This document shows, one piece after another, positions 1 through 64,000 of a DNA stretch of 64,000 nucleotides. The position numbers and the translations under genes are program-made. Numbering within the stretch: position 1 is the stretch's first letter; each line of letters opens with the position of its first letter. The notes below the pieces were generated by a model, which saw only the letters and a program-made list of their open reading frames with translations, was not told the origin of the DNA and searched no databases. The stretch lies in sequence record SRR22947727_488. One strand, 5' to 3'.

Positions 1-27
1 AAATTGACCCTTGGACAAATATGCTTC
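1..27. repeat. 27-bp exact inverted copy of 541-567 (probable amplification/assembly chimera)
   Basis: 1-27 aaattgacccttggacaaatatgcttc is the exact reverse complement of 541-567 gaagcatatttgtccaagggtcaattt. Confidence 0.9.
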
Positions 28-147
28 TAAGTCTTCCTTTTTATATGCCCTTTTTATTTCAATACCTTCTGGAGCCACCCAAGCAATGTTATCTGAATTT
101 TCAACATCAGGAGTATTAATTTTTATTTTAGTAAAATCAGGTGTAAT
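1..147 (-). CDS. methylmalonyl-CoA mutase large subunit, N-terminal fragment (runs off window; last 9 codons chimeric)
   Basis: Manual translation ITPDFTKIKINTPDVENSDNIAWVAPEGIEIKRAYKKEDL matches the PDF...W.xPEGI.xK.xY...DL N-terminus of MutB/ScpA; directly follows the small subunit; SD AAGGAG 8 nt before an ATT codon. Confidence 0.7.
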   Translation of the reverse strand, partial: MTPDFTKIKINTPDVENSDNIAWVAPEGIEIKRAYKKEDLEAYLSKGQF

Positions 148-148
148 G

Positions 149-1378
149 CTAAAGACTCCTTATTTCTGGATTTGGAAGAGTATCATCTGCATGAAGTGTT
201 ACCCCCAATATTGGTTCATTTTTCAATTTTCTTTTATTTGAGGCGTTTTTAATTCTAATTTGAAACTCACTTAAATTTTGAATACCTCCTTCACTTTCTA
301 TGGTTTGAAATTCACTCCAAGCCTTATCAACTAATGCATGTGTCATACGTTCATGAAAATAGCTTCCATGCGCAGGGTCATTAACTATGCCCAAATGACT
401 TTCCTCCATCATCATAAGTTGCATATTTCTAGATATTCTGTGCCCCATTTTGGTAGGTAGTCCAATTGGGTCTGTGAATGGTAGTGTTGTGATGAAATCG
501 GCTCCACCAATTATGGCCCCAAAACTAGCGCTCATAACACGAAGCATATTTGTCCAAGGGTCAATTTTTTGCATCATTCGACTAGATGTATTTGAATGTA
601 TAGTTATAGCAGCATCTTTGATTCCAAATTCTTTTGTTATATTTGAGTAGATCTCTCGAGCAGCTCTAAGCTTTGCAATACTTAAGTGCGCATCCTGATT
701 TGTACAAAACTCTACATTTAGATGTTTGGATATTTCTTCCCCAAAAGTACGATAACAATAGGCCACTGAGGAAGCAAAATGTGCTAACTCCTGAGCTTCA
801 GTTCCGCCATTATTGTGAACTTTGCAAGAATTAATGGTAATTGCGCGCCAATTGCCTGGTAGATTATTGACCACATTTTCTAAATTATTAGTTAGTGGGT
901 TTAAACCTAAATAAACAGATGACTTTTTTAATTTTTTAAACAAGTCAATATTATCAATGGAGTTATTTGGAGTAATAACAATTGGTATATATTCTGTATA
1001 TATGCTATCTAATAAACGATCAAGTTCATTGCTGTTTTTAATATTTAATGTTTCTTCACCTAATTTAAAACGCAAGGCACTTGCACCGCCCTCTAGATCA
1101 ATTAGGGCCTGTTTGTTGGCATGATTAACATTAGGATCACTGAGAACTGCTGTTATGTGCCATGATCGGCCTTCAAGATGCGGAACTTCTACCTTTGGGG
1201 ATGTTTTGATTTCATGACTAATATCAGCTGAAGTTGATAAAGGACCTCTAATTATATGGTCATCTGTTCTTTTTGTTATATCGTCAATACCTGATCCACG
1301 TAGACCTTTTACAACTAAACTCTCCCACTCTGATTTTAATTTCTTTAAGGAGTTATTTTGTTTCAATATACTATTCAT
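149..1378 (-). CDS. methylmalonyl-CoA mutase small (beta) subunit-like protein
   Basis: HNNGGTEAQELA, IAKLRAAR, DPWTNMLR, RISRNMQL, DPAHGSYFHE motifs of the MCM family; no B12-binding DxHxxG. Confidence 0.85.
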   Translation of the reverse strand: MNSILKQNNSLKKLKSEWESLVVKGLRGSGIDDITKRTDDHIIRGPLSTSADISHEIKTSPKVEVPHLEGRSWHITAVLSDPNVNHANKQALIDLEGGASALRFKLGEETLNIKNSNELDRLLDSIYTEYIPIVITPNNSIDNIDLFKKLKKSSVYLGLNPLTNNLENVVNNLPGNWRAITINSCKVHNNGGTEAQELAHFASSVAYCYRTFGEEISKHLNVEFCTNQDAHLSIAKLRAAREIYSNITKEFGIKDAAITIHSNTSSRMMQKIDPWTNMLRVMSASFGAIIGGADFITTLPFTDPIGLPTKMGHRISRNMQLMMMEESHLGIVNDPAHGSYFHERMTHALVDKAWSEFQTIESEGGIQNLSEFQIRIKNASNKRKLKNEPILGVTLHADDTLPNPEIRSL

Positions 1379-1530
1379 ATGTTCTATCTAATGATTGCAA
1401 TTAAAAGTTCAACTTATCTAATAGATAGTTGGTGGAATTTGTATTATGTATTAAAGGTATATAGGAGATAAGGGCTTTATTATATGCCTTTTTTTAATAT
1501 ATAACCCATAAACTTAATATGGATACCTGA

Positions 1531-2313
1531 ATGTCTAATTTACCCACAGAAGAAACAGTTATATCGGTAGAGCATTACACTGATAGGTTATTCAAATTTA
1601 CAATTAGTCGTCCTTCTAGTTTCAGATTTAGATCAGGTGAATTTGTAATGATTGGTTTGCCTAAAATTGAAGGTCAAAATAAATCAATAATGAGAGCTTA
1701 TTCAGTTGCAAGTCCATCTTGGGATGATGAGCTTGAGTTTTATTCAATTAAAGTTGTTGATGGACCATTGACGTCACGCTTGCAAAAAATTAAGAAAGGT
1801 GACACCATTTTATTAAGCAGAAAACCTGTCGGAACATTGGTCTTAGATGCCCTTTTGCCTGGCAAAAATCTATATATGTTTTCTACTGGAACTGGCATAG
1901 CTCCCTTTGCCTCACTAATAAGAGATCCAGAGACATATGAGCGTTATGAAAGAGTGATATTAACTCATACATGTAGGCAAAAAGCTGAGTTGTCTTATGG
2001 ATTGCAATTATTAGAAAAAATTAAGAATGATCCTTTAGTTGGTGATATGGTGAACAATAAACTTCTTCATTTAACTTCATTAACACGTGAAAAACACTCT
2101 CTAAATGGCCGTATAACGGATTTGATTCAGTCAGGGGGTTTGTTTAAGGAAATAGGTTCACATATAATGAATAATAATGATGATAGAGCTATGATATGTG
2201 GTTCAAAAGAGATGATTGATGACACAGCCAAGATAATGAGGCAATTTGGCCTTCGTGAAGGTTCAAACTCAAACCCAGCTGAGTTTGTTATAGAGAAATC
2301 TTTTGTTGGTTGA
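1531..2313 (+). CDS. fpr: ferredoxin--NADP+ reductase (bacterial type)
   Basis: FRFRSGEFVMIG, RAYSVAS, GPLTSRLQ, TGTGIAPF, MICGS, C-terminal EKSFVG. Confidence 0.93.
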   Translation: MSNLPTEETVISVEHYTDRLFKFTISRPSSFRFRSGEFVMIGLPKIEGQNKSIMRAYSVASPSWDDELEFYSIKVVDGPLTSRLQKIKKGDTILLSRKPVGTLVLDALLPGKNLYMFSTGTGIAPFASLIRDPETYERYERVILTHTCRQKAELSYGLQLLEKIKNDPLVGDMVNNKLLHLTSLTREKHSLNGRITDLIQSGGLFKEIGSHIMNNNDDRAMICGSKEMIDDTAKIMRQFGLREGSNSNPAEFVIEKSFVG

Positions 2314-2325
2314 TTCTAAGGGTGC

Positions 2326-4728
2326 TCAGTTCATAGCCCCAAGGGTAAGTAATGAAACACGTATCCCAATACCTGATGTATTTCTGGTAACGTTGTTGAA
2401 AGATTTGGAATTAAAATTGTTTTTAGCATAAAATACTTCAATTAATGTACAGTCGTCATTAAATTTCAAACTAAATCTCTGGTTACGCATGATTTTCAAA
2501 TCAATATCGCGCGCTGCGGAATAACCTAGACTCCAGTTTTTATAGAACTTTATATTTACATTTCCATTTACTTGTTGATTTGGTACCCCGTTATTAAAGT
2601 TTGAGTTTATTGCTGAATTCAATCTATAATAGCGAATGTTTGTATCGATGTATTTACTGCGATAATTAAGATTTGAATCAAGCCTCCGTAATATATTTTT
2701 ATTATGATCATAGCGTAACCTGGTTCTAATAGATAATTTTTTGTTAATATCTAATTCAAGAGTACCAACCATATCAGATTCTTTATTTTTCAACCCAGAG
2801 CCTTCTGAAAAATTATTATCGGAGTTATCTGTATAGCTTTGCCCTATAAATAGTTGAGCGCGAGTATCTCCCGCATCTGCTATAAATGCTGCTCCAATAT
2901 CAGCTCTAAGTCCTGTTTGCCAAAAATCAAACCCCGATGATTTGTTACTTTGCCACAATAAGTTTTCTGTAAAATCAATATCCTCTCCTTCCTGTTGAGT
3001 AGATATGTAGTTAATTTCATTATTTGTGCCTGTTTCTTGTTCAGAAGAGGATTGATACGCCAGAAATCGATCAAGTTTTTCGCTTCCAAAACTATTTGTT
3101 AGTTGAACTCGTGGCTCTATAATTAAGTTTATGTTTTTTCCTGATTTAATCAGCGGATATCTGGCGTCAAATCCTATTTGTCCTAGATTTCTTTGAAATT
3201 CAATATCGTCATAAATATACTCTGACTTGTCTTCAGGTTTTATTTTATAAAAATCATATCTACTATTCATAAAAGTCTTAAGCTCTAAACCTATTGGAGT
3301 GATCATATTTTTGCTATAGTCGATACCGGCTGACCCTCGTAAATAGTTATTGCCTATATCACGAGTAAGTGCGGTAAAATCACCATACCCTTTTATACGT
3401 CCGTTGAAAATTGGTTCGGTCCAATATTTCTCAACTTCAACTTTTGGTGCAAGTATTGGTAATTCTCGATCATCAGGTTTACTAACGCTTATTAAGCCTG
3501 TGGTCGTATTCTTTCTGAAATTTGATCTTAAGTCTTGATAGCCAACAGTTGAGGTAGAAAAGCGAAAACTATCTTGTTGAGCAACAATAAAAGCTTGTGA
3601 TGTATTTCTTCTTCCAACAGGATTGTAAACTCCAAATCTATCAGATGGCTCCTCAAGGTTATAACGGTTTAAGTAATCATCATCCGAAGATAGCTCTAAT
3701 CCAAAACCGTAAGTCCATGTTTTATTTGGAGAAAATAGCCCTTTTATAAAGGTATGTGAACGTAATTTTTCTCCTAATGGTGCATCAGAAGGATTTCGAA
3801 AGTCTTCTAGGTTAAATTCATTACCGTTACGATCGAAAAAATTTGAGTACGTAAAGCTTCCATCAGCACTTATAGCGCCACTGTTAAATTTACGAGTAAA
3901 TTGATACTTCATCATTGGATTTACATTTTGGAATACATAAGGAGTAATTATTGCTTCTGTGTATTCATTAATTGCCCAATAATATGGTGTTCTTGTGTTA
4001 AAACCTTTACTTGACGTTACGCCAACAAAGGGAGTTAAAAACCCACTTGACCTTTCAGCACTTGGGTCTGGATGGGCTAGATATGGCGTCCAAAATAGCG
4101 GTAAGCCTGCAATCTCTAACAAAGCGCTATTGTATCGAAAAGTCCGAGTTTTCTTGTCTTGTCTAACTTTTCGCGCTTTTATTCGCCAAGAAGGTTTTTT
4201 GGTCTTAGCCTTTTCCTTGCATAATTTGCAGGCAGTGTAGTAAGCGTTATAAAGTTCTATTTCTCCGTTTTCAGTCCGGGTAGCAAAAGCTGCTGAGGTT
4301 ATACCATTTCCTACTTGTCTAGCTGTAAAGTCAGTGGCAGTACCAGTTTCAAGCTCATTGGATAGTTCTAATTTGCTGGCATATTGTGTTGATCCGTTTG
4401 GATCAATTAAAACTACATTTCCACTTGCAATAACAACACCTGTAGACAATGTGTAAACTACTTTTTCCGCTCTTAATGTTCTTTCTTGATATTTACCTAT
4501 CACCTGACCGGATGCTATTAGTACTCCATCATTTTCATTATTAATGAGCGAATCTGCTTCAAGATAAATTATATCAGGATCGCGAAAGGGATTGTTTATA
4601 AATTCATTAGTAACCATTGCTTTCTTGCTGGCAGTAGCACTTTCTTGGGCGTTAGCAATATTACCAAACATTACCGTCATAGTCAGCACCAGTAATTTTA
4701 TTACTTTAATGTTTCTTATATCAGGCAA
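2326..4728 (-). CDS. lptD: LPS-assembly protein LptD
   Basis: 800 aa, signal peptide, beta-jellyroll N-terminus (IYLEADSL), YTAC..C, PSWRIKA, RSSGFLTP, C-terminal DDC and beta-signal. Confidence 0.9.
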   Translation of the reverse strand: MPDIRNIKVIKLLVLTMTVMFGNIANAQESATASKKAMVTNEFINNPFRDPDIIYLEADSLINNENDGVLIASGQVIGKYQERTLRAEKVVYTLSTGVVIASGNVVLIDPNGSTQYASKLELSNELETGTATDFTARQVGNGITSAAFATRTENGEIELYNAYYTACKLCKEKAKTKKPSWRIKARKVRQDKKTRTFRYNSALLEIAGLPLFWTPYLAHPDPSAERSSGFLTPFVGVTSSKGFNTRTPYYWAINEYTEAIITPYVFQNVNPMMKYQFTRKFNSGAISADGSFTYSNFFDRNGNEFNLEDFRNPSDAPLGEKLRSHTFIKGLFSPNKTWTYGFGLELSSDDDYLNRYNLEEPSDRFGVYNPVGRRNTSQAFIVAQQDSFRFSTSTVGYQDLRSNFRKNTTTGLISVSKPDDRELPILAPKVEVEKYWTEPIFNGRIKGYGDFTALTRDIGNNYLRGSAGIDYSKNMITPIGLELKTFMNSRYDFYKIKPEDKSEYIYDDIEFQRNLGQIGFDARYPLIKSGKNINLIIEPRVQLTNSFGSEKLDRFLAYQSSSEQETGTNNEINYISTQQEGEDIDFTENLLWQSNKSSGFDFWQTGLRADIGAAFIADAGDTRAQLFIGQSYTDNSDNNFSEGSGLKNKESDMVGTLELDINKKLSIRTRLRYDHNKNILRRLDSNLNYRSKYIDTNIRYYRLNSAINSNFNNGVPNQQVNGNVNIKFYKNWSLGYSAARDIDLKIMRNQRFSLKFNDDCTLIEVFYAKNNFNSKSFNNVTRNTSGIGIRVSLLTLGAMN

Positions 4729-4884
4729 TTTTGCTCCTCAACATTACTCTACTAACTATCTTAGTCGGTCCCTTTAGGATGCAATAGCTAAATGACTTCA
4801 CTAGGTCTATCAATTTAATAAGAAAAAAAGAAATAACATACTTAAAATTTTGTAATATTTAAGACTTATTCTTGAGAATTAGCT

Positions 4885-4916
4885 ATTATTGTGATTGTAT
4901 GACTATCAACAATAAT
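4885..4916. promoter_or_regulatory. imperfect palindrome, candidate operator upstream of the aldolase
   Basis: ATTATTGT-GATTGTATGACTATCA-ACAATAAT with GntR-like core TTGTATGACTA, 15 bp before the ATG. Confidence 0.4.
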
Positions 4917-4931
4917 CATGAAAGCTAAATT

Positions 4932-5765
4932 ATGAAACAAAATAATTCTTCTGCTTTGCATGTTGATAGTGGATTTGACATTCCATGCCCAAATACGGTC
5001 CCATGTTTAAAGGATAAAGTTAGTAAAGAAGAATGGGCTGTAAGACTTCAACTGGCAGCAACTTACAGATTATGCGCTATATATGGCTGGACAGATTTAG
5101 TTTTCACGCATATTTCTGCTCGATTACCTGATGAGGGTGGTGAGCACCGTTTCTTAATAAATCCTTATGGGGTTATGTTCGAAGAGATAACAGCGTCCTC
5201 TTTAATTAAAATCGATATGAAAGGTACTGTATGTCAAGACACGAATTATTTTATTAACCCTGCCGGTTTTACAATACACTCCGCAGTACACTTAGCGCGT
5301 GAAGATGCGGGCTGCGTAATCCATGTTCATACTCCCTATGGTATTGCGGTTTCTGCACAAAAAAAAGGTTTAAGGAGATATTCGCAAATGGCGATGCAGG
5401 TATTAGATGATTTAGCGTATCATGATTATGAAGGCATAGCTCTGGAACTTGATGAGCGTAAGAGAATTGTAAAAAATCTTGGGTCTAAGAGCTTATTAAT
5501 GTTACGTAACCACGGTACATTAACTTTAGGAATGACATGCGGCGTCGCATTTCTAAGGATGTATTTCTTAGAAAATGCATGCAAATCTCAAATATTAGCT
5601 CAGTCAGCTGGAGGTGAAAATGAACTTACTGAGCAATCTCCTGAAATGAGTAAAAAAGTTTATGCTCAAGGTGCTGCTGCATTTGTTCCTGGGATGGGTG
5701 ATAATCTAGTATGGCCAGGTCTTATGCGTAAATTATCTAGATTAAATCCTGGTTACGATAAATAG
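4932..5765 (+). CDS. class II aldolase/adducin family protein
   Basis: THISAR, FLINPYG, NPAGFTIHSAVH, HVH, LRNHG Zn-binding motifs. Confidence 0.9.
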   Translation: MKQNNSSALHVDSGFDIPCPNTVPCLKDKVSKEEWAVRLQLAATYRLCAIYGWTDLVFTHISARLPDEGGEHRFLINPYGVMFEEITASSLIKIDMKGTVCQDTNYFINPAGFTIHSAVHLAREDAGCVIHVHTPYGIAVSAQKKGLRRYSQMAMQVLDDLAYHDYEGIALELDERKRIVKNLGSKSLLMLRNHGTLTLGMTCGVAFLRMYFLENACKSQILAQSAGGENELTEQSPEMSKKVYAQGAAAFVPGMGDNLVWPGLMRKLSRLNPGYDK

Positions 5766-5766
5766 T

Positions 5767-6834
5767 TTATTCATTGCTAATACTTTCCTGAGAAATAAGT
5801 ATTTTAACTTTTTGTATTTCTTCTTTATTTAAAATGCTTTCTAGACTTTTTTTCAGGTTTTCTCTATCTAGATCATATGCATTATTTCCACTTTTTCCCG
5901 ATTTAAGAAGCCAATAATAAGAGTCTTTAAAGTTACGCTGAACACCTTCGCCTTTTGCTAAAATGAACGAATATAGAAACTGACCCTCTTTATCTCCACC
6001 ATAAGCTGACTTTTTAAACCAATAAGCGAAATCTTTGTCTAGATCTGCTTTTACTTTTTTTTGATATATTAAAAGTCCATAATCTGCCTGAGCTGGTGGG
6101 TAATTTCCATGAGCAGATTGTTTTATATATTTAGAAGCTTTGGCGATATTTTGCACAAAATTCAAATTTTCCGCATACATAATACCAGAGATATATGCAG
6201 CTTCTATATGTCCGGCATTAGCTGCTAATTCATAAAATTTAAGGGCTTTGTCTGCATCAATATTAATATATCTATCTCCTAATAATTTTGTAGCTTCATT
6301 ATTGAAACCATTGGATGCTTTTTGTAATATATCAAGAGAAAGTGGCTTATTAATATTAACTCCAATACCTTTAAAGTAAATCTCAGAAAGTGCTATCATA
6401 GCATCAGTACGACCCATATCAGATGCTTTTGTAAAATATAATAATGCATCGTTTAAAGTTAACTCTGCTTGTTTTAGCAATGCCATCTCACCAAGTGCTA
6501 TGAATGCATCAGGAATATTTTGATTTGCTGCTAATAAGTACCATTTTTTTGCTTTTTTTAGATTTTTTAAAGGTGGATCTGATTTCCTTAGTATTTCTCC
6601 TATTAATAATGAAGATTCCACTGATCCATATTCGTAAGATAATTTTGCAAATTCTAATGCTTGTATGTCATTATTATTTTCATAAGCTTTTAAAGAAAGT
6701 TTGTAGTATCTTTCTGAGTCAAGCTGATTTTGCGAAATAATTTTATATTCTGAGTTATTATCTAACGTATATGCTGATGACACAGTTGAGATAACTGCAA
6801 GACTACCGATGCTATATTTTTTGAATCGGACCAA
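5767..6834 (-). CDS. exported Sel1-like repeat protein
   Basis: Repeated AxxWYxxAAxQ / A..LG..Y..G.GV units; start moved from 6948 to TTG 6834, which gives a signal-peptide-like N-terminus (MVRFKKYSIGSLAVISTVSSA). Confidence 0.8.
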   Translation of the reverse strand: MVRFKKYSIGSLAVISTVSSAYTLDNNSEYKIISQNQLDSERYYKLSLKAYENNNDIQALEFAKLSYEYGSVESSLLIGEILRKSDPPLKNLKKAKKWYLLAANQNIPDAFIALGEMALLKQAELTLNDALLYFTKASDMGRTDAMIALSEIYFKGIGVNINKPLSLDILQKASNGFNNEATKLLGDRYINIDADKALKFYELAANAGHIEAAYISGIMYAENLNFVQNIAKASKYIKQSAHGNYPPAQADYGLLIYQKKVKADLDKDFAYWFKKSAYGGDKEGQFLYSFILAKGEGVQRNFKDSYYWLLKSGKSGNNAYDLDRENLKKSLESILNKEEIQKVKILISQESISNE

Positions 6835-7454
6835 ACTGCATTTGACAAAGCTATAAAGTCTGCACCAGCTTTTATTATATTTTCTGCATTTGAAATATTT
6901 ATGCCGCCAATGGCTACACATGGAATTTCTACAGCTTCCTGCCACCATTCTAATATCTCCGTATTTGCTTTGTATTTTGCATTTTTTGTTTCTGATTTAT
7001 AAAAAGCACCAAAGGCTACATAATTCGCTCCCAATGAGGCAGCTTTAAAGGCTAATTCTTTAGAACCGTGACATGTTACGCCAATTATAGCTTTTTGTCC
7101 CAATAAGTTTCTTGCATAGGAATAATCAGCATCTTTTTGTCCTAAATGCACACCGTCTGCTTTTACTGCTTTTGCAACATTTGGATTATCATTTATTATT
7201 ATAAGCGTACCGTATCTATCACAAACTGGTTTAATTTTATTAAATAACCTAACAATTATTTCATCATCTTCGCATTCATTATTTTCCTTTTTTAGTCTTA
7301 TTTGTAAACAATTCACTGGTGCAGCTGCAAGTGCTGTTTCTAAGTCTAAACAAAACAAATCAAGATCTATTATTTGTGAGGGCGTGATTAGGTATAATTG
7401 ACAAACGTTAACTGACATTTTGTTTGTAATACTTGATTGAAAACTTACTGACAT
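6762..7454 (-). CDS. thiE: thiamine phosphate synthase
   Basis: LYLITP, QIRLK, IINDN, DGVHLGQ.D, IGVTCH, FGAFY, VAIGGI; start may be the second Met. Confidence 0.88.
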   Translation of the reverse strand: MSVSFQSSITNKMSVNVCQLYLITPSQIIDLDLFCLDLETALAAAPVNCLQIRLKKENNECEDDEIIVRLFNKIKPVCDRYGTLIIINDNPNVAKAVKADGVHLGQKDADYSYARNLLGQKAIIGVTCHGSKELAFKAASLGANYVAFGAFYKSETKNAKYKANTEILEWWQEAVEIPCVAIGGINISNAENIIKAGADFIALSNAVWSDSKNIASVVLQLSQLCHQHIR

Positions 7455-7553
7455 CCATAATGTTTGTTGTTACTTCAGTAATTGATATATGTTAAGTTTT
7501 ATTTTACTAATTGAAATAAATAAAAATACCTAATTAATAGTGTGGTGAAGCAA

Positions 7554-7934
7554 ATGAATACACATAAAGGTGAGTGTCACTGTAAAAAAATTCAATTTAC
7601 GTTTAAAGCACCAGCAAGTGTATCGATTACTATTTGTAACTGCTCAATATGTAATACATCAGGCTTTCAACATGTGTTTATTCCTCATGAGGATTTTACT
7701 TTATTGAGCGGTGAAAGCTTTTTAAAAAGTTACCGATTTGGATCTCGTAAAGCGCAACATATGTTTTGCACAGAGTGTGGGGTTAAGTCATTCTATCAAC
7801 CCAGGTCTCACCCTGATAAATATAGTATAAACTATAGATGTATAAAAAAGGGTACATTGAGTATTCAAAATACTATAAAATTTGATGGTAAAAACTGGGA
7901 AAAAAATATCAATTCATTAAAAAGCAAGGTTTGA
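7554..7934 (+). CDS. GFA/CENP-V family Zn-binding protein
   Basis: GECHC, CNCSIC, FCTECG motifs. Confidence 0.88.
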   Translation: MNTHKGECHCKKIQFTFKAPASVSITICNCSICNTSGFQHVFIPHEDFTLLSGESFLKSYRFGSRKAQHMFCTECGVKSFYQPRSHPDKYSINYRCIKKGTLSIQNTIKFDGKNWEKNINSLKSKV

Positions 7935-8004
7935 TTAGTCTAATCATACTAAATATAGTATATTTTACATCTTTATTTTTAATTAATTATCGAATGATTT
8001 AAAT

Positions 8005-9867
8005 ATGTCTAACAGTGCGGTTAATACTGATCTAAGTGGTACTAAGCTAATTAAGAATTTTGTGTCACGCCTGCAAAAGAAGCCTGGTGTTTATCGCATG
8101 TTTGATCAGTATGGAAATTTGTTATATGTGGGGAAAGCAAAGAACCTAAAAAACCGTGTAAATGCTTACACAAGTTATAATAGACATCCAGTTCGTATTC
8201 AAAGGATGATAAGAGCGACTCATGATATGGAGTTTGTTATTTGTGACTCAGAGACTGAAGCTTTGTTACTTGAGGCTAGTCTTATTAAAAAACTCAAACC
8301 TAGGTATAATATTTTATTACGTGATGATAAATCGTTTCCCTATATTTTAGTCCGAAAGGATCACCCTGCAGCGCAAGTAAAAAAACATAGAGGCGCTAAA
8401 AAAAACAAGGGTGAATATTATGGTCCCTTCGCCAGTGTTACAGCTGTAAACAGAACATTAGACACGATTCAGAGAGCCTTCCGTTTAAGAAATTGTTCCG
8501 ATGCAATATATGAGTCTCGAACTCGTCCCTGTTTGTTATTTCAAATTAAACGATGTTCTGCTCCTTGCACAGGTGAGATAAATTTAAAAGATTACTCTCA
8601 ATTAATTAAAGATGCTGATGACTTTTTATCGGGTAGGTCGGTTGTTTTGAAAAAAAATTTACAAAAACAAATGTCTGAAGCATCCAGCATTCAAAATTAT
8701 GAAAAAGCTGCAGAGTATAGAGATCGTATCAATGCAATATCTCAGGTTACAGGAAAAAGTTTTGATATTAACCCCAAGACGTTCTCTGAGGCTGATATAT
8801 TCGCAATTCATACAGAAAACAATCAAAGCTGTGTCCAAGTTTTTTTCTTTAGAGCAGGACAAAATTGGGGAAATAAGTCTTATTTTCCTCGCCATACTAT
8901 AGATGATAAGTCAGAGGTAGTATTAGATGCTTTCATAGCTCAATTTTATATGAATAAGCCTATTCCTAAAAATATATATGTTAACAAAAATCTTCCAAAT
9001 AAGGGCCTTTTAGAAAGTGGCCTTGGTGAAAGAGCAAATTCAAAGGTGTCTATTTTTTTACCGCAAAGAGGTGAAAAAAAACTTATGATGGACAAGGCCT
9101 TAAAAAATGCTCAACAGGCCTTGGCACGTAAGTTGTCAGAGAGTGCTTCTCAGAAAGCATTATTATTGGAACTAAAAGAAATATTTAAATTATCACGAAT
9201 TCCAGACCGCATAGAGGTTTATGACAATAGTCACATCCAGGGAGCTAACGCTATTGGAGCCTTCATAGTCTCTGGAAAAAATGGTTTTGATAAAAAAGAA
9301 TATAGAACTTTTAATATAAAAGATGAAAATATGTCTCTCGGAGATGATTATGCAATGATGCGAGAAGTTTTTAGGCGACGTTTCACTAAATTAGTGAATA
9401 AGCCTCAGCTTAGTTGGCCTGATTTAATATTGATTGACGGAGGGAAGGGGCAATTAAGTGTTGTAAGTAATATTCTCAGAAGTCTCGGTGTTTTGGATAA
9501 AATTACCTTAATCGCTATTGCTAAAGGCCCTGAACGAAATGCAGGGGAAGAAACTTTTTTTATGAATAACCGAGACCCATTTACATTGCCTCCCAAAACT
9601 CCGATATTATATTATTTACAGCGATTGCGTGATGAAGCCCATAGGTTTGCTATAGGAACTCATAGGTCGCGTAGAAAGAAACAAATGAAATCAAACCCCT
9701 TGGATAATATTGATGGTGTAGGAGCAATAAGAAAAAAAGCTTTACTCTCACATTTCGGTTCAGCAAAGGCTATTAAGTCTGCTTCTCTTAATGATTTGGC
9801 ACTAGTTGAAGGAATTAATAAAAAATTAGCCCATGAAATATTTAACTTTTTTAATGATAAAAACTAA
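8005..9867 (+). CDS. uvrC: excinuclease ABC subunit C
   Basis: GIY-YIG (PGVYRM, YVGKAKNL), EALLLE, RIEVYDNSHIQG, DGGKGQ, RDEAHRFA, HhH tail. Confidence 0.97.
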   Translation: MSNSAVNTDLSGTKLIKNFVSRLQKKPGVYRMFDQYGNLLYVGKAKNLKNRVNAYTSYNRHPVRIQRMIRATHDMEFVICDSETEALLLEASLIKKLKPRYNILLRDDKSFPYILVRKDHPAAQVKKHRGAKKNKGEYYGPFASVTAVNRTLDTIQRAFRLRNCSDAIYESRTRPCLLFQIKRCSAPCTGEINLKDYSQLIKDADDFLSGRSVVLKKNLQKQMSEASSIQNYEKAAEYRDRINAISQVTGKSFDINPKTFSEADIFAIHTENNQSCVQVFFFRAGQNWGNKSYFPRHTIDDKSEVVLDAFIAQFYMNKPIPKNIYVNKNLPNKGLLESGLGERANSKVSIFLPQRGEKKLMMDKALKNAQQALARKLSESASQKALLLELKEIFKLSRIPDRIEVYDNSHIQGANAIGAFIVSGKNGFDKKEYRTFNIKDENMSLGDDYAMMREVFRRRFTKLVNKPQLSWPDLILIDGGKGQLSVVSNILRSLGVLDKITLIAIAKGPERNAGEETFFMNNRDPFTLPPKTPILYYLQRLRDEAHRFAIGTHRSRRKKQMKSNPLDNIDGVGAIRKKALLSHFGSAKAIKSASLNDLALVEGINKKLAHEIFNFFNDKN

Positions 9868-9882
9868 TACGGATCAAGGAAT

Positions 9883-10524
9883 ATGAATTCAAACTTCGAT
9901 AAAAAAAATAATTATATATTCTCAAGAATACCTAATGCTTTAACTATATCTCGTATTTTATTGATTCCAATTATTATTACAGGCTTAATTGGTTTTAGGT
10001 TTGGTTTTGATAGTTTGAGCAATAAAACTCTAATCTATTTTTGTTTGTTATATGCTTTTATATCTGATTTTTTAGATGGCTACCTTGCACGCAGATGGAA
10101 GTTGGAGAGTGGTTTTGGAAGAATGATTGACCCTATTGCAGACAAATTATTAGTTGCTGGCTGCTTAATTTCATATTGCATTATATCGCAGGGCGATATG
10201 CTCGTCTTAATCCCCGCCATTATGATAATCTTCAGAGATATTTTAGTTTCTGGAATCCGTGAACATGCATCAAATAGTGGTATACTTATGCCTCCAACAA
10301 AATTAGCTAAATGGAAAACAGGTGTTGAGTTTTTGGCAATCATAGTTTTAGCAAGTTTCGTTGCAAATTATAATTTTGTAGCAGTCGGTGATTTATCAGA
10401 AAAATTAGATTTTTTGACTATCACAGGATCGATAGGAATAATTTCATTATGGATTTCAGCTGTATTATCATTGTGGACAGGCGCTATTTATTTCAAGCAT
10501 GGAATTAAAAGACAAAGTTTTTAA
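9883..10524 (+). CDS. pgsA: CDP-diacylglycerol--glycerol-3-phosphate 3-phosphatidyltransferase
   Basis: PNALTISR, DFLDGYLAR, DPIADK; classic position after uvrC. Confidence 0.92.
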   Translation: MNSNFDKKNNYIFSRIPNALTISRILLIPIIITGLIGFRFGFDSLSNKTLIYFCLLYAFISDFLDGYLARRWKLESGFGRMIDPIADKLLVAGCLISYCIISQGDMLVLIPAIMIIFRDILVSGIREHASNSGILMPPTKLAKWKTGVEFLAIIVLASFVANYNFVAVGDLSEKLDFLTITGSIGIISLWISAVLSLWTGAIYFKHGIKRQSF

Positions 10525-11408
10525 AGGGATATTTCTTGTCTTACGAGTAAATCGTAATCTGATGATAATGCATTACAAACTTTCCCAGGCTTATAATGTA
10601 TTCCATCTATTTCTCTCACTGGACTAACTTCAGCTGCTGTTCCTGTTACAAAGCATTCATCAAAATGGGAAATCTCTGATGGATAAATATCACGTTCAAA
10701 AATTGAATAGCCTCTCTTTCGTGCTAGCTTTAAAATAGTATTATGAGTAATTCCATCAAGCAAATTATCACAAGTTGGCGTATGAATTTCTGTTCCTCTT
10801 ACAAAGAATATATGTGCTCCTGTACATTCAGCAACCCGACCTTTATAATCATACATCAAGGCATCATCAAAACCTTTTAAATTAGCTGCATCTTTTGAAA
10901 GAGTGCATATCATATAGAGTCCTGCACCTTTTGATTTACATGGTATAGTATCAGGGGCAGGGCGTTTCCAATCTGCAACGCATAATCTTATGCCCTTCAT
11001 TTTGTCTTCAAAATAATTACCCCAAAACCAACATGCGATAGCCAGATGAATTTGATTGTTTTTTGATGCTACCCCCATCATTTCTGAACCACGCCATGCT
11101 ACAGGTCTCATATATGCTTCAGATAAACCTGAAATTTTTAAAGTTTCTATGCATGCTTTGTTTATTTCACTTGCTGAATAAGGAATTTCATATCCCATTA
11201 ACTTGGCTGATTTTATCAAACGATCAGTATGGTCCTCAAGTCGAAAAATTTTACCCTTATATGCTCTATTACCCTCAAAAACTGCTGATCCATAATGAAG
11301 TGAATGTGTGAGTATATGAACTTTTGAGTCTCTCCAGTCAACAAATTGACCATCGAACCAAATTTTACCATCTCTATCGTGATATGCCTTAGTAATCATT
11401 ACGAACAC
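10521..11408 (-). CDS. ilvE: branched-chain amino acid aminotransferase
   Basis: LHYGSAVFEG.RAY, PLP Lys region KSKGAGLY, LLDGIT, TGTAAEV. Confidence 0.93.
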   Translation of the reverse strand: MFVMITKAYHDRDGKIWFDGQFVDWRDSKVHILTHSLHYGSAVFEGNRAYKGKIFRLEDHTDRLIKSAKLMGYEIPYSASEINKACIETLKISGLSEAYMRPVAWRGSEMMGVASKNNQIHLAIACWFWGNYFEDKMKGIRLCVADWKRPAPDTIPCKSKGAGLYMICTLSKDAANLKGFDDALMYDYKGRVAECTGAHIFFVRGTEIHTPTCDNLLDGITHNTILKLARKRGYSIFERDIYPSEISHFDECFVTGTAAEVSPVREIDGIHYKPGKVCNALSSDYDLLVRQEISL

Positions 11409-11505
11409 CTTAAATGAAGTACCTACTTGCTAGGATCTGATTTAAACGCCATTCTCGACACGTTAGCAAAGATGTCAACAGTGATTCACTTTTATAGGAG
11501 ATATT

Positions 11506-12210
11506 TTGAGCATAAATATTCTTAATTCACATAGAAATGATATTCATATTCTTATAGTCGATGATGATGATCGGATACGTAAGTTACTAAAAAGATATCT
11601 CCTGAGAGCTGGATTTCGGGTGTCAGAATGTAATAGTACCAAATATGCTAGAGCAAAGATGCAAGGTCTGTGTTTTGATTTGCTTATATTAGATGTAATG
11701 ATGCCTGAAGAGACTGGGTTTGAATTTACACGTAAATTGCGTCAATATAATGATATTCCTATAATTTTGTTAACTGCTAAAGGTGACGTAAATAACCGCA
11801 TTGAAGGTTTAAGGGCAGGTGCTGATGATTATATCTCTAAACCTTTTGAACCTGAAGAATTAGTTTTAAGAATTGAATCAATATTTAAAAGGCTTGCTTC
11901 AACAGCAGTTGGTCCTGAAGTCAGTTTTGGCCCCTATTCTTATAATCATGCACAGTCAAAGCTTTTTAAGAATGACAAGGCTGTTCACTTAACAAGTAGC
12001 GAGGTTAAATTGCTTGATATTTTGTCTAGAAGAAATGGTGGAGTGGTTACTCGGCACGCTCTTTCAATCGAAACAGGTGCTAAGTCTGAGAGAGCCGTAG
12101 ATATACAGATTATACGTCTTCGTAAAAAAATTGAAAATAATCCCTCTGTTCCTGAATACTTGATTACTGTTCGCGGTATAGGCTATCGTTTATCTGTTGA
12201 AAGCCTTTAA
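11506..12210 (+). CDS. OmpR-family response regulator (PetR-like)
   Basis: VDDD, DVMMP, GADDYISKPF, winged-helix VRGIGY. Confidence 0.92.
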   Translation: MSINILNSHRNDIHILIVDDDDRIRKLLKRYLLRAGFRVSECNSTKYARAKMQGLCFDLLILDVMMPEETGFEFTRKLRQYNDIPIILLTAKGDVNNRIEGLRAGADDYISKPFEPEELVLRIESIFKRLASTAVGPEVSFGPYSYNHAQSKLFKNDKAVHLTSSEVKLLDILSRRNGGVVTRHALSIETGAKSERAVDIQIIRLRKKIENNPSVPEYLITVRGIGYRLSVESL

Positions 12211-13520
12211 TGAAAAAAACTATAAATAAACATTTACCAAAGAGTTTATTTGGTCGCGCTTTGCTTATTATAATGCTTCCCATTACTATAATGCAGATAG
12301 CAGTTGTTTATTTCTTTTTTAATCTTCACTGGGATCAGGTTACGTCGAATTTATCAGACTCTGTAGCTGCAGATATTTCAGTTGCGGTTCAGCTTTACAA
12401 GCAAAATCCAACTTTAGAGCAAGTTGAAAAACTAGAAAACCTTTTACGGCCAAAAATGGAGTTATCTGTTGCACTTGAATTAGATGATGAGTTGCCAACT
12501 ATAATTCGAAGTTCATTTTTTTCTAATTTAGATAAAACATTAAGTCGGTCGTTAAATAATAGTGTGGTTGAAAACTTTTGGTTTGATACAACAAAATATC
12601 CAAATCATATTGATATTAGAGTAAAAGTTAATGAAGGTGTCTTAAGGTTTATTGCCGCAAGAGAAAGAGTTTTTGCACCATTAGGATATGTATTTATTTT
12701 TTGGTTGGTTATGGCGACTATCTTGCTTTCATTAGTATCAATCTATTTTATTAGAAATCAAGCTACACCTATTTCTGAATTAGCTAACGCTGCCGATGCT
12801 TTTGGCCGTGGAGAAGATAAATATAATTTTCGTCCATCAGGTGCTTCGGAAGTAAGATTAGCGGGTCAGTCTTTCCTTAAGATGCGTGGTCGTATCAAAA
12901 GGCATATAGAGCAAAGAACAATTATGTTAGCAGGTGTATCGCATGATTTAAAAACACCTTTAACAAGGTTAAAGCTACATTTAAGTATGCAACATAACTC
13001 TGAGGAGAATAAAGCTGCTAAGCAAGATATCAAAGACATGGAATCAATGCTCGAGGCTTATTTGGATTTTGCACGAGGCCTTGAAGGAGAAGCATTAGAA
13101 GCAATAAATATTTATAATTTCATTCAAAAATTGGTAACAAAAATGAAATTAACTAATGTTCAGCTAATAGCACCATTTGAAATTACAGTATCCATAAGGC
13201 CAAGAGCTATGGAACGAGCACTAATGAATTTGATTGAAAATACCCAGAAATATGCCAAAAACTGCCGTATAACTTTAACTAAATCTTCAGAAAGCTTACT
13301 AATATCAATAGAAGATGATGGTGAAGGAATTCCAAAAAATAAAAGAAAATCAGCCTTTAAGGCATTTCATAGATTAGATATTTCAAGAAATCAAAATATT
13401 GAAGGTGTTGGTTTAGGGCTTTCAATAGCAAGAGATATTGCTCAAAATCATGGAGGTTCTTTAAGGCTTCATGACAGTTCCATGGGGGGTGTGAAAGCTA
13501 TTTTGAGAATTCCCATTTAG
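12210..13520 (+). CDS. EnvZ-like sensor histidine kinase
   Basis: Two TM segments, HAMP, GVSHDLKTPLTR H-box, DDGEGI and GVGLGLSIA; start overlaps regulator stop. Confidence 0.92.
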   Translation: MKKTINKHLPKSLFGRALLIIMLPITIMQIAVVYFFFNLHWDQVTSNLSDSVAADISVAVQLYKQNPTLEQVEKLENLLRPKMELSVALELDDELPTIIRSSFFSNLDKTLSRSLNNSVVENFWFDTTKYPNHIDIRVKVNEGVLRFIAARERVFAPLGYVFIFWLVMATILLSLVSIYFIRNQATPISELANAADAFGRGEDKYNFRPSGASEVRLAGQSFLKMRGRIKRHIEQRTIMLAGVSHDLKTPLTRLKLHLSMQHNSEENKAAKQDIKDMESMLEAYLDFARGLEGEALEAINIYNFIQKLVTKMKLTNVQLIAPFEITVSIRPRAMERALMNLIENTQKYAKNCRITLTKSSESLLISIEDDGEGIPKNKRKSAFKAFHRLDISRNQNIEGVGLGLSIARDIAQNHGGSLRLHDSSMGGVKAILRIPI

Positions 13521-13521
13521 T

Positions 13522-14331
13522 TTATTCTAAATTTTTTGATCTCTTTATAGCTGCATCAACGGTATCATGAATTAATTTTTCTAATCCATTTTTTCCCATT
13601 AAAATTTTTAGTGCTGCTTCAGTAGTTCCTTTGGGGGATGTTACATTTTTCCTGAGTTCAGAGGGGGTATAACTTGAATTTTCTAATAAAGCTGCTGAAC
13701 CAATTATTGTTTCACGTGCAATTATTGATGCAATATCTTTTGAAAGTCCATTTTCAATAGCTGCTAATTCTAATGTTTCAACAAGGTAGAATAGGTAAGC
13801 CGGTCCAGATCCAGAAATACCAGTTATGGTATTTATTAGTATTTCATTATCGAGTTCATATACTTTTCCAACAGCTTGGAACAGTTTCATTATTTCTTGA
13901 ATTTGATTTGTATTAACTAGAGAATTTTTTGCAAAACAAGTAATGCCCTTTCCTATAGAAGAAGGTGTATTTGGCATGGCTCTAATTATTGCATGGGTTT
14001 TAAATATTTCTTGTAATTTTTGAATTTTAGTTCCTGCTAAAATTGATATAATTAATGACTTCTGGGGTAAGTATTTTCCTAAACTTATAGATATTTCGTC
14101 AATTTTTTGTGGTTTAATCGCTAAGATTGTTGTTCTTATATTGCGTATCTTTTTATCAATTGTTTTTAAATGTAGGGCGCCTGATTTAATTGCTTTAAGA
14201 GCTTCTTCACCAGGGTTAGGATCTATTATTACGATTTGTTCAGGGGTTAAGACACTTGAATGAATCCATCCTTTAATAAGGGCGCCTCCCATTTTACCGG
14301 CACCAATAATCAAATGCGTTCTATTACACAT
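13522..14331 (-). CDS. proC: pyrroline-5-carboxylate reductase
   Basis: GAGKMG, AIKPQ, RAMPNTP, SGSGPAY, VTSPKGTT. Confidence 0.95.
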   Translation of the reverse strand: MCNRTHLIIGAGKMGGALIKGWIHSSVLTPEQIVIIDPNPGEEALKAIKSGALHLKTIDKKIRNIRTTILAIKPQKIDEISISLGKYLPQKSLIISILAGTKIQKLQEIFKTHAIIRAMPNTPSSIGKGITCFAKNSLVNTNQIQEIMKLFQAVGKVYELDNEILINTITGISGSGPAYLFYLVETLELAAIENGLSKDIASIIARETIIGSAALLENSSYTPSELRKNVTSPKGTTEAALKILMGKNGLEKLIHDTVDAAIKRSKNLE

Positions 14332-14334
14332 TGA

Positions 14335-14868
14335 TTATTTATTGGATTCTAAATCAACTAAAGCTGATGTTAGAGCATCTTCTGGAGACTTTCCTGCCCA
14401 TAAAACATATTGACATGCAGGGTAACCACGTTCCGCTGCATCGAGTGCTAATGCAATCATATCCATGGCTTGCTCTATTTTTAAGTTAGCGCCGCCACGT
14501 AGTGAGATAGAATCTCTATAAACGAGTGATTTATTTTTATCCCAATAATCAAAATGACCCGATACAAGTCTTTCGTTTAAAAGTGATATTAATCTACAGA
14601 TATTATTAGATCTCCCGCCAATGGTTCTGCTTTCGAATATAAGAAATATTTGCAATTGCTCTAAGGCAGAGTTCCAGGTTATTGAGACATTATGATCACA
14701 CCATAGCCCGTTTAACGCTATATGTAATTCATTTAAGTCAACTCTTTCGTTTTCATATCCTTCAGCTACTGATAGCCTAACGAATACGTCTATGGGGTTT
14801 TCTCGCAGGAACTCTAACCCTTTTAAAGACTGTTTGGGACGCAAACATCTGTCGTCAGCATAACTCAT
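14335..14868 (-). CDS. YbjN domain protein
   Basis: NPID, LNERL..GHFD.W, AERGYPA.QYVLWAGK; typical position upstream of proC. Confidence 0.8.
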   Translation of the reverse strand: MSYADDRCLRPKQSLKGLEFLRENPIDVFVRLSVAEGYENERVDLNELHIALNGLWCDHNVSITWNSALEQLQIFLIFESRTIGGRSNNICRLISLLNERLVSGHFDYWDKNKSLVYRDSISLRGGANLKIEQAMDMIALALDAAERGYPACQYVLWAGKSPEDALTSALVDLESNK

Positions 14869-15000
14869 TTAACCACCTGTTATGATATCGTTATCAACGA
14901 ATCTCTATTATTAAAAGTTAGCTTGAGTAATTTTAATTACAAGATGTAGTATCATGTGCTTTGTTGATAACTGTATTTAGGTGAAAAATATAATAATTCA

Positions 15001-16053
15001 CTAACGAAATGACTTCTGAATCTCTTTTAAATTATCTAATCCAGGATTTAACTCTTTATATGGTATTTGATTTAGTGGTCGCTCTTGTAAGTTATTTTGT
15101 TCAGCCATGTCAGAAAGATTTTTATTAATATAAATTAAACCAGTTGCTATTTCTTTTGTATTATTATTTGTAATTTTTGAAAATGCTGACGACCTATCAG
15201 AAGGATCATAGCTTGGATCAAGTTTGCGAAGTATGATTTCTCCACCATCATGAAGAACTATTGGCATGGATTCACCTACATCGTAAGCAGCTTTAATTTC
15301 TTCTGCAGGTGGTATATAGTCAGCATGCACAAGTTTACTGTAATATTTATAAGTATGTTCATATGATTTTGTTGAGCCTTTGTGATCATTAAAGCTAACG
15401 CATGGTGATATTACATCAATTAAAGCAAAGCCTTTATGCATTAGTCCAGCTCTTATTAACTTTACTAATTGTTCCCTATCACCTGAAAATGATCGCGCAA
15501 TAAAACTGGCACCGACAGATAAACCTAATGCGCAAGGGTCTATAGGTGGTTGATCATTTACTGTTCCTTTTTTTGCTACTGATCCTATGTCAGCTGAGGC
15601 AGAAAACTGACCTTTAGTTAGTCCGTATACACCGTTATTTTCTAATACATAAAGCATATTTGCATTTCTACGCATTGCATGAATCATTTGTCCTATTCCG
15701 ATTGAAAGGCTATCGCCATCTCCAGATACCCCAAAATAAGTTAATGAGGTATTTGCTGCCATTGCTCCCGTAGCAAATGAAGGCATTCGTCCATGCACGG
15801 TATTAGCTCCATGAGCTTCTTTGAGAAGGTATGAAGTTGTTTTTGAAGAACAACCTATTCCTGATATTTTTGCAACTTTATGCGGTTTGATTGATAATTC
15901 AAAAAAAGCTCTAGCTAATGCTGCTGTAACGCTATCATGACCGCATCCTGCACATAATGTAGACATCGTACCATCATAATCTTGTCGTGTTAACCCAATT
16001 TTATTTTTTGGAGCACTTTTCCGGCTTATACGGGGCTTTATAAATGAAGTCAT
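15001..16053 (-). CDS. korB: 2-oxoacid:ferredoxin/acceptor oxidoreductase subunit beta
   Basis: LCAGCGH, SGIGCS, HGR, TPP motif GDGD...NN, YGLTKGQ, SPCV. Confidence 0.92.
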   Translation of the reverse strand: MTSFIKPRISRKSAPKNKIGLTRQDYDGTMSTLCAGCGHDSVTAALARAFFELSIKPHKVAKISGIGCSSKTTSYLLKEAHGANTVHGRMPSFATGAMAANTSLTYFGVSGDGDSLSIGIGQMIHAMRRNANMLYVLENNGVYGLTKGQFSASADIGSVAKKGTVNDQPPIDPCALGLSVGASFIARSFSGDREQLVKLIRAGLMHKGFALIDVISPCVSFNDHKGSTKSYEHTYKYYSKLVHADYIPPAEEIKAAYDVGESMPIVLHDGGEIILRKLDPSYDPSDRSSAFSKITNNNTKEIATGLIYINKNLSDMAEQNNLQERPLNQIPYKELNPGLDNLKEIQKSFR

Positions 16054-17882
16054 GCTGTCTTCTTATTTTTTTGGTTAGCCATAATTTCTTTGAATAGTGC
16101 ATCATGTACGAATTTATAATCTAATGGTTGTCCAGCATAGTATTTAATTGATACCAATTTTTCTCGTGGTGCATTTGTTTCAGTAAGTAATAAATTCATT
16201 AATTGAGCATCACGGTTTTGTTCAATAATAAATACAAAATCGTGATCAATGATGAAATCTTCTACAGAGTCTGCAAAAGGGAATGATCGAATACGCATGT
16301 AATCAATATATATGCCGTGTTTTTCTAGATTAATGCATGCTTCACGCACTGCTCCATCAGAACTTCCTATAGCAACCACTGCATAATTAGTTTTTTTCAG
16401 ACTTTTTGATATAATAGGTTGCGGGGTAAATGGTGCTGCACTTTTCCACTTAAGTAAGAGTCTATCTACAACTTCTTTATATTCAGAGCTAATTTCTGTA
16501 TATTTACCATATTTATTGTGTCCAGAGCCTCTCAGAAAGTATGCACCTTTTGGGTCTGTACCTGGTAATGTCCTGTAAGGTATATAGTCCCCGTCAATAT
16601 CTAAATATCTACTATATTCCTCTATATCAGCTAGTTGCTTTGAGGTCATAATTTTCCCTCGGTCAGGTTCGTAGTTTTCATTCCATTCGAGATCATCAAC
16701 CATCCAATCATTCATTCCTATATCTAAATCAGAAAGAAAAAATACAGGTGTTTGAAACCTTTCTGCCAAATCAAAAGCTTGTGCTGCCATCGTAAAGCAT
16801 TCACCTGGATCAGCCGGATAAAGGACTATATGTTTTGTATCGCCATGACTTGCATAGGCAGTAATATTTATATCGCATTGTTGTGTTCGCGTCGGCATTC
16901 CTGTCGAAGGTCCAACACGCTGAATATCAAAGTAAACGAGGCCAACTTCTGCATAATAAGCGAAGCCTATAAACTCACTCATTAGAGATATACCAGCACC
17001 CGATGTCGGCGTGAATGCTCTAGCGCCATTCCATGCGGCACCCATTGCCATGCCTGCAGCAGAGAGCTCATCTTCAGCTTGAATAATACAATATAAGTTT
17101 TCATTGGTTTTGGGATGTTTTCTGTATAGGTTACAATATTTTGAAAAACTATCCATCAATGATGTTGATGGTGTGATTGGGTACCAAGAACCAAATGTTG
17201 CCCCTGCATATACTGCTCCGAGCCCCGCAGCAGTGTTTCCGTCAATCATTATTTTATTTGATGTTCTATCGAGTGATTTAACTAAGAATTTTTTATTGTT
17301 AAGTTTATTTTCTTCAATGTAGTTAAATCCTAAACCAACAGCCTTAATATTAGCAGGGATCAGTTTTCTTTTCTTTTCAAATGTTTCATTAATCAAATTA
17401 TAGATTATAGACATATCAAGTCCAATGATAGCTGCAACAGCTCCAACATATGCCATGTTTTTCATGAGAATCCTGGACCGTGCAACCTCAAATTCTGCAT
17501 TACACAGGCTTGATAATGGAATGCCAATTACGGTAATGTCTGCTCTGTTCATGAAGTGCGGTCTGGGCCAAGTACTATCATAAATAAGAATGCCTCCAAT
17601 TGAAATACTATCCAGGTCACGCTCATAACTTTCAGGGTTCATTGATACCATTATATTAACATCGCCTGAGCGTCCTGCGTGTCCTTCACCTGTTACTCTT
17701 ATCTCGTACCAAGTAGGAAGTCCTTGTATGTTTGAGGGAAATATATTTTTGCCTACAACTGGAACACCCATGCGAAATATAGCTTTCATGAGTAACTCAT
17801 TTGCTGATGCAGAGCCAGTACCGTTAACTGTACCAATTTTTATAACGAAATCATTTATTTTAATACTTTGGTTATCTGTCAT
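16050..17882 (-). CDS. korA: 2-oxoacid:acceptor oxidoreductase subunit alpha (gamma-alpha fusion)
   Basis: YPITPS, QAEDE, QRVGPSTGMPT. Confidence 0.92.
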   Translation of the reverse strand: MTDNQSIKINDFVIKIGTVNGTGSASANELLMKAIFRMGVPVVGKNIFPSNIQGLPTWYEIRVTGEGHAGRSGDVNIMVSMNPESYERDLDSISIGGILIYDSTWPRPHFMNRADITVIGIPLSSLCNAEFEVARSRILMKNMAYVGAVAAIIGLDMSIIYNLINETFEKKRKLIPANIKAVGLGFNYIEENKLNNKKFLVKSLDRTSNKIMIDGNTAAGLGAVYAGATFGSWYPITPSTSLMDSFSKYCNLYRKHPKTNENLYCIIQAEDELSAAGMAMGAAWNGARAFTPTSGAGISLMSEFIGFAYYAEVGLVYFDIQRVGPSTGMPTRTQQCDINITAYASHGDTKHIVLYPADPGECFTMAAQAFDLAERFQTPVFFLSDLDIGMNDWMVDDLEWNENYEPDRGKIMTSKQLADIEEYSRYLDIDGDYIPYRTLPGTDPKGAYFLRGSGHNKYGKYTEISSEYKEVVDRLLLKWKSAAPFTPQPIISKSLKKTNYAVVAIGSSDGAVREACINLEKHGIYIDYMRIRSFPFADSVEDFIIDHDFVFIIEQNRDAQLMNLLLTETNAPREKLVSIKYYAGQPLDYKFVHDALFKEIMANQKNKKTA

Positions 17883-19690
17883 TATTTAATAACCTCGGAG
17901 ACGTATTCTGTATCCTGACTATCAGCATGATGTATTTTAACTATGCCTTCGGACATATCCCAAGCAGCCGTTGGACATCTTTCTGCACATAATCCACAAT
18001 GCAAACAGATATTTTCATCTTTAACCATTATGCGGTTGGTAAATTTTAATTCTTCGGAAATAAATAATGATTGATTTAATTCATTTTTGTCAGAATTTAA
18101 ACTTTTTCTGATTATGTCTTCATTATGTGTATTTTCAGTTATTGAAAGGCACTCAACAGGACAAATATCTATACAAGCATCACATTCAGTACATTTTGGG
18201 GCATCAAATACAGTTTGTATGTCGCAATTAAGACACCGTTGCACTTCAGTAGCTATTTGATCGGGAGAATAACCAACTTCTACTTCCATATTAAGCTTAG
18301 AGAAGCGTTTAACTAGATCAACATGTTCCATTTTTCTGCGTTCTGATTCGTCATAGGAGTTTGAATAACTCCATTCAAACATTCCCATTTTGGTTGATTT
18401 CAATTTAATCTCATCAGGTGCTCTTTGTTTTAAAGAAACTCCTCTGCAATGGTTATGAATTGAAATAGCGGCTTGGTGACCATGCTCTACTGCCCATATT
18501 ATATTTTTCGGACCAAATGCTGAATCTCCGCCAAAGAATACGCCTTTTTTGGTTGATTCAAAAGTTTTTTTATCAACAATTGGAACATTCCATTGATCAA
18601 ATTCAATGCCTGCATCAACTTCAATCCAGGGAAATGCATTTTCTTGGCCTATTGCTAATATAACATCATCACACGGTATAGTCACTTTCGCTATTGATTT
18701 ACTATTTAAAATATTTCCATCTGCATCTATATCATGCTCCATAATTGAAAAAAGCATACCTGTTAAACGGCCGTTTTTAGTAATAAATCCCTCTGGAGAG
18801 TGATTAATTATTATTTCTACATTCTCTTCTTCTGCGTCCTCTACTTCCCAGTCAGAAGCCTTAAAAAATGACCGAGGTTTCCTCCCCATTACTTTAACTG
18901 ATTTAGCTCCCAAACGCAGCGAGGTTCTACAGCAGTCCATTGCTGTATTTCCGACACCAATAATTAAAACATTATCACCTATTTTTTTTGTATGTTCGAA
19001 GGCTACTTCTTCAAGCCAATTAATGCCAATATGAATATGTTTTTTATCTTCCCAACGGCCAGGAAGATTTAGGTCTTTACCTCTTGGCGCTCCTGAACCA
19101 ACAAAAATTGCGTCATACCCTTCTTGAAGTAATGACCTCATGCTATTAATAGGGGTGTTTAATTTTAATTTTACTCCCATATCTATAATATAATTCAACT
19201 CCTCCATTAAAACTTCTTCTGGAAGTCTAAATGCGGGAATATTTGAACGCATTAAACCTCCTGGTTTTGAAAGTTTCTCATAAATGGTGCAGTTATACCC
19301 CAGTGGTGCTAAATCATTGGCAACAGTAAAAGATGCTGGTCCGGCTCCTACAAGTGCAATCTTTTTTCCATTTAATACGGAAGGTTTTTTTGGTAAATAT
19401 TTTTTGATATCATCTTTATGATCGGCTGCTACTCTTTTTAAACGGCAAATAGCTACAGGTTTTTCTTCAACCCTACCTCTTCGGCATGCTGGCTCACATG
19501 GGCGATCACATACACGACCTAAAATTCCAGGAAAAACATTCGATGCTCTATTAGTTAAGTAAGCTCCTGTATAATCTCCTTGGGCAATTTGGCGAATATA
19601 AGTTGGAACCGGGGTATGGGCTGGGCATGCCCATTGGCAATCAACTACTTTGTGAAAATAGTCCGGATTATTTGTATCTGTTGGTTTCAT
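17882..19690 (-). CDS. GltD/SudA-like FAD/NAD(P)H oxidoreductase with C-terminal 2x[4Fe-4S] domain
   Basis: CQWACP, GRVCDRPCEPAC, GAGPA, GVGNTAMDC, CTECDACIDICP and CLHCGLCAERCP. Confidence 0.9.
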   Translation of the reverse strand: MKPTDTNNPDYFHKVVDCQWACPAHTPVPTYIRQIAQGDYTGAYLTNRASNVFPGILGRVCDRPCEPACRRGRVEEKPVAICRLKRVAADHKDDIKKYLPKKPSVLNGKKIALVGAGPASFTVANDLAPLGYNCTIYEKLSKPGGLMRSNIPAFRLPEEVLMEELNYIIDMGVKLKLNTPINSMRSLLQEGYDAIFVGSGAPRGKDLNLPGRWEDKKHIHIGINWLEEVAFEHTKKIGDNVLIIGVGNTAMDCCRTSLRLGAKSVKVMGRKPRSFFKASDWEVEDAEEENVEIIINHSPEGFITKNGRLTGMLFSIMEHDIDADGNILNSKSIAKVTIPCDDVILAIGQENAFPWIEVDAGIEFDQWNVPIVDKKTFESTKKGVFFGGDSAFGPKNIIWAVEHGHQAAISIHNHCRGVSLKQRAPDEIKLKSTKMGMFEWSYSNSYDESERRKMEHVDLVKRFSKLNMEVEVGYSPDQIATEVQRCLNCDIQTVFDAPKCTECDACIDICPVECLSITENTHNEDIIRKSLNSDKNELNQSLFISEELKFTNRIMVKDENICLHCGLCAERCPTAAWDMSEGIVKIHHADSQDTEYVSEVIK

Positions 19691-19727
19691 TTAACTAATA
19701 AATCTCCCCAAATGATTCTTGTAGTGG

Positions 19728-19755
19728 AGCATGCCAATAAGAGAATACAAGTCAA
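19728..19755 (-). promoter_or_regulatory. candidate sigma70 promoter for the oxidoreductase operon
   Basis: Minus strand TTGACT-N16-CATGCT about 40 nt upstream of the ATG. Confidence 0.35.
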
Positions 19756-19780
19756 TTTTTTATGCAGGTAATTTATAAAA

Positions 19781-20410
19781 TTATGTTAAATTGGGTTTCC
19801 AAATTGCGTGTTTATCCATTATTTTATGAAACAAATCAGACTTTATACATTTTTCTAGCCATTTTATTGTTCTTTTGTAGTTGGAACTTTTCCACCAATT
19901 TGGTTCAACATTAGAAAATTGACGAATAAATGGAAAAATTGCTAGGTCAGCTATTGTCTGATTTAAACCCAAAAGATTATCTCCATTGGATAACCTTACC
20001 TCCAAACTTTTTATGAATATTTCTGCTTTTTCTCTATGCGCTATATTAATAGTTTCACGGGAAGATCCTGTTTCATAACGGCTTGCATATTTGTACCTAT
20101 CAAGATGATATTTGAAATAAGTATCATTCTTATTTATAATTAAATTACTCTCTAAATGATTACATTTTAACATATTGAAAGGATCATAACATTTTAATGA
20201 CCATTTCATTATGTCTAAACTTTCCTCAATTATATCTCCTTCTGAGGTTATAAATACTGGTACTGTTCCTGTAGAAGAGGTTGAAAGGAATTCTTGTGGT
20301 TTATCATTTAATTTGATTTCTCTGTGTTCATAATCTATTTTACTAACAAAGAGTGCCATTCTTGCTCTCATTGCATATGGACATCGCCTAAAAGACCATA
20401 AAATATTCAC
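19781..20410 (-). CDS. glutathione S-transferase family protein
   Basis: SFRRCPYAMRAR, GTVPV, ESLDIM, ADLAIFPFIRQF. Confidence 0.9.
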   Translation of the reverse strand: MNILWSFRRCPYAMRARMALFVSKIDYEHREIKLNDKPQEFLSTSSTGTVPVFITSEGDIIEESLDIMKWSLKCYDPFNMLKCNHLESNLIINKNDTYFKYHLDRYKYASRYETGSSRETINIAHREKAEIFIKSLEVRLSNGDNLLGLNQTIADLAIFPFIRQFSNVEPNWWKSSNYKRTIKWLEKCIKSDLFHKIMDKHAIWKPNLT

Positions 20411-21324
20411 TGCTTACCTTTTCTTCCAAGATGTGTTTCTCCACGCGTTTTTGAAAGCTCAATTTGTTTCTGTCTTTCTGCAAAACCTTCTTGTTGTTCT
20501 TTGGTCATAATATTATAGCATCTTGGGCACGATATTCCTTTAGTATACTCTGGGGATATTTTATCCTCATAGGTTATTGGGTACCTGCATGCAAAACATT
20601 GATCATAGTCTGACTCTTCAAGGCCATGCTTAACAGCTACGCGTTGATCAAATACAAAGCAGTCGCCATTCCATAAGCTTTCCTTTTGAGGTTGAGTTTC
20701 AAGGTATTTTAGAATTCCGCCTTTTAAATGAAAAACATCTTCAAACCCATTTTTTTTCATGTATGAGCTAGCTTTTTCGCATCTAATTCCTCCAGTGCAA
20801 AACATTGCGATTTTTTTATTTTTTAATTTTTCACGATTATTTTCTACCCAAGCAGGAAATTCTCTAAAATTTCTTGTTTCTGGATTTATTGATCCCTCAA
20901 AACTACCAATTTCAACTTCATAATCATTTCTTGTATCTATCAAAATAACATCAGGGTCCCTTATTACTTTGTTCCAGTTTTTTGCTTCAACATAAGTTCC
21001 CACAATACTATTAGGGTTAATATCAGCAATTCCCATCGTTACAATTTCTTTTTTGATCCTGACTTTCATTCTGTAGAAAGGCATTTCTTTGCATATTGAT
21101 GACTTGTATTCTAAATTCTTTAATCGTAGATCTTGTTGTAAATATTCCATTAACTGCTTAATTGCGATATTAGTTCCTGCAATAGTACCATTAATGCCTT
21201 CAGAAGCTAAAAGTATCGTTCCCTTAATTCCCAAAAGTTCACACATATCTAGCAATGGTGATTTAATATTTTTATAATCATGCAAATTGGTAAAATGATA
21301 AAATGCTGCAACAGTAAAAGTCAT
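20407..21324 (-). CDS. trhO: tRNA uridine(34) hydroxylase, rhodanese-related UPF0176
   Basis: EGINGT, KKEIV, DTRNDYE, FCTGGIRCEKA, GGILKY, FVFDQR. Confidence 0.9.
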   Translation of the reverse strand: MTFTVAAFYHFTNLHDYKNIKSPLLDMCELLGIKGTILLASEGINGTIAGTNIAIKQLMEYLQQDLRLKNLEYKSSICKEMPFYRMKVRIKKEIVTMGIADINPNSIVGTYVEAKNWNKVIRDPDVILIDTRNDYEVEIGSFEGSINPETRNFREFPAWVENNREKLKNKKIAMFCTGGIRCEKASSYMKKNGFEDVFHLKGGILKYLETQPQKESLWNGDCFVFDQRVAVKHGLEESDYDQCFACRYPITYEDKISPEYTKGISCPRCYNIMTKEQQEGFAERQKQIELSKTRGETHLGRKGKQ

Positions 21325-21571
21325 TATATCGACTTAATGTTACTTAGACAGGTCGTCAATCTATCTAAAACTTATAATTAGCATAAAATCTATTTAATAA
21401 CGTATCCATTTAGTTGAAACTATTTTTAAGGACTGTAAGGATATACCTAGCCATTTAAAACAAATCATATTAATTACTAAAAAAATAAAATTGTTCTGCC
21501 GAATATAACCTTCTTTGTTTTGTATAATTGCATTAAACAAGTCAGAATTAAAAAAAATATAAGGAAAATAT

Positions 21572-23107
21572 ATGTCTCTTAAAGCTCGTGATTGGATTGA
21601 ATATCATGCAAAAAATACGCCGGACAAAATTGCCATGATTGATCTAATGAGTAAGAGGAGTTATTCATATGCACAAACTCATGAGCGTGTAGCAAGAGTA
21701 GCGGGTTTTTTGCATTCTAAAGGTATCAAAAAAGGAGATAGAGTAGCTTTTTTATGTCTTAACACAACCGATGTCATGGAACTAATTTTTGGTTGTTGGC
21801 GTATTGGAGCTGTTTGTTTGGCATTAAACTTTCGTCTTACTCCAAATGAATTGGCATTTATATTAAATGACTCTGAGACTTCTTTAGTTTTAGTGGATAA
21901 ACCATTTGAGAATGTCGGGAAAGAGACAAAATTACTGACTAATGTAAAGCATTGGATTGATACTGATGGTTTGGGGGGGCTTAGTGGTTATGAAATTGGA
22001 ATAAGTTCTTCAAAACCTCTATATGAATTCACTGAACAATCTTATGATGATCAGTGCTTACTAATGTATTCATCTGGTACAACAGGTATGCCAAAAGGTG
22101 TAATAATTACACATGGAATGTTGGAGTTTACAATTTCTTCCACAGCACGTCTTCCTGATACAGGTCCTCATCAAGTTTCACTCAATAACATGCCATTATT
22201 TCATATAGGGGGTTTAAACGTAACTGCGCTACCAAGTCTTGCTGTTGGGGGAACCTGTGTAATAATGCGTTTATTTGATCCATCTGCTACTTTGGATGCT
22301 ATTAATGACCCAGGTCTTGGTATAAATTTGATATTTATGGTTCCTGCGGCTTATAATGCTATGAAAGAAAATCCTAAAATTGACAATATAGACTTTTCAA
22401 GAATTATTACTGCTCTCTGCGGAGCAGAGACCGTGCCTATTCCACTTTGCGAGTGGTGGCTGAAAAAAGGGGTGGTAATTCAAGAGGGATACGGACTAAC
22501 TGAAACAGCAGCTGGCGGTACATTTCTGAGCAAAGAATATATACCGCAAATGATTGGATCAGCTGGCAAAGCTTTGATGCATACTCAAGTTCGTATAGTT
22601 GACGATAATGGAAATACATGTCCTCATAATGTATCAGGTGAAATTTGGTTTAAAGGTAACGCAGTCACACCAGGATACTGGCGAAATCCAGAGGCGAATA
22701 AAAAAAGTTTTGTCGATGGATGGTTCCGAACCGGAGATATAGGGCGTATGGATTCAAATGGTTTTGTATTTATAGAAGATCGTCTTAAAGATATGTATAT
22801 ATCTGGCGGCGAAAATGTTTACCCAGCTGAGATTGAAAACTTACTTTATGCTATGCCCCAGATACATGAAGTGGCTGTGATAGGTGTAAGTCATAAAAGG
22901 TTTGGGGAAACAGGGTGTGTTTGTGCGGTACTTAAAGAAAATGAAAATTTGACTCTTAAAGAAGTTCTTCATCACCTTGAAGATAAATTGGCCAACTTCA
23001 AGAAACCAAAATATCTTCATTTAATGGATGAATTACCACGTGGAGGCACAGGCAAGGTACTTAAATATGAGCTGCGTCAAACTATTCCCCAATTGATAGA
23101 GCTTTAG
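21572..23107 (+). CDS. acyl-CoA synthetase (AMP-forming)
   Basis: YSSGTTGMPKG, EGYGLTE, FRTGD, DRLKDMYISGGENVYP, GKV. Confidence 0.92.
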   Translation: MSLKARDWIEYHAKNTPDKIAMIDLMSKRSYSYAQTHERVARVAGFLHSKGIKKGDRVAFLCLNTTDVMELIFGCWRIGAVCLALNFRLTPNELAFILNDSETSLVLVDKPFENVGKETKLLTNVKHWIDTDGLGGLSGYEIGISSSKPLYEFTEQSYDDQCLLMYSSGTTGMPKGVIITHGMLEFTISSTARLPDTGPHQVSLNNMPLFHIGGLNVTALPSLAVGGTCVIMRLFDPSATLDAINDPGLGINLIFMVPAAYNAMKENPKIDNIDFSRIITALCGAETVPIPLCEWWLKKGVVIQEGYGLTETAAGGTFLSKEYIPQMIGSAGKALMHTQVRIVDDNGNTCPHNVSGEIWFKGNAVTPGYWRNPEANKKSFVDGWFRTGDIGRMDSNGFVFIEDRLKDMYISGGENVYPAEIENLLYAMPQIHEVAVIGVSHKRFGETGCVCAVLKENENLTLKEVLHHLEDKLANFKKPKYLHLMDELPRGGTGKVLKYELRQTIPQLIEL

Positions 23108-23133
23108 TTTCAGCGAGTAGTGTGGATATCAAA

Positions 23134-23958
23134 CTACTTTTCGAGATCTACCAGGTTTTGATTGTAGTCTTTTTGTAATAATTTATGCCGCTCTGTCATT
23201 GCCTCTCTTGCTGCTGGGTCATTAAATATATGAAGCCTATCAGATTTTATGCCTTTAATGCACAACTCAGCATAAACTTCTGCATCCATTCCATTTTCAA
23301 TCAATGTTTTGACAATTTCGTAGGACTTTGATTTTTTATATTTATCGTTTTTACCTGCTACGGGACTTTTTGATATAGTATTATGTATGTTACTTTTAAC
23401 CCATGTAGGGCATAAGCAGCTGACTCCGATGTTTGTGGTTCCTAGCTCGGCTCTCAAAGCTTCACTATATCCTACAACTGCATACTTTGTTGCAAAATAA
23501 GGCCCCATTCCAACAGCTGCAACATGGCCAGCCATACTTGCAGTATTAGTTATGTGACCACTTTCTCCATGTGATAGCATCAAGGGTAAGAACTTTTCAG
23601 TACAATAAACTACGCCCATTAGATTTATATCTGTGATCCATTTCCAGTCCTCTAATGCTATTTTGCCTGGAAACCCGGCTAGGGAAACACCTGCATTATT
23701 AAAAATATGGTGGACTTTAGAAAAAGTTTTAATTGTTTGTTCTGCAGCTGCGCTAACCGAGTTGGGTTTTGATACGTCGCAAACAGTCATTGCAACATTT
23801 GGATTATTTAACGATTGAAATTCTTTAATAAGTAATTCTTCGTCAATATCAGACATCATTACTTTTGCGCCATGCCCTATTAACGATTTGCTTAAAGCTA
23901 AACCTATGCCGGATGCAGCTCCGGTTACGAAGGCAACTTTACCTGATATTTCTGTCAT
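23134..23958 (-). CDS. short-chain dehydrogenase/reductase
   Basis: TGAASGIG, NNAG, YFATK. Confidence 0.92.
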   Translation of the reverse strand: MTEISGKVAFVTGAASGIGLALSKSLIGHGAKVMMSDIDEELLIKEFQSLNNPNVAMTVCDVSKPNSVSAAAEQTIKTFSKVHHIFNNAGVSLAGFPGKIALEDWKWITDINLMGVVYCTEKFLPLMLSHGESGHITNTASMAGHVAAVGMGPYFATKYAVVGYSEALRAELGTTNIGVSCLCPTWVKSNIHNTISKSPVAGKNDKYKKSKSYEIVKTLIENGMDAEVYAELCIKGIKSDRLHIFNDPAAREAMTERHKLLQKDYNQNLVDLEK

Positions 23959-23993
23959 TTACTTTTCCTTTGAACTACATTTTTATCACATAC

Positions 23994-24434
23994 TTAGTCT
24001 AAAGCATTGATATTATTAAATTTATATTTTAACGTATCAGATATCTTTATAGGCTTTCTCTCTTTTTTATCAACGTAAACATGAATATAACTTCCTCGCG
24101 CAGAGGCTTGGGTATCGTTATTTTTAAAGATGCCAATATCGTAAGTTATACTTGAGTTTCCAATTCTTTTTATACTCAAGCCCACACTTATAGTATCAGG
24201 GTATTTGATAGGTTTGAAATACGTACATGAATTTGACACTACAAGTCCAATGAGTGAGTTTTCTTCAGAATTGGTTATCTGGTGCTCAATTAAATAATTA
24301 TTAACTACCGTATCCATGAATTCATAATATATTGCATTATTTATATGTCCGTAATTATCATTGTCATTCCATCGTGTTTCAATTTTAATAAAGTATTTAT
24401 AAATATTTTTTTTGGGCGGATGAGGCTTTATCAT
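23994..24434 (-). CDS. acyl-CoA thioesterase (4HBT/YbgC hot-dog family)
   Basis: TRWNDND.YGHINNA.YY. Confidence 0.88.
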   Translation of the reverse strand: MIKPHPPKKNIYKYFIKIETRWNDNDNYGHINNAIYYEFMDTVVNNYLIEHQITNSEENSLIGLVVSNSCTYFKPIKYPDTISVGLSIKRIGNSSITYDIGIFKNNDTQASARGSYIHVYVDKKERKPIKISDTLKYKFNNINALD

Positions 24435-25561
24435 TGAATTCTTTCATAAATGTTTACCACAGCTTCGTATGTCATTTTAACAGGGTTATTTCTTAAAACT
24501 CGAGTCTTTTGCATTGCATCATTTGCCATATCTGGAATTGCATCAGCTGGTATTCCAACTTCTGAGAGTGTTTGCGGAACACCAGTTTCTCTTTTTATAC
24601 GCTTCATTTCTTCTATTAAATCCATTCCTGAAGTTCCAACATTCAGTTCTTTTGCAAGCTGCCCATACCAATGATCTGCTTTGGGTAGGTTGTATTCCAT
24701 AACCTCAGTTAAAACTAATGCATTTGATAATCCATGGGGGATATGAAAAAACCCACCAAGCGGGTATGCTAATCCGTGAACCGCTCCAACAGGTGCATTT
24801 GAAAAAGCCTGACCAGCCAACATAGATCCTAATAGCATTTGATTCCTTGCCTCTAAATTGTGTCCATCATTACAAGCAATAACAATAGAAGACTGCAACT
24901 TGCGTAATGCGGCTATTGCAAATGTATCAGATAGAGGATTTTTTTTGATCACTGATGTATATGCCTCAATTGCATGTACCATCGCATCAATACCAGTTGC
25001 AGCTGTTATATTCTTTGGTAAACCTAGCGTAAGATTTGCATCAAGTAAAACTCTATCAGCATATAAACTATCAGCTACAATAGCTTCTTTCGATGTTGAA
25101 CCAGTAGTTATTATTGCTACATTGGTAACTTCGGAGCCGGTACCAGAGGTTGTTGGTATGAGCATTAGGGGTAGCCGGTGGTTATTAGCTTTATTTACAC
25201 CATAGAGGTTTTTAATATTAGTTCCATCAATACATAAATGGGCTATAACTTTAGCAGTATCCATAGGTGAGCCTCCTCCAAAACCTAAAATAACGCCTGG
25301 ATTAAATTTTTTAATTTCTGAAGCAGCATTTAAAACCATTTCTTCTGGTGGGTCAGCTACTACTTGATCATAAATCATTATGTCGTACCCATTGATATCA
25401 AGAGAATTAAGACCGTTTGTAAGTAAACCTAAATTACTTATCCCTTTATCAGTAATGATTGCTACTTTTTTATTTTTATCCAAGCCATCAAGGTGGCTTG
25501 CTAAATTTGATGTACCCTCAAATTCAATTCGTATATCCGCCACTGTGTTAAATTTATGCAT
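24431..25561 (-). CDS. iron-containing alcohol dehydrogenase
   Basis: GGGSPMD, PTTSGTGSEVT, DAMVHAIE, HGLA, HG. Confidence 0.93.
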   Translation of the reverse strand: MHKFNTVADIRIEFEGTSNLASHLDGLDKNKKVAIITDKGISNLGLLTNGLNSLDINGYDIMIYDQVVADPPEEMVLNAASEIKKFNPGVILGFGGGSPMDTAKVIAHLCIDGTNIKNLYGVNKANNHRLPLMLIPTTSGTGSEVTNVAIITTGSTSKEAIVADSLYADRVLLDANLTLGLPKNITAATGIDAMVHAIEAYTSVIKKNPLSDTFAIAALRKLQSSIVIACNDGHNLEARNQMLLGSMLAGQAFSNAPVGAVHGLAYPLGGFFHIPHGLSNALVLTEVMEYNLPKADHWYGQLAKELNVGTSGMDLIEEMKRIKRETGVPQTLSEVGIPADAIPDMANDAMQKTRVLRNNPVKMTYEAVVNIYERIQ

Positions 25562-25618
25562 TTCTATCTCTTAATTGCGTCATTTTGCGAGTTTGTCTTT
25601 ACCTATGCCCCTAGAGAG

Positions 25619-25640
25619 TATATGCAACTATATGCATATA
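25619..25640. promoter_or_regulatory. perfect inverted repeat, candidate operator in a divergent promoter
   Basis: TATATGCA-ACTATA-TGCATATA between the Fe-ADH and acyl-CoA dehydrogenase starts. Confidence 0.55.
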
Positions 25641-25657
25641 ATTAAAAGGGCTAAATT

Positions 25658-26845
25658 ATGACTAATTTGAAAAATTTTTCTTTGGAAGTTAGAGCTTGGC
25701 TAGAGGAGAACTGTCCTGATGAAATGAGACAACCCATAACATCCGATAAAGATATATGTTGGGGTGGACGTGATTGGAAGTTTCAGTCAAAATCACAGAA
25801 AATATGGATGGAACTTATGGCTAAAAAGGGTTGGACTGTTCCTACTTGGCCAATAGAGTATGGCGGTGCAGGTCTTAGCAGAGCTGAAGAAATGATAATT
25901 AAAAAAGAGATGAAGCGAATAGGTGCTAGGTCACCATTAGACAGTTTTGGAATATGGATGTTGGGCCCAGCTCTTTTAAAATTTGGAACAGAAGAACAAA
26001 AGAAAGAGCATTTACCACCTGTTGCGCGTGGAGAAATTCGTTGGTGTCAAGGTTATTCAGAACCTTCTGCTGGTTCTGACTTGGCATCATTAGCTACAAA
26101 ATGTGAAGATATGGGAAATCATTTCATTGTTAATGGCCAAAAGGTTTGGACATCTTATGCTGATAAAGCTGATTGGATATTTTGTTTAGTAAGAACAGAT
26201 AACTCAGGAAAAAAACATCATGGAATTTCATTTGTACTATTTGATATGAAAACACCGGGTGTTGAGCCTAAGCCTATTAAGTTAATTTCAGGGCGATCTC
26301 CGTTTTGTGAAACCTTCTTTAAGGATGTAAGGGTTGAAAAGAAAAATCTTGTTGGAGTGCAAGATAAAGGATGGGATGTCGCCAAATATCTCCTAACGCA
26401 TGAAAGAGAAATGATTGGAGGGCAGCATGAGGTTGCTGGTTCTCTTACTCGTCCGTTACATGAGCTTGCTGCAACTGTTTTAGGCTTGGATAATGGGAAG
26501 TTATCTGATATTATGCTTCGTGCAAAAATAGCTGAGACAGAGATTGATGAGTGGGCCTTTAGTATGACACTCACTAGAAAGCTTGCTGAAGCTAAAGCGG
26601 GGTCTTCTCTTGGTGCTGATAGTTCAATGTTGAAATATTATGGTACAGAGCTCAATAAGCGTAAATACGAACTTATGATGGATGCCACTGGGCATGATGG
26701 GTTAGAGTGGGAATCTGAAAGATCATCAGATGGTAAACTTGCTAGAACGTGGTTGCGGACTAAAGGTAATTCCATTGAAGGTGGTACATCTGAGGTTCAG
26801 CTGAATATTATTTCAAAACATATTCTTCAACTTCCAGGCGCATAA
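25658..26845 (+). CDS. acyl-CoA dehydrogenase (probable catalytic subunit)
   Basis: WCQGYSEP.AGSDL, NGQKVWTS, LLTHER, SIEGGTSEVQ. Confidence 0.93.
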   Translation: MTNLKNFSLEVRAWLEENCPDEMRQPITSDKDICWGGRDWKFQSKSQKIWMELMAKKGWTVPTWPIEYGGAGLSRAEEMIIKKEMKRIGARSPLDSFGIWMLGPALLKFGTEEQKKEHLPPVARGEIRWCQGYSEPSAGSDLASLATKCEDMGNHFIVNGQKVWTSYADKADWIFCLVRTDNSGKKHHGISFVLFDMKTPGVEPKPIKLISGRSPFCETFFKDVRVEKKNLVGVQDKGWDVAKYLLTHEREMIGGQHEVAGSLTRPLHELAATVLGLDNGKLSDIMLRAKIAETEIDEWAFSMTLTRKLAEAKAGSSLGADSSMLKYYGTELNKRKYELMMDATGHDGLEWESERSSDGKLARTWLRTKGNSIEGGTSEVQLNIISKHILQLPGA

Positions 26846-26882
26846 TGATAATTTTAAAATTAGTTTTAACCATTGGGGATTT

Positions 26883-28028
26883 ATGGATATGGGTTTAGTT
26901 CTAAATGAAGATGAGGCTTTGCTTCAAGATACCGCAGAAGGCTTTTTTGCAGATAAAGCTCCAGTTAAAGAATTACGTGCATTAAGAGATAATAGAGATG
27001 AGCTTGGATTTAGCCAAGCTCTTTGGAAAGAAATGGCTGAAATGGGTTTCACTGGTGTACTTATCGAGGAAGAATATGGCGGAGTTGATATGGGGTTTAT
27101 GGCTGCCGGCATAGTTTCTGAACAAATGGGTAGAAATTTATCTGCTTCGCCTTTCCTTTCGACAGCAATATTAGCGGCGACTGCAATTCGTGAGGGTGGA
27201 TCAGACGAGCAAAAGTTAAGTTGGTTACCCAAAATCGCATCTGGAGAAGCAATTATATCGTTAGCACTCGATGAAAAGGCAAAGCATAATCCAGATAATA
27301 TTACCGCTAAAGCTGAAAGATCCGGCAATGGTTTCAAATTAAATGGTTCTAAAGCAATGGTAATTGACGGACATGTTGCTGACGCATTTATTGTAGCGGC
27401 TAAAACAGGGTCAAAAGAGGAAGGCACAGAAACTACAAGCCTTTTTCTTGTTGATCCTAAGTCAAATGGTATTTCTACTGAAAGAACTATAATGTTAGAT
27501 AGCAGAAATTCAGCAAGAGTAGATTTTGATGAAGTTGAAATTTCGGGTGATGCCTTAATTGGTAACATTGGTGATGGTGAGCATATACTAAAAAAAGTTT
27601 TGAATGCTGGGCGAGCTGCTGTTTCGGCAGAGCTTTTAGGTGCAGGATCTCAAGCTTTTGAATCAACTATTGCCTATATTAAGGAACGTAGGCAATTTGG
27701 TAAGATAATTGGTGAATTCCAAGCTTTACAGCACCGTGCCTCTCACCTTTACAGTGAGATAGAAAATGCTCGCTCTGCAGTTATGGCAGCTTTAACAGCG
27801 CTGGATAAAAATGATGATAACTCTGAAAATATATGTGCGATGGCTAAAGCTAAATTAGGATCTGTGGCGAAACTGGCATCTCAAGAGGGGGTTCAAATGC
27901 ATGGAGGCGTTGGTATGACAGATGAGTATGATATAGGGCTTTTCATGAAGCGCATAAGAGTTCTTCAGGAATTATTTGGTGATGCTAGCTACCATATGAA
28001 TAAAGTAGCATTAAGTAATAAATATTAA
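26883..28028 (+). CDS. acyl-CoA dehydrogenase (probable partner subunit)
   Basis: RRQFGK.IG.FQALQH, QMHGGVG.T.E; lacks the HER and GGTSE motifs. Confidence 0.9.
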   Translation: MDMGLVLNEDEALLQDTAEGFFADKAPVKELRALRDNRDELGFSQALWKEMAEMGFTGVLIEEEYGGVDMGFMAAGIVSEQMGRNLSASPFLSTAILAATAIREGGSDEQKLSWLPKIASGEAIISLALDEKAKHNPDNITAKAERSGNGFKLNGSKAMVIDGHVADAFIVAAKTGSKEEGTETTSLFLVDPKSNGISTERTIMLDSRNSARVDFDEVEISGDALIGNIGDGEHILKKVLNAGRAAVSAELLGAGSQAFESTIAYIKERRQFGKIIGEFQALQHRASHLYSEIENARSAVMAALTALDKNDDNSENICAMAKAKLGSVAKLASQEGVQMHGGVGMTDEYDIGLFMKRIRVLQELFGDASYHMNKVALSNKY

Positions 28029-28042
28029 TTGGAGTTACTCAA

Positions 28043-28501
28043 ATGAAAACTACATCACCATCTGAATTAGAAGCATTGGTTGGAACAGAGATTGGGTCCA
28101 GCGAATGGTTAGAAATTGACCAAGATCGTATTAATACTTTCGCTGATGTGACTGAAGACCAACAATTTATCCATATAAATCAAGAGCTTGCTAAAAAAAC
28201 TCCTTTTGGCGGAACTATAGCACATGGTTTTTTGACTCTTTCTTTACTTTCACGTTTCTCCGAAGACTCCGGATTAGTTATTGAGGGCGTAAAGATGGGA
28301 ATTAACTATGGCTTTGAAAAAATAAGATTTCTTGCACCAGTTCCTAGTGGTTCAAAGGTAAGGGGGCGTTTTTTTCTGAAGTCGGTTGTAGAAAAAAAAG
28401 AAGGTAACTTTCTGATAACTTATCAAGTAAGTGTTGATATAGAAGGTTCTGATAAGCCGGCTTTAGTCGCAGATTGGCTTACTTTGCAGTTAACAAAATA
28501 A
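28043..28501 (+). CDS. MaoC/NodN-family dehydratase
   Basis: FADVTEDQQFIH, IAHGFLTLS, NYG..K.RF. Confidence 0.9.
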   Translation: MKTTSPSELEALVGTEIGSSEWLEIDQDRINTFADVTEDQQFIHINQELAKKTPFGGTIAHGFLTLSLLSRFSEDSGLVIEGVKMGINYGFEKIRFLAPVPSGSKVRGRFFLKSVVEKKEGNFLITYQVSVDIEGSDKPALVADWLTLQLTK

Positions 28502-28547
28502 TATAAACTACTGAAAAAAATAATTTCTTTAATTTTGTAAGTTTAAT

Positions 28548-29384
28548 ATGTCGAACTTTAACCCAATTTCAGGTCTTGCTCAAATAGCTGAAAACTATGA
28601 TGTCATTCTTTGTGATATATGGGGTGTTATCCATAATGGGTACACGCATAATAAATCTGCAACTGAAGCTTTAGAACTATTTCGTTCCGAAAATGGTCCA
28701 GTTATTTTAGTTTCTAATTCTCCTAAACCATCAGTATCTATTCCTATAGCTTTTGATGCTATTGGAGTTTATGGAGACTTTTACGATGCAATAGTTACTT
28801 CAGGGGATGCAATCATAAATGAAATTGCAAGGCGTGCTCCGGGTCCTGTTTTTAAACTAGGACCTGATCGAGATGATGTTCTTTATGAGAATATAGATCT
28901 TCATTATTCTGATATAGAAAATGCAAGTTTTATATCCTGCACTGGAATGTTTGATGATGATGATAAACCAGATGATTACCTAAAATTATTAACAGAAGGA
29001 AATAATAGATCATTACCTTTCATATGCGCTAACCCTGATGTAAAAGTTAAGGTTAATGGCAAAATAGTTTGGTGTGGCGGTGCATTAGCTAAAATCTATG
29101 AAAAATTAGGTGGTGAGGTAATTTATGCGGGAAAACCCCATGATCCAATATATAGTCTAACAAGGGCTTGGATGAAAGAATTACTTGGGTATGTACCGCC
29201 TTCTGATAGAATTCTTTGTATAGGTGACAATATTTTTACAGACTTACTGGGCGCGCAGGAACAAGATTACGATTGCCTTTTTATTCAAGATGGACTTTAC
29301 GGTGAGAAAGAAAATAAGCTTTCCTCCCTTTTACTTAATTATGGAATTTTATCGAAATATATGTCATCTAATTTATCTTGGTAA
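28548..29384 (+). CDS. HAD-superfamily class IIA hydrolase (TIGR01459-like)
   Basis: CDIWGVIHNG, ICANPD, GKPH, GD...TD. Confidence 0.88.
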   Translation: MSNFNPISGLAQIAENYDVILCDIWGVIHNGYTHNKSATEALELFRSENGPVILVSNSPKPSVSIPIAFDAIGVYGDFYDAIVTSGDAIINEIARRAPGPVFKLGPDRDDVLYENIDLHYSDIENASFISCTGMFDDDDKPDDYLKLLTEGNNRSLPFICANPDVKVKVNGKIVWCGGALAKIYEKLGGEVIYAGKPHDPIYSLTRAWMKELLGYVPPSDRILCIGDNIFTDLLGAQEQDYDCLFIQDGLYGEKENKLSSLLLNYGILSKYMSSNLSW

Positions 29385-29412
29385 ATCTACTGAGATAGGA
29401 TAAAGATTAATT

Positions 29413-29844
29413 ATGACGTCGAATATAAAATATTATTTAGAAGACCTCGAAGTTGGTATGAAGTCATCTACTAAATCAGTGATTACTGGTGATATGATTG
29501 ATGTTTTTGCTAAGATTACAGGAGATAATAACCCAATTCATGTGGATGCTGAATTTGCGGCAACAACTCAATTTGGACAACGTATAGCGCATGGAGCGTT
29601 ATCTGCGTCCTTTATATCCGCTGTTTTAGGCAATCAACTGCCTGGGCCCGGCGCTGTTTTTGTAGAGCTTAATTTACGTTTTCGAAAACCAGCTTTTATT
29701 GGAGATTTAGTCACAGCAGTAGCTGAAGTTTCTGAAATAAATTTTAGGACAGGACGTGTTAAAATGAAATGTTACTGTGAAGTTAATGGTAATAAAATAT
29801 GCCGCGGTGATGCTGGGGTATTTGTTTCTAAACGTCCAATATAA
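29413..29844 (+). CDS. (R)-specific enoyl-CoA hydratase, MaoC/PhaJ family
   Basis: GDNNPIH, RIAHG, LPGPG. Confidence 0.88.
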   Translation: MTSNIKYYLEDLEVGMKSSTKSVITGDMIDVFAKITGDNNPIHVDAEFAATTQFGQRIAHGALSASFISAVLGNQLPGPGAVFVELNLRFRKPAFIGDLVTAVAEVSEINFRTGRVKMKCYCEVNGNKICRGDAGVFVSKRPI

Positions 29845-29850
29845 TATAGC

Positions 29851-30789
29851 GTGAAAACTTTAAACGATTATAGAAATTTATCTAATGATGATAAAAATGC
29901 TGTTATTGCTCTAGGAAATTTTGATGGTCTTCATAGAGGTCACCAAGTTGTCATTTCAAAGGCTCTAGAAATTGCTAATACTTGTAATCTAAAAATGGGT
30001 ATAGGTTTATTTCGTCCACACCCTATAAAGTACTTTAAACCAGAAATTTCCCCTTTCCGTCTTATGAGCCCAAAAGTACGTGCAGAGATAATGATGAATT
30101 TAGGTGTCTCAAGACTTTATGAAATACCTTTTGATTCATGCCTTAGAGATATGAATGATGCACAATTTATAAAATCAGTATTGCATGAAGGTTTAGGTGC
30201 TAAGCATATTGTTGTTGGACAAGATTATAAATTTGGAAAAAACCGCTGTGGCAACGTCGAAAGTATGAAAAAATATTGTGCTTTTCATAATATAGGAGTC
30301 ACAATTATGGATACACTTGGACTACATAAAATATATGGAAAATATGGAAGTACTAATATTAGGAATGCTATTAAAACGGGTGATGTATTCCATGCCGCTC
30401 ATATGTTATCACGACCTTGGATAGTGGATGGTATTGTTAAGATGGGACGGCAATTAGGTCGAACTATTAAATTTCCAACAGCTAATTTAGAATTTGGTGA
30501 TTTAATAAGGCCTAAGTTGGGTGTTTACTGTGTTGAAGTTAAGCTACCTTATTCTAAATCATGGCTGCCTGCTATCGCTAATGCAGGAAAACGCCCGACT
30601 GTGGGTGGCGAGTTAACTCTTCTTGAAGTACATATATTCAATTTTGATGGTGATATATATAATCAAGAAATAAAAGTGCGTTTTAGAAGTTTTATCAGAC
30701 CAGAGAAGAAGTTTGCATCATTAAACGATTTAAAAGAGCAAATCCAAAAGGATTGTATTGGAGCTAAATTACTTTTTAATATTATATAA
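29851..30789 (+). CDS. ribF: bifunctional riboflavin kinase/FAD synthetase
   Basis: GNFDGLHRGH, GRTIKFPTAN, RPT, EVH, IRPEKKF. Confidence 0.95.
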   Translation: MKTLNDYRNLSNDDKNAVIALGNFDGLHRGHQVVISKALEIANTCNLKMGIGLFRPHPIKYFKPEISPFRLMSPKVRAEIMMNLGVSRLYEIPFDSCLRDMNDAQFIKSVLHEGLGAKHIVVGQDYKFGKNRCGNVESMKKYCAFHNIGVTIMDTLGLHKIYGKYGSTNIRNAIKTGDVFHAAHMLSRPWIVDGIVKMGRQLGRTIKFPTANLEFGDLIRPKLGVYCVEVKLPYSKSWLPAIANAGKRPTVGGELTLLEVHIFNFDGDIYNQEIKVRFRSFIRPEKKFASLNDLKEQIQKDCIGAKLLFNII

Positions 30790-30803
30790 GTTTAAGAGCA
30801 TTG

Positions 30804-32087
30804 TTATCTTGGTTTATTTATTGCTTGGTGACCTATATCTCTACGACAAAAGCCTTCATCCCATACTATGTCATTATCAATTGCATTGTACGCTTTTTCT
30901 AAAGCTTTAATTAATGTATCTGCTTGAGATGTTATATTTAAAACTCTTCCGCCTTCGGAACAAAGTTTACCATTTTCGTTGTATTTTGTTCCAGCATGAA
31001 ATACTACAACCTCGCCTTTTGCGTTAGCTTCATCTGTTCCTTTTATAATGCTTCCATTTAAGTATTTACCTGGGTAGCCTTTATTAGCTAATACAATATT
31101 TACTGTAGGTTTATTAGACCAAATAAGCTCTTTAATAATGTCAAGGTTTCCTTCTTCTGCTTTAAGAAAAATATCCATGAGATCAGAATCAAGCCGACGC
31201 ATTAGAACTTGGCACTCTGGATCACCAAAACGCGCATTATATTCTATTAGTTTTGGTCCTTCATTTGTGATCATAAGCCCAGCAAATAAAACTCCTAAAT
31301 ATGGATGACCATCAGCAGCCATACCCTTAACAGTTGGAATAATTATTTCATTCATTACTATATTTTGAATTTCATCATTGAAGACAGGTGTTGGAGAATA
31401 AGCACCCATTCCGCCAGTATTAGGACCTGTGTCGCCATCAAAAACTCGTTTGTGGTCTTGAGCAGCAATCAAAGGTAAAACATTTACTCCATCAGATATT
31501 GCAAAAAAGCTGGCTTCTTGTCCTTCCATAAATTCTTCAATCAGAACTTTAGAGGAAGCGTTGCCAAACTTTCCTGAAAATAATTCCTCCAGTTCACTAA
31601 TCGCGTCTTCTAATGTTTCCGGTAAGGAGACACCTTTACCGGCAGCTAGTCCGTCTGCTTTGAGGACATAAGGTGCTCGCATTCCTTTTAAATATGATTT
31701 AGCATCTTCTAGGTTATCAAAAACTCCATAGTCAGCGGTGGGTATATTATATTTTGAGCATAATTTTTTCGTAAATTCTTTAGAACTTTCTAGCTGAGCT
31801 GCTGATTGTGTTGGTCCAAAAACTTTTACCCCTATCTTTTTTAATTTATCAACAAGTCCCATAGCTAGTGGCTGTTCTGGTCCAATGATTACAAAGTCAT
31901 ATTGTTTTAAAAGTACATGCTCTATTATTTTATCTATTTCATGAACTTTAATTGGAAAGACTGATGCAATTTCTGAAATCCCAGCATTACCAGGAAGACA
32001 TGCAAGTTCAGATACTAATTTACTCTGATTTAATTTCCAGATTAATGAATGTTCTCTGCCGCCTGAACCTATCAATAAAACTTTCAT
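30804..32087 (-). CDS. purD: phosphoribosylamine--glycine ligase
   Basis: GSGGREH, KADGLAAGKGV, QDHKR, GPNTGGMGAYSP, EYNARFGDPE. Confidence 0.97.
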   Translation of the reverse strand: MKVLLIGSGGREHSLIWKLNQSKLVSELACLPGNAGISEIASVFPIKVHEIDKIIEHVLLKQYDFVIIGPEQPLAMGLVDKLKKIGVKVFGPTQSAAQLESSKEFTKKLCSKYNIPTADYGVFDNLEDAKSYLKGMRAPYVLKADGLAAGKGVSLPETLEDAISELEELFSGKFGNASSKVLIEEFMEGQEASFFAISDGVNVLPLIAAQDHKRVFDGDTGPNTGGMGAYSPTPVFNDEIQNIVMNEIIIPTVKGMAADGHPYLGVLFAGLMITNEGPKLIEYNARFGDPECQVLMRRLDSDLMDIFLKAEEGNLDIIKELIWSNKPTVNIVLANKGYPGKYLNGSIIKGTDEANAKGEVVVFHAGTKYNENGKLCSEGGRVLNITSQADTLIKALEKAYNAIDNDIVWDEGFCRRDIGHQAINKPR

Positions 32088-32161
32088 TATTTATCCTAAT
32101 CTAAAGATTCCATTATTTTTTTTTTAATGTATATGTTAATTATAAATTTTGAAAGATATAC

Positions 32162-33634
32162 GTGTCAGAACATTCAAATAAATTCAGAGAAAATATTAAA
32201 GAGTATTCAGTTTCCGAGCTAGCTTACTCTTTAAAGCAAACTGTTGAAGATATGTATGGTCATGTAAGAGTTCGCGGTGAATTAGGGCGGGTTACAATTG
32301 CTAAATCTGGTCATTGCTATCTTGATATAAAAGATAATAAATCAGTAATAAATTCAATTCTTTGGAAAGGAACCATGAATGATCTTACCGTTAAGTTAGA
32401 GGAAGGGATGGCGGTTATATGCGAGGGTAAACTTTCAACTTACCCAGGTAGGTCTAATTACCAATTAATAATTAGTTCTATTCAACTTGCAGGTGAGGGT
32501 GCTCTTTTAGCCCTGTTAGAGAAAAGAAAAAAAATGTTTTCGGATGAAGGTGTTTTTGATTCAAGTAAAAAAATTAAATTACCCTATATGCCTAAGAGTA
32601 TTGGAGTGATTACTTCTCCTACTGGTGCTGTCATACAGGATATTTTACATCGAATTTCTGAAAGGTTTCCTGTGAATGTAATTTTATGGCCTGTCTTAGT
32701 GCAAGGCGATAAAGCAGCTAAGCAAATTTCTGACGCAATCATGGGGTTTAATAGTGGTTTGGAAATACCTCGCCCTGACTTACTAATCGTGGCTAGAGGA
32801 GGTGGATCTATAGAAGACCTTTGGTGTTTCAATGAAGAAATTGTGGTGAGATCAGCTTCGTTGTCCAAAATACCAATAATATCTGCTGTTGGACATGAGA
32901 CTGATTGGACTTTGATGGACTATGTTGCAGATTATAGATCACCAACCCCCACCGGAGCAGGTGAAAAAGCTGTACCAGTATTAGTTGATTTAAAAAATAA
33001 TATATCAGAACTTGAAAGCCGTTTGTTTCGAAGTTTAAGTCGGAATATTAAGGAAAAAAAAATAGCATTAGCTTCTTCCAAATTACCGCGAATAGATAGT
33101 ATATTAGCTCATCCGCAACAAAGTTTTGATTTAATATTAGCAAAGATGGTTAAACCGAAAGTAATATTTGAACCATTCATTCAAAAATTCTCTTTGATAT
33201 CCTCTAAAATCCCAAATATTGAGACATTGATTGATAGACAGTTAAGTGACTTAATTAATTTATCCTTGAGGTTAAATGAACAACCTATAAAGAGAAATAT
33301 TTCTGTTCAGGAAGAAAGAGTCACACTAATATTTGGCCGAATAACAAATGCAATAATTAATAAAATCACCAATGTAAGTCAAAAGCTCTCCAGTGATAGT
33401 CAGTTACTTGATGCTTATAGCTATCAAAGAGTGTTGGATAGAGGCTATGTCATTGTTGATGACGGCAACGGAAATATAATTAGAACTAAAAGTCAGATTG
33501 AGCCAAATAGTGAAATTGTTATGTCTTTTTCTGATGGTAAAATAAATGCAATAATTAGTGATAGAAAAGAAAAAATTAAGAAATTAATTACTAAAAAGAG
33601 AACACATAATTCTGAACAGACTGATTTATTTTAG
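32162..33634 (+). CDS. xseA: exodeoxyribonuclease VII large subunit
   Basis: SGHCY, ITSPTGA, VQG, ARGGGS.EDL, SAVGHETD, TPTGA. Confidence 0.95.
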   Translation: MSEHSNKFRENIKEYSVSELAYSLKQTVEDMYGHVRVRGELGRVTIAKSGHCYLDIKDNKSVINSILWKGTMNDLTVKLEEGMAVICEGKLSTYPGRSNYQLIISSIQLAGEGALLALLEKRKKMFSDEGVFDSSKKIKLPYMPKSIGVITSPTGAVIQDILHRISERFPVNVILWPVLVQGDKAAKQISDAIMGFNSGLEIPRPDLLIVARGGGSIEDLWCFNEEIVVRSASLSKIPIISAVGHETDWTLMDYVADYRSPTPTGAGEKAVPVLVDLKNNISELESRLFRSLSRNIKEKKIALASSKLPRIDSILAHPQQSFDLILAKMVKPKVIFEPFIQKFSLISSKIPNIETLIDRQLSDLINLSLRLNEQPIKRNISVQEERVTLIFGRITNAIINKITNVSQKLSSDSQLLDAYSYQRVLDRGYVIVDDGNGNIIRTKSQIEPNSEIVMSFSDGKINAIISDRKEKIKKLITKKRTHNSEQTDLF

Positions 33635-33673
33635 TCATTTTTTATACTTTTAAGAGATAAGGGTAGGCTATAT

Positions 33674-33880
33674 ATGGATTTATCATTTAAAAATTCTGGT
33701 GAAGCAAAGGTTCATTATGGGGAATCAGACTTTACAATATTAAAGGACGGTATTTTTGTGTTTTGTGCTATAACAAAAGAAAAAATACCTCTGCATTCAT
33801 TGCGTTACTGGAGTTCTATAAAACAAGAGGCATATAAAGATGCGCAAGCTAGTTTAGTGGCTTGGAAAAAGGATCATTAA
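33674..33880 (+). CDS. DUF2093-family small protein
   Basis: EAKVHY...DF, CAIT...IPL..LRYWS...QEAY; typical position near xseA. Confidence 0.8.
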   Translation: MDLSFKNSGEAKVHYGESDFTILKDGIFVFCAITKEKIPLHSLRYWSSIKQEAYKDAQASLVAWKKDH

Positions 33881-34797
33881 AAGTGTTTTTTCTTACTTTT
33901 CTATCATATTATTTATTATCCAATGTGTTCAATTTTAACGATATGCTTTCAGGCCATTCTATCATGAAGTCAATCAGTTTGGATTTAAATGTTAGTTCTA
34001 AAGATTACCTATCCAAACAAACAGTTCTAGATGAAATATCATGTAAGGGTATTTTAGAGCAGGGAGGAATGGTGTTTTGTAAAACTAAACCTAATACCAA
34101 AGTTAAAATTGGAAGGAGTATTTCTGACTTTTATTATGAAACTTCAAGCTCTGATGGAAATATTATAATAGGTTTTGATCGCGATGAACGAGATAATTTT
34201 GTAGAGGTTAATGGGCACCGTTTAGATTTCATTATACCCAAACGAGATTATTCAATATCTAAAATTGACGGTTTACCACCATCTCAAGTTTCAAGTTTTA
34301 ATGAAGAACAATTAAAAAAAATAAAAATAAGTTCTAGAAAAAAAACTCAAGGTTTTGCTTCAAGACAAACTAAAATGGGGTTTAAAAATGGATTTATTAA
34401 CCCACTCAAAAATATGAATAAAACATCTCCTTTTGGTTCTCAACGTATTTTGAATGGAATTACTAAAAAGCCTCATTATGGAGTTGATATTGCGGCTGAA
34501 ATTGGAACAAAAATATATGCTCCAGCTGACGGGGTAATAAGTTTATCAGACGATGATTTGTATTTTGAGGGTTCAATGGTTTTGATCGATCATGGACAGG
34601 GATTAATATCCATGTACCTTCATACTGAAAAAAACTTAGTTTTTGAAGGTGAACATGTTAAACAAGGGCAATTAATAGCAACGGTTGGGTCAAAAGGCCG
34701 CTCAACAGGGCCACATTTGTGCTGGAGATTAAAGTGGCGTAACCGTAATCTAGATCCTGAGATTCTAACAAGTTGGCCCAAAGATGATAAAAAATAA
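33862..34797 (+). CDS. M23 family metallopeptidase
   Basis: HYGVD, DHG.G..S.YLH, STGPHL; N-terminal hydrophobic segment. Confidence 0.88.
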   Translation: MEKGSLKVFFLTFLSYYLLSNVFNFNDMLSGHSIMKSISLDLNVSSKDYLSKQTVLDEISCKGILEQGGMVFCKTKPNTKVKIGRSISDFYYETSSSDGNIIIGFDRDERDNFVEVNGHRLDFIIPKRDYSISKIDGLPPSQVSSFNEEQLKKIKISSRKKTQGFASRQTKMGFKNGFINPLKNMNKTSPFGSQRILNGITKKPHYGVDIAAEIGTKIYAPADGVISLSDDDLYFEGSMVLIDHGQGLISMYLHTEKNLVFEGEHVKQGQLIATVGSKGRSTGPHLCWRLKWRNRNLDPEILTSWPKDDKK

Positions 34798-35104
34798 TTA
34801 TAGCCCACAAAACTGTAATAATATGACCGAAGTTAGATTGGGTGTAGATAGATTAGACAAAAAATTAGTGAGGATTTTAGCTGAACGCCAGCGATATATG
34901 ACTGCTGCTGCTCGTATTAAGAATAAGAGAGATGATGTAAGAGATACTGCTCGTATTGAAGATGTTATTAGTAAAGTTCTTGAAGAAGCTAAAGTACAGG
35001 GCTTGTCTAGGGAAATAGCTGAAACAGTTTGGCGTAATTTGATAGAAGCATCAATATCATATGAGTTTAAGCAATGGGATGCTATAAACACCAAAGCTAA
35101 TTAG
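34784..35104 (+). CDS. chorismate mutase (AroQ/PchB-like)
   Basis: VR..VD.LD, R...M.AAARIK, RD..RIE.V. Confidence 0.85.
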   Translation: MIKNNYSPQNCNNMTEVRLGVDRLDKKLVRILAERQRYMTAAARIKNKRDDVRDTARIEDVISKVLEEAKVQGLSREIAETVWRNLIEASISYEFKQWDAINTKAN

Positions 35105-35108
35105 CTAA

Positions 35109-35990
35109 TTATTTATAGTGTATATTAGGCCAACGTTTATGAGCCCAGAACCATTGATCTGGATTTTCCTTTACTCTATCTTCAAAGAACCTATTTATTT
35201 GAATGACACCATTTTCTACATCTAAAGATTTATTACGAGTCCTAATAAAATTTATGGGTTCATAAAAATTTATAGTGAATTTGGATTTATTTCTCTGAAC
35301 TATTACAGGTATGAGAGGTAAATCTGTTTTCAAGGCTAGCCTTACAAACCCTTGAGATGTCATAGCATTAACACCAAAGAAAGGAACGCTTATACCTTCA
35401 TTGAATTTTTGATCATTTAACATTGCGATACTTTGATTATTTTTAAGTGCTTTTAATAAATTTCGAGCACTTGTTTGGCCTGATTTTTGTATTAAAAATT
35501 TTGCACCATTCTTCTCTCTTTGTTTTCGAATCCGAGAGTCAACATAGGGGTTATTTAATTTGCGGTAAGTTATCTGTACTGGAAGCTTTGTTTCAACTAA
35601 AAGGCTTAATATTATTTCCCAATTTGCAAAATGACCTGAAATAAATAATGCCGGAGTGTTTTTTACTGCTTTATGCAAACCGTTAACAGATATATTTTTA
35701 TTATCTATTATTTTAATTTTATGTGATACTGGGAATTCTGCAAAAGTTCTACCTATATTATCCCACTGTCTCAATACTAGATTGTTTATTTCTTTTTCTG
35801 ATTTTTCAGGAAAAGCTATTTTTAGGCCTGTTCGTACAATTTTATTTTTGTTTGTCATGGGTCCGATTAATTTAAAAAGAACAGCCCCTAAACTAGAAAC
35901 TATATTAAATGGTAATATTCTAAAAAATAGACTTATAATATCGTATATTATTGCCTCGAGTCTCCAAATTATTTTAGCTTTTAAATTCAT
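35109..35990 (-). CDS. lipid A late acyltransferase (LpxL/HtrB family)
   Basis: HFANWE, DQK, VPFFG, PDQWFWAHKRW. Confidence 0.88.
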   Translation of the reverse strand: MNLKAKIIWRLEAIIYDIISLFFRILPFNIVSSLGAVLFKLIGPMTNKNKIVRTGLKIAFPEKSEKEINNLVLRQWDNIGRTFAEFPVSHKIKIIDNKNISVNGLHKAVKNTPALFISGHFANWEIILSLLVETKLPVQITYRKLNNPYVDSRIRKQREKNGAKFLIQKSGQTSARNLLKALKNNQSIAMLNDQKFNEGISVPFFGVNAMTSQGFVRLALKTDLPLIPVIVQRNKSKFTINFYEPINFIRTRNKSLDVENGVIQINRFFEDRVKENPDQWFWAHKRWPNIHYK

Positions 35991-36988
35991 CTTTTTCTGT
36001 GTAACTTAATAAAGGGATGTAGCAGGCGCCTTAATGTTAACTCATCTTCAAAATGTACTGATACTGGCCATTTATGAACACCTTTACGATATCCTTTGGG
36101 GAGGCGGACGTAATCTTTTTCAGTTGTAATCAATGATGCTCCATATTCTGATGCTAATACAAATAAATTTTCTATATCTATATCTTTATACTGATAATGA
36201 TTTGAATATGAGATTGCTTCTATAATATTTCCTCCATAATTGCGTAAACTATCAAAAAATTTATTTGGTCTTCCTATTCCCGAAAATGCGTATAATTTTC
36301 CTTTTGGTAAAATAGAGGTTGGTTTTAAATAAGCATGAATTAGAACTTTATCTCTTAATTGTCTTAATAAAAAAGAATCTGGTTTATAGTCTTTATTTGG
36401 CTTCATCAGTATAATCGCATCACTTCGTTTTAGCGATTCATTTAAGTTTTCACGTAATGGTCCCGCCGGAAAAATTTTTCCATTACCAAAACCAATTTCA
36501 GCATCCACTACAAGTAATGATAATGATTTTTTGAGTAATTGGTTTTGATGACCATCATCCATTATAATAATAGATGCTCCATTACTTACCGCGGCTTTAG
36601 CGCCGTCATCTTTTCCAGCTGAAACCCATACTGGAGCATGTTCTGCCAGCAATAATGGTTCATCTCCTACATCGATAGATGTATGTTTATCATTTAAGAG
36701 TATTGGCCCTTTTTCTTGACCGCCATATCCTCTTGTTAAGCCAACTGCATTTAACCCTAAACGCCTTAAGCTTTTTAATATATAAATAGTAACCGGAGTT
36801 TTACCTGTGCCACCCAGGGTTGCGTTTCCGACACATATGACAGGAACTCCAGAATCATACTCAATTGAGTTATTTATACTTTTTGATACAAATTTGCCAT
36901 ATATCCAACCTATAGGCGATAAAATTGTTCTTATTACTGGGGCTGATTCACGTCCACTTTTATGATTCCAGAACTCAGGGGCTTTCAT
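35987..36988 (-). CDS. lpxK: tetraacyldisaccharide 4'-kinase
   Basis: VGN..LGGTGKTP, RGYGG, GDEP, MDDG.Q, PAGPLRE, TTEKD. Confidence 0.95.
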   Translation of the reverse strand: MKAPEFWNHKSGRESAPVIRTILSPIGWIYGKFVSKSINNSIEYDSGVPVICVGNATLGGTGKTPVTIYILKSLRRLGLNAVGLTRGYGGQEKGPILLNDKHTSIDVGDEPLLLAEHAPVWVSAGKDDGAKAAVSNGASIIIMDDGHQNQLLKKSLSLLVVDAEIGFGNGKIFPAGPLRENLNESLKRSDAIILMKPNKDYKPDSFLLRQLRDKVLIHAYLKPTSILPKGKLYAFSGIGRPNKFFDSLRNYGGNIIEAISYSNHYQYKDIDIENLFVLASEYGASLITTEKDYVRLPKGYRKGVHKWPVSVHFEDELTLRRLLHPFIKLHRKR

Positions 36989-38265
36989 ATTTTAGGCTCT
37001 GAAATTATCTGGCTTAGTTTATTCCAAGTTGAGTCTAAAATAGAAATTTGATTATTAACAAAGTTTTGAGCTAACTTCTGCTTTTTTTTAAGCTTGTTTG
37101 GATTTGACAATAGTTCACTCACATGTTTCTCAATATCATCACCCAACAATATACTAGTAGCTGCTTTTGAATCAAGCATAGACATATATGTGTCATAAAA
37201 ACTATCAAAATGAATACCCGTTAAAATAGCATTGGAAAAGTGAGCGGGTTCGATAGGGTTGTGCCCTTTTAACCCTTTGATTAATGAACCGCATACCAAA
37301 GTTATTTTTGATAATGAATAAGCCAAACCCATATCACCAATTGTATCAATAAGGTAGATATCTGTTTTGTTTGTGATTGCATCCTCATGGGAATGAATTG
37401 AAACTGATAAATCACCCATTTGTTTAAGTACACTTTTAGCCCTTTCGGGGTGTCTTAGCGACATTATTATCAATAGGTTTGGAAATTTTTCTCTTAATTT
37501 TTTATGCGCGCTTATGATATATTTTTCTTCACCTTTGTGTGTACTTGCTGCGCACCAAACAAGACGATTTCCAATTTGAGTCTTTAATTTTTCATGATTT
37601 ATTTTATTAACTGAAAGACAAGAGGTGTTAGACTTTAAGTTTCCTAGATATTGAACTTTATCACCTATAATACTTTTTAAAAAATTGTGAGTATTTTTAT
37701 CTCCAGATATGATAAGATCAAAGTAACCAAATATTATTTGTGCTGTCTTGTTAATAAGGCCCCATGTCTTGATTGACTTTTTAGAAAAACGTCCATTTAT
37801 AAGTGCAATGGGTATATTTTTTGATTTTGTTTTTGTTAAAAGATTTGGCCATATTTCAGACTCTGTAATTATAAGTATATCAGGCTCCCAGTAGTCTACA
37901 AATGAATTTACAGCTTTAGGAATATCGAGGGGTATATATTGGTGATATGTGTTAGGAAGATGATTTTTGGCAATTAAATCAGCAGATGATCGCGTTGCAC
38001 TGGTAATAAGAAAGAAAGTATCTGGGTAATCAGATACTATTTTTGGGATTAATGGGAATAATGTCTTTACTTCTCCTACACTGGCACCATGTAACCAAAT
38101 TATTTTTTTTTTCGGGTGAACAATAGTTGGATAACCAAATCTTTCTTTTATTCTATGGCATTCCTCTTTTCCTCTAAGGAGCCTATATTTTATCCATATC
38201 CATAAAACTGGACTCATTAAAATCATAAAATATCTATATACATGAAGTAGAAAATTTCTTTCCAT
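36985..38265 (-). CDS. waaA: Kdo transferase
   Basis: WLHGASVGE, ESEIWPN, GNLK, ASTH.GEE, RHPER, GHNPIEP; start moved to ATG 38265 to avoid overlap. Confidence 0.93.
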   Translation of the reverse strand: MERNFLLHVYRYFMILMSPVLWIWIKYRLLRGKEECHRIKERFGYPTIVHPKKKIIWLHGASVGEVKTLFPLIPKIVSDYPDTFFLITSATRSSADLIAKNHLPNTYHQYIPLDIPKAVNSFVDYWEPDILIITESEIWPNLLTKTKSKNIPIALINGRFSKKSIKTWGLINKTAQIIFGYFDLIISGDKNTHNFLKSIIGDKVQYLGNLKSNTSCLSVNKINHEKLKTQIGNRLVWCAASTHKGEEKYIISAHKKLREKFPNLLIIMSLRHPERAKSVLKQMGDLSVSIHSHEDAITNKTDIYLIDTIGDMGLAYSLSKITLVCGSLIKGLKGHNPIEPAHFSNAILTGIHFDSFYDTYMSMLDSKAATSILLGDDIEKHVSELLSNPNKLKKKQKLAQNFVNNQISILDSTWNKLSQIISEPKI

Positions 38266-38267
38266 TT

Positions 38268-38978
38268 TTAATTCTTTTTTATTGGACAGTGTCCACATGC
38301 TGAATCTGCAAAGTCAATTAAGTCATTCATTATATTTTCTATTTCAATTTGAATATTCTCAAGCTCTCTGTCAGTTGTTTTTTTTGAAATATTAACTGGA
38401 TTTGACCAAATAATTTTTCCTTTATTGAAGGGTAATGGGAATACAAAACGATCCCATGTTTTAAAAATCTTCCTTTTCTGAATTGAAAATATTACTGGAT
38501 ATATAGGCACATTAGCGATGCGTGCAATACGTAAAGCTCCATTTTTCATATACTGCCTTGGTCCACTAGGCCCGTCAGGTGTTATAATTATACAACCTTT
38601 ATTATTTAAAGCTTTGATGATTTCATGGGATGCTGATTTGCCTCCTTTTGAATTATTCCCTTTATTATTTTTTATGGAGCCACGTATTGTTTTTACCCCC
38701 AGAAATCGACAAGCATTGGTTATAATAGCTCCATCACGAGATTTTGATATCAACACATAAGGCTTTAGCCTATTATCATTCCATATAGCATTCAACATCA
38801 ACAGACGAGAGTGCCATGTTATCAAGATGAATGCCTGATCATTCTTAATAATTTCATTCAATAAGGTTTCGTTTTCTATCGACCACTTAGTAGTATGTTT
38901 AACAAGTAGCATATATAGAGCAATTAGTAAGCCAGAGATTATCTGAATTAATTTAAACTCCATGAAGCGTTTGAACAC
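38268..38978 (-). CDS. DUF374 / LpxJ-like lipid A acyltransferase
   Basis: WHSR, ISKSRDG, IRGS, TPDGP.GP, WDRF..P.PF. Confidence 0.85.
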   Translation of the reverse strand: MFKRFMEFKLIQIISGLLIALYMLLVKHTTKWSIENETLLNEIIKNDQAFILITWHSRLLMLNAIWNDNRLKPYVLISKSRDGAIITNACRFLGVKTIRGSIKNNKGNNSKGGKSASHEIIKALNNKGCIIITPDGPSGPRQYMKNGALRIARIANVPIYPVIFSIQKRKIFKTWDRFVFPLPFNKGKIIWSNPVNISKKTTDRELENIQIEIENIMNDLIDFADSACGHCPIKKN

Positions 38979-39026
38979 TTTGTTACTCCCTGCTATACAC
39001 CACGTAAAAATAAAGGCTTATAGTAA

Positions 39027-39686
39027 ATGTCTCTTAATCTCAATATAAAGGCTGATAGAAAAAGGGCTTATAGGGACCTAATTTTTTATGATCATGGTTT
39101 TCTACGATATAAATTTTCCAATCATCATGAGATAGGTAAGAAAATGTATCGTGAAAACCAACCATCACCTAAGCAAATAAAAAAGTGGAAAAAATTAGGA
39201 ATTAAAACTAATATTAATTTAAGGGGAAAAAGTGATAAGGGTTACTATCTTTTAGAAAAAGAAGCATGTGACCAGAACTCAATAAATATGATAGACTTTC
39301 ATGTGTACAGTCGGGATGTTCACTCCATAGAAACAATATTGAATGCTCAAAAGTTATTCAGTAAAATTGAGTACCCTGCGATTATGCATTGTAAGTCAGG
39401 AGCAGATAGGACAGGATTCATGGGAGTTCTTTACAAACACTTTTATATGAATGAACCGATTGAAGTTGCACTAAGTCAGTTAAGTCTGAAATATTTACAT
39501 ATCAAACAAGGAAAGACAGGTATACTCGACTTCTTTTTCTTAGATTATTTATTATATTCAAGCCAAAGAAAAATAAGCTTTTTAGATTGGGTTATAAATG
39601 TCTATGATCCAGTTGAACTTAAGGTCAAGTTTATGAAACAATGGTCTGGAAATCCTATAACAGAACTGATTTTGAGAAGAGAGTAA
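39027..39686 (+). CDS. tyrosine/dual-specificity phosphatase family protein (CtpA-like)
   Basis: C(X)5R loop HCKSGADRTG, INLRG; embedded in the lipid A gene cluster. Confidence 0.85.
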   Translation: MSLNLNIKADRKRAYRDLIFYDHGFLRYKFSNHHEIGKKMYRENQPSPKQIKKWKKLGIKTNINLRGKSDKGYYLLEKEACDQNSINMIDFHVYSRDVHSIETILNAQKLFSKIEYPAIMHCKSGADRTGFMGVLYKHFYMNEPIEVALSQLSLKYLHIKQGKTGILDFFFLDYLLYSSQRKISFLDWVINVYDPVELKVKFMKQWSGNPITELILRRE

Positions 39687-39690
39687 TTTT

Positions 39691-41451
39691 TTAATTTTGC
39701 AGATTATAATAAACATTAGATTTATTTTTTATAAGCTCTTCATGGTTACCTTGTTGTATAATATTCCCATTATCTAATACATAGATTCTATCTGCATTTT
39801 TTACAGAATTAAGTCTGTGCGAAATTATTATAGTTGTTTTATTTATTTTAAAATTATTGAGCGATTCTTGTATAGTGCTTTCACTTATTGCATCTAATGC
39901 TGATGTGGCTTCATCCATTAATAAAATTGGTGCATCCCTTAAAAGTGCTCTAGCAATCGATAGTCTTTGTTTTTGTCCGCCGGAAAGACCATATCCATTT
40001 TCACCAAGTACAGTTTCGTAACCAAACGGCAATGCAGTAATAAATTCATGAGCATCTGCTTTCTTGGCTGCATGTACAATATCATCTACAGTAGCTTTGT
40101 TGTTTCCATAACTTAAATTATTAATTACAGTAGTATTAAATAATATTATTTCTTGGGACACTAATGCTATGTTATCACGCAAGTTTTTTATCTTAATATT
40201 CCTTATATCATGCCCATCTATACAAACAGAGCCCGATTTCACATCATAAAGTCTAGGTATTAAATTCATAATTGTAGACTTACCGCTTCCAGAATAGCCT
40301 ACTATGGCAACTGTTTCACCAGGCTGTGCATTTATGGACACTCCATTTAAGGCTAAGGTTCCATCAGGATAATTAAAATGAACATCATTTAAATGAATTT
40401 CTCCACAGAGCTTTCCAATTTCTTGGGAGTTAGCTGTATCTAGAATATTGGCTTCTTCATCAATTACATTAAATATTCTAGTTAGTGCGGAAAGTCCTTC
40501 TTGGGCTACATTGTTAAGTGTTCCAAGCGCTCTTAATTTAGGTGAAAGTATTAACAACCCAGTTAAAACAGCAGCGATTGAACCGGTGCTAGCCGATTCA
40601 TTTGATACTTGATAAACTCCAAAAATGACTACACCCGCTATAGCTAATCCTCCGAGTACTTCTAATATTGGGTCAACTCGAGCTTGTTCTGTAACTAATT
40701 TCATTTGAAGGCGTTCGCGGTCATCAAAATTTTTACTTAACCGTTTGTTTTCTAACATTTCCAAATTGTAAGTTTTTATAATTCTCATATTGTTAAAACT
40801 CTCCTTTAAATTTGAAGTTATTTTACCAACCTGTTCCTGAACATTTTTAGCATCTCCTCGCATACGTTTAGATATTAATAGTACAGGCCAGTATGCTATA
40901 ATAAAAACAGTCATTATCATCGATAATTGCCAGTTTTGATATAACATAGCTAAAATAGTTAGTATAATTGTCAACAAAGCAGCTATTAGGTTCGACATCG
41001 TACGTATTAAGGCATTAGATACCACTGTTATATCATTCGTAAATTTAGAGATTATATCTCCAGATTGTTTTTGTCTAAAGAAACCAAAATCACTTTTGTA
41101 AGTTGATTTTAGCATTTGTTTTTGCATTTTTGTAACTGCTTTTAATGCAATCGAATTGTTTAAAATTCTTTGCAAATAATTAGATAAACCCGAAGTTGCT
41201 GTAATAAAAATTAATAAAGGTAATACAGAAAAAGCGTAATTTTTAGCTTCTTTAATTGTATCATTATTTTTTGTTATATTATTTGCTTCGTCAATAACAA
41301 AGCTTACTATAAATGTATAGGCAGCTGTGGCTGCTGCCAATAATACCATAAATAAAAGAGCTAAAAAAAGCCTTTTCTTTTGAGGCCATATATAGTTGAT
41401 CCATAATCTAGCAATCAAATGATGGTCTTTATTTGAAGTAACTTTAGCCAA
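39691..41451 (-). CDS. msbA: lipid A flippase-type ABC transporter
   Basis: TMD-NBD fusion, GYSGSGKST, LSGGQKQR, MDEATSALD; lipid A context. Confidence 0.8.
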   Translation of the reverse strand: MAKVTSNKDHHLIARLWINYIWPQKKRLFLALLFMVLLAAATAAYTFIVSFVIDEANNITKNNDTIKEAKNYAFSVLPLLIFITATSGLSNYLQRILNNSIALKAVTKMQKQMLKSTYKSDFGFFRQKQSGDIISKFTNDITVVSNALIRTMSNLIAALLTIILTILAMLYQNWQLSMIMTVFIIAYWPVLLISKRMRGDAKNVQEQVGKITSNLKESFNNMRIIKTYNLEMLENKRLSKNFDDRERLQMKLVTEQARVDPILEVLGGLAIAGVVIFGVYQVSNESASTGSIAAVLTGLLILSPKLRALGTLNNVAQEGLSALTRIFNVIDEEANILDTANSQEIGKLCGEIHLNDVHFNYPDGTLALNGVSINAQPGETVAIVGYSGSGKSTIMNLIPRLYDVKSGSVCIDGHDIRNIKIKNLRDNIALVSQEIILFNTTVINNLSYGNNKATVDDIVHAAKKADAHEFITALPFGYETVLGENGYGLSGGQKQRLSIARALLRDAPILLMDEATSALDAISESTIQESLNNFKINKTTIIISHRLNSVKNADRIYVLDNGNIIQQGNHEELIKNKSNVYYNLQN

Positions 41452-42541
41452 TTATACCATCTTTTTTGGGATCAATTAATTCATGCGCATGTAATATAAA
41501 ATAACGCATATGGGCATTGTCAACGGTTTTATGGGCGGAAGCTTTCCAAGCAATATGTGCGGAATGAAAGTCTGGATAAGCGCCAACAAAATCAAGTTTA
41601 TTTAGATTTTTGAATTCTGATTTATTAGGGTCTAAAAGTTCACCACCTATAACAAGGTGAAGAAGTTGTATTTTTTTTCTATCCTCTGATTTAGTTGCCA
41701 TAAATCCAAATTCCTTTATTTTATCAGATGATGTATTAAATTTTTCAACTATTGGGTAAGTTAGGTCTAGTAACAAACCATGAAGATTTTTTCCAGCACA
41801 AATAATTCCTAAACCACTTGTACTACTATTGGCATATGTTGGTACCTTCCCATTAATATTTGAAATATAAGCTCCTGCCTCAGTTGCAATTAATTGGGCT
41901 GCAGCAATATCCCAATCAGATTTTGGAGTAAAAGCAACGGTTGCATCTGCCTTTCCGGATGCAACAAGTGCAATTCTATAAGCCATTGAGTTAACTGTGA
42001 AGCACTTCATTTGCGGCCATTTAAGCTTCTTGAATTTTCGGCTATAGCCTATCATTTTAATATCTTTAACAGATAGTTTATCGGTAGCTTTGATTATCAC
42101 ATTATTTAATTTTGATCCTCCGCCTAAAGTAGCTTCAAACATTTCATTCTTGATGGGATTGTATATTACTGCCACGACTGGGTAGCCATTCTCTATAACT
42201 GCAACAGAAACCACAAAATCTATCGTTCCATCTATAAATGCTTTGGTGCCGTCGATAGGGTCAACCACAAAGGATTTTTTGGCCTTTAGTCTAGAGTTAT
42301 CGTCCTTGGTTTCTTCTGATAGCCACCCATACATAGGGCGATTTTTTTTTAAATATTTAGAGAGGTAATTATTAACTGCTATATCAGCACTAGTAACCTC
42401 ATGACCTCCGCCTTTATCAAATATTTGAGGTTTATTTTTTAAAAAAGCATCTTTAGCGATTTGACCGGCTTTATAGACGACTCGTTTTATAAGTTCTAAG
42501 TCCTTAGAATAACTATCATTTATTTTTTTAGAGACCTGCAA
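41444..42541 (-). CDS. inositol monophosphatase/CysQ-family protein fused to a C-terminal DUF4170-like domain
   Basis: SEE, DPIDGT, WDIAA; tail LLHLVIGGEL...DFVGAYPD...AW...TVDNAHMRYFI. Confidence 0.82.
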   Translation of the reverse strand: MQVSKKINDSYSKDLELIKRVVYKAGQIAKDAFLKNKPQIFDKGGGHEVTSADIAVNNYLSKYLKKNRPMYGWLSEETKDDNSRLKAKKSFVVDPIDGTKAFIDGTIDFVVSVAVIENGYPVVAVIYNPIKNEMFEATLGGGSKLNNVIIKATDKLSVKDIKMIGYSRKFKKLKWPQMKCFTVNSMAYRIALVASGKADATVAFTPKSDWDIAAAQLIATEAGAYISNINGKVPTYANSSTSGLGIICAGKNLHGLLLDLTYPIVEKFNTSSDKIKEFGFMATKSEDRKKIQLLHLVIGGELLDPNKSEFKNLNKLDFVGAYPDFHSAHIAWKASAHKTVDNAHMRYFILHAHELIDPKKDGIIG

Positions 42542-43886
42542 CTGTTAGGCCTTGTGCTAATAGAGTAGGCGAAACAGTTGCGCTATTAAATTCTAGATCA
42601 TTTGCCGCTATTAAAGATTTATATATCTCTATTAAATTCCCTGCGATAGTAACTTCGCTTACGGGATAAGCTTTCTGTCCATTCTCAATTTTAAATCCAG
42701 AAACACCAACTGAGTAATCGCCAGTATTTCCGTTAAGCGATGGACCAAACATTTCAGATATAATTAACCCATCTGTGATCTGTTTAATTAATTCTTCAGG
42801 GGATGAGGAGCCATTTTCAATATATGCGTTTGTTGAGGAGACCCCAGGAGGAGAGCTTATGTTCCTACTGGCATGTCCTGTTGTTTCTCTATTTAACTGC
42901 CTTGCTGACGATGAGTTTAATAGCCATGTCTGAAGTATTCCATTTTTAATTAAATTTCGTTTAACAGGTATTATGCCTTCTCCATCATAAAGGCGAGAGC
43001 CGTGTCCTCTGATAATTTGAGGGTCATCAATGACTTGAATTTTATTATTAAATATTTGTTGATCTAATTTGTCTTTTAAAAATGAAACACCTCTTGCTAT
43101 CGATGGACCAGAAATTGCCCCTAATAGTGCCGAAAGCAGCGCGTTGGAGATTCTTTTATCAAAAATTACTGGCATTGCGCCTGATTTTATTTGTTTTGAA
43201 CCAAGCCTAGACACAGCCCTAGAACCTGCAAGTTTACCAACATCTTCAGTTGACCTTAAATCTTCTAACCATCGTGTAGAATGATAGTCGTAATCTCTTT
43301 CCATTGATCCATTAAGTTCAGCTATAGCTGATACAGAAACTGAGTGACGAGAAGACATCCATCCATATGAAAACCCCGCACTTGTTTGAAAGAAAATTTC
43401 TGAGTGTGCATGACTAGCATTTGCTCCTTCTGCTTGTTGTACGCCTTTTACCTTTAATGTTGACGACTCAACTTCTAGAGCTCTTTCTTTCAATATTATA
43501 GGAGTTATTGATGTGTCATCATAAAGTTGCAAATCTGGATTGTGAGTTATAAGTTTAGAAGTTTCTACTAGTCCACAATAAGGATCTTCTGGGGCTAATT
43601 TAGCCATAGCTACAGCCCTTTCCGCCAGTTTTTCTATAGATGCATCTGATGTATCAGATGTTGAAACGCAAGATTGGCGTTTTCCAACCATAACGCGTAG
43701 TCCTATATCGCAGCCTTCACTATTATCGATATCTTCAAGGTCGCCATTGCGAACTACTACTCCTAGAGAGCGACCATAAGTTCCTACTGCATCAGCAGAC
43801 GTTGCCCCATGGTGTTTTGCTTTTGAAAGCAGTTTCTGAACAATATTATCAATATTGGATTTATTTGGTGTGTGTTCAAAGTTCAT
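42528..43886 (-). CDS. pmbA: TldD/PmbA family protein (PmbA/TldE type)
   Basis: ERDY, GVSFL, DGEG, TTGHA, TGDYS, TIAGNL; no HExxH. Confidence 0.88.
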   Translation of the reverse strand: MNFEHTPNKSNIDNIVQKLLSKAKHHGATSADAVGTYGRSLGVVVRNGDLEDIDNSEGCDIGLRVMVGKRQSCVSTSDTSDASIEKLAERAVAMAKLAPEDPYCGLVETSKLITHNPDLQLYDDTSITPIILKERALEVESSTLKVKGVQQAEGANASHAHSEIFFQTSAGFSYGWMSSRHSVSVSAIAELNGSMERDYDYHSTRWLEDLRSTEDVGKLAGSRAVSRLGSKQIKSGAMPVIFDKRISNALLSALLGAISGPSIARGVSFLKDKLDQQIFNNKIQVIDDPQIIRGHGSRLYDGEGIIPVKRNLIKNGILQTWLLNSSSARQLNRETTGHASRNISSPPGVSSTNAYIENGSSSPEELIKQITDGLIISEMFGPSLNGNTGDYSVGVSGFKIENGQKAYPVSEVTIAGNLIEIYKSLIAANDLEFNSATVSPTLLAQGLTVAGL

Positions 43887-43991
43887 AAATAAATTTACTT
43901 TTTATTGATTAATATGAAAGTGTAATTAGATTATTGTTATTATAAATGATAGAGTTGAAATAAATGATTTTAAATATAAAGAAATTATATT

Positions 43992-44432
43992 TTAAAGGGA
44001 TTTAACATTTTCAGGAGCAGTTTGAAGAAACTTCATAACTACTGAAATTTCTTCTTCTGATAAACCTTTCATCATGCGGTCATTGAAATCACGAAAGTTG
44101 TTCATAATTTTTTCTCTTTCACTCCAGCCTTTTTCTGTAAGAACTACGGCTTTAGAGCGTTTGTCTGAAAAAAGAGGTATGCGTTCGAGTAAAAGTTTTG
44201 TTTCCATTCGCTCAACTAATCCAGTAATTGATGCATTATTTCTTCCAATTGCTTGTGCTAGTTCGGTAAGGCTACAACGGTCGTGATACCCGAGGTAGAT
44301 AAGTACAGCTGCTTGTGAAGTTCCTATTTTTGACGTTTTCTTCAAATAATTTTGAGCTTCTTTAGTAATTAAAGAGTGTGCCCTATCGAAGATAAAATAA
44401 AGTCTTCGATCTATAGGTCTAGCAATTGCCAT
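43992..44432 (-). CDS. MarR family transcriptional regulator
   Basis: ELA, ITGLVERME, DKR, LTEKG winged-helix pattern. Confidence 0.9.
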   Translation of the reverse strand: MAIARPIDRRLYFIFDRAHSLITKEAQNYLKKTSKIGTSQAAVLIYLGYHDRCSLTELAQAIGRNNASITGLVERMETKLLLERIPLFSDKRSKAVVLTEKGWSEREKIMNNFRDFNDRMMKGLSEEEISVVMKFLQTAPENVKSL

Positions 44433-44482
44433 AATGATTCCAGTTATTTTATAATCATAATATGCTTTAAAATATAAATTAC

Positions 44483-44517
44483 AAAAGAAAAAGCCGCCTC
44501 ACGGTATGAGGCGGCTT
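44483..44517 (-). terminator. Rho-independent terminator
   Basis: 11-bp perfect stem AAGCCGCCTCA/TGAGGCGGCTT, 5-nt loop, followed on the minus strand by TTTCTTTT. Confidence 0.88.
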
Positions 44518-44688
44518 AATTTTGAAGTTTGGGCTTTACTAAGTGCTATACTTAGCTTCAAGAAATAATCTCTACCCAGTTTCGCTTTTACGAAAGTGCT
44601 AATTTAATAGCTTAGGGCAAACCCCCCAAAATAGATAAACAAAATCGACCTCCTTTCACAAACGCGGCCTCGGTATGAGACGGCTCTT
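44483..44688 (-). ncRNA. candidate ~205-nt structured RNA (sRNA or marR leader), family not recognised
   Basis: Promoter-like TTGTAT-N16-TACATT, terminal repeats GCCGYCTCATACCG, two tandem hairpin modules, internal GAAAGGAGGT, strong terminator; visibly GC-richer than flanking intergenic DNA. Confidence 0.65.
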
Positions 44689-44694
44689 ATGTAA

Positions 44695-44722
44695 AATGTA
44701 ATTTTTTTTAATAAAAATACAA
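44695..44722 (-). promoter_or_regulatory. candidate sigma70 promoter for the RNA
   Basis: Minus strand TTGTAT (44722-44717), 16-nt spacer, TACATT (44700-44695). Confidence 0.45.
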
Positions 44723-44849
44723 GGCTAAATTTATCTTATCTTTACTATGTGCAGATACTATTTAAACTGAAATATTATCCATTACATAAAGTGACAGTGC
44801 ATTAGCTAACGTGCTGACATGTAATTCTCTAGGAAAACAAAGTCCGAAA

Positions 44850-45335
44850 TTATCGGGCAGAACGGCTAACACGCATGGGATCATCCAGAGCAATGATCAC
44901 GGGTTCAAGGTCAGCCGGACCTGGAGCTGTATAGCGCACTCCATCAAAGGGTTCCGGTCCGGGGCCCCCTGGGTTGAAGAAGGCGCTGTATCCACCTTCA
45001 AGTGCGGGAATTTCGACGAAGGTTACATTACGTGCCGCCGCTTCATCTCCGGTGAGAATGATATCGATATAGTTGTCGCGATCTTCGTTGTAACAGTCAT
45101 CGTAATAAATGCCAGCATCCGGATCACGGCGTTAGCCCAAATCTGCGAGGCCTAACACCCGGAAAGTACCGCCTTCGACCTGATAATCTTGGCCGACTTT
45201 TTTTAGAAGAACGGTTTCGCCATTGGCCCCTCGCAGATGGATATGGAAAAAACTTTCATAACTATCTGGGGTCAATGACCGCAATCCATCGGGGGAGAAA
45301 CCACCCGTTGTTAAAACCCGCAGCCGATAATCTGC
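44850..45335 (-). pseudogene. GC-rich 3' gene fragment of unknown family with one internal stop
   Basis: 162-codon frame ADYRLRVLTTGGFSPDG...VLGLADLG*RRDPDAGIYYDDCYNEDRDNYIDIIL...FFNPGGPGPEPFDGVRYTAPGP...DDPMRVSRSAR*; TAA at 45134-45132; no start; 37/60 G+C in 44941-45000. Confidence 0.8.
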
Positions 45336-45337
45336 AA

Positions 45338-45862
45338 CTATGAGGGAACAAATTTAAGAGCTACTCCATTGTTGCAATATCTAAGACCGGTTGGATTTGG
45401 ACCATCCTTGAATACGTGGCCTTGATGACCCTTGCAACAGCTGCAGTGATATTCAGTTCGGGTCATAAAAAGCTTCTTGTCAGTTTTAGTACCAATATTC
45501 TCATGAATGACATCATAGAAACTTGGCCAGCCAGTTCCAGATTCATACTTATGCTCAGATTTAAATAGCGGTTGATTGCATCCAGCACAATTATACTGAC
45601 CGCTCCTTTTTTCCCAGTTGAGTTCAGAAGTTCCTGGTCTTTCAGTACCCTCTCTCCGTAAAACTGCGTATTCTAGAGATGTTAATCTGCTCTTCCATTC
45701 AGATTCTGGTATATTTATACATTTTGTATCATCCATCTTTGCATTCCCATATAATTCTGTGGAGTTAGTCTTCTTGCACGACAATAATAAAACAGCAATT
45801 AACTGCATTGATATGCTTCGTCTTGATGCTGTATATTTAAATTTTTTTTTGATCATTTCCAT
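45338..45862 (-). CDS. msrB: peptide-methionine (R)-S-oxide reductase with export signal
   Basis: GTERP, CAGC, SGTGWPSF, CSCC.GH.GHVF.DGP.PTGLRYCNNG. Confidence 0.95.
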   Translation of the reverse strand: MEMIKKKFKYTASRRSISMQLIAVLLLSCKKTNSTELYGNAKMDDTKCINIPESEWKSRLTSLEYAVLRREGTERPGTSELNWEKRSGQYNCAGCNQPLFKSEHKYESGTGWPSFYDVIHENIGTKTDKKLFMTRTEYHCSCCKGHQGHVFKDGPNPTGLRYCNNGVALKFVPS

Positions 45863-45901
45863 GTTTATATTACGTTTTGTAGCAATAAAAAGTTCTATAA
45901 A

Positions 45902-46849
45902 TTAATTAATATGGGCAGAAAATAAACCCATCAAAACCCATGGAAGTATTAACAAAAACCCTGAAAACTTATTAGATTTGAAGATAAATAATGACTTTTC
46001 TTTATCTTCAGGTTTGAAAGCAAAAACCTGGTAAATTAGGTGAAATGCAAATGGGAATATTCCAGCTGATATAACGCATATTTCATATACATTTATTTGG
46101 TCGGCCTGAAGGAGTTTAGACAAAAAAATTAAAAATACTGAAATGAGGTAACTAGTGCCAATCCCAGTTTTAACTCTTCTACCAAACTTCCTGGCGGTAC
46201 TTTTGATTCCAACCTTAATATCATCCTCAAGATCTTGGCAAGCGTAAATGGTATCATAACCTAGCGTCCAAAAAACAAGAGCTAGATAAAATAAAATTAC
46301 TGGCAAATTAAGAGTAAGAGTCTTAGCAGAATAAGCAACCAAAACGGCCCAATTAAAGGTTAAACCTAACCAAATTTGCGGCCACCATGTGATGCGTTTC
46401 ATAAATGGATATGCCATGACTAGAGGGATAGAGAATAGAGCAATAACTTTTGATATATTTGGTAATATTGCCCAACATAATAAACCGATAATACATTGTA
46501 GGATTACCCATATCCAGGCTTGTTTATTCGAAACAGCACCAGATGGTAAAGGTCTTAAAGCAGTCCTATCCACTTGAATGTCGAGATTCTGATCTATTAT
46601 ATCGTTATAGGTACATCCAGCACCGCGCATCGCCACTGCACCTACTAGAATAAGAATTGCCCATTTTATATCCGATAGGTGTATTCCGTGCTGGTATGTG
46701 GAAAATGCTAACGCCATCCAGCCCGGTAGAGTTAGAAGCCAGTACCCTATAGGCCGGTCTAATCTAGAAAGTTGAAGGTAAGGTCTAATATTAGCAGGGG
46801 TATTATTAACCCAATGTGTTGAATTTGAATCTATCAATGTTGTATTCAT
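45902..46849 (-). CDS. ubiA: 4-hydroxybenzoate polyprenyltransferase
   Basis: RLDRPIG, MRGAGC.YNDI.D, RT..RPLPSG, YDTIYA.QD..DD. Confidence 0.95.
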   Translation of the reverse strand: MNTTLIDSNSTHWVNNTPANIRPYLQLSRLDRPIGYWLLTLPGWMALAFSTYQHGIHLSDIKWAILILVGAVAMRGAGCTYNDIIDQNLDIQVDRTALRPLPSGAVSNKQAWIWVILQCIIGLLCWAILPNISKVIALFSIPLVMAYPFMKRITWWPQIWLGLTFNWAVLVAYSAKTLTLNLPVILFYLALVFWTLGYDTIYACQDLEDDIKVGIKSTARKFGRRVKTGIGTSYLISVFLIFLSKLLQADQINVYEICVISAGIFPFAFHLIYQVFAFKPEDKEKSLFIFKSNKFSGFLLILPWVLMGLFSAHIN

Positions 46850-46916
46850 AAGAGAATACTATATTAAAAATTATGTTTTTCTATTTATATTTTTAATATA
46901 AATCCCATACGTTGGA

Positions 46917-47645
46917 GTGAAATATATGCAAACCAGAATGTATATTAACTGTAAACTTGAAAAGGGTGCAATAATACGTCTTAACAAGGATCAATTTAAT
47001 TACCTAAGTAATGTTCTCCGAAAACATAATGATGATAAAGTATCAGTATTTAATGGTATATCAGGAGAATGGAAGGCATCGATTAACTACCGCGGAAAAC
47101 GCTCCATTGATTTATTAATTGAGGAGAAAATATTAGAACAAGTTATTGTGCCTGACGTAATGCTCTGTTTTTCAAACATTCGTAAAAACCGAGTGTCTTT
47201 TATAATTGAAAAGGGAACTGAGCTAGGTGTAAGAACCTTTCAGCCGATTATTTCTGAACATACGCAGAGTGCATCTTTCAATATTTTAAAGGCAAAATAT
47301 CAATCAGTACAAGCAGCTGAACAAACTCAAAGACTTGACATCCCAGAAATTATGCAGCCAAAAAGTTTGTTGGAACTATTAGGAGATTGGGATAATAATA
47401 GAGTACTACTTTTTGCAGACGAAAAAAAAGCTGTGATATCACCGGTTGATGTTATCGCAAATATAAGTTCCCCTGTTGGAATTTTAATAGGACCTGAGGG
47501 TGGATTTTCCAGTGTAGAAAGAAATTATTTAATGAGTAAAAATTTTACCAGGCCTATTTCCCTTGGGCCAAGAGTCTTACGTTCAGATACTGCCTCTTTG
47601 AGCCTTTTAACTCTTTATCAAGCGATAAGCGGTGATTGGAATTAG
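46917..47645 (+). CDS. rsmE: 16S rRNA m3U1498 methyltransferase
   Basis: EKGTELGV, AAEQ, IGPEGGF, LGPRVLR.DTA. Confidence 0.95.
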   Translation: MKYMQTRMYINCKLEKGAIIRLNKDQFNYLSNVLRKHNDDKVSVFNGISGEWKASINYRGKRSIDLLIEEKILEQVIVPDVMLCFSNIRKNRVSFIIEKGTELGVRTFQPIISEHTQSASFNILKAKYQSVQAAEQTQRLDIPEIMQPKSLLELLGDWDNNRVLLFADEKKAVISPVDVIANISSPVGILIGPEGGFSSVERNYLMSKNFTRPISLGPRVLRSDTASLSLLTLYQAISGDWN

Positions 47646-47732
47646 AGCTTTTTCATAATCATTCTTGCTTATTAATTTATTGATACTTTTGATGTCATAA
47701 CATACAAAACTTTGAACAAAGGAGACATAAAA

Positions 47733-47813
47733 ATGTATTTCAAATTCTTTTTTATGCTCTTGGCCCTTTTGGTTATTTATATGCTGGTAGTATTTTATAA
47801 TGTCATACAATAA
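47733..47813 (+). CDS. putative 26-aa single-pass membrane peptide
   Basis: SD AAAGGAG then ATG; MYFKFFFMLLALLVIYMLVVFYNVIQ; overlaps the next start by 14 nt. Confidence 0.5.
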   Translation: MYFKFFFMLLALLVIYMLVVFYNVIQ

Positions 47814-49254
47814 AATATTCGACATGGTTGTCATCGGAGCCGGTTTATCAGGAGTAGGAGCGGCTTGTCGTTACAAAATTAAGTTTCCAAATGATAATAT
47901 CCTTATATTTGAGTCACGTGCCAGCATTGGGGGCACATGGGATTTGTTCAAATACCCCGGGATCAGGTCTGACTCTGATATGTTAACACTTGGTTATGAT
48001 TTTCGTCCTTGGACAGGTAATAAGACCTTAGCAGACGGTAAAAGCATTAGAGATTATATTCACTCTGTTGCCAAAGAGTATGATATAATGCAATTCATAA
48101 AATATATGTCAGAGGTTACCTCTGTCAATTATTCGACCAAAGAATGCTTGTGGCATATTACTCTAAAAAATTTGAAAACAGGATTGAATGAATTTGTTAA
48201 AACTAAATTTATAGTGTCATCAACAGGTTATTATAGATATGATAAAGGCCATACTCCTGCATTTTCAGGACAATCAAAGTTTTTAGGAAAGTTTATTCAT
48301 CCTCAAAATTGGCCTGAGGATTTAGATTATAAAAATAAAAACATGATTGTCATTGGTTCAGGCGCAACAGCATTCACTCTAGTTCCTGAATTATCCAAAA
48401 AGGCCAAGCATGTTACAATGCTTCAAAGATCCCCAAGTTATGTCGCCTCTATTCCCTCAGTTGATAGAATTGGTATTATTGTGAGATCTATTATGCCAAA
48501 GAATTTAGCGTTTAAGGTAAACCGCTTTAAAAATATATTTCTTGCAAGATACCTCTATTTAAAGGCTCGTAACAATCCCGAGAAATCTCGAAATTGGTTT
48601 CGTAAAAAAGTAATTAAAGAACTAGGTACTAATTACCCTGTCGACTTGCACTTTAATCCAAAATATAACCCTTGGGATCAAAGAGTTTGTATGGTGCCAG
48701 ATGGAGACATATTTTCTGCTATAAGGAATGGTAAGGCAAGTATAGTCACTGATGAAATAGACCAATTCGATGAGAGTGGTATATCATTGAAGTCGGGTGA
48801 ATACCTTGATGCTGATATTATTGTATCGGCTACAGGCCTAGAAGTTTTGATTAATGGGGGTTGTGAGATTTATATTGATGGAAAAAAACAAGAACTTGCA
48901 GATTGTTTCGGTTATAAAGGTACAATGTATTCTGGGATTCCAAATTATTTCTCAATATTTGGTTATACTAACGCATCATGGACGTTGAGGGTTAATCTTA
49001 TATCTGAATTTGTTTTAAGAGTTATCGAGTATGTGAAAATAAATGAATATAAAAAAGTGGTTCCTATAGTGAAAGTAAGAATGCAAAAATACCCATGGAT
49101 TAACTTTCAAGCAGGGTATTTTCTTCGTGTCATGGATAAACTACCTAATCAAGGTGACAGACATCCTTGGCTTAACTTGCAAGATTATAAGATTGATAAA
49201 AAATTGCTTACACAAGACCCAATAGACGATGGCGATTTAATATTCTCTGATTGA
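47800..49254 (+). CDS. Baeyer-Villiger/flavin monooxygenase (EthA/AlmA-like)
   Basis: GAGLSG, GGTWDLFKYPGIRSDSD, F.G.FIHPQNWP, GSGATA, ATG, GYTNASWTL. Confidence 0.9.
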   Translation: MSYNKIFDMVVIGAGLSGVGAACRYKIKFPNDNILIFESRASIGGTWDLFKYPGIRSDSDMLTLGYDFRPWTGNKTLADGKSIRDYIHSVAKEYDIMQFIKYMSEVTSVNYSTKECLWHITLKNLKTGLNEFVKTKFIVSSTGYYRYDKGHTPAFSGQSKFLGKFIHPQNWPEDLDYKNKNMIVIGSGATAFTLVPELSKKAKHVTMLQRSPSYVASIPSVDRIGIIVRSIMPKNLAFKVNRFKNIFLARYLYLKARNNPEKSRNWFRKKVIKELGTNYPVDLHFNPKYNPWDQRVCMVPDGDIFSAIRNGKASIVTDEIDQFDESGISLKSGEYLDADIIVSATGLEVLINGGCEIYIDGKKQELADCFGYKGTMYSGIPNYFSIFGYTNASWTLRVNLISEFVLRVIEYVKINEYKKVVPIVKVRMQKYPWINFQAGYFLRVMDKLPNQGDRHPWLNLQDYKIDKKLLTQDPIDDGDLIFSD

Positions 49255-49379
49255 AACATTATTTGATTAATAGTTAAAGTATTTTTTTAGTATGGAATTT
49301 TTGTTATTAACTCCTTACTTAACTCTTTTTTAATTACTTATTACCTTGCTCACGTGCGAGTAGAATACTAAACGATTTT

Positions 49380-50726
49380 ATGATCAGAAAAAAAAGTATA
49401 ATTGAAAATAAATCTCAGATGATTGATCATCTTGCTTCTGGTTGCAAGCCATTGTCTGAATGGCGTATAGGCACAGAGCATGAGAAAATAGGTTTCTACA
49501 CAAGCACGCTCAAACCACTAGAGTATCGAGGGGGCATTGAACCCATTTTGAATAAACTCCAACGGTTTAATTGGGAGCCTATTTTTGAAGATGGAAACAT
49601 TATTGCATTAAAAAGAAATGGTGCATCTATATCCCTCGAGCCTGGTGGACAATTAGAGCTATCAGGTGCTCCTCTTGAAAATGTTCATCAAACTTGTTCT
49701 GAAGTGTCTAGGCATTTAAAAGAGGTTAAAGAAGTTGCAGACGAAATTGATATAGGTTTTATTTCATTAGGCTTTAGACCAGATACACGTCTTGAGGATG
49801 TGCCTATTATGCCCAAAGGGCGATATAAAATTATGCGTGAGTACATGCAAAAAGTTGGCACTTTAGGGCGAGAAATGATGTTTAGGACGTGTACTGTTCA
49901 AACGAACTTAGATTTTTCTTCTGAGTCAGATATGGTTAAAAAATTTAGGGTTAGCCTTGCCCTCCAACCTTTTGCAACAGCCTTATTTGCCAACTCACCA
50001 TTCACTAATGGTAAATTAAATGGATATAAGTCCTATCGTTCACGTGTGTGGCTTGATACTGATAATGATCGAACTGGAATGTTGCCATTCGTCTTTGACG
50101 AGGGGTTTGGTTTTGAACAATATGTTGACTATGCTTTAGATGTTCCAATGTATTTTATTAATAGAGGTGGAAATTATATAGATGTTTCTGGGAGTTCCTT
50201 TAAAGACTTTATAAAGGGAAATTTGGAAGGGCTTCCTTTAGAAAAGCCTTCTCTATCTGATTTTGATGATCATTTGTCGACAATTTTTCCCGAAGTTCGT
50301 TTAAAAACTTTTTTAGAAATGCGTGGTAGTGATACCGGCCCTTGGAGTGAACTTTGCGCTATGCCTGCTTTTTGGGTGGGATTATTATATAACAACAGCT
50401 CTTTAGAAGCTGCATGGGATTTAATTAAAGATTGGACTTCACAAGAACGAAATCAATTAAGATGCGAGGTTCCGCTTACTGGTTTGCAGACTCAGTTCAG
50501 AGGTAAGCCAATTATTGAGCTTGTTAATGAATGTCTAAATATGTCTAGATTTGGCCTTAATGCTAGATCAAGAATTAATGGTCACGGAGATAATGAAAGT
50601 ATATTCCTTCAAAAACTTTATGAGTTTACTAAAACCGGCAAGACCAATGCGGATAAATTAATTCATAAATATAACAATGATTGGGATAAGGATGTTATGA
50701 ATATCTACAACGAGTGTCGTTATTAA
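49380..50726 (+). CDS. gshA: glutamate--cysteine ligase (alphaproteobacterial/plant type)
   Basis: IGTEHEK, SLEPGGQ.ELSG, MPKGRY, TCTVQ.NLD, FPEVRLK.FLEMRG. Confidence 0.95.
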   Translation: MIRKKSIIENKSQMIDHLASGCKPLSEWRIGTEHEKIGFYTSTLKPLEYRGGIEPILNKLQRFNWEPIFEDGNIIALKRNGASISLEPGGQLELSGAPLENVHQTCSEVSRHLKEVKEVADEIDIGFISLGFRPDTRLEDVPIMPKGRYKIMREYMQKVGTLGREMMFRTCTVQTNLDFSSESDMVKKFRVSLALQPFATALFANSPFTNGKLNGYKSYRSRVWLDTDNDRTGMLPFVFDEGFGFEQYVDYALDVPMYFINRGGNYIDVSGSSFKDFIKGNLEGLPLEKPSLSDFDDHLSTIFPEVRLKTFLEMRGSDTGPWSELCAMPAFWVGLLYNNSSLEAAWDLIKDWTSQERNQLRCEVPLTGLQTQFRGKPIIELVNECLNMSRFGLNARSRINGHGDNESIFLQKLYEFTKTGKTNADKLIHKYNNDWDKDVMNIYNECRY

Positions 50727-50839
50727 ATAAATTAATTTTTAAAGATTTTAATTGTTTAATTAATACAACTTGTTGTAACCAAATATTTTTGTTACTGACT
50801 CTCAGTTACTTTGAACTGTAACCTTTTTAGGGGAAAAGA

Positions 50840-52387
50840 ATGTTTTACATAATACTTAGTGCAATAGCTGTTATCGGGGTTGCAATGTGCCTTTTTCAGA
50901 TGAGAAGTCATCCTAAAGGGCTTTATATTCTCTTCTTTGCTGAAATGTGGGAGAGATTTTCATATTATGGCATGCGAGCGCTGTTGATATTATATCTAAC
51001 AAAGCACTTCTTATTTACAGATGGTCAAGCTTATGGAATTTATGGTGCTTATACGACATTGGTATATGTAACACCTGTAATAGGCGGTGTTTTGGCTGAT
51101 AAGTATTTGGGTCAAAGGAAAGCAGTTCTGTTTGGAGCAGTACTACTCGTTTTGGGTCATTTAGGTATGGCAATAGAGGGTGAGCCTGTTAAAGTTGCTA
51201 GTGAGCGTAGTGACTCTATCATGAATGTATTTTATCTTTCTCTTGCCCTCATTATTGCTGGGGTAGGCTTTTTAAAAGCAAATATATCAGCCATTGTTGG
51301 TGCTCTATATGAAAAAACAGATGAACGCCGTGACGGTGCATTCACAATCTTTTATGTTGGTATAAACCTTGGTGCATTTGGGGGTGCATTAATAGCTGGC
51401 TATTTGGGCGAAACATATGGATGGAAATATGGTTTCGGACTCGCAGGTTTAGGAATGCTCTTAGGTTTGATTGCATTTGCTTGGGGTAAGCCACTTTTAG
51501 AAGGTGCTGGTGAACCACCTAATCCTTCAGCTCTTGCAGTTAAAAGATTTATAGGAATATCCACTGAATGGTTTATTTATATTTTAACTTTTGTTGGTGT
51601 TGGCGTACTTTGGTTCTTAATTAGAGATGAGGGGGCTGTAAAGCTGGTTCTTTATTCGACATTTGCTATAGTATATCTATATATAATAATTTCTTCAGTA
51701 TTAACATTACCCCCTCATCCAAGGAATAGAATATTCGCCGCATTAATATTGATTTCAGTACAAGTTCTTTTTTGGGCATTATTTGAACAGGCAGGGTCAT
51801 CACTTTCATTATTTACAGACCGTTCTGTTGATAGAACAATTTTTGGTCAAGAGATTAAAACTTCTGTTTTTCAGTCTCTAAATGCTATGTACATAGTTCT
51901 TCTAGGTCCTTTATTTGCTGCTCTTTGGGTTTGGCTTGGAAAAAGAAATTTAGACCCGTCAGCTCCAGCTAAATTTGGTTTGGGAATAATTCAGCTTGGT
52001 TTAGGGTTTCTCGTTCTAGTTTGGGGAGCGAATGCTGCTGGTTCTGAAATGACGCCAGTAATCTTCATTTTCTTAATTTATCTTTTGCATACCACAGGAG
52101 AGTTGTGTTTGTCGCCAGTAGGCTTATCTGCAATGACAAGGCTATCTGTTCCTAAAATGGTGGGTTTAATAATGGGAGCGTGGTTCTTAGCTTCTGGATT
52201 TGGTAATTTTGCCGCTGCCCAAATTGCTAAATTGACGACTGCTGATGGCGGCGGTGCAGATCAGGTAGTTCTAGTTTATTCAAGTGTTGGAAAACTTGCT
52301 GTAGGTGTTGGTGTTGCACTTATCTTAATTTCTCCATTGATAAAGAAAATGATGCATCTCGATACAATCAGTTCAGATGATGCATGA
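50840..52387 (+). CDS. POT/PTR family proton-dependent oligopeptide transporter
   Basis: EMWERFSYYG, FY..INLG, FQS.N, GEL.LSP.G. Confidence 0.93.
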   Translation: MFYIILSAIAVIGVAMCLFQMRSHPKGLYILFFAEMWERFSYYGMRALLILYLTKHFLFTDGQAYGIYGAYTTLVYVTPVIGGVLADKYLGQRKAVLFGAVLLVLGHLGMAIEGEPVKVASERSDSIMNVFYLSLALIIAGVGFLKANISAIVGALYEKTDERRDGAFTIFYVGINLGAFGGALIAGYLGETYGWKYGFGLAGLGMLLGLIAFAWGKPLLEGAGEPPNPSALAVKRFIGISTEWFIYILTFVGVGVLWFLIRDEGAVKLVLYSTFAIVYLYIIISSVLTLPPHPRNRIFAALILISVQVLFWALFEQAGSSLSLFTDRSVDRTIFGQEIKTSVFQSLNAMYIVLLGPLFAALWVWLGKRNLDPSAPAKFGLGIIQLGLGFLVLVWGANAAGSEMTPVIFIFLIYLLHTTGELCLSPVGLSAMTRLSVPKMVGLIMGAWFLASGFGNFAAAQIAKLTTADGGGADQVVLVYSSVGKLAVGVGVALILISPLIKKMMHLDTISSDDA

Positions 52388-52425
52388 TTTTTCTAAAGGT
52401 AGTTTGCATAAGATTTATCTAAATA

Positions 52426-52458
52426 TTTGATCTGCGTAGCTTTATTGCGCAGATTAAA
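52426..52458. terminator. hairpin between convergent genes, probable bidirectional terminator
   Basis: TTTGATCTGCG...CGCAGATTAAA stem between the POT transporter and prs stops. Confidence 0.5.
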
Positions 52459-52479
52459 ATGATATATTCTTTCATAAGA

Positions 52480-53421
52480 TCATTCAAATAGCTTTGAAAC
52501 AGATTCATCATTAGCGATGCGTCGTATAGCTTCTCCTAAAAGCGTAGCTATTGAAACTTCTCTAATTCTTTCACAATCTTTTACTTTTTTAGGCTGTGCA
52601 ATAGAATTAGTTATTACCAATTCTGTTAGCTGAGATTTGTTTATTCTTTCTACGGCAGGGTCGCTAAGTACGCCATGTGTAATGTATGCTGATACTGAAT
52701 TTGCCCCGTGGTCTTTAAGAGCTTTTGCAGCATTACATAGAGTTCCACCAGAGTCGATTATATCATCGTATAATATACAGGTTCTACCAGCTACATCGCC
52801 TATAATATTCATAACTTCAGACTCACCAGCTTTTGGTCTCCTTTTATCAACTATTGCTATATCGGCATCAAATTGTTTGGCGATAGATCTAGTTCTAACA
52901 ACACCTCCAGTATCCGGAGAAACAAATAATAAATTTTTTCTATCGGCTTTAGAGAATTTATCTCTAATATCATCAACAAAAACAGGCTGACCAAATAAAT
53001 TATCCGTTGGGATGTCAAAAAATCCTTGAATTTGACCTGCATGTAGGTCAGCTGTTAAAACTCTATGTGCACCTGCTTTTGATATTAAATTGGCTACCAA
53101 TTTTGCTGATATTGGAGTTCTACCGCCTGTTTTCCTATCTTGTCGTGCATAACCATAATAAGGTATAACAGCAGTTATTCTTTTTGCTGAAGCGCGTACT
53201 AGCGCATCAATAAGGATTAAGAGTTCCATAAGGTGATCATTTGCGGGTGCAGAAGTAGGTTGTATAAGAAATATATCTTCTCCTCTGACATTTTCATTAA
53301 TTTTTGCAAAAATTTCTTGGTCTCTAAATCTTTCGATATCTATATGAGTTAATGGGACATCAAGCACATCTGCTATACTTGATGCTAAAGGTTCATTTGC
53401 AGTACCACTAATGAGCTTCAT
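52480..53421 (-). CDS. prs: ribose-phosphate pyrophosphokinase
   Basis: [36 protein letters not shown]. Confidence 0.97.
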
Positions 53422-53482
53422 AAAAATTATCTTTCATTATTAATTTTAGTTATCACTTAAGGCGCAAAATTAAGAAAGTAAA

Positions 53483-54253
53483 TCAAGAGTTAAGCATTAT
53501 AGAAGAAATATTCCTTCCATAGTCCTTAATTCCATTATGTGTGTTATATCTATAGCTAAAATATTTGTCTGATAATTCATATGTGCAATCTGGAATTAAA
53601 TCTATTTGATTTAGGTTATTTGACTGTAGATTCTCAAGTATGTATTTTTTTAAATCAAAATAAATTTTTCCATTTTTTTGTTTTTTAAAAAAAATGAGAT
53701 TTGATTTATTTTTCTTTATGAACTTATCGTAAAACTCAATACCTACCTCATAATTATTCAGACTAATACATGGCCCTAGAACTGCATTTATATTTCTTTT
53801 ATTAGCTCCTATCTTTTCCATAGCTTTGATTGTATTTGATATTACGCCTGAAAATGCACCGCGCCAACCAGCATGGCAACAGCCAATTATATTAGCATTT
53901 TGATCGCTGAATAGAATAGGTCCACAATCTGCTGACATGATCGATATAGCTAAATTTGGAGTATTGGTAACAATTCCATCAGCTTTATGGTCTTGATAAG
54001 TTTTGTTTTGAGTAACTGTCACTATTTTGGCGCTATGTATCTGAGTAAGACTTACAATTTTTACACCTTTTTGACTTAAAACAGATGAAACTATCTCTCT
54101 ATTTTTTAAAACGTGATTATATTTATCATTTGAACCAAATCCTACATTTAGGCTTTCGTATTGATTAGTCGATACACCCCCAACTCTCCCAAAAAAACCA
54201 TGAGATACGTTTGCACCATCAAGTAATTCATGAGTCTTAAAGGGTACTGTCAT
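53483..54253 (-). CDS. pgeF: YfiH/PgeF family protein
   Basis: R.GGVS, QIHS, ADC, HAGWRG, FSYR. Confidence 0.92.
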   Translation of the reverse strand: MTVPFKTHELLDGANVSHGFFGRVGGVSTNQYESLNVGFGSNDKYNHVLKNREIVSSVLSQKGVKIVSLTQIHSAKIVTVTQNKTYQDHKADGIVTNTPNLAISIMSADCGPILFSDQNANIIGCCHAGWRGAFSGVISNTIKAMEKIGANKRNINAVLGPCISLNNYEVGIEFYDKFIKKNKSNLIFFKKQKNGKIYFDLKKYILENLQSNNLNQIDLIPDCTYELSDKYFSYRYNTHNGIKDYGRNISSIMLNS

Positions 54254-55362
54254 CGTATGCTTTCAAAGCCTAATGGTAATTCAAGTTTTTTTGATTGAAA
54301 ACATATTACTTTAAATAATTCACCCATTTCATTCTTTGAGGTCAGTTTATTGAGCTGACGTAAAATTTTGTTTTTCGCTTCTGGTTTTGCCTTTAAAAGA
54401 TTTTTTGCTCTAACTTTAATTCCCATGTTATTTAAAAAGTCTCCCTGTGTTATTACTTCGGTAACAGGTAAATTATTGGCTACTGAAAGATCAGTTAAAT
54501 ACTCAAAGTTCACTCTCGTAGTTAAATCAGATTTTCCTAAATCAGAAAAAACATCCATTTTTTTATGTGCTTTTAATGATTGTAGTGTATCGCCAAAATC
54601 TGTGTACGTATCTCCATAATCAATAAATAAAGCTCTAATATTATTTTTTAAGGATCTTTTTTTTAATTGATCTATTATTTGAGAGTAAGCAGGGCATAAC
54701 TCTAATAGATCATTTTGGTCTGCCTTATAATGCGAAGTTGGAAAATCTTTTTTTTGCCATTCGGGTAATTCAATAGGCGATATTCCAAATACTAATTTAT
54801 TGTTCTTTATAGTTACTAATCTTTCCCTCCAGCCTTTTAAACCTAATTTTTTGTTCGTTTGTATGAATTGTTTTATAGGTAAGCAATCCAAAAATTCGTT
54901 ACCAAGAATTATGGCGGGCATATAAGGTATTTCTCTTATATCTGATGCCCAGTTAACGGGGCAGGGGCATTTATATAATGTTTCAGCTTGTATGGCTTCT
55001 AAAACTGGAGATGCTTCAATAAGTGTAATGTTAATAGCTGATAAAAATTCTTGATCGAGTTTTGCTGATCTAAGGATATCTTGCATCATTATTCCACGTC
55101 CAGGTCCATACTCAATTAAGTTTATTTTATATGGACGGCCCATGTCATACCATGTTTGCATACACCACAATCCAATTAGTTCTCCAAACATTTGACTTAT
55201 TTCTGGTGAAGTTATGAAGTCTCCATTTTCACCAAATGGATCACGAGTTGGATAATATCCATTATTTGGATCCAATAAACATATTGCCATGAATTCGGCT
55301 ATCGTTATTGGGCCAGTTTCTTGAATCTTTTTATGGATTTGCACTGTAAGATTATTAGTCAT
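54250..55362 (-). CDS. MidA/NDUFAF7-family SAM-dependent methyltransferase
   Basis: GYY, GDFITSPEISQMFGE, E.GPGRG, NEFLD.LP, DYG, MGELFKV. Confidence 0.92.
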   Translation of the reverse strand: MTNNLTVQIHKKIQETGPITIAEFMAICLLDPNNGYYPTRDPFGENGDFITSPEISQMFGELIGLWCMQTWYDMGRPYKINLIEYGPGRGIMMQDILRSAKLDQEFLSAINITLIEASPVLEAIQAETLYKCPCPVNWASDIREIPYMPAIILGNEFLDCLPIKQFIQTNKKLGLKGWRERLVTIKNNKLVFGISPIELPEWQKKDFPTSHYKADQNDLLELCPAYSQIIDQLKKRSLKNNIRALFIDYGDTYTDFGDTLQSLKAHKKMDVFSDLGKSDLTTRVNFEYLTDLSVANNLPVTEVITQGDFLNNMGIKVRAKNLLKAKPEAKNKILRQLNKLTSKNEMGELFKVICFQSKKLELPLGFESIR

Positions 55363-56221
55363 TATAAATAGGCTTAGAGATTACTTTGTATATAATTAAA
55401 GCACCAATTACAATCATTGGAATCGAGTAGCCCATTCCTCTAGTTATTATGCCAAACTGTTGAATATTGTCCGGTTCTCTGAAGAACTCCACTAAAAATC
55501 TAAAGCAACCATATAAAAAAATAAAAAATCCAGTGCATAAGCCGGGACTCATTAACGCCTTAAATTTAAACATGATAAACCTCAAGAATATAAAAATAAC
55601 TATGCCCTCAAAAAAAGCTTCATATAACTGGCTTGGATGCCTTGGAAGTAAGTTTGGATCAGTAGAAAATATTATAGCCCAAGGCATATCAGTTACTCGG
55701 CCATAAAGTTCTTGATTTAAAAAATTACCTAAGAACCTAACTGCAAATAATCCTATTGGGGCACCAATTGCTACAAGATCACTAAGGCGCCATAGATTGC
55801 ATTTATATTTTAATTTTGTATAGTATACCGCAAAGCAAACCCCAAGGAATCCTCCATGAAAACTCATACCACCTTGCCAAACTTTAATTATATCTAGTGG
55901 AGAATTCCAAATAATTGATGTATTGTAAAGAACAACATATCCAATTCTGCCTCCAATAATTATCCCTAAAAGCGAATAAAACATAAGGTCTTGCAGAATT
56001 ATTTTGTTTGGAATTTTATTTGCATCGATTTTTTTTGTTTTATGAGTCCACAAGTTAGGTTTTTTTATCACTGAAATAGAATAGTAGTATCCACTATATA
56101 TCGCTATAATATAGGATAATCCATACCATTTAATAGACAATGGGCCTATTTTAGCTATTTCACTACTAAGCCATTCTGGAAAAATTATTGCACCCAAAAT
56201 ATTTATGAAAAAATCAAACAT
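55355..56221 (-). CDS. lgt: prolipoprotein diacylglyceryl transferase
   Basis: WYG, GGRIGY, GGMSFHGG, GNF.NQELYGR, HPSQLYE, EFFREPD. Confidence 0.96.
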   Translation of the reverse strand: MFDFFINILGAIIFPEWLSSEIAKIGPLSIKWYGLSYIIAIYSGYYYSISVIKKPNLWTHKTKKIDANKIPNKIILQDLMFYSLLGIIIGGRIGYVVLYNTSIIWNSPLDIIKVWQGGMSFHGGFLGVCFAVYYTKLKYKCNLWRLSDLVAIGAPIGLFAVRFLGNFLNQELYGRVTDMPWAIIFSTDPNLLPRHPSQLYEAFFEGIVIFIFLRFIMFKFKALMSPGLCTGFFIFLYGCFRFLVEFFREPDNIQQFGIITRGMGYSIPMIVIGALIIYKVISKPIYND

Positions 56222-56319
56222 TTTATAATCACTGAACCTATAGAAAAAAAACTAGAAAACTATTAAATATATGCTTATGTTAACACAGCACACATTAAAG
56301 TCTAATAAAGAGTATAATA

Positions 56320-56568
56320 ATGCAAAGTAAGTCTAATCCAATTAATGATTTCTCAAACTTAGTTACCAATGCTGTCGGAGCAGTTAAGGGTTTAGAGGAT
56401 GAAGTTAAGGCCTTAGGAAGATCGAAGGCTGAAAGTTTAGTAGCTGACTTAGACCTTGTTGGAAGGGAAGAGTTTGAGGTTCTTAAAACTCAACTTTTTC
56501 AGTCTGATGAAAAAATAAAAATATTAACTAAAGAGCTCAAAAAGTTAAAATCCTCTCTAAATAAATAG
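56320..56568 (+). CDS. accessory factor UbiK/BMFP family protein
   Basis: LDLV.REEFE plus coiled-coil tail; divergent from lgt. Confidence 0.85.
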   Translation: MQSKSNPINDFSNLVTNAVGAVKGLEDEVKALGRSKAESLVADLDLVGREEFEVLKTQLFQSDEKIKILTKELKKLKSSLNK

Positions 56569-56574
56569 CATTTG

Positions 56575-57450
56575 CTAACTAATTTTATTAAGAAAAAATT
56601 TGTAATAGTCGGCAACATCTTTAGGTGCTTCAAGCTGAGGGTAGTGTCCTATACTTTCCAGCTCTTTGAGCCAGTTTAGATTGCATATAATTTGTTTATA
56701 TTTTTTTATCATATGAGAACCTGAAACTGGATCCATCGATCCATTTATTAAAGCGATTGGAACTTTAGATTTTTTTAGCGCATATACCCATCTCTCTCTA
56801 TTTTCTTTTCTATCTGATATATAACTAATTAAGTTATGAAATATATGACGTCCATTTTTATAATTTATTAAAGACCAAAAACCATCTAGTTCTGATTTGG
56901 AGGGTTTGGTTCTTGGGCCAAATACTTTATTCATCGAATTGTTGAATTGTTTTTGCGAGGTAAGTTTGTTTACTAGCCATCCAATTCGACTAAGCAAAAG
57001 TTTCTGAATAAACAATGCTTTATGGGTTTCAGGAAATAATCCTCCGTTTAAAAAGCAAACTGATTTGCAACTTGTTGTTTTTGTCATGGAGTTTATTCGT
57101 GCTAGAAGCTCTTGTGTAACTGTATCGCCATAATCGTGAGCCAATATGTGATAATTAATTAGTTTTTTATCATTAATTAATTCTTCAACTATATCGGCTT
57201 GCTCTAATATTGAATATTTGTGGGGGTCGGGTTTATCTGAAAAACCAAAGCCAAGCATATCCATTGCTATTAATCGGTAATCTTTCTTTAATAAAACCCA
57301 TATATCTTTCCAATCCCAACTGGATGTTGGAAATCCATGTATTAAAACTATTGTATCTTTATTTTTATCTTTTGTATCCTGGACAAAGATATCGTAACCC
57401 TTGCAAGAGATTAGATTTCCTGCTTTTTTCCATTCTTCTATTGAAATCAT
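56575..57450 (-). CDS. alpha/beta hydrolase (epoxide hydrolase/MEST-like)
   Basis: HGFPTSSWDW, GFGFSDKP, nucleophile AHDYG, GHYPQ.E. Confidence 0.9.
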   Translation of the reverse strand: MISIEEWKKAGNLISCKGYDIFVQDTKDKNKDTIVLIHGFPTSSWDWKDIWVLLKKDYRLIAMDMLGFGFSDKPDPHKYSILEQADIVEELINDKKLINYHILAHDYGDTVTQELLARINSMTKTTSCKSVCFLNGGLFPETHKALFIQKLLLSRIGWLVNKLTSQKQFNNSMNKVFGPRTKPSKSELDGFWSLINYKNGRHIFHNLISYISDRKENRERWVYALKKSKVPIALINGSMDPVSGSHMIKKYKQIICNLNWLKELESIGHYPQLEAPKDVADYYKFFLNKIS

Positions 57451-57531
57451 TTTTAAAGGCCTAAATAATTTTTTTGCATCACCTTGACGTCCATTATTAT
57501 AACATCATTATACATAAGATTAGGAGGCAAT

Positions 57532-59355
57532 ATGAGCATTGATTGTGATTTATATATAAAAAATGGACTTATGTTTAATGGTAGTGGAGAGTATCCTGTC
57601 ATTAATGACATAGCAATATCTAAAGGTATAGTTGTTGCTATAGGTAAAGATCTAAAAGTTGCAAACAATGTTAAGACTATTGACGCAAGTAATGAATGGG
57701 TAATGCCTGGATTGCTCGATATTCATACTCATTATGATTTAGAAATTGAAATTTCACCAGGTTTAAAAGAATCAGTTAGACACGGAACGACAACAGTTGT
57801 TATGTCTAATTGTTCGCTTGGATTGGCATTTGGCTCACAAAGAAAAGATAATGATGACCCAATCGTGTCATGCTTTGCTAGAGTAGAAAATATACCTAAA
57901 CATGTTCTAAAAAAAGTCGCTGATAAAGTTTATTGGAATACTTCATCAGAGTATATCGAACATTTAAATAAATTAAAACTAGGAGCTAATGTTGTTCCTA
58001 TGATCCCGCATTCAATGCTTAGAATTGAAGTAATGGGCCTAAAGGATAGCGTTAGTCGTAACCCAAGCTCTGAAGAACTAGACAAAATGAAGTCACTCTT
58101 AAAAAAAGGCTTAGATGAGGGTTATGTTGGTTTTTCAACTGACTCTTTACCTTTTCATTTTTTAGCTAATGACCCAAATAGAAAAAAACAAATCCCCACT
58201 CAATTTGCACCATTTTCTGAGTTAAAATCACTAACTTCTGTAGTCAGAGCGTATGACCGAGTATGGCAAGCTACTCCCCCTAAAGACAGTCCTTTTAAAG
58301 TAGTAAGAACATTTTTACTCACTAGTGGAAGGCTTTATAAAAAACCTTTAAAAACAACTGTAGTAGCTGCCTTGGATATAGAAAGTAACGGTTCAATTAT
58401 TAAATTAGCAAAAACTTTAACGCGTGTTTTAAACTCGAAACTTATTGGTGGGAAATTCTATATGCAAGCTTTGGGAGCTCCTTTTAAGATTTGGTCCGAT
58501 GGTTTGTTTAACCCCTTATCGGAAGAAATTGATGAAATGAGAGAGTTAATTGAAACAGATTTAAATGATAGGCGTGCTAGAATTTTAATTATAGAGAATG
58601 AGGATTTTCGTAAACGGTTTAAAAAAATGTGGATGAAAGGAAAGACTGGTTTAAATTTTGCGAGGTTGAAACGACTTATTAACAGAGAGGATTATGCATT
58701 TAACCGTAATCTCGGTGATATGTTTATAGATAGATGCCCGATTAATCACTGGGTTGGACTGAGTTTTGAAGATGTTTATGAAGACATAAAAAAGGGTAAC
58801 GCTCCTGAAGGTTTTGAATCGATTGCTGATGAATCTGATTTTGTACTCACTATGCTTAAGGTATTTGATACTGATTTAGTGTGGAATACTACCAGTGCTA
58901 ATAGAGATTCAAACCAAATTAGAAAGCTATTGATGGACCCTCTTTTACTTCCAGGTTTTAATGACTCTGGGGCGCACCTTACTAATATGGCTTTTTATGA
59001 TTGTAATTTAAGATCATTAAATATTGCTCAGGAGGGTGGTGTTTTAGATGTCAGTTATATGATAAAAAGATTAACGCGAGATGCAGCAGAAATTTTTGGT
59101 ATTTCAGGTGGCCAAATAAAGGTTGGAGCGAGAGCAGACATAACTATAATCAACCCTGAAGCGCTAAAAGTATATAATGGTGAAAAAAATGTTCAAAGAA
59201 TTTATCGCGATGATTTTGAGCATGAACAACTTGTAAACCGTTCAGACGGTGTTGTTACTGCAACTATAGTGGCAGGACGGCCCATTTGGCAAAATAATAA
59301 ATTTGCAAATGATATAAACAAGTCAAAATATGGTATGTGCTTACTCGCGAGTTAA
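57532..59355 (+). CDS. N-acyl-D-amino-acid deacylase-like amidohydrolase
   Basis: PG..DIHTHYD, HGTTTVV..NC, DSGAH; start moved to ATG 57532 after SD AGGAGG. Confidence 0.85.
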   Translation: MSIDCDLYIKNGLMFNGSGEYPVINDIAISKGIVVAIGKDLKVANNVKTIDASNEWVMPGLLDIHTHYDLEIEISPGLKESVRHGTTTVVMSNCSLGLAFGSQRKDNDDPIVSCFARVENIPKHVLKKVADKVYWNTSSEYIEHLNKLKLGANVVPMIPHSMLRIEVMGLKDSVSRNPSSEELDKMKSLLKKGLDEGYVGFSTDSLPFHFLANDPNRKKQIPTQFAPFSELKSLTSVVRAYDRVWQATPPKDSPFKVVRTFLLTSGRLYKKPLKTTVVAALDIESNGSIIKLAKTLTRVLNSKLIGGKFYMQALGAPFKIWSDGLFNPLSEEIDEMRELIETDLNDRRARILIIENEDFRKRFKKMWMKGKTGLNFARLKRLINREDYAFNRNLGDMFIDRCPINHWVGLSFEDVYEDIKKGNAPEGFESIADESDFVLTMLKVFDTDLVWNTTSANRDSNQIRKLLMDPLLLPGFNDSGAHLTNMAFYDCNLRSLNIAQEGGVLDVSYMIKRLTRDAAEIFGISGGQIKVGARADITIINPEALKVYNGEKNVQRIYRDDFEHEQLVNRSDGVVTATIVAGRPIWQNNKFANDINKSKYGMCLLAS

Positions 59356-59446
59356 AATATTTTTTAGTATTGATTTTATAGATAGCCTTTTAGTGAACAT
59401 GGTTTATAGAAGTTTAAAAATTGTATCATTAAATAAAGGATTATTC

Positions 59447-59575
59447 ATGTTAGCTCTAATACAATCTGGTATATCTGTATTTGGTATTTCTATCGACCCT
59501 GCCTTATTTTGTTTCGGGTTAATTGCATTAATATTTGGCGGTTTAAACATATTGGAATATAAACGATTTGATTAG
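59447..59575 (+). CDS. 42-aa small membrane protein
   Basis: SD AAGGA, MLALIQSGISVFGISIDPALFCFGLIALIFGGLNILEYKRFD; one TM segment with a charged tail. Confidence 0.65.
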   Translation: MLALIQSGISVFGISIDPALFCFGLIALIFGGLNILEYKRFD

Positions 59576-59584
59576 AACTAGAAC

Positions 59585-60550
59585 ATGCTAATTTCCATTT
59601 TAATGCTATTGCTTGGAATTTCTTTACTTATTTATTTCGGTAATAAAATGGTAGAGAGTGCAGCATCTTTAGCAAGAAATCTTGGTGTTTCAGGATTAAT
59701 TATTGGACTAACTATAGTCGCTTTTGGTACCTCAGCCCCAGAACTTGTTGTTGGTATAAGGTCTGTTACAACTGGGGTAGGGGAGCTTGCATCCGCAAAT
59801 GTTATAGGGTCAAATATAGCTAATGTTCTTTTGGCATTAGGTATTCCATCTATAATAATGGCTATACCTACAAATACAATCGGAGTGGCACGCAATGCAT
59901 CAATTGCATTGTTTGCATCACTTTTATTAACATTTATGGTGTTTGTAAATAATCCTTTATTATTTTGGCAAAGCTTCATATTCTGCATGGGTATTATATT
60001 ATATCTTATATGGATGTATAAATTGTCATCTTCCGGAGGGGAAGACCCTATTTTATCTGAACTAATCAACGAAGCTCAAACTAATTCTAGTTCAAATTCG
60101 AAGACTTATTTGGTGATTACTTTATTAATCGGTATAGTAGGTTTATTATTGGGTGGACATATAATAGTTAAAAATGCTGTGCTAATAGCTACAGCTTTAG
60201 ATATATCTGAAACATTAATAGGTTTAACTATTGTCGCTATAGGAACTTCTCTTCCTGAAATAGCAACCGTTATAATTGCATCTTATCGTGGGCAGTCACA
60301 AGTTGCACTTGGTGGAATTATTGGTTCAAATATTTTTAATTTACTTGCAGTTCTGGGGATATCTGGTTTGACTGGCCCAATAGATGTAAATTTCTCAATA
60401 ATTAGTTTTGATATTTGGATAATGTTATTAACTGCCTTAATATTAGTATTATTAGTTTTAAGAAGAAAACCCATAGGAAGAAAAACTGGGATATTATTTT
60501 TATTAGGCTATGTTGTATATTTGCTAGTGATAATTAACCGTGGGATGTAA
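59585..60550 (+). CDS. calcium/sodium antiporter (YrbG family)
   Basis: Two alpha repeats GTSAPE...GSN and GTSLPE...GSN. Confidence 0.93.
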   Translation: MLISILMLLLGISLLIYFGNKMVESAASLARNLGVSGLIIGLTIVAFGTSAPELVVGIRSVTTGVGELASANVIGSNIANVLLALGIPSIIMAIPTNTIGVARNASIALFASLLLTFMVFVNNPLLFWQSFIFCMGIILYLIWMYKLSSSGGEDPILSELINEAQTNSSSNSKTYLVITLLIGIVGLLLGGHIIVKNAVLIATALDISETLIGLTIVAIGTSLPEIATVIIASYRGQSQVALGGIIGSNIFNLLAVLGISGLTGPIDVNFSIISFDIWIMLLTALILVLLVLRRKPIGRKTGILFLLGYVVYLLVIINRGM

Positions 60551-60559
60551 TATAATACA

Positions 60560-60934
60560 ATGTCTGAGCTTATATTCGAAATAGAAAAGGATTTTCAGTT
60601 TGAAGCTGCCCATTACTTTGGTCACTCAGATGCTAATGATTTATTTAAGAAAATTCATGGTCATAGTTTCTCTGGCACTGTAACCCTTTCAGGAGGGGCT
60701 CAAGAGAGTAAAGGCTGGGTTAAAGATTTTTGGAAAATTGAAAAAATAATTTCAAGGGTTATAGATACATTAGATCATACGTTACTTAATGATATTGATG
60801 GACTTGAAAAACCTGCTTTAGAGCAATTAGCTAAATGGATATTTTTGAAGCTAGATATTCTCCTTGATGGACTAGTTTCGGTTGAAGTTCGAAGGGAGTC
60901 ATGTGGCGAAAAAGCTAGAGTTAAAAAGATATGA
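60560..60934 (+). CDS. QueD/PTPS-family (COG0720) T-fold protein
   Basis: FEAAH, HGHSF, LDHTLLN, P.LE..A.WI. Confidence 0.85.
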   Translation: MSELIFEIEKDFQFEAAHYFGHSDANDLFKKIHGHSFSGTVTLSGGAQESKGWVKDFWKIEKIISRVIDTLDHTLLNDIDGLEKPALEQLAKWIFLKLDILLDGLVSVEVRRESCGEKARVKKI

Positions 60935-61665
60935 CTAAGGCTGTATTAATAACAGGTTCTGGAGCACGAATAGGGGCTTTTTTAGCTAAAAATTTAGCTG
61001 AACACGGTTGGGCTGTTGCGATTCATTATAATAAAAGTAAAGAAAGTGCTGAGATTTTATACAAAGAAATTAAAGGAAAGGGTGGAGATGTTGCTCTTGT
61101 AAAAGCTGATCTTTTTGACTCTAGTGATTTAGATACATTAATTCAAAAAGCATCTGAAAATTTGGGTTTTAATTTAACAGCACTTATTAATAATGCTTCA
61201 ACCTTTGAGGAAGATAATTTAGAAAATTTCACTGATAGTTCCTTCGATTATCACATGGATATAAATTTACGTGCTCCCTTGGTTCTAAGTCAGAAATTTG
61301 CAGAACAATTGCCAAATAATACTAAAGGTCAAATAATAAATATTATTGACCAGCGTGTTTTAAAGGCTGATCCAAGTTTTTTTACATACTCGATTTCAAA
61401 ATCTGCTTTATTTTGGGCTACAAAAACTATGGCACAATCACTAGCTCCTAACATTAGTGTTAATGCTATTGGACCAGGCCCGACAATTAAGAATTATATT
61501 CAATCTGATGAAGATTTTGATAGTGAAATTAATTCAACTTTACTAAAGAATGGATCACCACCAGATGAATTGCTAAGGGGTATTATGTATCTACTTTCTG
61601 GCTCATCAGTTACTGGCCATATGATACCAATAGATGGTGGTCAGCATCTTTCATTCACTTCTTGA
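60931..61665 (+). CDS. pteridine reductase/FolM-like SDR
   Basis: TGSGARIG (Arg in the Gly motif), IHY, NNAS, DQR, YSISK, DGG. Confidence 0.8.
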   Translation: MTKAVLITGSGARIGAFLAKNLAEHGWAVAIHYNKSKESAEILYKEIKGKGGDVALVKADLFDSSDLDTLIQKASENLGFNLTALINNASTFEEDNLENFTDSSFDYHMDINLRAPLVLSQKFAEQLPNNTKGQIINIIDQRVLKADPSFFTYSISKSALFWATKTMAQSLAPNISVNAIGPGPTIKNYIQSDEDFDSEINSTLLKNGSPPDELLRGIMYLLSGSSVTGHMIPIDGGQHLSFTS

Positions 61666-61744
61666 TAAAATTTCTTTGTGCTCTAAAAGGTTTTTTTAAT
61701 ATAATAGTATGTAATTTAAACAAAGCAAAATATAAGAGATAAAT

Positions 61745-62077
61745 ATGTCAACTGTATTGCTAATAATACAATTAATTATCAGCCTGATATTAACAGGATT
61801 AATACTGATTCAAAGGTCTGAAGGCGGGGCTTTGGGTATAGGCGGCGGCGGCGGCGGATTAATGTCTGGGAGGTCAGCAACAAATTCTATTTCACGGTTA
61901 ACATGGATTTTAGGAACTGTATTTATTATCAATTGTTTAGCTTTATCAATAGTTTTCAACATGGAAAATCAAAATACTTCACTTATTGATGATACAAATG
62001 CTGTTGCCCCCTTGACTGAGACAGTAGATTCAGTTGATACAACAATCCCGTTAGATGATGAAACTTCTAATCCTTAG
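61745..62077 (+). CDS. secG: preprotein translocase subunit SecG
   Basis: ILIQRSEGG.LG, two TM segments; upstream of pyrG. Confidence 0.92.
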   Translation: MSTVLLIIQLIISLILTGLILIQRSEGGALGIGGGGGGLMSGRSATNSISRLTWILGTVFIINCLALSIVFNMENQNTSLIDDTNAVAPLTETVDSVDTTIPLDDETSNP

Positions 62078-62173
62078 ACTGCTTAAGAAGGTAAATCATC
62101 AAAGGCACTAAAGATGCTTAATTAAACGAATTAACGTTTTTCTAGGCGCTTAAGTTTTGATTGGACGGGCATC

Positions 62174-63814
62174 ATGGTTAGTTTAACCCCAAAATATATT
62201 TTTATTACAGGTGGTGTGGTTTCTTCATTGGGAAAGGGTCTAGCTTCCGCAGCTTTAGGTGCTCTTTTACAAGCTAGAGGTTATAAAGTTAGATTGAGAA
62301 AACTTGATCCCTATTTAAATGTGGATCCGGGAACTATGAGTCCTTATCAACATGGTGAAGTATATGTAACTGACGATGGAGCAGAGTCTGATCTTGACTT
62401 AGGCCATTATGAGAGATTTACTGGTGTTTCTGCTGCCCAATCAGACAATATAACTACAGGCCGTATTTACTCAAATATAATCAGTAAAGAAAGAAAAGGT
62501 GAGTACCTTGGAGCAACTGTGCAGGTAATACCTCACGTTACTAATGAGATAAAAGAATTTATTACATCTGATGCTGGAGATGTTGACTTTGTATTATGCG
62601 AGGTCGGAGGTACAGTGGGTGATATTGAAGGTTTGCCATTTTTTGAAGCTTTACGTCAGCTTAGACAGGAGTTACCTATTAACCAAAGTTGTTATATGCA
62701 TGTAACTCTAATGCCATTTATTGCCGCTGCAGGTGAAATGAAAACAAAACCCACACAACATAGTGTAAAAGAATTACGTTCAATAGGTATACAGCCAGAC
62801 ATTCTTCTCTGTCGAACTGAAAGAGAAATTAGCGATAGTGACCGTAAAAAAATTAGTCGGTTTTGCAATGTTAGAGAAAGTTCTGTAATTCAAGGTCTGG
62901 ATGCTAATTCAATTTATACTGTCCCTTTATCATATCATTATGAAGGACTTGATAAAGAGGTACTTTCGCACTTTAATATAATCGATGCACCAGCCGCAGA
63001 CCTAACAAAATGGCAAAAAATATCGGATACACTTAAAAGTCCCGATGGAGAAGTAAGTATTGCTGTTGTAGGAAAATATACAGTATTACCAGATGCTTAC
63101 AAGTCTATAACTGAAGCACTTGTTCATGGCGGTATAGCCAATAAAGTAAAAGTTAAGATTAAATGGTTTGAGTCGGAGGAATTTGAAAATAACGATGATA
63201 TAGAAATACTAAAATCTATTCATGGTATACTTGTTCCAGGTGGATTTGGAAAAAGAGGGTCTGAAGGTAAAATAAAAGCAGCTAATGTAGCTCGCACTTT
63301 AAGCTTACCTTATTTTGGAATTTGCTTTGGTATGCAAATGGCAGTCATCGAAGCTGCTCGTAATTTAGCAGGAATTGTAGATGCAAGCTCATCAGAATTT
63401 GATACTAAAGGTGAAAATATAGTGGGTTTGATGACAGAATGGTTCAAAGAAGGTCAAGCAGTTCATCGCAATTCTGAAACTGATTTGGGTGGAACCATGC
63501 GGTTAGGTAAATATCCAGCTGTATTGACTAAAGGTTCAGTTGTAGCAAGAGAATATGGGAAATTAAAAATTTCAGAACGCCACCGCCATAGGTATGAAGT
63601 TAATATTGAATATAAGGAAAGATTAGAGGCTGTCGGTTTATTATTTTCTGGTATTTCACCAGATGGACTATTACCTGAGATAGTAGAAATACCAAATCAC
63701 CCATGGTTTGTAGGTGTGCAATATCACCCTGAATTGAAATCTCGACCTTTTGATCCACATCCATTATTTTCTGGTTTTATAAAAGCTGCACTCATGCAAA
63801 GTAGATTGGTTTGA
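62174..63814 (+). CDS. pyrG: CTP synthase
   Basis: [51 protein letters not shown]. Confidence 0.98.
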
Positions 63815-64000
63815 ATAAAGTGTTTTCAAGTTTTAAAAATATTTTATTCATTTCTGTATGTTGCATTTATTTCTTACTAGTTGCATGTCAGTCAAAGCCC
63901 TTAACAGCATGGAATTTATTGAGTTCTGAATCGAAAATTAATTATGTGTCTGTTAAAAATAATGATTTAATGGAAAATAATAGTTTTGAAATTTTTGAGG
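63811..64000 (+). CDS. probable YceI-family lipoprotein, N-terminal part (runs off window)
   Basis: Manual translation [60 protein letters not shown]; lipobox LVAC; W.L...S.I.Y.S.K pattern. Confidence 0.6.

Follow-up and report, generated by a model that had tools for sequence, protein, structure and literature searches.

What is encoded between msrB and marR on the minus strand of the 64,000-nucleotide stretch of DNA that we analysed (the window), and what might its product do? No open reading frame of at least 30 amino acids overlaps positions 44483-44688 on either strand. The original prediction was an unannotated structured RNA with its own promoter and terminator, and all of the sequence elements it named are present on the minus strand. 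We find that the locus is a clade-specific, independently transcribed and highly structured small RNA of ~205 nt, which belongs to a previously undescribed family. It is a single-copy gene with its own promoter and terminator, located downstream of msrB and laid out as follows:

44483..44688, minus strand: whole RNA, ~205 nt, from the inferred +1 (A at 44688) through the end of the U tract
44695..44722, minus strand: promoter, read directly, with -35 TTGTAT (44722-44717), a 16-nt spacer and -10 TACATT (44700-44695)
44483..44517, minus strand: intrinsic terminator, a 12-bp stem and 3-nt loop (44517-44491) followed by the U tract
45338..45862, minus strand: msrB (SelR domain; Pfam SelR, E 2.5e-46), upstream neighbour, context only
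43992..44432, minus strand: marR (Pfam MarR, E 1.7e-8), downstream neighbour in this genome, context only

The predicted promoter is of the sigma-70 type and the predicted terminator intrinsic. The hexamers TTGTAT and TACATT stand at the 16-nt spacing first proposed, a combination too weak to be listed by our promoter scan, and the +1 at 44688 is deduced from the spacing to the -10 hexamer. Among relatives the -35 position reads TTGCCA (28/80 loci), TTGCAA (9/80) or TTGTCA (8/80), and in 75 of the 78 loci having a TTG there, it begins 36-41 nt ahead of the start of our covariance model. An 18-nt element, AAATTTCATAAAATTTCA (up to 4 mismatches), abuts the -35 in 42/80 loci, compared with 6/1600 shuffles; it is degenerate in the window's own subclade. 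Besides the sRNA promoter, a scan of five genomes returned few sites with 0-2 mismatches to this element and no common neighbouring gene that we recognised.

The terminator and its U tract are present as originally described, except that we count 12 pairs in the stem rather than 11 (7 of them G-C), with a 3-nt loop and then TTTCTTTTGT. A terminator hairpin lies 3' of the core in 83/83 aligned loci, with the loop AUAC(U/C)GU in most, and its stem covaries. The U tract ends ~50 nt ahead of the marR ATG at 44432, and the promoter-like site suspected for marR (TTGTAA-16-TATTAT at 44484-44457) was listed by the promoter scan with 9/12 positions matching. The loop sequence AUACUGU was also considered as a dispersed repeat and rejected: loose-pattern counts are close to those of the reversed control (10 versus 13 in G001, 30 versus 45 in G012).

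Transcript ends near 44688 and 44483 had been suggested as a check on the RNA. One metatranscriptome contig from run X16 (depth 2) covers only 44530-44688 and diverges from the genome exactly at 44688, the expected +1, which is a weak hint that the 5' end lies there. In both X5 and X16 the contigs end at 44530, and those of X1 break at 44469-44498; in our view the terminator palindrome caused the breaks during assembly, and we do not use them to place the 3' end. A contig from X14 covers marR only.

No Rfam 15 family reaches its gathering threshold anywhere in the window. When matches with E up to 10 were allowed for 44300-44950, 24 sub-threshold matches were returned, the best at 31.1 bits against a cut-off of 49, and the three alignments that we examined rest mainly on the terminator hairpin. 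The expectation that the RNA is not a tRNA, tmRNA, 6S or other Rfam family therefore holds, and in relatives 6S RNA and tmRNA sit at other loci: RF00013 matches elsewhere in G003 (48.6 bits) and G001 (41.6 bits), and RF01849 matches elsewhere in both at 258-260 bits, compared with only 7.4 bits, on the opposite strand, here. The architecture also differs from that of 6S RNA, which has a rod-like fold with paired ends, whereas the present RNA forms a hairpin junction and ends in a free terminator. A limited literature search found no sRNA of the genera concerned and no SD-mimic decoy of the 30S subunit.

The comparisons used the nearest available genome, G001, and its relatives. In a DNA search with a 901-nt query, the RNA stretch was the sole aligning part in several relatives (query positions 232-413 in G017, G016, G008 and G005; 217-413 in G003). 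The family is described by an alignment of more than 80 sequences and by a covariance model, which scores the core at 44519-44686 with 182 bits (E 9e-45). The model detects one full-length copy in each of 54 of the family's 151 genomes (E 1e-26 to 1e-48), and these carriers fall in 7 of 26 genera. Searches of 32 sister-family genomes returned no copy, and genomes of non-carrier genera gave only matches of 14-15 bits with E ~1, in 2/5 genomes. The result is a new, well-supported structured RNA family with a clear taxonomic boundary. An MsrB-like ORF lies upstream on the same strand in 42 of the 53 loci having an upstream ORF, and the downstream gene varies, with MarR in 22/54 loci, RpoN in 9/54 (Pfam assignments); in 13/54 it is on the opposite strand. 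An analogy to CrfA of Caulobacter, a trans-acting sRNA from the order Caulobacterales, had also been drawn. The order is indeed the same, but the locus has no match in Rfam, which was compared as a whole, and no homologue outside the 7 genera; the analogy remains only that.

The RNA stretch is predicted to fold with a minimum free energy (MFE) of -67 kcal/mol, as against -50.4 +/- 4.3 kcal/mol for shuffled sequences (z -3.86), and 0/200 shuffles fold as well. In the consensus fold of 82 distinct sequences, 96.4% of alignment cells are paired, compared with 32-59% when the partners are slid. Compensatory changes occur in 22/44 pairs, bearing out the structure by the covariation check first suggested for it, and amount to 283 cells versus 65 +/- 6 in shuffles, a level reached by 0/500 of them. 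A model-selected set of 55 sequences gives the same structural picture. The predicted fold is thus well supported and consists of a 5' hairpin, a single-stranded linker, a long-range helix (P2) closing a multi-hairpin junction (P3-P6), and the terminator:

44664..44684, minus strand: P1, 5' hairpin GCCGUCUC / GAGGCCGC; 7 pairs, 3 of them compensatory; 99.5% of cells paired in 82 sequences
44615..44631, minus strand: P2 5' strand UUUUGGGGGGUUUGCCC, overlapping codons 4-10 of the mini-frame described below
44520..44536, minus strand: P2 3' strand AAAGCCCAAACUUCAAAA, partner of 44615-44631
44598..44611, minus strand: P3 hairpin GCUA UUAAAU UAGC; 99.7% paired; 2/4 pairs compensatory; stop codon in the loop
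44580..44596, minus strand: P4 hairpin CUUUCG UAAAAG CGAAA; 92% paired
44560..44573, minus strand: P5 hairpin AGAG...UCUU; 4/4 pairs compensatory
44538..44556, minus strand: P6 hairpin GCUAAGU AUAGC ACUUAGU; 6/6 pairs compensatory

The 5' hairpin is formed by AGAGCCGUCUCAUACCGAGGCCGCG. The 5' strand of P2 has two partners, 44520-44536 and the GGGU at 44574-44577; helices 2-4 are 96-97% paired, and 5/17 of their pairs are compensatory. Some relatives carry insertions of ~33 nt in the P4 loop, and the P5 loop, UAUCUA in most, has insertions of up to ~45 nt in some. The pair of repeated hairpin modules first noticed corresponds to the 5' hairpin plus the terminator, which look alike in this strain and less so in relatives. 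A kissing pair between the loops of P3 (UUARAU) and P5 (AUCUA) was rejected: in the alignment the loop purine varies and the AUCU is constant, giving no covariation.

The linker contains the element that sets this RNA apart, an extended Shine-Dalgarno (SD) sequence followed by a candidate mini-frame:

44648..44657, minus strand: GAAAGGAGGU, extended SD sequence, a perfect 10-nt complement of the 16S rRNA 3' tail
44604..44642, minus strand: mini-frame, with UUG at 44642-44640, 11 more codons and the stop UAA at 44606-44604; a 5-nt spacer (44647-44643) precedes it

The SD-like sequence had been pointed out from the start, and the alignment confirms it as the key conserved element: it is the best-conserved unpaired stretch, unpaired in the covariation-supported fold. 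Across the model-selected 55 sequences the 10-mer reads GAAAGGAGGT in 50, GAGAGGAGGT in 4 and GGAAGGAGGT in 1, and the substitutions are solely A-to-G, which keep a wobble pair with U. In each of five genomes, the sense-orientation GAAAGGAGGU is unique to this RNA. A perfect-match search of five genomes placed its complement, ACCTCCTTTC, nowhere but opposite this RNA, at the very end of the 16S gene and at a single further site in G146.

The start and stop of the mini-frame are equally constant. The TTG is present in 55/55 sequences. Between SD and UUG lie 5 nt in 53 of them and 4 nt in the other 2, a spacer that varies in sequence. Its fixed length and free sequence fit the requirement of a translation start and not a base-pairing seed. 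An in-frame stop (UAA or UAG) is found in all 55, one codon earlier in two of them, which gives 12 codons in 53/55 and 11 codons in 2/55. SD, start and in-frame stop, the set of features looked for in a dual-function sRNA, are therefore conserved together in every sequence. The substitutions within the predicted frame are nonetheless not coding-like, and purifying selection on the peptide is not what they reflect: of the non-consensus cells at sense codons, 17 fall on position 1, 88 on position 2 and 19 on position 3. As the changes concentrate at second codon positions, RNA-level constraints alone could explain all of the conserved bases. An alternative frame starting from AUG or GUG within UUAUGAAAGG was rejected: one-base spacer deletions in G007 and G004 break it, and several genera have UCG, ACG or GAG in place of the start.

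Because GAAAGGAGGU is the only sequence with perfect 16S complementarity in the five genomes examined, the RNA probably acts by engaging ribosomes and not by encoding a normal protein. We give about an even chance to the function this suggests, that of a ribosome-engaging sRNA working either as a translated mini-ORF switch or as a 30S decoy. A 30S subunit would dock at the GAAAGGAGGU/UUG site. If translation then started at the UUG and ran through the short frame, it would melt P2 and P3, so that ribosome engagement would switch the shape of the RNA; alternatively, the RNA may be a decoy whose very long SD holds on to the subunit. The encoded peptide is probably not what counts. We infer ribosome binding and translation at the SD/UUG from sequence.

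Predicted energetics are in favour of such docking. The predicted SD:16S duplex is worth -16.5 kcal/mol, and freeing the SD through the UUG costs a mean of 6.6 +/- 2.0 kcal/mol (n=79). When the SD was forced open in four constrained folds, the covariation-supported fold resulted for three relatives (L131, L150 and L108) but not for the window's own sequence. Single-sequence MFE folds show a closed alternative, in which GAAAG of the SD pairs with CUUUC of P4 and AGGU with AUCU. This closed fold can form in all sequences, with 91% of cells paired, on invariant bases; 3 of its cells covary, compared with 2.5 in shuffles. The SD-open fold does covary, and the two are close in energy. Since the closed fold can hide the SD, ribosome access may be conditional.

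Several observations count against the ribosome-engaging reading. UUG is a weak start codon, and in single-sequence ensembles the SD is mostly paired (mean unpaired probability 0.24). hfq is present in 5/5 genomes, and the RNA has the U-rich linker and the terminator tail of base-pairing sRNAs. A decoy role would also need high abundance, of which the contigs give no measure.

Parts of this design have precedents. The dual-function sRNAs SgrS/SgrT, RNAIII/delta-haemolysin and SR1/SR1P are stand-alone genes with a terminator, a ribosome-binding site and a short frame, as is the RNA described here; unlike them, it has a frame of 12 codons that is not coding-like, a unique 10-nt perfect SD, and no sequence or Rfam relationship to any of them. 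The rnTrpL/peTrpL RNA of Sinorhizobium is an attenuator sRNA from a trp-gene leader that encodes a 14-residue leader peptide and can act in trans. It too is a short alphaproteobacterial RNA with a tiny frame and a terminator. The present RNA differs in lacking both Trp codons and an Rfam match, and in the gene that follows it, which is not constant. Switches that sequester an SD include RNA thermometers, riboswitch expression platforms and type I toxin mRNAs. Like these, our RNA has internal anti-SD segments (CCUUUC, AUCU) that can hide the SD, and open and closed folds close in energy; unlike them, it holds its 12-codon frame inside the structure itself, and its closed fold is without covariation support. 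We know of no ligand or antisense RNA for it. A type I toxin peptide is hydrophobic and needs ~18 amino acids or more to span the membrane, and a frame of 11-12 codons is too short for such a toxin.

The combination is unusual: a 10-nt perfect, genome-unique SD, an invariant UUG and a 12-codon frame that looks non-coding, set in a fold able to conceal the site or lay it open. Should ribosome engagement prove true, the RNA would be a translation-coupled switch of new design, or one that sequesters 30S subunits.

The main rival, an Hfq-dependent trans-acting base-pairing sRNA, we consider a serious possibility, if an unlikely one. Here the linker GAAAGGAGGU ... UUGUYUAUCU would be a seed for CU-rich stretches of mRNA leaders or a sponge for sRNAs; by an anti-antisense mechanism, for example, it could free the SD of a target. 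Such an RNA would be expected to have what this one has: a gene standing alone, with a U tail after its Rho-independent terminator, a U-rich single-stranded linker, hfq in all five genomes, and synteny that holds upstream but not downstream, the usual situation for sRNA genes. However, in 4/5 genomes no perfect full-length complement of the 10-mer occurs outside 16S rRNA, and the conserved stretch is interrupted by a spacer whose length is fixed and whose sequence is free, and then by an invariant start codon, neither of which a seed needs. The more specific original proposal of a sponge for anti-SD sRNAs finds no support. The anti-SD motif CCUCCUCCC is roughly as frequent as its reversed control, with 8 versus 4 in G001, 12 versus 10 in G066 and 9 versus 17 in G012; no two of the sites listed on one contig are closer than ~17 kb, so that no clusters of several motifs are seen; and, besides the RNA's own antisense strand and the one G146 site, the only perfect complement of the 10-mer in five genomes is the 16S 3' tail. 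Even as an ordinary Hfq sRNA, the family would be useful for annotating these genomes.

A narrower form of the decoy idea, which we regard as quite unlikely, makes the RNA a translational counterpart of 6S RNA: an abundant decoy that would pair with the last 10-11 nt of 16S and hold or cap idle 30S subunits. The weak UUG and over-long SD would slow clearance, and the alternative fold would make the trap conditional. With ~1 unpaired 3' base left on the 16S, pairing could possibly also shield the tail from 3'-to-5' exonucleases in starvation. Molecular-mimic decoys are familiar from 6S RNA, which acts on RNA polymerase, and from CsrB/RsmZ, which act on CsrA. As these do, our RNA presents the recognition element of a machine, in this case an ideal mRNA start site to which we infer 30S binding. 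It differs in that 6S lies elsewhere, no CsrA is encoded (five genomes), and there is one conserved GGA rather than many in loops.

If the RNA were instead a small mRNA, with a functional 12-residue peptide and a structure that only controls its translation, one would expect the SD to be perfect, its spacer optimal, and both the start codon and an in-frame stop to be kept, as is the case in 55/55 sequences. The peptide would be MFIYFGGFALSY here and MFICFEGSARSC or MSIYFEGSARSC in most relatives, with residues 1, 3, 5 and 7 (M, I, F, G) invariant. These residues coincide with pairing-constrained bases, however, and the changes, mostly at second codon positions, are radical (F/S, C/Y/F, R/Q/L) while third positions hardly vary, a pattern opposite to that of selection on a peptide. 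We hold this explanation to be decidedly improbable.

A cis-acting leader or attenuator, in which translation of the mini-frame decides terminator read-through into marR, was part of the original prediction and is now very unlikely. A short frame and a terminator do lie upstream of marR on the same strand in 22/54 loci from several genera, but another gene is downstream in the other 32 (rpoN in 9), with the opposite strand used in 13/54. Inspection of the alignments and MFE folds revealed no antiterminator pairing, and marR has a promoter-like site of its own.

We attach similarly little weight to a structured RNA with another job, such as binding a ligand or protein, in which GAAAGGAGGU would pair internally with CCUUUC and AUCU and its SD likeness would be incidental. 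The SD is indeed paired in most single-sequence folds, its partner segments are invariant, and the multi-helix junction has many invariant unpaired bases. But an incidental likeness is unlikely to extend to 10/10 bases of the 16S tail and to come with an invariant start codon at the right distance, and it is the SD-open fold, not the alternative helices, that covaries. A sponge for a CsrA/RsmA-type protein presenting a GGA motif is scarcely credible: AAGGAGG holds the GGA core of CsrA sites, but this is the single conserved GGA of the RNA, and the absence of CsrA contradicts the idea, the gene (PF02599) being found in 0/5 genomes of 97-100% completeness.

A motif scan of species genomes returned 82 loci, which come from Hellea, Litorimonas, Algimonas, Robiginitomaculum or uncultured MAGs. 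The hosts are cultivable, alga-associated marine Caulobacterales (alphaproteobacteria).

All sequence elements named in the original prediction, which proposed a novel RNA acting in trans or as a cis attenuator of marR, are present on the minus strand, with several hairpins between the 10-mer GAAAGGAGGU and the terminator. About 50 nt separate the end of the U tract from the marR ATG at 44432, and no open reading frame of ≥30 amino acids overlaps the RNA stretch on either strand.

Elements of the RNA locus, read from the sequence.
44722-44717, minus strand: -35 element TTGTAT
44700-44695, minus strand: -10 element TACATT, separated from the -35 by a 16-nt spacer
near A44688, minus strand: 5' start of the RNA, AAGAGCCGUCUCAUACCGAGGCCGCG
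44657-44648, minus strand: 10-mer GAAAGGAGGU
44517-44491, minus strand: terminator of 12 pairs (7 G-C) with a 3-nt loop, then TTTCTTTTGT

The novelty of the RNA stood up to comparison with Rfam: the whole window gave no match at gathering thresholds, and 44300-44950 gave 24 sub-threshold matches at E up to 10, with the three displayed alignments lying mainly on the terminator hairpin. The original prediction had been unable to match the RNA to 6S RNA or tmRNA, and both identities can be rejected, as each of these RNAs maps to another locus in relatives' genomes. The literature searched, at limited depth, held no sRNA of the carrier genera and no SD-mimic 30S decoy. Known systems considered for comparison are SgrS, RNAIII, rnTrpL, 6S, CsrB, CrfA and type I toxins. 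In our view the RNA is a new sRNA family whose translation-start module is unusual and unique within the genome.

G001 is the nearest genome, having 85% of the words sampled from the window in common with it. A DNA search of 41 relatives with 44000-44900 of the window returned matches in 19 genomes, including 17/17 of the same genus. Only the RNA part aligned in G017, G016, G008 and G005 (query 232-413 of 901) and in G003 (217-413 of 901), showing that conservation there is higher in the RNA than in the flanking protein-coding genes. Two alignments (A1, A2) were built from 17 sequences, and a covariance model of the RNA core (R1) was made without the terminator. R1 has exactly one full-length match per genome in 54 of 151 sampled family genomes (E 1e-26 to 1e-48), in genera g1 (11/12), g2 (7/7), g5 (3/3), g21 (12/12), g31 (5/5), g34 (6/7) and g35 (10/11), and none in the remaining 19 sampled genera; the g1 genome without a match is G013 (82% complete), whose copy is partial, truncated by a contig end. 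An order-wide sample gave R1 matches in 5/9 family genomes only and in 0/32 genomes of five other families, even at E up to 1, while a permissive search of five non-carrier genera gave only noise (E ~1, in two of them). When all bacteria and archaea, each species represented by one genome, were scanned for an exact pattern, at least 82 loci emerged, a lower bound because the pattern demanded a 5-6-nt spacer and missed copies with 4 nt. Their titles name Hellea, Litorimonas, Algimonas and Robiginitomaculum, or uncultured Caulobacterales, Hyphomonadaceae, Maricaulaceae, Alphaproteobacteria or Pseudomonadota MAGs. R1 matches all of these 82 loci and the window (83/83).

The RNA stretch has a folding energy of -67 kcal/mol, versus -50.4 ± 4.3 in shuffles (z -3.86; 0/200 shuffles as good). 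RNAalifold on A1 gave a consensus of 56 pairs, 18 with compensatory changes.

Consensus fold, RNAalifold on A1.
P1: 5' hairpin of the RNA
Linker: unpaired, follows P1
P2: long-range helix, UUUUGRGGGGUCUGCCC pairing with GGGU and AGACCC...CUUCAAAA
P3-P6: four hairpins inside P2
Terminator: last element

The fold covaries among the homologues, bearing out the structured RNA originally proposed. In 55 model-selected sequences 96.6% of cells are paired (33-57% in slid controls), and 19/44 pairs are compensatory, with 198 compensatory cells versus 51 ± 5 in shuffles; in 82 distinct sequences the values are 96.4%, 22/44 and 283 versus 65 ± 6, with 0/500 shuffles attaining the count in either set, both alignments being fitted to R1 and so biased toward the model structure. 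The MAFFT and RNAalifold result on A1 given above, which is independent of this fitting, agrees with the model-fitted structure. Some lineages have ~25-45-nt insertions in the P4 and P5 loops; such insertions are usual in real structured RNAs.

The linker carries the SD, the 10-mer complementary to the 16S rRNA 3' tail. Among the 55 linker sequences, chosen by the model and not by pattern, it reads GAAAGGAGGT in 50, GAGAGGAGGT in 4 and GGAAGGAGGT in 1; all substitutions are A-to-G, retaining a wobble pair with U. A spacer of free sequence follows, 5 nt long in 53/55 and 4 nt in 2/55, and then TTG in 55/55. The mini-frame so opened has 12 codons (11 in 2/55); its stop, TAA or TAG in every case, lies in the P3 loop. 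In five genomes (97-100% complete) the complement ACCTCCTTTC occurs at only three kinds of site: opposite the RNA, at the last bases of the 16S rRNA gene, the match coinciding with the end of the Rfam SSU model, and at one extra site in G146. Each of these genomes thus has the perfect extended SD in sense orientation in this RNA and nowhere else. The extra site (L171, G146:C1:799245-799254), the sole perfect ACCTCCTTTC outside 16S rRNA and the sRNA, matched no Rfam family.

We give roughly even odds to a ribosome-engaging sRNA, a function we infer. The 30S subunit would dock on the perfect SD. Translation started at UUG would then melt P2 and P3 as the ribosome moves along the 12 codons; or else, with an over-long SD and a weak start, the subunit could be held on the site. 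What sets this reading apart from a seed for base pairing is the spacer, constrained in length but free in sequence, together with the invariance of the start and stop codons. An ordinary Hfq-dependent sRNA is the main rival, less probable than this reading; the presence of hfq in 5/5 genomes speaks for it.

Ribosome engagement might involve a switch. The SD is paired in most single-sequence thermodynamic folds (mean probability unpaired 0.24, n=79), GAAAG(G) pairing with (C)CUUUC of the P4 5' strand and AGGU with AUCU. This closed fold is 91% paired and has 3 compensatory cells versus 2.5 in shuffles (236/500 attain this), a comparison that cannot test it because the pairing partners are invariant. 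Opening the SD through UUG would cost 6.6 ± 2.0 kcal/mol (range 3.1-11.2, n=79), and pairing with the 16S tail is predicted to yield -16.5 kcal/mol. Among the four sequences printed, forcing the SD open makes the minimum-energy fold the covariation-supported one in L131, L150 and L108, and a different one in the window's own sequence.

A peptide-coding role of the mini-frame is unlikely given its codon substitution pattern: the sense codons hold 17, 88 and 19 non-consensus cells at positions 1, 2 and 3, and residue changes are radical (F/S, C/Y/F, R/Q/L). Judged from these sequences, its evolution is not coding-like. Variation falls on the bases that neither candidate fold pairs.

Pfam places MsrB (SelR) upstream of the RNA, with UbiA beyond it, and MarR, PmbA/TldD and inositol monophosphatase downstream. 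One flanking ORF per side was taken at 55 loci (107 ORFs; two loci lacked one upstream and one locus lacked one downstream). Upstream, an MsrB-like ORF on the same strand occurs in 42/53 loci; the downstream ORF is MarR in 22/54 and sigma-54 in 9/54, and lies on the opposite strand in 13/54 (e.g. pseudouridine synthase, ZIP transporter). With gene and strand varying in this way, the RNA is unlikely to be the leader of one particular downstream gene, and the attenuator of marR proposed originally does not hold up well. An incidental SD likeness is unlikely too, as is a CsrA sponge, the RNA having a single GGA and 0/5 genomes a CsrA gene.

Parts of the region are present in RNA libraries from several studies. 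Four runs were aligned to it; in X16 one 175-nt contig covers 44530-44688 only, and at 44688, where the -10 hexamer would place the +1, it leaves the genome sequence with 16 loose letters. As a single contig at depth 2, it is a weak hint of the RNA's 5' end.

A -35-like hexamer lies at an almost constant distance upstream of the core (among 80 distinct loci, TTGCCA in 28, TTGCAA in 9, TTGTCA in 8). It is adjoined in 42/80 by AAATTTCATAAAATTTCA, an 18-nt A/T-rich element (≤4 mismatches; 6/1600 in shuffles), readable as both direct repeat and partial palindrome (e.g. L150, L147, L110) and degenerate in the window's own subclade (44727-44745). Its position is that expected of an UP element or of a site for an activator or other regulator, and it could be either; its few other genomic copies share no regulon that we recognised. 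A terminator hairpin lies 3' of the core in 83/83 loci. Several relatives (L131, L077, L103, L113, L148, L130, L122) have a further G+C-rich hairpin, then a second sharing the terminator-type loop (C/G)AUACUGU(G/C), which is not a genome-wide repeat; the arrangement may represent a tandem terminator or another small module. A plus-strand TTGCCA-18-TATAAT (11/12 positions) at 44426-44455, directed antisense into the terminator, may be a chance match, since TTGCCA complements the first codons of marR.

Between msrB and the sRNA promoter, 44790-45326 is a G+C-rich island (50-54% versus ~30-40% around); the distance from the end of msrB to the RNA is 50-170 nt in relatives. The island is polymorphic: a contig of library X5 links 44789 to 45327 via 78 other letters, and X1 has loose ends at both borders. 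Its two open stretches (73 and 93 codons, same frame, one stop between) have no Pfam match. The island is probably a piece of foreign DNA in decay. The inositol-monophosphatase-family ORF (41444-42541, minus strand) has a C-terminal DUF4170 domain; its true start may be further in, as the listed one is the first TTG after a stop.
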